Source: Atractiella rhizophila (Eukaryota). From it: a stretch of DNA of 33,137 nt. The translations under genes and the position numbers were made by a program. Below the pieces are notes generated by a model. That model saw only the letters and a program-made list of their open reading frames with translations. It was not told where the DNA came from and did not search any database. Each line of letters starts with the position of its first letter. Positions within the stretch are counted from its first letter, which is position 1. The DNA lies in NCBI GenBank assembly GCA_021432655.1, contig MU271677.1, positions 1 to 33,137 of the forward strand, read 5' to 3'. Of this stretch, positions 1 to 33,137 are shown in pieces.

Positions 1-60
1 CATAAAAGGCGTCTCCCACTTCTGACATCTCTTTCATCCCGTTTCGATTCACGGTCAACG

Positions 61-1980
61 ATGCTCTTCTCCACGGTAGCACTCGCTGCCATCGCAGCCA
101 CAGCCAGCGCCGCGCAGTTTCCAGTCATCGATGGCGTCGTTGGAGGCGTACCTGCAGACGTTTTAGCTGCACATGACGACTCTACCTCAAAGCTCGCCAT
201 CGTTGAGCAGGACGTGACAGTTCAGGCTACTGGACAGTTGAGATATACTCAGAACAGCGGTGTTTGTGGTAAGCCCTCCAGCCTCACGCAGGAGAACCTT
301 GTAGACCATCTCGGCTGGTGGGACAGAGACGACGAATGGTGTCTACCAGGCTTCGGGTTATGGAGATATCGCATCGAACAAACACTTATTCTTCTGGTTC
401 TTCGCCGCGCGGAACAACCCTGCCACTGCTCCTCTGTCCCTCTGGTTTGTATGTGCTCCGCTCAACGGACTATGAACTGGACTCACATCCGATTTGACAT
501 TAGAACGGTGGACCTGGAAGCTCTTCCATGATCGGTCTCTTTCAAGAGCTAGGACCTTGCAGGATCAAGAACGACTCCTCAACTGTAGTCCTGAATCCTA
601 TGTCGTGGAATGAGAACTCGAACGTCATGTTTATCGATCAGCCTGTGCGTTCACTTCTCTTTCCCGCACGCGCTGAGCTAACAGGGAGAGACTGTAGGTC
701 GGCGTCGGATTCAGCTACGGAACAACCACAGTTGGAACCTCCCAAGCAGCCGCCGCCGACGTCTGGACCTTCCTTCAGATCTTCTTCAAAGATTCCACCT
801 TCTCCAAATACGCCTCCAACCCACTCGCAATCTGGACAGAATCGTTCGCCAAACTTCCATTCCCTCACTTGTTGTATTGGCTGACCTTTGTGTGAAGGTA
901 TGGAGGACACTATGGACCAGAGTTCTCGAAATATATCTTGGACCAGAACGATAAGATCGCTGCGGGCACTGTTACCGGCAGCAAGCTGAATTTGCAGTTT
1001 TTGGGTGTTGGAGACGGGTTAACGGATCCCTTGAGCCAATACCCTGGATACATTGAGTATGCCAAGTGAGTGTCATCGTCATCCTTCGAAAGGCCAATCT
1101 TTAAAGGTTGGATGTCCACAGGAACAACCCTTACCATCAACTTGTGTCCACGAGCGTCATCAACACCGCCAATACCTCATGGTCCAAATCTGGAGGATGT
1201 AGGGACCAGGTAGGGCTCTTCCCGTCATCACATCCAATATCTCAACATGATTTCGACGGCAGATCCAATCGTGCTACTCAACCGGCTCGACCTCCACTTG
1301 CTCCCGCGCGCAATCCTACTGTAACAACAACATCCTCTCACCACTCGCTGGACCATACGACGTCTACTTCGTCCTCGCAAGGGACCCGGATCCATACCCG
1401 CCTGACTTCGAGAATTACATCGACAGCATCGCGGATACGATTGGAGCTGAGTCGACTTGGCAAGAATCGAACTCGCAAGTGTACAGCAACTTCGCTGCCA
1501 CGGGAGATTGGATGCATAACTCGAGGTTGGCGTTGGAGAGGGTCATCAATGCCGGGGTCAAAACACTCGTCTATTGCGGTGACGCTGTACGTTCCTTCCT
1601 TTCTCATGCCTTGATCGTGAAGATTGAAACTGATGCTGTTTGATAGGATTTCATCCTTAACTACCCTGGAATAGAAGCAATGGTCCAAAACCTCAACACA
1701 ACCCTCACCTCCCAAATCCACGCCCAGAAACTGCAGACGTACAAAGTGCAAGGCCAAGACGCCGGCCTGTTCTTCAACGCTGGGACCTTCAGCTATCTTC
1801 GTGTATACGGAGCAGGGCACGAGGTGCGTTCATAATTTCTTGTTCCTCTCACAACGAGTTGATGACGTTACGGCGCTGGTGAAGGTCCCCGCTTACACTC
1901 ATGGAACACTCAAATATGGACAGGCTGCTTTGCAGATGTTTGACCAAATTATGGCCGGCAATGGGCTGGCTTCTACGTAA
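61..1980 (+). CDS. Secreted serine carboxypeptidase, peptidase family S10 (9 exons)
   Basis: Hydrophobic signal peptide [17 protein letters not shown]. Spliced motifs [34 protein letters not shown], catalytic Ser W-T-E-S|Y-G-G-H-Y, Asp in GDA|DFILN, His in GAGHE|VP. Eight GT-AG introns keep the frame; TAA ends at 1980. Confidence 0.95.
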
Positions 1981-2429
1981 CGAATCGAACGGAACTATGT
2001 TGGAAGGAGAAAGGGAAAAAGTTGTACCACGTGTTGTGAATAGCTCATGTGAAATATCATTCTTTGGTGCTATCCTTTACTCCTTGGTGCCCCTATGGTC
2101 ATTGGACTCCACTGCCTTTGACTTAATAATTTATTTTATGCCTTGGGCGATCATGAGTTGAACCTATCCAGTTCTTTGGGGAGGCTGTTGAACTGCCCAC
2201 CTATCCATGAGACGGATGACTAGCCGACTGTGAGACTGCTCGTCCTCGTCATCATCTCTGCGCCTGTGAAAAGCGAAAAGGAAGAGCCGAATGAATGAAA
2301 TGGGATCGGAAAGGTACCACAAGCGCATCCATTCGGTGATGGATACACATGACCTCTGTCGTGGGAAGAAACCAGTGCATTCCTAATCCCGTTGCAACTG
2401 CTCGCAATCAACCCGGTGGAGCTCACCCA

Positions 2430-3095
2430 CTACTCCGTCTTTTTCTTCTTCTCCTTCTTCTCCTTCTTCTCCTTCTTCCCCTTCAAGCTCTTCCACAACT
2501 TCCAACCACACCAAAGCGCACCCATGGCCACTACGAGGGTCTGAACGGCGGGCACCCAGTTCACATCCTCTTGCGCGGGCACAGGAGTTTGGAGGTAAAT
2601 TTTAGCCCAGAAGCCCCTTTCTGGAGTCAAATCGTATTCCCACGCCTTCGGCTCGTCCACGATCCTCAACTTGAGCGATGATGACTGGTCAGGCTGTGGT
2701 GACGAACAATTGTAATAGATCCTTGGCTCGGCCACCTCGACTTTAATAATGAGCCTCTCGCCATCCTGCGTTTCTTTTGAAGTCGAAGGAGGCAAATAGC
2801 GCAGATGGACGGGAACGTCTACTGTTCCGGGCTGGTTCAAGACTTGAAATCGGATTCCTCCTTTGACGTTTGACGGCGGCAGTGCGGAGAGTGGCGCTTC
2901 GGGGTCCTGGTTGCCCCAAATGTGGAGGGAACTGCCTGGAAAGAGGGGCAGGAGCTCGTGCTGGTCGAGGATGACGGAGGACGGTAGGTAGTGCTCGTAG
3001 ATGAGTGGGCACGGCAGCGGAGGACTGGGGTATGTGAGGGTGGACACCAGGTGCGGGTGAAAGGAAGGTGGGGGAGTTTGGAGGACGTGGGACAT
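2430..3095 (-). CDS. PBN1: PIG-X/Pbn1-family subunit of GPI mannosyltransferase I
   Basis: Family-like motifs FHPHL, C-x-L...LPSSVILDQHEL, G-x-x-D-x-EAP and VPVHLRY-x-x-P, a C-terminal TM helix and a terminal KKTE (KKxx ER-retrieval signal). Single ORF. Confidence 0.8.
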   Translation of the reverse strand: MSHVLQTPPPSFHPHLVSTLTYPSPPLPCPLIYEHYLPSSVILDQHELLPLFPGSSLHIWGNQDPEAPLSALPPSNVKGGIRFQVLNQPGTVDVPVHLRYLPPSTSKETQDGERLIIKVEVAEPRIYYNCSSPQPDQSSSLKLRIVDEPKAWEYDLTPERGFWAKIYLQTPVPAQEDVNWVPAVQTLVVAMGALWCGWKLWKSLKGKKEKKEKKEKKKKTE

Positions 3096-3350
3096 TGGTT
3101 AGCTGTGAAGGTGGTTATTACGCCGCAAAGTGTACTTGAGAGGAACTGCTCACTGGCTCTATGCTAGATTATTCAATTCGATTCCATTTCCAATGATGCA
3201 ATCCAGGAAAGGAAGGTGAGATAGGGTTTGCAATTCATCCATTCTTGGAGACCCCCTGAACTGGGACAGAAAGCTCCTTATTTTCCACGAACGTCTATTG
3301 TCCTCAACAGCTCCTGATTCTGCCTGGGTGGAAGTGGTAACGCAAGCACC

Positions 3351-5298
3351 ATGAGTGAAGCGCTAGTGAATGGAAGACAGTGTCGAAACCTCGTCCTCTG
3401 CTTCGATGGCACGGGTAACAGTTTCTCAAACAATGTATGTTTCCTCTGATCGTGAAGCTGATACATCACATTAATCACAGCTCACTCTTCCTTTAGCTCA
3501 CGAACATCATCAAGCTCTTCTCTTTTCTCGAGACGGACTCTCCATCGCAGAGATGCTACTACCAAGTTCGTTCCTTCTCAACCACGTTGCCATGCTCCGA
3601 ACTTCGAGCAAAGCAACTGCATCTGAGCTGACGTTACTTCGTTCATAGCCTGGAATTGGAACGTACGAGGTCCCCACGATGGTAGGCAACATCTATTTCG
3701 CCTCCTCCAAAGTTCTCGACTTGGCATTCGCGACGTGTGCCATTTCCTCCTTCCCCCTCCATACTTCACTGATGTATGGCGATATGAAGGACGATGGACG
3801 CGCATATCCAGCAAGGATACACGTTTCTGATGGAGAACTATCAGGTCCGTCCGCCCATCTCCCCTTCGTCTCGATCTATCGAGGAATAACACAACTCTGG
3901 AAAAGAACGGAGACTGCATCTACCTCTTCGGTTTCTCCCGTGGGTCTGCCACCGCACGAGCTCTGGCGGGGATGCTGGCTACTGTTGGCCTCTTGCCACG
4001 GGGAAAGTGTGTCCTTCCCGTCTTTTCGGTACTCACTGAGGTAATAACTGTCCGGCCGTTGCCAGTGCCCAACAGGTCCGCTTTGCCTTCGACTTGTTCA
4101 AGAAGATGCCACCAGACGGAGTGGCTAATTCTGAGTTCAAGAGGACGTTTTGTAGGGACGTGAGCGTAAGATTTTGTGGCGTTTGGTGTGTCCATCGTTT
4201 CATCTATCATTCACGGTGCGTCGGCCAAACTGACTGGTTGATTGCTTGATTGGCGTAGGGATACTGTTTCTTCCACTGGTCTCATCCTCTCCGACCTATT
4301 TCCCCTCTCGAGAAACGATCGCATCCAAACGTTTCGACAGGCCATTTCTTTGGACGAGAAGCGGGTCAAGTTCATCTATGAGCCTTTCTTCCCTTCGGAG
4401 GGACAAGAGTACGTCTGCCATACATCTCATCAAGCAGTGCTGACACGGAAATGATAGCGTCAAGCAGCTCTTCTTCGCAGGCTGTCACACAGATATCGGA
4501 GGAGGAGCGACGGAAGATGACGGGGACGTCTCCCCTCGAGCGTCGCACGTTCCCTTCCGATGGATGCTGCTCGAAGCCTTCCGAGCCGGGCTGTTGCTCG
4601 ACAGGTCCAAGCTTCTCTCCTCTCCGATCTACGTCGACGTCTGCAAAGACGTCATCCTCTCCAAATCCTCCCTCTACCTCTCGAAGCCACACAACTCCAC
4701 CACCTCCACCTCCCTATCCCCTACCACTACGACAGAACAGCCTCGCCCAACACCACCTCCTTCGATCGCAGAATATCTCCCGCCTACGGACTGGCTCTCG
4801 ATGCTTTTCCCGCGTTACCCTCCTCCGGCGTACGGCGAAGAGATCACCTCCAGCTCAATCTCGATCGAGGACCTGCTCGTCGCCGGCGAACGCTCTTCGC
4901 ATTCCAAAGAAGGAAAGGACACAGTCGCTCCCATACACAACTCCTTCTCTCCCAAGTATGCGAACATCTTTGCTTCTTGCTTTTACAATTGTTTGGAAAT
5001 CGTTCCCCTCAGGTGGTACGATGGAGAAAAAGAAGGTGAACCTCATACGACCTGCGGGTATGTCTTCTCTTTCCTCCTCCTCCCTCCCCTTTCGTGTGAA
5101 GGTAAACATTGAAGGCTAAACGTTTGAAGGTGTCACTGTTGGAGACCTCGCTACGTCCCTCCTGGCGCGGAGTACCACGACAGCGTCAAGCTGAGAGCGG
5201 AAGCGCCTGCTCCAATCAGGACGACAGGATCGGAGGTTGGAGGGAAGTATGTGCCATCGCCTGGGTGGCCTAAGCCTGCGACTGCAACGAGCGTGTGA
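3351..5298 (+). CDS. DUF2235 / T6SS Tle1-like alpha/beta-hydrolase (multi-exon)
   Basis: Spliced motifs RNLVLCFDGTGN, YYQ|PGIGTY, nucleophile FGFSRG, DTVSS, AISLDEKRVKF, FFAGCHTDIGGG, FRWMLLEA and C-terminal RPRYVP..YHDSVKLR. TGA at 5296-5298. Confidence 0.9.
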
Positions 5299-6178
5299 GC
5301 AAATGAGACTGCCTGCTTTCATTCGTGATTTGTGTATGGTTTTGCATCCTTTCGAGCATTCAGCAGTTGATTAAGCTTGGCCTGGTTCGTCGTTCGTACT
5401 CGCTAGCAAATAATGTATTCAATGTTAATATACTCCAAGACTAGTCAATGATACACCGACATCGAATCGAAACTTTGTTTTGCTGCGGAAAGTTTACGCT
5501 TTGGCGCCTGCAACAGCAAGAACTGGAACGACACATGTCTGGATACAGATTTGTGCCTGGATTTGCGTGAAGTTACGCTAGAATCAAAGACGCTTGGGCT
5601 GTAACTCGTGGCAGGACTGGCGCTCGACCCGAATCGCAAGATTGGAAACAAGAATTGAATGCGTGCGCGTGACTGACGTTGTCTGAAGGCTACAAATTCT
5701 CGCTGTAAGCCCTCCACAAAATTTGCTAAGCAATCCAAGTGTTTTGTCGTCCTTCTTCACAGGAACACTCAAAAACATAGAGCTCATCAAAGCAGTAGCC
5801 CACACTCGAGCACGGACAAGGTCCAACGACTAACTCACCTCGCGCCGCGCGAATCCTCTCCGACATTTCGACCGGAACGCTGCTGTCTAAGCTGTTGTAT
5901 GTATCACCCCCAGCAAAGGTTGGCTTGACCAAGGTAAGCCTCCCGGCCTCGTTGTCTTTCCGCCTTGAATCTCCACTCTGCTGTTAGAAATGGAGCTCTG
6001 ACACAACTGACTCCGCGTTCCAGACTGCAAGAACTTACCCGACTTGACTTCTGATCGATCGAGTCGAATCCCAAACATATACTGCTATTTAACCGCTTCA
6101 CCTTATACGCCCATCTCTTTCCCACTCACATCGTCTGAAGAAGGTAGCCTTTCCTCTACCAACTCTTACAATCTCGAC

Positions 6179-8927
6179 ATGTCCGGCACTTCCTCTTCCT
6201 CTCCCTCCTCGTCAACTGCGGTAATAGCGCCACCAAAAGCGTCAACAACAACTACGACGGGGAAGCGGAAGCGAGCCCGCGCGGCGTGCGATGCCTGCCA
6301 CCTACGACGGGTACGATGCCATTACGATCTGCCGCCTGGTGTCGAACCCGGAGAGGGGGATGGATGTGTGACGTGCAAGAACAAGGGGATCCGATGCACC
6401 CGCAAGGCGTTCACTTCTGCTGCCGGTGACGGGGGAGCTGGAGCAGGCGATGGCACGGGGAAAAAGATGGCGAAGGTACCAGGTGTGAGTGCGAGGAATG
6501 AAGGCGCGTTGCTTGGGACAGAATTGGCGAGAGCCCTTGCAGGCAGCTTGCTCCAAGGTCCGTTGCCTTCCGCGTCTCCAATCGAATGAATTAAAGAATG
6601 ACGATGCAATCGCGAGTAGTGCAAGAACTTATGGTCCAGTATCCCATATCGAGCGTACTCTTCCCGAATTTCCGGAGAGACTTCGAACGCCTAGGTGGGA
6701 AGCCTGAAGCGTTGAAAACGCACGCGGAACAAGTGTTATGCGCTTGCTTTGTCGCACTGGGAGCGAGGGGGAGCAACCATTCAGTAGGTCCTCTCCCACC
6801 CTTTTCTTGTCCCAGGTGTAATGAATGGCCTTGTGATCAGGCCATCCTTGGTGGCTCGGTCCCAACGCTCGATGCTCATTGGGGTAGGAACGATATCATG
6901 AAGTTTGGACCACGGTCAGTTCTCATAATTCTGACCTGTTCGATTGCCCTTCTGATGTTATTGATTTGAAGGCGCGAGTCAATTTGTAACTCGCTTGCCG
7001 AGCGCGCGATACAGATGGGCGACGATGGAGGGTATATGAGGAAAGCTTCTGTGGAGAACTTAGTCTGTTTGCTCATGTTGGAAAGTGTGGCGAATCGTCT
7101 GTGTTCTCCTCATTTTCAAGAGTGAATCCGCTGAGAAACAGTAACTTAGAATCGGATCACACCTGTAAATCTGGACGACCATATCTTATATCGGCTGCTT
7201 CTCATCTCCGCCATCTATTAGTGCGCTGAAACCTCACAAGTCTTATCGTGACGTGAGTTGACATTATGGGATAGAATACCAATACGATCCCACAGTCCCA
7301 AGAATCCATCGTTCTACACTTCCTCTCTCCCTTCATATTCGCACGAGACGCTTACACTTCCCTTTCCTCCTCTGATTTTCTCTCTCTCAGTCCAGACGAC
7401 ATCACCCAGCTCTTCCCCCCAACCTCTCCTTCCCCCCTTCCTTGTTCGTGCCCTCCGGACGTCACTTGCAACACATCTCCACCTCATCCGACATCCTCCA
7501 AGTCTACAATGGCGTCATGGCGCTCAACATCCGTGTTGCCGTACTCATACGCTCCCTAGTAAAAGAATGGGCGTCTCCATTAGCACGGGCACGAAAAGGG
7601 GAAGAAGGGCGGAAGCTGAAGTCGTTTTGGCAAGGCGTTATAGATACGAGATTGGACGTGGAGAGCGTACGGGAAGGGTGGGAGAACGTTCATGGGAAAG
7701 GAGCGATTTCGAAAGAGAAGAAAAAGGATGGGAGGGCATACTTCCTCAGCTTCGAGGCGCAGATCGCAAGGGCGATATTTATCGCTCATAAAGTGTTGGA
7801 AGACCGGATTGCTTCCCAGCGTGAGGAGATCATGGGAGGCCGCGACAGACGGAGGGCAAATGACGGCTCACCTTTCCAGATGGAAGGGATTGAGGATTTC
7901 ACTCTCACTCTGAATGGTGGGAGAGAGGTGGAGAAAGACGACTTGGAGGAACTGAAGAGGTACAGCGATCAACTGGTCCGCGACCAATTGACGAGGTTCC
8001 TTAAAATCATCGTCTCCACTCTCAAGGTTCACCCTCCCCCTTTTTGTGGATAACGAATATGCTGATGCGTTATAACAGGACCCTGCTTCAAACAAGCTCC
8101 CTCGAATATTGCCGCTTAGGCACATCTTCCTGTCGTTATCCCACCTGCCCGACATGCGGACAGCTCTTGTCGACGCACTTAATACGATCGAAGACGTCCC
8201 TCGTCAGGACGTGCTCACAGGTCTCAAGTGCTTAGGGTATTCCTATGGCGACATCAACGCCTTCATCATGGAGCTCAACAAACGACTCGCAGAACCGCAA
8301 CCACCACCTCAACCAGTTTTCGCACAACCAACAAATCCCTTCACTCCAGTGTTCCCATCTCAGCCATATCCTGAGGTTCCACCTGGAATGGGAGCAAGCG
8401 TCGCATTCTCACCCTCAGAAGAAGAAGTCGATCGGTTTATCAAAAGCCTGTCTCAATCTACAACCTCGCAGGCACAAATGCAAAACGACATGTTTTCGAA
8501 TCTTTCATTCAGTCTAACCCCTCAGACACAACCATTGCCCTCACCTAGCACCAGTAATCCTAGCTTCGACACGATCCTAAACAACCTATCGACCTACTTC
8601 TTCCCCCTTCCAGCCAATCCTCCTCAACCCCTCCAACCCGACTCACAACCCCAAACATCTTCCGACCCATTCTCGATGCTAACCGCCGAGCAACAATTCT
8701 TCCTCCAACAACACTTCCGCTCAGCCTCCTCGAACCAGAACGCCGCCTTGACTCGCCCTGCTCCTTCATCAACGTCTGACATTCAAAATCAAACTCCGCC
8801 ATGGTTGTCAGGGCAAAACCTTTCCTTCCCTCTCCAACAGGGTCAACAGCCCTTCTACGATCCGCGGTCGGGCAGGCAAGGGCAGAACACGAACACTGCA
8901 CTGGGAGGGCTGGGAGGCGGATACTGA
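6179..8927 (+). CDS. Zn(II)2Cys6 fungal transcription factor (multi-exon)
   Basis: KRKRARAACDACHLRRVRC-x-CVTCKNKGIRC binuclear cluster. The frame can be followed through GT-AG introns (including 7444-7502) into a Pro/Gln/Ser-rich C-terminus. TGA ends at 8927. Confidence 0.88.
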
Positions 8928-9521
8928 CGATTTCTTCCCAATTTTAGCCGCAGTTGTACTCTGGAGCGAAGTAGATGTGAAAAGCGGCATAGTACCTGTA
9001 CTCATAATTTACCAATGAAAAATAGTGGGCATGTCCCTTAGTTGCTTAAGTTATCAATCCGGTTCAGACGGCACAATGCAAATTTGTCAACAAGCTTTCA
9101 ATCCACGTCAATCCCTCAGATCGAGGATGATCAGAACTATCAAGGGACTCCAAGCTATATGAGCACTTCTCTAGTATGAATCAAGCAAGCGAGCCAACAG
9201 TGATTATAGAAAGAATAGAAAGACGAAATTCATCACTGATCTTCAATCGAACGGCAAACGAAATGAAACCACAACTATCAAGTTTCACCCCGTGAAGAAT
9301 CAATCTCTGAAATGAAAATGGTAAATGTAAAGCAGGTCAAACCGTGACCCGAAAAGAACAATTGCGGATGAAAAATGACGGTTGAAAAGGGAGAAGAATA
9401 TATCAAACAGTCAATTTGAAGAGGGTAAAGAAGCGCTTCTTTGGCGGAGAACTACTGTTCAGAGGTTTGACGGATCGATGGTAAGGTAAGGGAAAGGGGT
9501 TAGCGATGAGTTGCCGGACGT

Positions 9522-11066
9522 TTAATAGTTTCCACCACGGTAGTAAGGATCGAAACCGGGTTGCGGCGGCCTTGCGTTCATCCTCTGGTTAAACTCCCCT
9601 GGGTAAGGGAGCCCCTGAGCGTCCTGAGCGTAAGGGTCCATTGGAGGCATGACTTGCATGGGTGGACCGCCGTAGGGACCGGGGTATTGAGGAGCGGCGT
9701 AGGGCTGTTGAGCCGGAGGTTGGGGAGTGACGGCCCGTTCGAAAGCCGGCGTGTGGGATCTGCGGATTGGACATGTTAGTTGGAGCACTTTCTATCGCTG
9801 AAGACGATCATATAACAGACATTCATTCAAGAAGCGTCTGTGCGAAAGGTTTCTGGACGAGAAAGAAAGGGAGACATGTGTCCGCCCTTCCGTTCCTTGT
9901 CCCGTTCGAGTAGATAGAAAAGAAACTCACCTTTCATACCCTCCATACCCGCTCCTATTTCCCCAGCTGTCCTGCCTGTTCAAGCTCGCTCCGGGGATCT
10001 GAGGAGCACCATTCATCCTCCCATATCCCGTCACATGACTATCACCGGAATCGCCTCTCTGATGCTGCTGATGACCTCCATCGACATTCGCTCCATACGG
10101 GTTATCCCCGATCTGATTCCACCCCTGCTTCTCATTGAACGAATCGTCGTTCCTCTTCACCGCCCCTCCGAACTCGGGGGTAGCATCGGCTCCCTCACCA
10201 GGTCCGAAGGATATGGGACGCATGCGTTCTTGGAAGCGTTTGGAGGACGAGAATCGCCATTTACGGATGAGGGTCCAGATGAGGAAGGCACCTCCGATAG
10301 AGGACCCGACGACGATGAGGATGACTGTGGTGGTCTTGGACAGACCCGAATCGCTGTCGTTCTTCTTGTTGTCTGCATCCGAGTTCAGAGCTGTGTTGGT
10401 CGGCAAACTCGTGTCGGTCGTGCTCGAGGATGTGGTTTCGGTGCTCGACTGCGTGGAGCTCGTCTTGCTCTTCGATGTCGTCGTGCTCGAGCTGGTGCTG
10501 CTGGTCGTGGTGGACGATTGGGTTGTGGAAGTACTGTCCGTCGTCGAGGCGGCGGTGGCGGTATTGGTGGACGAGTCAGTGCTGAGCGTGTTGCTTGCTG
10601 TGTTGCCAGTAGCAGCAGGGTCAGTGCCAGTGGTGTTTGTGGTATCTGTTCACGCATCACACACGTCAGCCGAACAAGTCCGAATCCATACCATCCATAC
10701 TACCACAAACACCAATAAATGAAAGGGAAACGCACTGGGGTCATCACCACCTCCGAAGAGCCCATCGAAGATCCCTTTATTATTCCCACCATCAACTAGC
10801 GAATCCGTGCTCGAATCGCTCGAATCCGTGCTCGAATCGCTCGAATCCGTGCTCGAATCGCTCGAATCCGTGTTATCCACGCTGGAATCAGTGGTTGCAT
10901 CCGTCGTGTCAGTGTCGTTCTGCCGTTTTGTTAACGAGATGGCCGAGGGACGATGACGGATCTGAAACCGCTGGAGGTCCTGACCGGACGGCGAGTGGGT
11001 ACCCGCTGCGACGACGGTGGAAGAGAGGAAGAGGGAGAGGAGGGAGAAGAGGAGGGTGGGTTGCAT
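9522..11066 (-). CDS. Ser/Thr/Asp-rich type I membrane protein (Mid2/Wsc/Csi2-like architecture)
   Basis: Exons 11066-10736, 10645-9931 and 9759-9522 join in frame. Signal peptide, Kex2-like KR|Q site, long S/T-rich ectodomain, one TM helix (VILIVVGSSIGGAFLIWTLI) followed by RKWR, and a Pro/Gly/Tyr-rich tail. Confidence 0.8.
10801..10872. repeat. Coding minisatellite, 21-nt unit x3.4 (encodes DSSDSST)
   Basis: GAATCCGTGCTCGAATCGCTC repeated perfectly three times plus a partial unit. Confidence 0.95.
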
Positions 11067-12331
11067 TCTTGTTGGTTATTTGGTTGATAAGGATTAAAGA
11101 GCGTAGGTGTTCTAGCGTTTTTGGTATTTTTTGGATGCGAAACGAGGATGGCGGCCGGCGTCGAGTTCCTGTCTTCACGTCTCTTAACGCTGCTCTTTTG
11201 AGTGGAAAACAGAGAAAGAAACGTACGAAAGCGCAATTTACACACGAGTGAAAAGAGGAAAGAGGAAGAAAGGAATAAGTGAATAAATTGGACAAAGCCG
11301 CTAGACCGAACACACTACCGGGATTAGAGACCCACCTATTAACCTATTCTCCCAGTTTCCTAGTGTCACTGGTATCCCTCCCTTAGCTATGCCTGGGCAG
11401 CTGAAGGCGAAGGAGTCGCAAATTGCAAGCGAGGGTCGAGGAAGGAATGTCGTCGTTCGTTGATTCGTTGGGAAGAAGATCAAACGTTAGCCTCTCCGCT
11501 GAGCCTTGCTTATCACCCGAGAACCTTGTACAACACCTCAGCAGCAAAATACGACCAGCGTCCCTTCTCCAGTAATATATATATCCTAGTATTTACTGCA
11601 ACAAAGCATGCAGGGTGCTCTGATACATAGAGAAAGGGGATCGCTTTTACCAGCGCTTTTGAATGGGCTCATCACGTTGAGGATCGGTTGTGAAGCACGA
11701 CTCATTAGGCGACGCCGCAATGTGTTGATTTCCTAATGGTGTGTTCGATCAGTCTTCTAGATGATATGGGGCATGGGTCACTTGGAGATGAGCTTCAGAG
11801 GCTGCGAGAACCCTCTGCGCAAGTTCTTATGTGCAGTATTTACGTTGAGCATGCTTCATACGTTCAGCAAACTTGAAGTCTCCTGGGAGACATTCCATGA
11901 TATTAACAAATAAGTTCAAGTCGTGACTTGCTGACTCGCTGATTACTACACTATGCACGAGCTGAAGTAGCAGCAGCTCCAGCTGTCGTAGCAATCGCAG
12001 TTGGTGTTAGATAATGTGGACATCTTCAGTTGTCTTCCGCAGGGACTAATGATAATGAGGACAACAACGGAAGACACAGATGGCATTCGTATCGTCCACG
12101 CCAAGATGCGGAGAGTTCTGCAGCTCTTGGAGGTACTATTTCGGAACAAGAGGACCAAGGAGCTGCCACCAATGCTAGTGCTGTTTACGTTTTGGGGTGA
12201 GCTCTGATGGTGTGGCATGATGTTTGATTATTGGCACCATTGGGATCATTCAAAACGTGCCTCTTTGAAACCTACCTGATTTTGTTTTGCCCTCTTCCAT
12301 ACACGATAACTTCCCAAACCCCTCCGCTCCT

Positions 12332-13229
12332 TCAGTTCAATGCCTCAACAATTGCCTCAGCGAGCCTATTCATCAAGCACATTCATCTCTCAATCACATT
12401 ATCGAAGAACCAAAGCTCACGGTTTAGCACTAGGGGGATTCTGCCCAGTGATGAGCTTCCCATCCTTGACAACGTGGGGCTCATAGTCCCCAGCTCGTTG
12501 AAAAAGAGCTCCTTTGGCAGAGAGCACATCCTCGAGCAGGAAAGGTACCTTGTCAGTCGCGTCGATCGCCGCCTCTTCAGAGTTAGTGTACCCAGTTAGT
12601 CTCTTCTCCAACACGAGGTACTTCCCGTTAGAGAGGATGACATTGACGAAGACTCCGGGACCGTGACAAACTGCTGAGACGACCTGGTTGTGCGAAATGA
12701 GCTTTTCATCATCCTTGGGAAGAGGCATCGTACCTTTCCTGCTTCCCAGAACTCAGCGATCAGTTTCTGAGAGATCTCGTCGACGGCCAAATCGAAGATA
12801 GGGCCATGACCACCGGGATAAAAGATCGCGTCGTATTCTCCCGATTTGCCTGTGAACTCGCTCAACGCGGTGGTATTCTTCCACACATGTTCCTGTCTCC
12901 CGACATCACCTCTGTATTCTTCAACATGTTGAAAAACGCACATTCTTTTCCAAGAACTCGAGCGACTCGCCGTCCTTTCCCTGCGTGGACAATTCAATAG
13001 ACCACGAGTCCAATGGCGCTTCACCGCCTTTGGGAGAGGCAAAGGTCATTTCATATCCGGCTTTCTTGAACACATTATAAGGGTGGGCGAGTTCAGGCTA
13101 TTCCCAAACAAATGGTGACTAGGTCAATAAACTCATGGGAGAAGAAAAGAAGGGTACAAGAAACCATCCGCCGAGAGAGTCGTCAGTGTGAGGATGGGAG
13201 GTGAGGACGACGAGGACTTTTTTGGACAT
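12332..13229 (-). CDS. DJ-1/PfpI family protein (Hsp31-like glyoxalase III / class I GATase-like), paralog 1
   Basis: MSKKVLVVLTSH...GWFL|PELAHPY, ASPKGGEAPLD, YDAIFYPGGHGP, SAVCHGP (catalytic Cys-His), LITGQNP. Spliced stop at 12332-12334. Confidence 0.95.
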
Positions 13230-13913
13230 TTAGCTCAATTTGCTTAGAACCTTCACTCCTGCTGTTCAATGCTTCGTCTTCAAGGGCATGAACCAGCTTT
13301 TATAGATTACGTGAGGACCCCTCCACCTCCACCAGGCGTTCACGGTGCGCACTTTCTCTTAATGATTCCATTTCATTTCTGAACAAGTTCTTTCTGACTG
13401 CACCACCTCCAATAGCGCCCCGGCGCCGCTGTTCCCGAGCTAATCTTGAAGAACTTGCTTTTGGCTTTGGTTCGTTCCCCTTCTCATCCATCCTACTCTC
13501 ACAATCTCGACAAAATGTGTATTCATCTACGGTTTACACATGTCTCTGTGAAGGATCCAGCTCTCAAACGTTCAAACAGTTGATATTCGGTTAACGTGAA
13601 ATCCACTCGAATCAAGACGGTAATAATCATCAAGAGATCACTATCTGTAGCCCAGGCACCACTCCTCGACTGTTGCCCCATGCAAAAATGGGGTTCTACG
13701 TCAGAGGTAACGCCAGCTTTCTAGAGCTCTTCATCAGACTGGCTGGAAGATTCGGATGGTATGCGAAGTCAACGCTGACTAGTTGACCTTTGCTAGCATT
13801 TCAATGCTACTTCAAGTTTACAAAGTATATCTTTGATATTTCCCAATTTGATACCGTTATCTTTGTCCAGTTTGATACGCAATTGTTGACTAAACTACTT
13901 TCGTTCGATTCCT

Positions 13914-14815
13914 TCAGCTCAGTGCCTTCACAATCGCCTCAGCGACCCTATCGCGTCAACAAAGTCATTTCAATTCGGTGAACATGATGAATACTTACGG
14001 TCCAGCACTAGCGGGATTTTGGCCAGTAATGAACTTGCCATCAACGACAACGTTAGGCTGGTAATCCGCGACTTTCGAAAAGACGGCGCCTTTGGCAGCG
14101 AGCGCGTCCTCGAGAAGGAAAGGTACTTTCTCAGTCGCCCCAATCGCTGCTTCTTCGCTATTCGTATACCCCGTCAGTTTCTTCTCAGATACGAGATCCT
14201 GTCCATTGGAGAGGACAACGTTGCGGAAGACGGCTGGACCGTGACAGACTGCTGAGACGACCTGGCGCCGAAAAGTTTAAGTCCAGTTGAGCTTGACTGA
14301 GTGGGACGAACAGTACCTTTCCGGCTTCCCAGAATTCCGTGATCAGTTTCTTGGAGGTCTCGTCGATGGCCAGATCAAAGACAGGGCCGTGACCACCAGG
14401 ATAAAAGATCGCATCGTACTCCCCAGACTTGCCTGAGAACTCGCTCAAAACCTTGGTGGTCTTCCAGACTTGTTCCTGTGCTCCAACTTCATCAACTCTA
14501 CATCCTCCACCACTGGAAAGGGAAACGAAACGGACATTTTTTTCCAAGAATTCCAACGATTCGCTGTCCTTTTGCTGCTTGGAGAAATCGATAGAAAACC
14601 AATCCAACGGCGCTTCGCCACCCTTTGGAGAAGCAAACGTCAGGGAGTATCCCGCCTTCTTAAACACATTGTAAGGATGAGCAAGTTCGGGCTACCTCAA
14701 GATTATGAGTGAAGTGAGTTCGATCGGGCAAAAGAGAACGTACGAGGAACCATCCGCCGAGAGAATCATCGGTGTGAGGATGAGAAGTGAGGACGACGAG
14801 GATCTTCTTTGTCAT
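13914..14815 (-). CDS. DJ-1/PfpI family protein (Hsp31-like), paralog 2
   Basis: MTKKILVVLTSH... with the same motifs (PELAHPY, GGHGP, SAVCHGP, ITGQNP) and the same intron positions as paralog 1. Confidence 0.95.
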
Positions 14816-15230
14816 ATTGATCGATTTGGTGTGCAGTTGTTACGAGTACCGTGAGAGTGTTAGATTGATGCTTGACTTTCAAGATGGGGTATGTTGCCAG
14901 TTTTTATAGAATGACGTACCGAGAGGTCCCACTTCCCGAAGTGGAGCTTTCAGGCCGGAAAACGTGAAAAGAAGTGGACCAGCGGGAATCTTTGGGAGGG
15001 AGCATGAGTAAGAGCGCAGGCTCTGGAACCGTGTAGTGGACGTGGAGGGATGGGCGGAAGGGCTCAGGGAGTCTGAGAGATGGACGACGCAGGCAATTAT
15101 GAAAAAAACGAAGAAATACATTCTACAAAGTTGTGCAAAGATATCTTCAACATTCAACAAGAGCAAGTCGAAATATTCACAAAATTTCACAATTTACAAT
15201 TAGTGATGGTCTATCCCCTCTCAATTATAA

Positions 15231-17265
15231 TCAGGTGCTAAACAAGCCTTTGCCTGCCATAGTCTGGTCAAACATTTGCAAAGCCGCCTGCCCATACTCG
15301 AGCGTTCCATGAGTGTAAGCCGGCACCTGTGTTGTATGGTCCAACACATAGAAGTATCATGGTCAGCCCTCTACCAAAGCTAAGCGGCGTAAGGAAGGGA
15401 AACAGACCTCGTGTCCTGCACCAAAGACTCGCACGTAGCTGAATGACCCCGCATTGAAATACAACCCTGCGGGCTGTCCAGCGACTGTCCAATTCTGCAA
15501 TGATTGCGATTGAGAGGCGATATCGAGGGAAGTGTTGAAGACCCCAATCATCCGCTCAATCCCAATGTAGTTAGCAAGGTAGTCCTGTTCACCGACCAAC
15601 AACGGATGGAGATCATCAGTTTTTTCGCGTAATAAAGGAGGGAAAGAAAGAGGAGGAACTGACGGCGTCTCCAACATAGATTAAAGTCTTGACTCCAGCA
15701 TCGATGACCTTCTCCAAAGCTGGTCTAGCATTCTTCATCCAATCACCAGTGGCTATGAATGAACCATAAACGAGTTCGTTGAACTGCTTCCAGTCCTCTT
15801 CTGCTCCAATCGTATCCTTGATCCCCTTCAGATAGTTGTCAAGGGCTGGCGGGAACGGGTCGGGGGCGACGTGTGGTATAAAGTACGGGTTTTGGGAACC
15901 GACGAGAGGAGTAAAGATGCCGTTCTGGCAGTAGAATTGGGCGATGGCGCAGTCTTCGGCGGAAGCACCATCGTAACATGCTTGAATCTACAGACAGTTG
16001 ATCATTTACTATTTACGTCTTTTATCGGGAACGGACACTTACCTGGTCCTTGCAACCACCCGCGAGAGAATAGCTGATATTAGAAGCTGCAACCGCTTGT
16101 GGGATGGTAGTTGGCCCATAGGGATTATTGAGGGCATAGTCCAAATAACTTCCATATTGGATGAGCGGATCCTATGTTCCATTCAACGCGAGACTAGAAA
16201 AGGATGGAATAGAAACTCACAGTCAAGCCATCACCCACCGCCAACACCTCCAAATTGATCCTAGTACCGTTGAACTTGCCAGCGTTTATCTGGTCGTTCT
16301 TGTCCAAAATATATGAAGCGAACTCCGGCCCGTACTTGCCACCATAACTGTTCCGTCACCAAAGCAAAGTCATCAGCCTGACGGCTTTTAGCAGTATAAA
16401 ACTTGAGAAACGGACGATTCGGTCCAGATGCCCACGGAACGATTAGCATATTTCGAGAACGTGGCATCGGAAAAGAAGATCTGTAGGAAAGCCCAAATGT
16501 CTACTGCAGCTTGTTTCGCAGAGGACACTGCGGTTGCGTTGCCATAGGAGAAGCCTACGCCGACCTAAGTGGATCCCGGTATTGTTAATACTGAAAAGAG
16601 GACAGATTAATGCGGAAACGAACGGGTTGATCGATGAAGATGATGTTGGAATTGCTATTCCATGACATTGGATTTAAAGCTACATCCGAAGAGTCGTTGA
16701 GGATCTTGCAGGGTCCATGCGATTGGAAGAGGCCGAGCATAGATGAGGAACCTTAGTGTGTCTCTCAGCGATACATTATAGTGAGTGATGAAGAACAATA
16801 CCAGGTCCGCCATTCTACCGATGTGGCAAAGTCAGGTTGAGGAATGCAGTAGAGTGAGAAGGACTTACAAACCACAGAGCCAACGGCGCAGTTTGAGAGT
16901 TATTCCTGGCCTCGAAGAAGTAAAAGAAGAGATGTTTGTCCACCGCCAAATCTGCATATCCCGAAGCCTGATAAACGTTTGGCGTAGTCTCTACGATCCA
17001 CCCATCCATTGAGTCAGCGCCATATATTCGTACTTCAGAACAACAAAGTGAGCACACCGCATATCCCACTGTTCTGTGTGAACCGTAAACCTCCAGCTGC
17101 TGTCAGGTTTGGAGAGAGGTCCGTTGTTGGCCGGTCAAAGAAGTGTGTGGGAAAGTTGGTGGGGATGCCTCCTAAAACGCCATTGATGACTGGTATGTCC
17201 GAGGCGAGGGTGGGGAGGGATGTGAGGATGAGAAGAGCGAGGGAGTGCGTGAGTCTGAGGTACAT
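15231..17265 (-). CDS. Secreted serine carboxypeptidase S10, paralog 2 (10 exons, including 13-nt micro-exon 16802-16814)
   Basis: Signal peptide [64 protein letters not shown]-terminus [18 protein letters not shown] is collinear with the gene at 61-1980. Confidence 0.93.
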
Positions 17266-17668
17266 GTTGAGATCGTAAAGTCGTGAAGGGTGAAGATGCT
17301 TTGGTTTGATTGGAGAGTTGCAGCTTTTATCCCCACCTCCCGCGCCAAGATTGAAGCTGTGAGAGCGTCATAAAAGCAACTCTATGACGTCTCTAATATC
17401 ATTCGTATTTGTTCTGGTTTCTCCGAGGCAGGTCGACACGAAAGAGAGATGTATCTCCTTGTTCACTCCTACTTATCTGATAAGGAAGTGACTCTCTCTG
17501 ATAAGGGAGGTCGGAGTTGCCTGCTTCGGACGTTCGAGTCAGATGAGTGGAGTCATCAGGGAGTCATTTTTTCCCGAGTCCCTTGCACAAGGCAAAGTTA
17601 TCTGTAGCATCTCCTTTATGCCAAAGAACACGCACTTATAGCTTCGTCCAACGTTCGCCAGCTCATCC
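17266..17668. promoter_or_regulatory. Divergent promoter between peptidase 2 (-) and the WOPR-bZIP gene (+), with GATA and Gcn4-type sites
   Basis: CTTATC-T-GATAAG palindrome 17472-17484, GATAAG 17500, TGACTC 17489, GAGTCA(T) at 17536, 17550 and 17561, ATGACGT near 17383, TATA-like GATAAAAG on the minus strand near 17323-17330. Confidence 0.6.
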
Positions 17669-19428
17669 ATGATTCTCATGCATCAAGCCAATCCAAACAT
17701 GGTGCGTGTACTTCTCTTCACTGTGCTGCGATTCCTCTAACAGTTTCCCCCTCAACGATGTGGTAACAGCACCTGCATCCCACTTACCATGGATCTCTGC
17801 CCACCAATCGCTCCGCCATTCTCCTTTTCCAAGCCTGTCGCCTTAACATCCTCCCAGAACTCACTCGCGCTCTCCTCCCTTCAGAAATTCCAGACCTCAT
17901 CAAACATGGCGCCGTATTTGTCTTCGAACAGGGTATCTCTGGCATCGGATTAGATGGATGGAGGGATGGTATCTCTGTCAGTATTTTTTCATTCAATTTC
18001 TAGCCGTCACTTTAATCTATTCTATCACCAATTCAATCACGTTCTTTATACTTAGCATGTCATATACTGACAAAGGGTATACATTGCATGGGACAGTGGA
18101 GCAAGCCGTACTTCTCGCACGGCTTCCAATTCCAAGACGAAGCTACTCCATCCAGTCGATCCAACTCCCCTCCTCTCACCCGCCAAATGTTCACCGCCGA
18201 CTCCCCCTCGACCTCCGAGACCTTCCACCTCGTTGCCTTCTTCTCTCGCTCGCTCCTCTCCTCCCTTTCCGCCGTCGAGGACGATCCAAACATCTCCCGG
18301 CTCATCATCCCTCCTCATTTTTTTAGGCCAACCGGCTTCGGCGTCGGCCATCCGCTCAATGATACAGAAGCGGGGAGTGACGTTCGAACAGCCCCAAGGA
18401 CGATCCCTCCTCCTCCAGCCCCTTTGGGACCTAGCAACTCGTGGACGAGCACAGGGAGCGGGAGTAGCGTAGATGAACTCTCTGGAACTGCTCGTGAGGA
18501 GAGTGCCGGAGGGAGCGTGAGCATGAGCGTGGGTGAGGGTGCGAGTGGGAGCGGTAAGAGGAAGAGAGGGAGAATAGCGACCACCCACCTCGACTTTCAA
18601 GCACCGACCGAACCAAGGTTTGTCCCTTTCCTTCCTTCTACACTCCCAACTCGGCAGGTAAACTAACTCCTCGTACCCCACAGACAATACCTTTCCGACT
18701 CGAAGACGTCCAAGAAGGACCTCCCAGCTTTCGCTAAACGCTTCATCCGTGACGTGTCCCGCCCCGAGAAGGGTATCACGAGCGAGGAAGGGGCGGAGGA
18801 GTACATCGCGGATAGCATCGAGAAGAAGCGAAGGCAGAACACCATCTGTCCGTTCCCTCCCTTCTCTATCCTCCGCAGCACCAGATGGTGATAGCTGATG
18901 TTCCTGCTGTATTTCTGCTGTGACGTGATGCAATGGGGGGAACAGCGGCTCGCAAGTCCAGAGCTCAGAAAGCAGAACGTTTGAAGAACCTCGAACAGAC
19001 TCTAGCTATTAAAGAAGCGGAAGAGCGTCGACTGCTTTCCCTGGTCGCTTTTCTCGAAGGAAGGTTGAAAGAATCGGAGGCGCGAGATCGGGTTCTCCCC
19101 TCCGCGCCGAGTGTTGCCCCTAGTGATGGTGATCGTTGTCGCTGTGGTGCGGAGAAGAGAGAAGAGGATGACAGGATGGACGTGGAGAAGATGGAGGTGG
19201 AAGACGAAATGGGGACGGAGATCAAGAGATTGAAAGAGGAGAGCGCGGGGTTGAGGAGGACGTTGGAAGTTTTGGAGAGAAGCAATAAGAGCTTGAGAGA
19301 GGTCCAGAGAGCCGGAGAGGAAGAAATCGTACGTTTTTGCCGTTCTGTCTGTGTAGGATTCGCAACCTGATACGCACCGATGACAGGAGGATTTGAGGGA
19401 ACAGTTGAGAAGAGCGAAAGGTGGTTAG
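17669..19428 (+). CDS. WOPR (Gti1/Pac2)-like domain fused to Gcn4/Cpc1-like bZIP, copy A (~449 aa)
   Basis: Exons 17669-17701, 17770-17976, 18097-18617, 18684-18847, 18946-19328 and 19387-19428 total 1350 nt in frame. WOPRa: PTYHGSLPTNRSAILLFQACRLNILP...GAVFVFEQGISGI..WRDGIS|WS. WOPRb: LTRQMFT...HLVAFF...DPNISRLIIP. bZIP: APTEPRQY..SKTSKKDLP and EKKRRQNTISARKSRAQKAERLKNLE plus zipper. Confidence 0.82.
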
Positions 19429-19526
19429 CTCTACGTTCGATGTGAGGAGTCTTGCTATGATATCGTAACTCTGCTTGGAATCGTTTTAGGTTATGTGTTG
19501 ATGCGTGATTAATCGAGGTATGAAGA

Positions 19527-21791
19527 AGGGAGTGCGTGAGTCTGAGGTACATGTTGAGATCGTAAAGTCGTGAAGGGTGAAGATGCTTTGGTTTGATTGG
19601 AGAGTTGCAGCTTTTATCCCCATCTCCCGCGCCAAGATTGAAGCTGTGAGAGCGTCATAAAAGCAACTCTATGACGTCTCTAATATCATTCGTATTTGTT
19701 CTGGTTTCTCCGAGGCAGGTCGACACGAAAGAGAGATGTATCTCCTTGTTCACTCCTCTTTATCTGATAAGGAAGTGACTCTCTGATAAGGGAGGTCGGA
19801 GTTGCCTGCTTCGGACGTTCGAGTCAGATGAGTGGAGTCATCAGGGAGTCATTTTTTCCCGAGTCCCTTGCACAAGGCAAAGTTATCTGTAGCATCTCCT
19901 TTATGCCAAAGAACACGCACTTATAGCTTCGTCCAACGTTCGCCAGCTCATCCATGATTCTCATGCATCAAGCCAATCCAAACATGGTGCGTGTACTTTT
20001 TCATCACTGTGCTGCGATTCCTCTGACAGTTTCCCTCTCAACGATGTGGTATCAGCACCTGCATCCCACTTACCATGGATCTCTGCCAACCAATCGCTCC
20101 GCCATTCTCCTTTTCCAAGCCTGTCGCCTCAACATCCTCCCAGAACTCACTCGCGCTCTCCTCCCCTCAGAAATTCCAGACCTCATCAAACATGGCGCCG
20201 TATTTGTCTTCGAACAGGGTATCTCTGGCATCGGATTAGATGGATGGAGGGATGGTATCTCTGTCAGTATTTTTTTCATTCAATTTCTAGCCGTCACTTT
20301 AATCTATTCTATCACCAATTCAATCACGTTCTTTATACTTAGCATGTTATATACTGACAAAGGGTATATATTGCATGGGACAGTGGAGCAAGCCGTACTT
20401 CTCGCACGGCTTCCAATTCCAAGACGAAGCTACTCCATCCAGTCGATCCAACTCCCCTCCTCTCATCCGCCAAATGTTCACCGCCGACTCCCCCTCGACC
20501 TCCGAGACCTTCCACCTCGTTGCCTTCTTCTCTCGCTCGCTCCTCTCCTCCCTTTCCGCCGTCGAGGACGATCCAAACATCTCCCGGCTCATCATCCCTC
20601 CTCATTTTTTTAGGCCAACCGGCTTCGGCGTCGGCCATCCGCTCAATGATACAGAAGCGGGGAGTGACGTTCGAACAGCCCCAAGGACGATCCCTCCTCC
20701 TCCAGCCCCTTTGGGACCTAGCAACTCGTGGACAAGCACAGGCAGCGGGAGTAGCGTAGATGAACTCTCTGGAACTGCGCGTGAGGAGAGTGCCGGAGGG
20801 AGCGTGAGCATGAGCGTGGGTGAGGGTGCGAGTGGGAGCGGTAAGAGGAAGAGAGGGAGGATAGCGACCACCCACCTCGACTTTCAAGCACCGACCGAAC
20901 CAAGGTTTGTCCCTTTCCTTCCTTCTACACTCCCAACTCGGCAGGTAAACTAACTCCTCGTACCCCACAGACAATACCTTTCGGACTCAAAGACGTCCAA
21001 GAAGGACCTCCCAGCTTTCGCTAAACGCTTCATCCGTGACGTCTCCCGCCCCGAGAAGGGTATCACGAGCGAGGAAGGGGCGGAGGAGTACATCGCAGAT
21101 AGCATCGAGAAGAAGCGAAGGCAGAACACCATTTGTCCGTTCCCTCTCTTCTCTATCCTCCAAACCAGATAGTGATAGCTGATGTAACGTGGTGCAATGG
21201 TGGGAACAGCGGCTCGCAAGTCCAGAGCGCAGAAAGCGGAACGTTTGAAGAACCTCGAACAGACTCTAGCTATTAAAGAAGCGGAAGAGCGTCGACTGCT
21301 GTCCTTGGTCGCTTTTCTCGAAGGAAGGTTGAAAGAATCGGAAGCGCGAGATCGGGTTCTCCCCTCCGCGCCGAGCGTTGCCCCTAGTGATGGTGATCGT
21401 TGTCGCTGTGGTGCGGAGAAGAGAGAAGAGGATGACAGGATGGACGTGGAGAAGATGGACGTAGAAGATGAAAGGGGGGGCGAGATCAAGAGATTGAAAG
21501 AGGAGAGCGCGGGGTTGAGGAGGACCTTGGAGGTTTTGGAGAGGAGCAATAAGAGCTTGAGAGAGGTCCAGAGAGCCGGAGAGGAAGAAATTGTAAGTTT
21601 TTGCCCTTCTGTCTGTTGTAGGATTCGCAACCTGATATGCTCCGATGGCAGGAGGATTTGAGGGAACAGTTGAGAAGAGCGAAAGGTGGTTAGCTTTACG
21701 TTGAACGTGAGGAGTCTTGCTGTGATATCGTAACTCTGCTTGGAATCGTTTTAGGTTATGTGTTGATGCGTGATTAATCGAGGTATGAAGA
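19527..21791 (+). repeat. Direct tandem duplication, unit B (2265 bp)
   Basis: Near-identical to unit A. Differs by scattered substitutions, 1-2 nt indels and a ~23 nt shorter intron 4. Confidence 0.97.
19954..21693 (+). CDS. WOPR-bZIP fusion, copy B
   Basis: Same six-exon structure and splice sites as copy A, frame intact, TAG at 21691-21693. Confidence 0.82.
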
Positions 21792-21874
21792 GTGATCCGT
21801 CTATGTATAACAGGTTACCTATGCACTTTTACGACCCCTTTTCTTCTATAAATTAAGGCCTCGTCCGGGGTCGA

Positions 21875-24800
21875 CTACAGCGCCTTCCCTCCTTCCCGCA
21901 CGAACTCCCTAAACCTCTTTCCCTCCTGCATCAGCTCCTCAAACGTTCCATCCTCCACCACCCGTCCATCATCCACACTGACATCGTCTCTTCAACTGCG
22001 TGATCAGATGAAAACGAAAAAACGCACAACACAACCCTATCGCATCCCCTGATGGTGCTCAAACGATGGGCAATAACGACCACCAGGGTATTCTGCTCGT
22101 CCGCTATTCGACGAATCGCACGATTAATGAGCGCTTCGGACCGTGTATCAAGCGCAGAAGTCGCTTCGTCCATGCTATCCGTCACCAATGAACCACATGC
22201 ACTCATAAATGAGACGGAGGGTTAAGGACAAGCGCACATCAAAATTTTTGGTTTCCGAATCACAGCTCGTGCGATCGCCAGCCGTTGCTTCTGCCCTCCC
22301 GATAACTGGGCTGCCTGTGTCGCATCACCACGTCATCAGTCCAGCATAAACAACAGCGGGAGCTTGGACCGACATTAGCGTCCCAGCCGCCTTTAACCTC
22401 ATTCAGAAACTCGCACTGCGCAAGTTCTGCCGCGTTCCTCACTTCTTCGTCCGTCGCATTAGGAAGCCCATATGCTATATTCTGCTTGATGCTCCCTACG
22501 CGCCGAGTTTCTCAATTGCAAAGGAGGACGTGAGAGATGGGACGAACCGGAGAACAGCATTATCTCTTGCGGGACGATTGAGATTATGTTTCGCCATTCC
22601 TCTACCTCAAGCTCCCTCACATCCTTACCATTCACCAAAATCTGGCCTTCCTGCGGGTCATAGTAACGCATCATTCTAAGTGATCGCATCAACAACTTAA
22701 TCCTTCGAGCTCTTAAGGAATGAAGAGAGAACTTACAAAGCAGCGACACTGCTCTTCCCACTCCCACTTCTCCCAGTCACGGCCACTAACCTGCCTTTCG
22801 CCGGCGACAAAGCGAGATCGAGAGATTCCAAGATAGGAATGTGAGAGCGGGAGGGATAAGCGAACTTGATGTTCTGTAATTTGAGCGAAATGGGGGTTGT
22901 TGATTGTGCCAAAGCTGTCGAAGTGGGAGGAGGGAGGGCCAGTGTAGGCGATCGCAAGTGTACAGAGATCTAGCTTCTCTGTCAGTATAAGAAGCGCGTT
23001 GAGAGGTGAACGAGCGTACAGGTCTGATGTCTAGTAGGGCGAAGACACGCCTCGAGGCTCCGAGTCCTTTCATCAGCGAGCTGTGCGCTCATCAGTAATG
23101 CAGAAGGAGAGGAAGGAGACGTAAGAATGAGCAGTACCTAAAGTAACTTGTGACGGCTTCACACTTCAGTCAGAGCATGTCCCTTCTTGGGGAACAGAAA
23201 GACTCACCGACTAATGAGCTACCAACGTAAAAAGTGTATAGAAGCAATGAGGTGAGCTCCCCAACAGTTATTTCACCCAACTGAACCAAATGGCCACCAT
23301 AGATAAGGAGTGCAAATAATGTACAATTACCTGACCCCTAAGCATGAGGGGAGCGAACTACGAGAGTCAAAACGACGCACCAACGAATCCGAATGCTCCG
23401 TAGAACGCGGCATTAGCCCATCCTTCTTTCTTGCTGAGCTCAAACACGTTCTCGCTAGCCTTCTCAAACCGATTTACCTCATACGGTGTCGCATTGAAGG
23501 CGTGAACTGTTAGGTTATCACACATGCATCAGAGTCAAGATGATGTGCGCAGATAGCAGAAACGAGTCTGACGCACCGGTCGTTTGACCTCTCATTGTTT
23601 CTTCTCCCACGCTGGTCATACCCGCGATCGCGCTCTGCACCTTTTGAGACAATTTTTTGAGATATCGTCCATACAAGGTGGTGGCAAGAGCGGCAGGCGG
23701 GACGAGCGTGAGCATGAGGAGTGTCATTTTCTCTGTCCATTCCTGTATCAGCGAGAAGCAGATGAGGAGGACGGGGACGAGAAGGACGTACGGGAGATAA
23801 AGAACATCATGCCCATCCCCGCTCCAGCAATAACGACGCTCCTCAATCCCTCCAAGAGGTCCCTCGACACCAAGTTCCCGAGGAGGGTGGCATCCGAGTT
23901 CAAGCGCGCAAGGACGTCTCCAGTTCCCTTCAGCTCTCGTTCGTCCTTCTCCTTCTCCTTCTCCTTCTCCTTCTCCTTCTCCTTCTCCTTCTCTCCTTCC
24001 CTCACCTCCACCTTGCCCGTCTCCCCCTCCTCCGCCTTCTCCTTCTCTCCAACCTTACCAGCCTGGGCCGTGTTCATGGCCTTAGACGCGTTGAGAGCGA
24101 CCAAGTCCCTCTTTGCCGAATCCGCTCCAAGGACGCGAGCGAAGCCCTCGTCCCTCAACCGTTTCACTATCCGCTCCGCACTGATACGGAGCAAGACTAC
24201 GCGGGCGGTGTTGGCCAGTGCTCCGGCGGCTAGGACGATGGGTAGACCGACGAGGATGTAGGTCGGAGGTCCGGTGGAGGAGGAGAAGATGTCGAGGAGT
24301 TTGCCGGCTAGTTTGGGGATGGTGAGTGAGACGGAGGAGGTTATGGCCATCTGTTAGTTCAGTTAGCAGTGCTACTCCCTCGCTGTGCTTTTCGATCAAT
24401 ATTCGAAAGAAGTGGGACCGAAGTAAGTGCCTTTTATCCCAACCAATAAATTAAATATGCCATGACAATCCCTGTATGAACGCGTCAAGACAAGCAGGAT
24501 GGAAAGAGACAATAACACGCTCTCTTCGCAAGTGCACAAGAAGTCAAAGGCGAATCGGCATGTCTGTCTTCGCAAAGTCGATCAACAGAAATTACGGATA
24601 ATTCAGTCATTCAACATGTTAGGTAGCAGCAGAGTAGAGTAGGAGGTCACGCGCTTTATTCTGTGGCAAAGATTGCTCACGCAGCACGTCACGACAACAA
24701 GAAGTCAGAATGATAGCAGGAGGCAAGCTAGGCGCATCCCGTAGTAGATTCTCTTGGTGGACATTGCATTTAAGCGACAAACAGCTCGGGATATGTTTCC

Positions 24801-25440
24801 TTTACTGTATTTGCTTCGTGGAAATGGGAGCAGGAGAATGTTGATGATAAGCATCAACACTGCTATTCGGGATAATTTGTTGGTAAAAAGGAAGACGACT
24901 GGAGAAGTAACGGGGCAGTTGCATCGTTTCCGCTTAGATTATTCGTCGATAAGACATATTTCCGCCTACAGACGGGTTATGAATACAGAACACATAGAAG
25001 GAACTGACATAAGAAAATATGAAAAGTTGGTGCAGAGCAAAGCAAGAAGTAAAGAGAAAGAAAGGATAAGAGGAACATACAAGTCCACCAGCGATGAAGA
25101 GGTACCTCTTCTCAGGCCCAGCCCTCTGCAACAATCTCGAAAGGTCAGGGAACCTCTTGCTCAACGCGAAATTATCGGTCCAACTCTTCACATCTTGCCC
25201 GTCTCCCTCCGCCTGCGCTGGTGTGGCACGTGTTTCAGGAGGAGTGGGGGAAGTGTGAGAAGGAGCAGAAGGAGCAGAAGAGGAAGAGGAAGAGGAAGAG
25301 GAAAAGCGATGCCGTGGTAGTTGCGCGTAGAGGAGCCGGGGAAGGGGAGCAGGAACGCGTCGGCAGGTGGTGGATGGGACGGCGGAGCGCGCTCTACAGC
25401 GGGAGACGGTGCCGGAGAAAGAGTGGCGGATGGGGAGCAT
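21875..25440 (-). CDS. Mitochondrial ABCB half-transporter (Mdl1/Mdl2/ABCB10-like)
   Basis: Arg/Ser-rich presequence, TMD with [11 protein letters not shown] and [15 protein letters not shown], Walker [11 protein letters not shown]-loop VPQE, signature [30 protein letters not shown]. Last exon ends FVREGGKAL* at 21875. Confidence 0.92.
23944..23993. repeat. Coding (TCCTTC)8 microsatellite encoding an EK run
   Basis: Eight perfect hexamers inside exon 2 of the ABC gene. Confidence 0.95.
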
Positions 25441-25765
25441 GAGAATGGGAGTAGAGGGGAAGGCAGCAGGAGCGTCGTCGTTTGATTGAATCTTGACGTG
25501 AAGTGGAGGCGGCCGGATTTGCGGCTAACTACAACATAAGACGGGAACTCGGCGGGAACTTCGCGTGTCGCGAATGGTGGAGCTGTTTGGTTCGACAATA
25601 TTGACTGAATCTGAGTGTACTAATAAGGTGCCCGAGAGTTGTTGTGTCGCGCAAGCTATGAAAGCCTGTGGATACGAATTCAATATTTTGCAAACAAATC
25701 CATATCACAAGGATCAAGCGTTGCTACTTTGTACACATCAGTGCTTCATTTTGTCCTAGTCTCAA

Positions 25766-26616
25766 TCAATTCTGATTCATAATATTGCCCTTCTTCGTTG
25801 CCTCCCTCGCCTCAATCCTCTCCTTCCACTCCTTAAGCTTAGGGAACTCCGCAAGGTCCACCTTCCCCTCCAACAACTTGGACGCATACACCCAACCGAA
25901 CGTGGTGATGTCCGCGATCGAGATGTGATCGCCGACCAGCCAGCCAGAGGGCTGCGACGCAAGGCGGGTGTCGAGAACGGAATACAGTCGTTTCGTCTCG
26001 TCCGTGTAGCGCTTCATTCCGTATTCGATGCGCTCGGGAGCGAATTTCACAAAGTGGTTCGCTTGTCCTTGCATCGGTCCCACACCTGCGAGCGTGAATT
26101 TTCTTTAGTTTTCTTCTTGGATTGAAAGGTAAGAGGACGGATGGCGGGAGAGGGAGACGCACCAGCGTTCTGAAAGAACACCCACTGCAACATCTCGTAG
26201 TATTCCTTCGTTCCATGTTTATACGAAAGCTTGTGATCTTTATCGTACTGATCGACGAGGTACTGAAGGATGGAGCCTGATTCGAAGACATGGAACTCCC
26301 CTCCAGTCACTGGGGAATTGTGATCCGTGATAGCGGGTATGCGGCCGTTGGGATTAATCTATCCATCCCCAATCATCTATATTGGGGCTACAGTTTCCAG
26401 TGAAACGAAAACATACCTTCAGGAACCAAGGTTCTTTTTGCTCGTTCTTTCCAAACGCCAACCTCTTCTCTTCGTATGGGATCCCGAGCTCTTCCTATTA
26501 CTCCTTTCGTCAGAACGCTGTTTACACGGACAAGAAGAGTTGCCGACCAGAGCCATGCTTATTTTGATCCCATTGGGAGTGGGCGCGGTGTACAGAGTGA
26601 TTTTAGGAGAAGACAT
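25766..26616 (-). CDS. Glutathione S-transferase, Ure2pA / nu (YfcG-like) class (4 exons)
   Basis: LYTAPTPNGIKISMAL|EELG, EQKEPWFLK|INPNGRIPAI, VFESGSILQYL, QWVFFQNAG|VGPMQGQANHF, RYTDETKRLYSVLD, SIADI. Confidence 0.95.
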
Positions 26617-27114
26617 AGTCGTAAAGCTACCTCGTGAAATTCAGATGTAATAGACGGTGGCCGGATAAGATAAGGGGGACGAGTGAGGGGAAGAGGGAGA
26701 AGCTTTTAAATGACGGGAATGACGGGACGCCTGATTTTACATTTTGTGGGTGTAGACACAGATAGACGCGTCATGCGACTTCATGATGCCCGAAAGGGAA
26801 GGATCTGTAAGCTGCTTTGGTAATCAGCATGACCTACAAACGCGTGGAGCGGTGGTGGATCCCGAAAATGCCTGCGAAGCGAAAACGTCTTCAGGCAGTT
26901 TGCAACATGCTTTCTGCTTTCTTTTACTTTTGAACCGGCCTTCTTTCCTTCGCTCCCATTGGTTCCTTCCGTCTGGCCCACTCTGCCAGTACACCCAAAC
27001 TCTGAACTCGTTGGAAGCCTTTGGTTGGGGTGAATCAGGTGAAGCTTGGCAGAGAATCAGGTCACAGTTCAGCGGTGCGCTGTCGCGAAGAGGGAAGGGC
27101 ATCTACAGCCGCAG

Positions 27115-28734
27115 ATGTTGGTGGGTCGGTTGCTGCCCAACTGGAAACCGACGTTCCTGTATCTGAGAGCTCCTTCATTTTACCGAATGCAAGTACCCCT
27201 CTGGTCCCTTCGCAACACTCGGGCGATATCGTATGAAGCAAACGAAGGCCTGAAATCCCTTGAGTGGCCTGAAGAGAACCTCACCAAAGGCCGTGAGGAG
27301 GGTGGTGGCTTTTATCCAGTCCGCCTTGGAGAAAGTTTCGAAGATGGGCGATATGTAGTCACAAGAAAGCTGGGATGGGGCGGCTTTTCAACGGTCTGGC
27401 TCGCGAGAGATCTCAAGTACGCTGCCTGATTTCAGATTTCCAGCTCCTGTATGACACTCTGTTACCTAGAGATGAACGGCACGTAGCCATAAAAGTACTT
27501 TCGTCTCACGCATCACGCGAAGTCGAAGCTGGGAGGTTGGCCGAACGTGATATTTTTCGAAAAGTCTCGAAGACTGCTCCATCACATCCTGGTTTCCCAC
27601 ACGTCGTTCACCTTCTCGACGAGTTTGTTTTTCAGAGCTTCGCTGGAAAACACATATGCTTCGTGACAGATGTCCTGAGCTACAGCGTCTCATCCCTTCA
27701 GAGTCAGCTAGCTGATCGGCGACTGCCCCTAAAGTTTATCCTAAGAATCATTAAGGGAACTCTGCGAGGGCTTGAATATTTGCACGACGAGTGTGGAGTA
27801 GTCCATTCAGGTGTGGTTATCATTCATGGCCCATCATGTGTTTGTCTCACGCTTGGTTGGCAGATCTCAAACCTAACAACATCCTCTTGCGGCCCACGGA
27901 TATAGATTCCATTGTTAGAGAGGATGCCATAAAGAGACCGTCTACGCTCTACGACTTTCCAAAAGATATCCCTCCGAACGAGCTGCCCTTCCATCCTGTG
28001 ATCTCTGCTCCGCTCTCCCACGCCGTGAGCACCAGACAAAGTCAGAATGGAGACCTCGATTGGGTCATTTCGGATTTTGGACACTGTTCGCAGTCTCGAT
28101 TCCCTAGCTGACAGTTGGAACTGATGTTGAGGTACTAGCGCACTTCCAAACCCAACAAATGAGCACCATTGTGCAACCGAGGGCTCTTCGAGCACCAGAG
28201 GTCATTCTGGGTATGGAGTGGGGACCTCCCATCGATATTTGGAGCCTTGGGTGCTTGGTACGATCATCGTCTGCCTGTTACTATCTGATCTCCTGATCGC
28301 AGTCGATAGATGTACGAGTTTGCGACTGGCCATTGGCTTTTTCCTTTTGGGGACAACGGCGATGACGACACTCCAAACGACATCCTCCACCTTGCACATA
28401 TGACTCTTCGAACTCGAAAACGACACAAACTAGAGGTATTAGAGAGGTATGAAACTCGAGTTCACGATCCGGCTTTCAGAAGTATGTCCTTATTTTACAC
28501 ATTCGAGTTGTGCCTTAACAAAATACCATAGACAAAATGCAGGATATTATCGAGACGAGTGGTCTACCAGCAATCGAGGAAGAATTGACGGAAGCACTTG
28601 TATATCACAATGGAGGTGAAGAACTTGCAAGCTTTCTGGCACTAATGACTGATTGTCTTTGTCTTGATCCGGCGCAAAGACCTAGAGCAAGTGAAGCTTT
28701 GCGTAATCCTGCATTCAAAAACCTTTCATCCTGA
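27115..28734 (+). CDS. SRPK-like CMGC serine/threonine protein kinase (multi-exon; start codon uncertain)
   Basis: GGFYPVRLGE..RYVVTRKLGWGGFSTVWLARD, VAIKV, HS|DLKPNNIL, SDFG, QPRALRAPEV, DIWSLGC, LDPAQRPRASEAL. First in-frame ATG at 27115; alternative at 27187. Confidence 0.92.
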
Positions 28735-28819
28735 CTTTATTCCTTTGCGTTAGCTTTGCGCGATATCTACATCTGAATAGGTTGGAACTTGGAAGGACGA
28801 CTGGGGAAGCTCGTTTTGA

Positions 28820-29520
28820 GGAAGCTGTCAACCTTGCTTCCCATAAACTACTTCAACCAGCTTTTAGTCCTCAGTATATATAGCCTATTGTATTTGATTG
28901 TATCTACTGTCCTACTCGTATACCCTTTGACTCAGCCTGATTTATTTTTGTTTCAATGCTTTGCTGAAAAAGCATGAATACTGCATTTCAAATACAATAC
29001 TATCCTATACTCTATCCTATCCTATACTCTAAGATTCATCAGGTCTTGGCATCCTATACTCTAAGATTCATCAGGTCTTGGCATGAGTCATAAGACGCAC
29101 TTTTGAGCCCTCACACCTCCCTCACCATACACAATAGAATAAAATGTATTATACCATCCTCTCCCATATGCTTGCCCCTTTCTGAAACTGCAAGGAAATT
29201 TTATTCTGAAAGGGTTGAAAAATGTGTTTTGTACTGGACTTGAACCCTTACAATGGCCACAGTAGGGTTCAAGGGGCCATGCCCCTTGCAAGTGGGGTGA
29301 GGGGCCTGAGGGACGAAGGCCGTTGACACACTTGTACAGTCTAATCCTCTTCATCCTTAGCCTGAGACATGAGATGGCCCTCCGATAGAATATAAAAGAA
29401 GGAGTGGCGGAGAGGGAATAACTCGTTGCCACACTATTGCCCAGTAAAGACAACCTGTGAGTACCTGTTTGCTTGCTTTCAAGTTATAAAATCACTGTGG
29501 CATTAAAAATGCCATCCTAA
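28820..29520. mobile_element. Possible degenerate transposon relic (CpG-poor, palindrome cluster)
   Basis: AT-rich, roughly 8 CpG in about 700 nt by eye, inverted repeat CTTGAACCCT/AGGGTTCAAG (29239-29273) with adjacent GC hairpins. No transposase ORF or TIR pair recognised. Confidence 0.3.
29019..29082. repeat. Perfect 32-nt tandem duplication
   Basis: ATCCTATACTCTAAGATTCATCAGGTCTTGGC x2, preceded by shorter ATCCT/ATCCTATACTCT repeats. Confidence 0.95.
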
Positions 29521-29686
29521 CGACTGTCCTGAGCCATGTTTCAGAACGGTCTAGGAAAGGATCCTGAGAGCATTGTATGTAACAGCTTTCAAAACAATGT
29601 CGCCATCACCCCAGTTGTTCAAATTCTGAATAATAACTTACGTTCTGTGCTCACAGTGCTCCTTGCTTTGAAAGTCTACGTCCCTC

Positions 29687-30699
29687 ATGATGACCACCTC
29701 AACTACAGACATTGCCGCCGTCAAATCTCAACTCCGCACTGTCCTCAACCCTGCCCTCCTCGTTCAGATCCACAACGAACGTTTTCCCTTTCCCAAAGGT
29801 GCCGCTCTGTCCTGGACGTCAGTCTGCCAAAATTTCTGGGATGCTCTGCATCCAACCCAAGACGCTACGCTTTACGCCCTCAGGAAGCCTATCTGGCTTG
29901 CCCTCGCCTCATACCCACTCGATATTCTCCTGCAGATCGACTTCAGAGACTTCTTGGATCCAAAAAGGGAGACTTACCTTGAAGAGGTCGTGGCTTTGAT
30001 ATACATTTTGGATCAAACGAGAGGACAGTTTAAAGGTGTAAACGTCAGGTATACGAACTCGTTCTTCGATATCCTGGCTGAGAAGACGGCTGCCAAGTTA
30101 TTCGACGATGTCTCTCCAACAGGAAAAGAAGGTGTTCCCGCTCCAGATTCACCTTTCAATAAAGAAGCGTGGTTGAAGAGGGGCTGGACGTTTGAGGAGT
30201 ATGTGGTGCGGATGGACTGGATCTGGGCTCCGCTCATCCATTCGGAAAAGTACATGTCGGAATATCGATCGCTCAACAAGAGCCTCCTAGTGCGGTACAG
30301 GAAGGAGGTAGAGGAATTCACGGGCAAGCCAGATCCTTTTGGGCGGCGCAAGAAGAGGAGGAGAAGGACCTCTACCTCTGGAAAATAATCAATTCTTCCG
30401 ATCCTCCCTCCAAAGAGAATCAAGGGCGAGAACTCGGCATGGCAGACTACGCATGGCCCATGTTGAGGATGATGACGGCTCACTTCTCCATCATCGACAC
30501 TTTCGGCAGATATCCTTACGATAGTGATCTCAGAGGAAGGGACTTGACGGACGAGGAGAAAGTATGGATGGAGAAGGCGGGATATGGAAGGATGCCCGAC
30601 GAAATGAGACAGAGGATTCGGAAGGATGTTGATGCCGGTGTCTGGTCTCCTCTCGAAGTTAACAATCCAAAGTACGAACAACCCGAGGAAAATAAGTAA
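29687..30699 (+). pseudogene. DUF924-family gene interrupted by one frameshift near 30335-30345 (pseudogene or sequence error)
   Basis: N-part ALIYILDQ...WIWAPLIHSE in one frame and C-part AHFSIIDTFGRYPY...GRDLTDEE in the -1 frame, which is open from the shift site. No intron signals at the switch. Confidence 0.7.
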
Positions 30700-30854
30700 A
30701 CGCAGTTTGGCATGGAAAAGCAATACATTGTAAGTACTAAAAGAAAACATAGGAGTTCATACGTTTGCATCTGTCTCTCGTTCTGCCCATCGGCCTCCGA
30801 TCCTTGCTACACGAAGCTGTTCGATTTGAAGTTTTCAGGTATTGGGCCACCTCG

Positions 30855-32157
30855 TCAGGCACTGTGCTTTTCGCACCAGTCCCACAAATCATCCATAGCT
30901 TTCTCGTCGTTAGCTTTGGGATGATCGAGCGGCTTGATTCTACCCATGCCAAGTCAATAATCGCTTTCAAGGCTGGAAAGTGAACAAGCCTACCTGGTCC
31001 AAGGAACTATGTGGCTTCCGCTCTTATCATTCAGACTCTCATCCGCCGCACAAAAGATAGAATTGAGAGCTCCTCGTTGCACGTCAAATCCAATTATGCC
31101 GACGATGCATTGTGCATGCTTAGGCATCGTCCGTTGAAGTTCGCTTTTGACCACGCCAGGATTAAGGGAAAGGCTGACGAGGTTCTGAGAGGAGTAGCGA
31201 CGGTGAAGAGTGCGCATTTGGTAATAATTTCCCTAAAGAACATCGCTGAGTATTCGTTCTGTGCAGGTGAGGAAAAGATGTACAAGCTTGCTGACGCTGT
31301 AGTCTTTGAAGAATTCTTTCTGATTCAAAAAATTCCTGCCTTCGTTCGTTCCACGATGGAGGTTCTTCTCGCTTAGATCGATGCCCTTGGGGTCTGCGCT
31401 CTGTTCTTTCTGCTGAACTAGGCACACAATGAAAGAGCATCAACGCACCGCTGCACCCTGAGAAGAGACGGTGACAATCCGTACACTTCCTTTCGGAGCT
31501 GTCTTTGCTGTTTCCAGGATGAGTGGAAGCAGCGTTCGGGTCCAAACGTGGTGTCCAAGGACTGTTGACCATCGTGAGAACTGAATGTGCAAGAAATGAA
31601 TAAAAGGAGCAACCGTTGGTTCCAAACTGAATCTCCCATCCATCCTCAGTCGTCGAACCGTTAGGAGGAGTCATGACGCCGGCGCAATTGATGAGGACGT
31701 CCAGCCGGTTCGTCATTCTTCAAATTCGTCAGCTTTAGTCCTCCAAAACTAAGCAAACAAAATTCACTGAAGAAGCCGCTCTGCTCCTTCCCTCGCCTTT
31801 CGCGCACTTCCCAGATCTAGTTCCACAAAATCCAGCTTCCCTACCCCCTTCGCTTCCTCGTGTAAGTCCTTCGCGCAGGCGTCAAATTTTGACCTTGAAC
31901 GGCCGGCGATGTAGACAGTCGCGTTTTTGAGGAGGAGATTCTAAAGGGAAGTTAGCAGCGTTCAATTATGGGGAAAGGAAACATGTACCTTCGTGGTTTC
32001 CTTGCCTATGCCAGCGTATCCTCCTGTTGTAACCGATTAAGTCTAAAGATATTCGATATGGTAAAATACACATACCAGTAATAACAAACACCTTCCCAGA
32101 TTGGTCCTTCAGCTGCTCAGGGCTCCAAGTTGGTTTGCCAGGGAAAGCTTCGTCCAT
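30855..32157 (-). CDS. Short-chain dehydrogenase/reductase (retinol-DH/WWOX-like SDR)
   Basis: FPGKPTWS, VITG|GYAGIG, LDVLINCAGVM, QFGTN|VLGH, RIVTVSS, catalytic YSVSK, SLNPGVVKSELQR, LWDWCE. TGA at 30855. Confidence 0.93.
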
Positions 32158-32898
32158 TTTCGATTGTTAGATTGGTTGGGTGCTACAACGTGATGTCGAT
32201 ATTTATTCTGAATATCTGATGTGAGAACTCCAACTCCATCACCCTCCGTATATATAGCTTCGCGTACACATCCCTGACGCATACCATAGGTTAGCCTGCC
32301 TGATAGATAGACATGGAACCTATCTGTAGTGCTCCGTCGTCTCCGAAGAGCTCCACTGTCGGGGTCTCCACTTCAAGGCAAAGACACTCACTCACTCACA
32401 CGGCCAAGAACCTTTGTCTTCGTTCACGGATTCGCACGCAGTTACGGCTTGGTTCACAAGCAGCTGCTCTTCAGCTGGAAGTGGCAAACCAGAACTGGGA
32501 AGGACAGCGTCCGAGCCTTGAAAAACAAGCCCATTTGCGACATATTCAAACATATTAGCAGCATCAAGATGGTTTAATTTCCCGAAGAGGCGAACAAGAC
32601 ATCATATCAATCGGGACTTGGAAGCACAATTTGAGTAGTATACTCATTCGCAGAGTCAACGAGTCGTTAATCCGTACCAGCTTTTGTCAGACATAAATCA
32701 CAAACACTCTGCGCCATAAATCGCATATCATCATGCTCATTGATCAACAATGCTTCAGACCCTGAACTGAAGGGAGCTGATAAGCCCTAGTCATTGATTT
32801 GTACATTCAACTTTTCTTGTTCCATGGCCGGAACCTAGACCATTCCGTCCGCTGGTCCATTTTGCCACTACAACCGCGTTCATTCTTCACCTGCCACC

Positions 32899-33137
32899 AT
32901 GGACGTCGACCCTCCCCCTGCAGCCGCGCCCGCCCCTGCGCCAGAAGCAACGGAGGCACCCACTGCTCCGGCCGTTGAGCCCAGCCATACCATTTACGTG
33001 CACAACCTCAACGAGAAAGTGAAGCTGAAGATCCTTTCTCAATCCTTGCGCAACTTATTCTCTCTATACGGCCGCGTGCTCTCCGTCACTTGCCATTCGA
33101 ACCTCCGCATGCGCGGACAGGCGTTCGTGGGGTTGGA
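32899..33137 (+). CDS. U1A/U2B''-family spliceosomal RRM protein (5' part, runs off window)
   Basis: ATG in GCCACCATGG context; HTIYVHNLNEKVK (RNP2) and LRMRGQAFV (RNP1) are diagnostic of U1A/U2B''/Snf. Confidence 0.9.
   Translation, partial: MDVDPPPAAAPAPAPEATEAPTAPAVEPSHTIYVHNLNEKVKLKILSQSLRNLFSLYGRVLSVTCHSNLRMRGQAFVGL

Follow-up and report, generated by a model that had tools for sequence, protein, structure and literature searches.

Two adjoining, expressed genes of the root-associated fungus Atractiella rhizophila each encode, in the reading that we favor (at a probability of roughly 0.7), a single 449-amino acid transcription factor with two predicted DNA-binding modules, an N-terminal WOPR domain and a C-terminal bZIP-type region. 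Both genes lie in the window, by which we mean the whole 33,137-nt stretch of contig MU271677.1 that was analyzed, and all positions below refer to it. Many fungi rely on WOPR proteins as master switches of their morphology and host association, and work on these proteins has treated them as DNA binders with a single domain. A natural fusion that is expressed and selected would be a ready-made experiment in which WOPR domains are dimerized and tethered to a second specificity, that of the putative bZIP. The WOPR–bZIP protein is also a candidate lifestyle regulator in a fungus of plant roots.

Table 1. Features of the two WOPR–bZIP-type genes and their surroundings (positions in the window).
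Feature	Positions	Strand	Basis
Unit 1 of the tandem duplication, with promoter, gene (copy 1) and 3' end	17240..19526	+	direct-repeat families
Copy 1 promoter motif cluster: four TGACTC cores and two CTGATAAGG	17477..17566	.	motif search
Upstream ORF, seven codons, copy 1 leader	17618..17641	+	read from sequence; inside RNA contigs 17602-17700
Copy 1 exon 1 (aa 1-11)	17669..17701	+	joint 17700/1>17769/70 in X1, X2, X4
Copy 1 exon 2 (aa 12-80), WOPRa	17770..17976	+	Pfam Gti1_Pac2 match of the exon alone
Copy 1 exon 3 (aa 81-254): remaining WOPRa, WOPRb (to ~aa 160), disordered Ser/Gly/Pro linker	18097..18617	+	joint 17976>18097 in X19; AF2 pLDDT
Copy 1 exon 4 (aa 254-309): pre-basic segment and putative basic-region first half (K-K-R-R-Q-N-T-I)	18684..18847	+	joint 18615/7>18682/4 in X1; X19 loose end
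Copy 1 exon 5 (aa 309-436): putative basic-region second half and leucine zipper, Cys-containing spacer, second long helix (predicted)	18946..19328	+	joint 18847>18946 in X19; AF2 helices
Copy 1 exon 6 (aa 437-449 and stop)	19387..19428	+	joint 19328>19387 in X19 (2 contigs), X1
Unit 2 of the tandem duplication, with promoter, gene (copy 2) and 3' end	19527..21791	+	direct-repeat families
Copy 2 gene, six exons: 19954-19986, 20056-20262, 20384-20904, 20971-21134, 21210-21592, 21652-21693	19954..21693	+	449 aa in frame

An earlier note on this DNA, made from the sequence alone, had proposed six exons with GT-AG introns that splice in frame to 449 amino acids, in two copies. Coordinates, exon ends and frames are as it claimed. 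The exons of copy 1 sum to 1350 nt, equal to 449 codons and a stop, with all five introns bounded by GT and AG, and copy 2 has the same coding length and intron ends. Both copies follow the same exon plan inside a tandem duplication with a unit of 2.29 kb, whose direct-repeat families (D1-D4, D6 and D7) are spaced 2264-2287 nt apart at 95-100% identity. An RNA contig bearing copy-2 letters continues past position 21791 into the downstream DNA (run X19). The exons differ by no indel, while intron 4 measures 98 nt in copy 1 and 75 nt in copy 2 (a 23-nt indel). If read through, the 75-nt intron 4 of copy 2 would place 25 foreign residues and stops inside the putative basic region. Removal of intron 4 joins N-T-I-S|A-R-K-S-R.

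The note had also described the gene as hidden in the public annotation, and this holds. The public models, of 317 and 320 aa, share exons 1-4 with the structure described here and end inside intron 4, so that the C-terminal 141 aa are unannotated. The W-R-D-G-I-S|W-S junction and the WOPR strings quoted in the note are already present in the public protein, P0001. A mis-called acceptor removed a whole DNA-binding-type module from both paralogues, and automated gene models can hide domain architectures.

To analyze splicing, we mapped contigs from four public RNA runs (X1, X2, X4 and X19) onto copy 1. Taken together, the RNA-derived contigs of the four runs lack all five introns at the proposed boundaries, and the mRNA is spliced as the earlier note had proposed. 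The intron 1 joint was seen in three runs, the intron 2 joint in X19, the intron 3 joint in X1 (to which X19 adds a 12-nt loose end equal to the start of exon 4) and the intron 5 joint in X19 and X1. The intron 4 joint occurs in a 411-nt X19 contig at a depth of 261; X2 also joins across this intron, there with a synonymous change in the Ser codon that the intron splits. The six exons are covered by chaining overlapping contigs, none of which spans all of them, and the contigs may be chimeric between copies. Expression was found in several independent runs, root and soil metatranscriptomes among these.

The end point of the public models within intron 4 raises the question of whether the main products are instead truncated, WOPR-only proteins of 317 and 320 aa, arising by intron-4 retention or an alternative acceptor, with the fused form as a minor isoform. 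One X1 contig of depth 2 (18850-19000) does run unspliced from intron 4 into exon 5; however, a low-depth unspliced metatranscriptome contig can be pre-mRNA or DNA. In X19, depth within intron 4 falls to zero (18856-18929) while the flanking exons reach 205-261, and a joint to the annotated acceptor was found in none of the four runs. The indel between the copies lies in intron 4 and none lies in the exons. Additionally, exons 5-6 are under purifying selection in the proposed frame, which would be unexpected if they were untranslated: past the end of the public models (aa 309-449), the copies differ with a pS of 0.139 as against a pN of 0.013. We therefore consider it improbable that the truncated proteins are the main products.

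Across the whole frame, 30 of the 1350 coding bases but only four residues (T108I, E392D, M397R and T399G, copy 1 to copy 2) distinguish the copies, giving proteins that are 99% identical and a dN/dS of 0.06. Differences in this frame amount to 24.8 synonymous against 5.2 non-synonymous, an excess that includes the unannotated part, and the frame is thus real beyond chance. Variants among the run contigs follow the same pattern, 16 of 21 positions being synonymous, and none of the five non-synonymous variants falls in the WOPR domain, the putative basic region and zipper (aa 300-352) or the predicted second helix. Judged from these substitution patterns, the comparison shows both copies to be under purifying selection across the entire frame. 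The alternative of a recent functionless chimera, thrown up by exon shuffling and still transcribed while it decays, could draw on the fact that the fused part has no orthologue in the searches made and that its WOPR domain scores lowest among those scanned (both below). At a synonymous-site divergence of about 8%, however, a decaying gene would hardly keep both frames and all ten splice sites intact with the dN/dS observed, and several independent runs contain its transcripts. We regard this alternative as very improbable.

The earlier note had placed both WOPR boxes, WOPRa and WOPRb, in the N-terminal part. Against the Pfam Gti1_Pac2 profile (PF09729), the protein scored 54.3 bits with an E of 2.4e-14 (cut-off 23.6 bits), matching positions 1-79 of the 168 in the profile, and exon 2 alone reached 46.7 bits (E 5e-12, positions 1-62 of 168). 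A phmmer search of the PDB returned YHR177W (9.4e-5) and Wor1 (9.8e-5). WOPRb lies outside the Pfam envelope and was located by alignment, conserved residues and predicted strands: E-T-F-H-L-V-A-F-F aligns with H-L-I-x-Y-Y of YHR177W and Wor1 (weak second stretches), H124 and L125 as well as L107 agree with near-invariant columns, and AF2 places strands at residues 108-116 and 121-129 with pLDDT above 94.

AF2 confidence was high over residues 11-160 (pLDDT 88-98) and about 50 beyond. The top four Foldseek matches of the WOPR model were Wor1 and YHR177W, at E 3.7e-10 to 2.8e-9 and target TM-scores up to 0.80; the next unrelated match stood at E 0.39. For 4qtj_A the values were E 3.7e-10, target TM-score 0.79 and rmsd 2.1 A over 154 columns, and for 4m8b_R E 6.3e-10. 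The model was built on an alignment of WOPR proteins, and the fold match is thus partly circular. Read in this way, the model shows residues ~11-160 in a predicted WOPR fold, which in the solved domains unites both regions in a single beta-sheet.

The domain departs from the WOPR consensus at 17 of 44 well-conserved columns. These include R45A, R51I, R74G and R85Y, in columns where Arg is 90-96% conserved in 89 relatives; R44 is kept. Its Pfam score is the lowest of 150 scanned (54 bits versus 58-213 bits in 149 relatives). By sequence and model, then, the N-terminal part is a genuine WOPR domain that has diverged strongly. Because 17 of the 44 conserved columns are changed, four Arg included, DNA binding of the WOPR type is uncertain. 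With up to one mismatch allowed, TTAAAGTTT, which we take to be the WOPR binding motif, occurs in neither promoter; its 8 matches compare with 6.3 expected, and none lies near the gene.

For the C-terminal half, the earlier note had claimed a Gcn4/Cpc1-like bZIP. Splicing creates, in each copy, a signature of the form N..[AS][AS]..[SC]R at aa 306-314, preceded by K-K-R-R, that the unspliced sequence does not contain. We assume here that the bZIP signature is defined as N-x7-R with small residues at +3/+4, S or C before the Arg, and basic flanks. Counted from the signature Arg, Leu residues follow at R+10, +24, +31 and +45, the first being the canonical zipper start. The six d positions (L324, K331, L338, L345, S352 and L359) thus hold four Leu, with Lys and Ser at 331 and 352. 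AF2 on exon 5 predicted one continuous 47-residue helix (exon residues 2-48, pLDDT about 96) and a second helix (exon residues 67-126). In a language-model search with exon 5, the closest named clusters were bZIP families, with scores of 0.77-0.84 that we treat as a lead only.

Other searches with this half returned little. At E<=10, Pfam gave nothing relevant for exon 4, exon 5 or the first 50 aa of exon 5 in either copy; intron 4 splits the putative basic region between these queries. Using exon 5, phmmer against the PDB matched only FlgN (E 0.41), with no GCN4 or other bZIP chain at E<=10, and Foldseek with the exon-5 model matched only generic long-helix proteins (best E 0.46). The language-model search with aa 236-308 gave no usable match. 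Complex prediction for two copies of exon 5 yielded scores of 0.02, 0.48 and 0.03, run without controls, which speak neither for nor against dimerization.

These results would suit a WOPR factor with a C-terminal coiled-coil oligomerization tail and a basic nuclear-localization patch, with no DNA-binding bZIP and a fortuitous N-x7-R match. The half beyond the intron has no significant profile or PDB match, its model resembles long helices in general, and two zipper d positions are non-hydrophobic. Yet the signature is complete, follows K-K-R-R and has Leu at the canonical distance, and it was found 0 times in 66,270 six-frame residues of the window, while 151 WOPR proteins (54,222 residues) gave a single match, which lacked basic flanks. 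Neither copy and none of the RNA variants has lost it, and the language-model lead points to bZIP. We judge a coiled-coil tail of this kind unlikely. Instead, the sequence and the helix model strongly suggest that residues ~300-352 form a bZIP whose basic region is rebuilt by the removal of intron 4. The bZIP claim of the note thus stands as to the splice-made basic signature, the Leu heptad and the single helix, and it found no profile match, the two halves having been queried separately. Its proposed kinship with Gcn4/Cpc1 found no support, neither exon 5 nor the pre-basic segment having matched GCN4, a weak result since only halves were searched.

Both genes have the same motif cluster upstream (19764-19851 for copy 2). 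Four TGACTC within 80 nt occurred in 0 of 1000 first-order Markov simulations. In copy 1, ~36 nt separate the end of the cluster from the positions where the RNA contigs begin (17602-17604), and TGACTC is presumably the Gcn4 site, here in the gene's own promoter. The upstream ORF lies 27 nt before the main ATG, and the surrounding segment, 17494-17713, is 100% identical to 19779-19998 before copy 2.

In the two-module reading, K-K-R-R and the N-x2-S-A-x2-S-R basic region would run as one helix into the zipper, whose d residues 324, 338, 345 and 359 are Leu, followed by a spacer with a C-x-C pair and a second helix of roughly 75 residues. The protein may dimerize through the zipper, possibly with a contribution from the second helix, with the basic regions gripping a short palindromic or half-palindromic site. 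Such a dimer would bring two WOPR domains onto the same promoters. The divergent WOPR domain, with its four near-invariant Arg replaced, may add a second, altered DNA specificity; alternatively, it may mainly regulate or contact proteins while the bZIP supplies DNA binding. The TGACTC and GATA-type cluster, which lies just ahead of the transcript, suggests that a GATA factor and a Gcn4-type bZIP control the gene, and that bZIP could be the WOPR–bZIP protein itself.

The earlier note had offered two functional ideas, that nutrient sensing might be coupled to a developmental switch and that dimerization might be imposed on WOPR. A fuller version of these is possible, though we hold it to be rather doubtful. 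In it, this would be the first natural factor in which a leucine zipper forces WOPR, a domain usually described as working singly, into a dimer beside a working bZIP, acting on composite sites of a bZIP half-site pair and WOPR motifs. The factor would feed back on itself through the four-fold TGACTC of both promoters, and this root endophyte would have an amino-acid or nitrogen signal (TGACTC and GATA sites) tied to a cell-fate switch of the WOPR type.

The note knew of no WOPR+bZIP protein, and our searches agree. A bZIP was found in 0 of the 149 nearest WOPR relatives, and the papers listed in literature searches suggested no such protein at the level of titles and abstract openings. Other DNA-binding domains among these relatives are confined to two gene models, both putative, with a Forkhead (P0022) and a borderline Zn cluster (P0132). 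Word-indexed protein searches for relatives, made with exon 3 (longer proteins), P0001 (near lengths) and P0001 aa 236-317, returned the window's own protein only. Metagenome scans with P0001 and exon 5 gave 150 and 598 pattern stretches, respectively, with 0 confirmed by tblastn. Thus no orthologue of the fusion beyond this species appeared in the protein and metagenome searches made. The same mis-annotation may hide fusions in relatives, and absence from databases is therefore weaker evidence than it appears.

Compared with the WOPR regulators Wor1 (Candida albicans), YHR177W/Mit1 (S. cerevisiae), Ryp1, Sge1, Ros1 and OsaA, the A. rhizophila protein has in common WOPRa and WOPRb at its N-terminus, including the blocks W-x-D-G..W-S and H-L-x-x-[FY]-[FY], and a short WOPRa-WOPRb linker; its predicted fold superposes on that of Wor1 with an rmsd of 2.1 A. 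It differs in its predicted C-terminal second DNA-binding-type module, which none of the 149 relatives has. According to two reports (PMC13729134, PMC4567300), the WOPR domain is the DNA-binding unit of the known WOPR proteins and the key contact is made by a minor-groove arginine.

With Gcn4/Cpc1-type bZIPs, the protein shares the basic pattern N-T-x-[SA]-A-R-K-S-R, a wording that we take to be typical of Gcn4/Cpc1, and a putative zipper starting 10 residues past the invariant Arg. In contrast to these factors, its bZIP-like part is preceded by a WOPR domain and a linker of 140 residues, and a second long helix is predicted after the zipper. GCN4 has several upstream ORFs, whereas one short upstream ORF was seen here, in a leader whose true 5' end may lie further out.

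A survey of 191 fungal TFomes described 12 dual-specificity types, including Zn cluster+bZIP, bZIP+HLH, bZIP+C2H2 and bZIP+homeodomain, which make up 1-4% of TFomes; the words WOPR and Gti1 are absent from its main text (Shelest 2017, PMC5415576). As in these dual-specificity transcription factors, two different DNA-binding-type domains would here share one polypeptide.

Atractiella rhizophila is a root-associated fungus of the Pucciniomycotina, and the window, a 33-kb contig, carries two tandem copies of a gene for which an earlier note proposed six GT-AG exons. Splicing both copies reproduced this model: the exons of each join in frame to 1350 nt (449 codons plus stop), 10 of 10 introns start with GT and end with AG, and every peptide string quoted in that note is present. 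The second copy claimed there lies in tandem with the first, within a repeat unit of ~2.29 kb at 95–100% identity by direct-repeat scan. Among NCBI proteins, KAH8916142 is 100% identical to exon 3 of the six-exon model and its neighbor KAH8916143 is the protein of copy 2. In the public models each is a 'hypothetical protein', of 317 and 320 aa respectively, with Pfam PF09729 alone. Exons 1–4 are common to both sets of models and the difference begins thereafter: the copy-1 public model takes a nearer acceptor within intron 4 and stops nine residues on, and the copy-2 public model makes no splice, reading into intron 4 and stopping twelve residues on. Both sever the basic region midway and leave residues 309–449 wholly outside, so the C-terminal 141 aa had indeed been hidden. 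The six-exon gene is confirmed, and it corrects the public annotation.

Coordinates of features in and around the gene pair (X1, X2, X4 and X19 are public sequencing runs)
Feature	Position (nt)	Strand	Details
PIG-X gene	in window
Kinase fragment	in window
Zn-cluster gene	near 6.0–6.6 kb
Diverged DJ-1/PfpI-like duplicate pair	12416–13242 and 13994–14828		older tandem duplication, spacing ~1580 nt, 75–82% identity
Duplication unit 1	17240–19526		direct-repeat scan
Duplication unit 2	19527–21791		direct-repeat scan
Uneven copy divergence	17240–21791
Span of the gene pair	17669–21693	+	ATG of copy 1 to stop of copy 2
Copy 1 promoter cluster	17477–17566		four TGACTC (one on +, three on -) and two CTGATAAGG
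Copy 2 promoter cluster	19764–19851		four TGACTC (one on +, three on -) and two CTGATAAGG
Intron 1 removal			X1, X2, X4
Intron 2 removal			730-nt X19 contig, through exon 3, last 12 letters = exon 4 start
Intron 3 removal			X1
Intron 4 removal	18847>18946		411-nt X19 contig, depth 261; also X2
Intron 5 removal			two X19 contigs and X1
ABC transporter gene	21900–24400	-	ABC_tran and ABC_membrane matches; converges on copy 2

To test the introns, contigs from the four public runs were aligned on copy 1, and all five introns were found removed at the proposed boundaries. At intron 4, the X2 joint restores a split serine codon with a synonymous variant, and X19 depth is zero over 18856–18929 and 205–261 in the flanking exons. 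A joint to the annotated acceptor was found in none of the four runs. Splicing as proposed stands for each of the five joints; a single contig covering all six exons did not appear among the contigs of the four runs. As the copies are 98% identical, contigs may be chimeric, and those of X19 combine copy-1 and copy-2 letters. One X19 contig bearing copy-2 letters continues into the DNA after 21791, indicating that copy 2 is transcribed too. An X1 contig of depth 2 from a root metatranscriptome (18850–19000) is unspliced at intron 4 and may represent pre-mRNA, DNA or a retained-intron isoform. Were the intron retained, translation would stop partway through the basic region, as in the public models, leaving a protein with WOPR alone.

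The N-terminal part contains a WOPR domain. Exon 2 alone matches Pfam Gti1_Pac2 (E 5e-12), and P0001, the public protein of copy 1, reaches 54.3 bits where the cut-off is 23.6, as the proposal of a WOPR domain had predicted. Against PDB sequences, phmmer found YHR177W (9.4e-5) and Wor1 (9.8e-5), with the H-L-V-A-F-F block aligned to WOPRb in a weak second stretch. An AlphaFold2 model built from a 91-row alignment gave pLDDT 88–98 at residues 11–160 and disorder further on. Its top four Foldseek matches in the PDB are all WOPR-DNA complexes, of Wor1 and YHR177W (rmsd 2.1 A, E 3.7e-10 to 2.8e-9), and the next match falls to E 0.39. Because the model drew on a WOPR alignment, this result is supportive and not independent. 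By sequence, this WOPR domain is unusually divergent. The Pfam score of P0001 is the lowest among 150 proteins scanned (others 58.5 to 213 bits), and the domain departs from consensus at 17 of the 44 columns that are ≥75% conserved in 89 relatives, including R45A, R51I, R74G, R85Y, E65Q and Y93Q. Two papers (PMC13729134, PMC4567300) describe the key WOPR-DNA contact as an arginine that a conserved loop places in the minor groove.

The C-terminal half is probably a bZIP (about 0.8), as judged from its motif and predicted helices. bZIP basic regions share an N-x7-R signature in which positions +3 and +4 are small and Ser or Cys precedes the arginine. After splicing, residues about 302–314 read K-K-R-R-Q-N-T-I-S-A-R-K-S-R and fit this signature, with Ser as the residue before Arg. 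The pattern had 0 matches in the six-frame window (66,270 residues) and one, without basic flanks, in 151 WOPR proteins (54,222 residues). Leucines follow at R+10, +24, +31 and +45, with Lys at R+17 and Ser at R+38. For exon 5, AlphaFold2 without an alignment predicted two long helices (pLDDT ~96 each), one at exon residues 2–48 comprising the basic half and zipper and a second at 67–126. In a language-model search with exon 5, the closest named clusters were bZIP, but their scores (0.77–0.84) are too low for the tool to treat them as anything beyond a lead. The reading falls short of proof because neither half of the bZIP part, queried separately and unspliced with intron 4 splitting the basic region, gave a significant bZIP match in profile or sequence searches. 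No search with these halves returned kinship to Gcn4/Cpc1; the sole ground for that label is N-T-x-[SA]-A-R-K-S-R, which we take to resemble their basic region. The two-copy chimera originally proposed is largely borne out: the WOPR part holds, the bZIP part has support at the level of motif and helix only, and kinship to Gcn4/Cpc1 is unsupported.

Of 1350 coding positions, 30 distinguish the two copies, yet only 4 residues change (Nei-Gojobori: 24.8 synonymous, 5.2 non-synonymous; dN/dS 0.06). Residues 309–449 show the same pattern (pS 0.139, pN 0.013), and a 23-nt indel falls in intron 4 with none in the exons. The run contigs vary at 21 positions, of which 16 are synonymous; 9 of the 21 are not independent because they carry the copy-2 letter. 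The five non-synonymous positions map to the linker (aa 168, 226, 229) and the inter-helix spacer (aa 369, 377). The 5' half is much more alike than the 3' half (pS 0.026 for aa 1–160 vs 0.139 for aa 254–449), which suggests gene conversion across the promoter and WOPR part; the 429 nt upstream contain 3 base differences and 2 gap positions.

In each promoter the four TGACTC cores lie within 78 nt, accompanied by GATA-type sites, and the cluster ends ~36 nt upstream of the RNA contig 5' ends (17602–17604). Four TGACTC within 80 nt were reached by 0 of 1000 simulated sequences, and the window as a whole shows no enrichment of TGACTC (24 found vs 25.7 expected). The two clusters count as one observation because the promoters are copies of each other. 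The transcribed 5' leader contains a seven-codon upstream ORF (17618–17641), 27 nt before the main ATG, and an identical stretch precedes copy 2. The neighbors of the gene pair are ordinary. An ORF at 14188–14691 (-) matches ThiJ/DJ-1/PfpI families weakly, below the cut-off, and the 3' end of the copy-2 transcript extends 135 nt or more beyond 21791, in the direction of the ABC transporter gene.

Exhaustive HMMER with P0001 against 1.84 billion representatives retrieved 761 proteins at E≤1e-3; among the matches listed, the closest relatives share only 31–36% identity. None of the 150 listed of 761 matches past query residue 222, and therefore nothing among them resembles the exon 4 segment preceding the basic region. 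A Pfam scan of the 149 listed relatives (E≤1e-3 for 128, E≤1e-2 for 21; the remaining 611 weaker matches lie outside it) found Gti1_Pac2 in all 149 and a bZIP family in 0, an absence that is only moderately informative because public models can be truncated, as both are here. One relative has a Forkhead domain (P0022, 36.6 bits) and one a borderline Zn cluster (P0132, 20.9 bits vs a cut-off of 21), each modelled upstream of WOPR; both could be either true fusions or gene models that were merged.

Among the papers listed for WOPR/Gti1/Pac2 with bZIP or dual-specificity factors, no title or abstract opening describes a WOPR-bZIP fusion; together with the 149 relatives, this agrees with the earlier note, which knew of no described protein of this kind. 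The survey of Shelest (PMC5415576) distinguishes 12 types of dual-specificity fungal factors, and neither 'WOPR' nor 'Gti1' appears in its main text. The WOPR-bZIP gene is expressed and selected and, restricted to this species as far as the data reach, is a new combination of two known modules.
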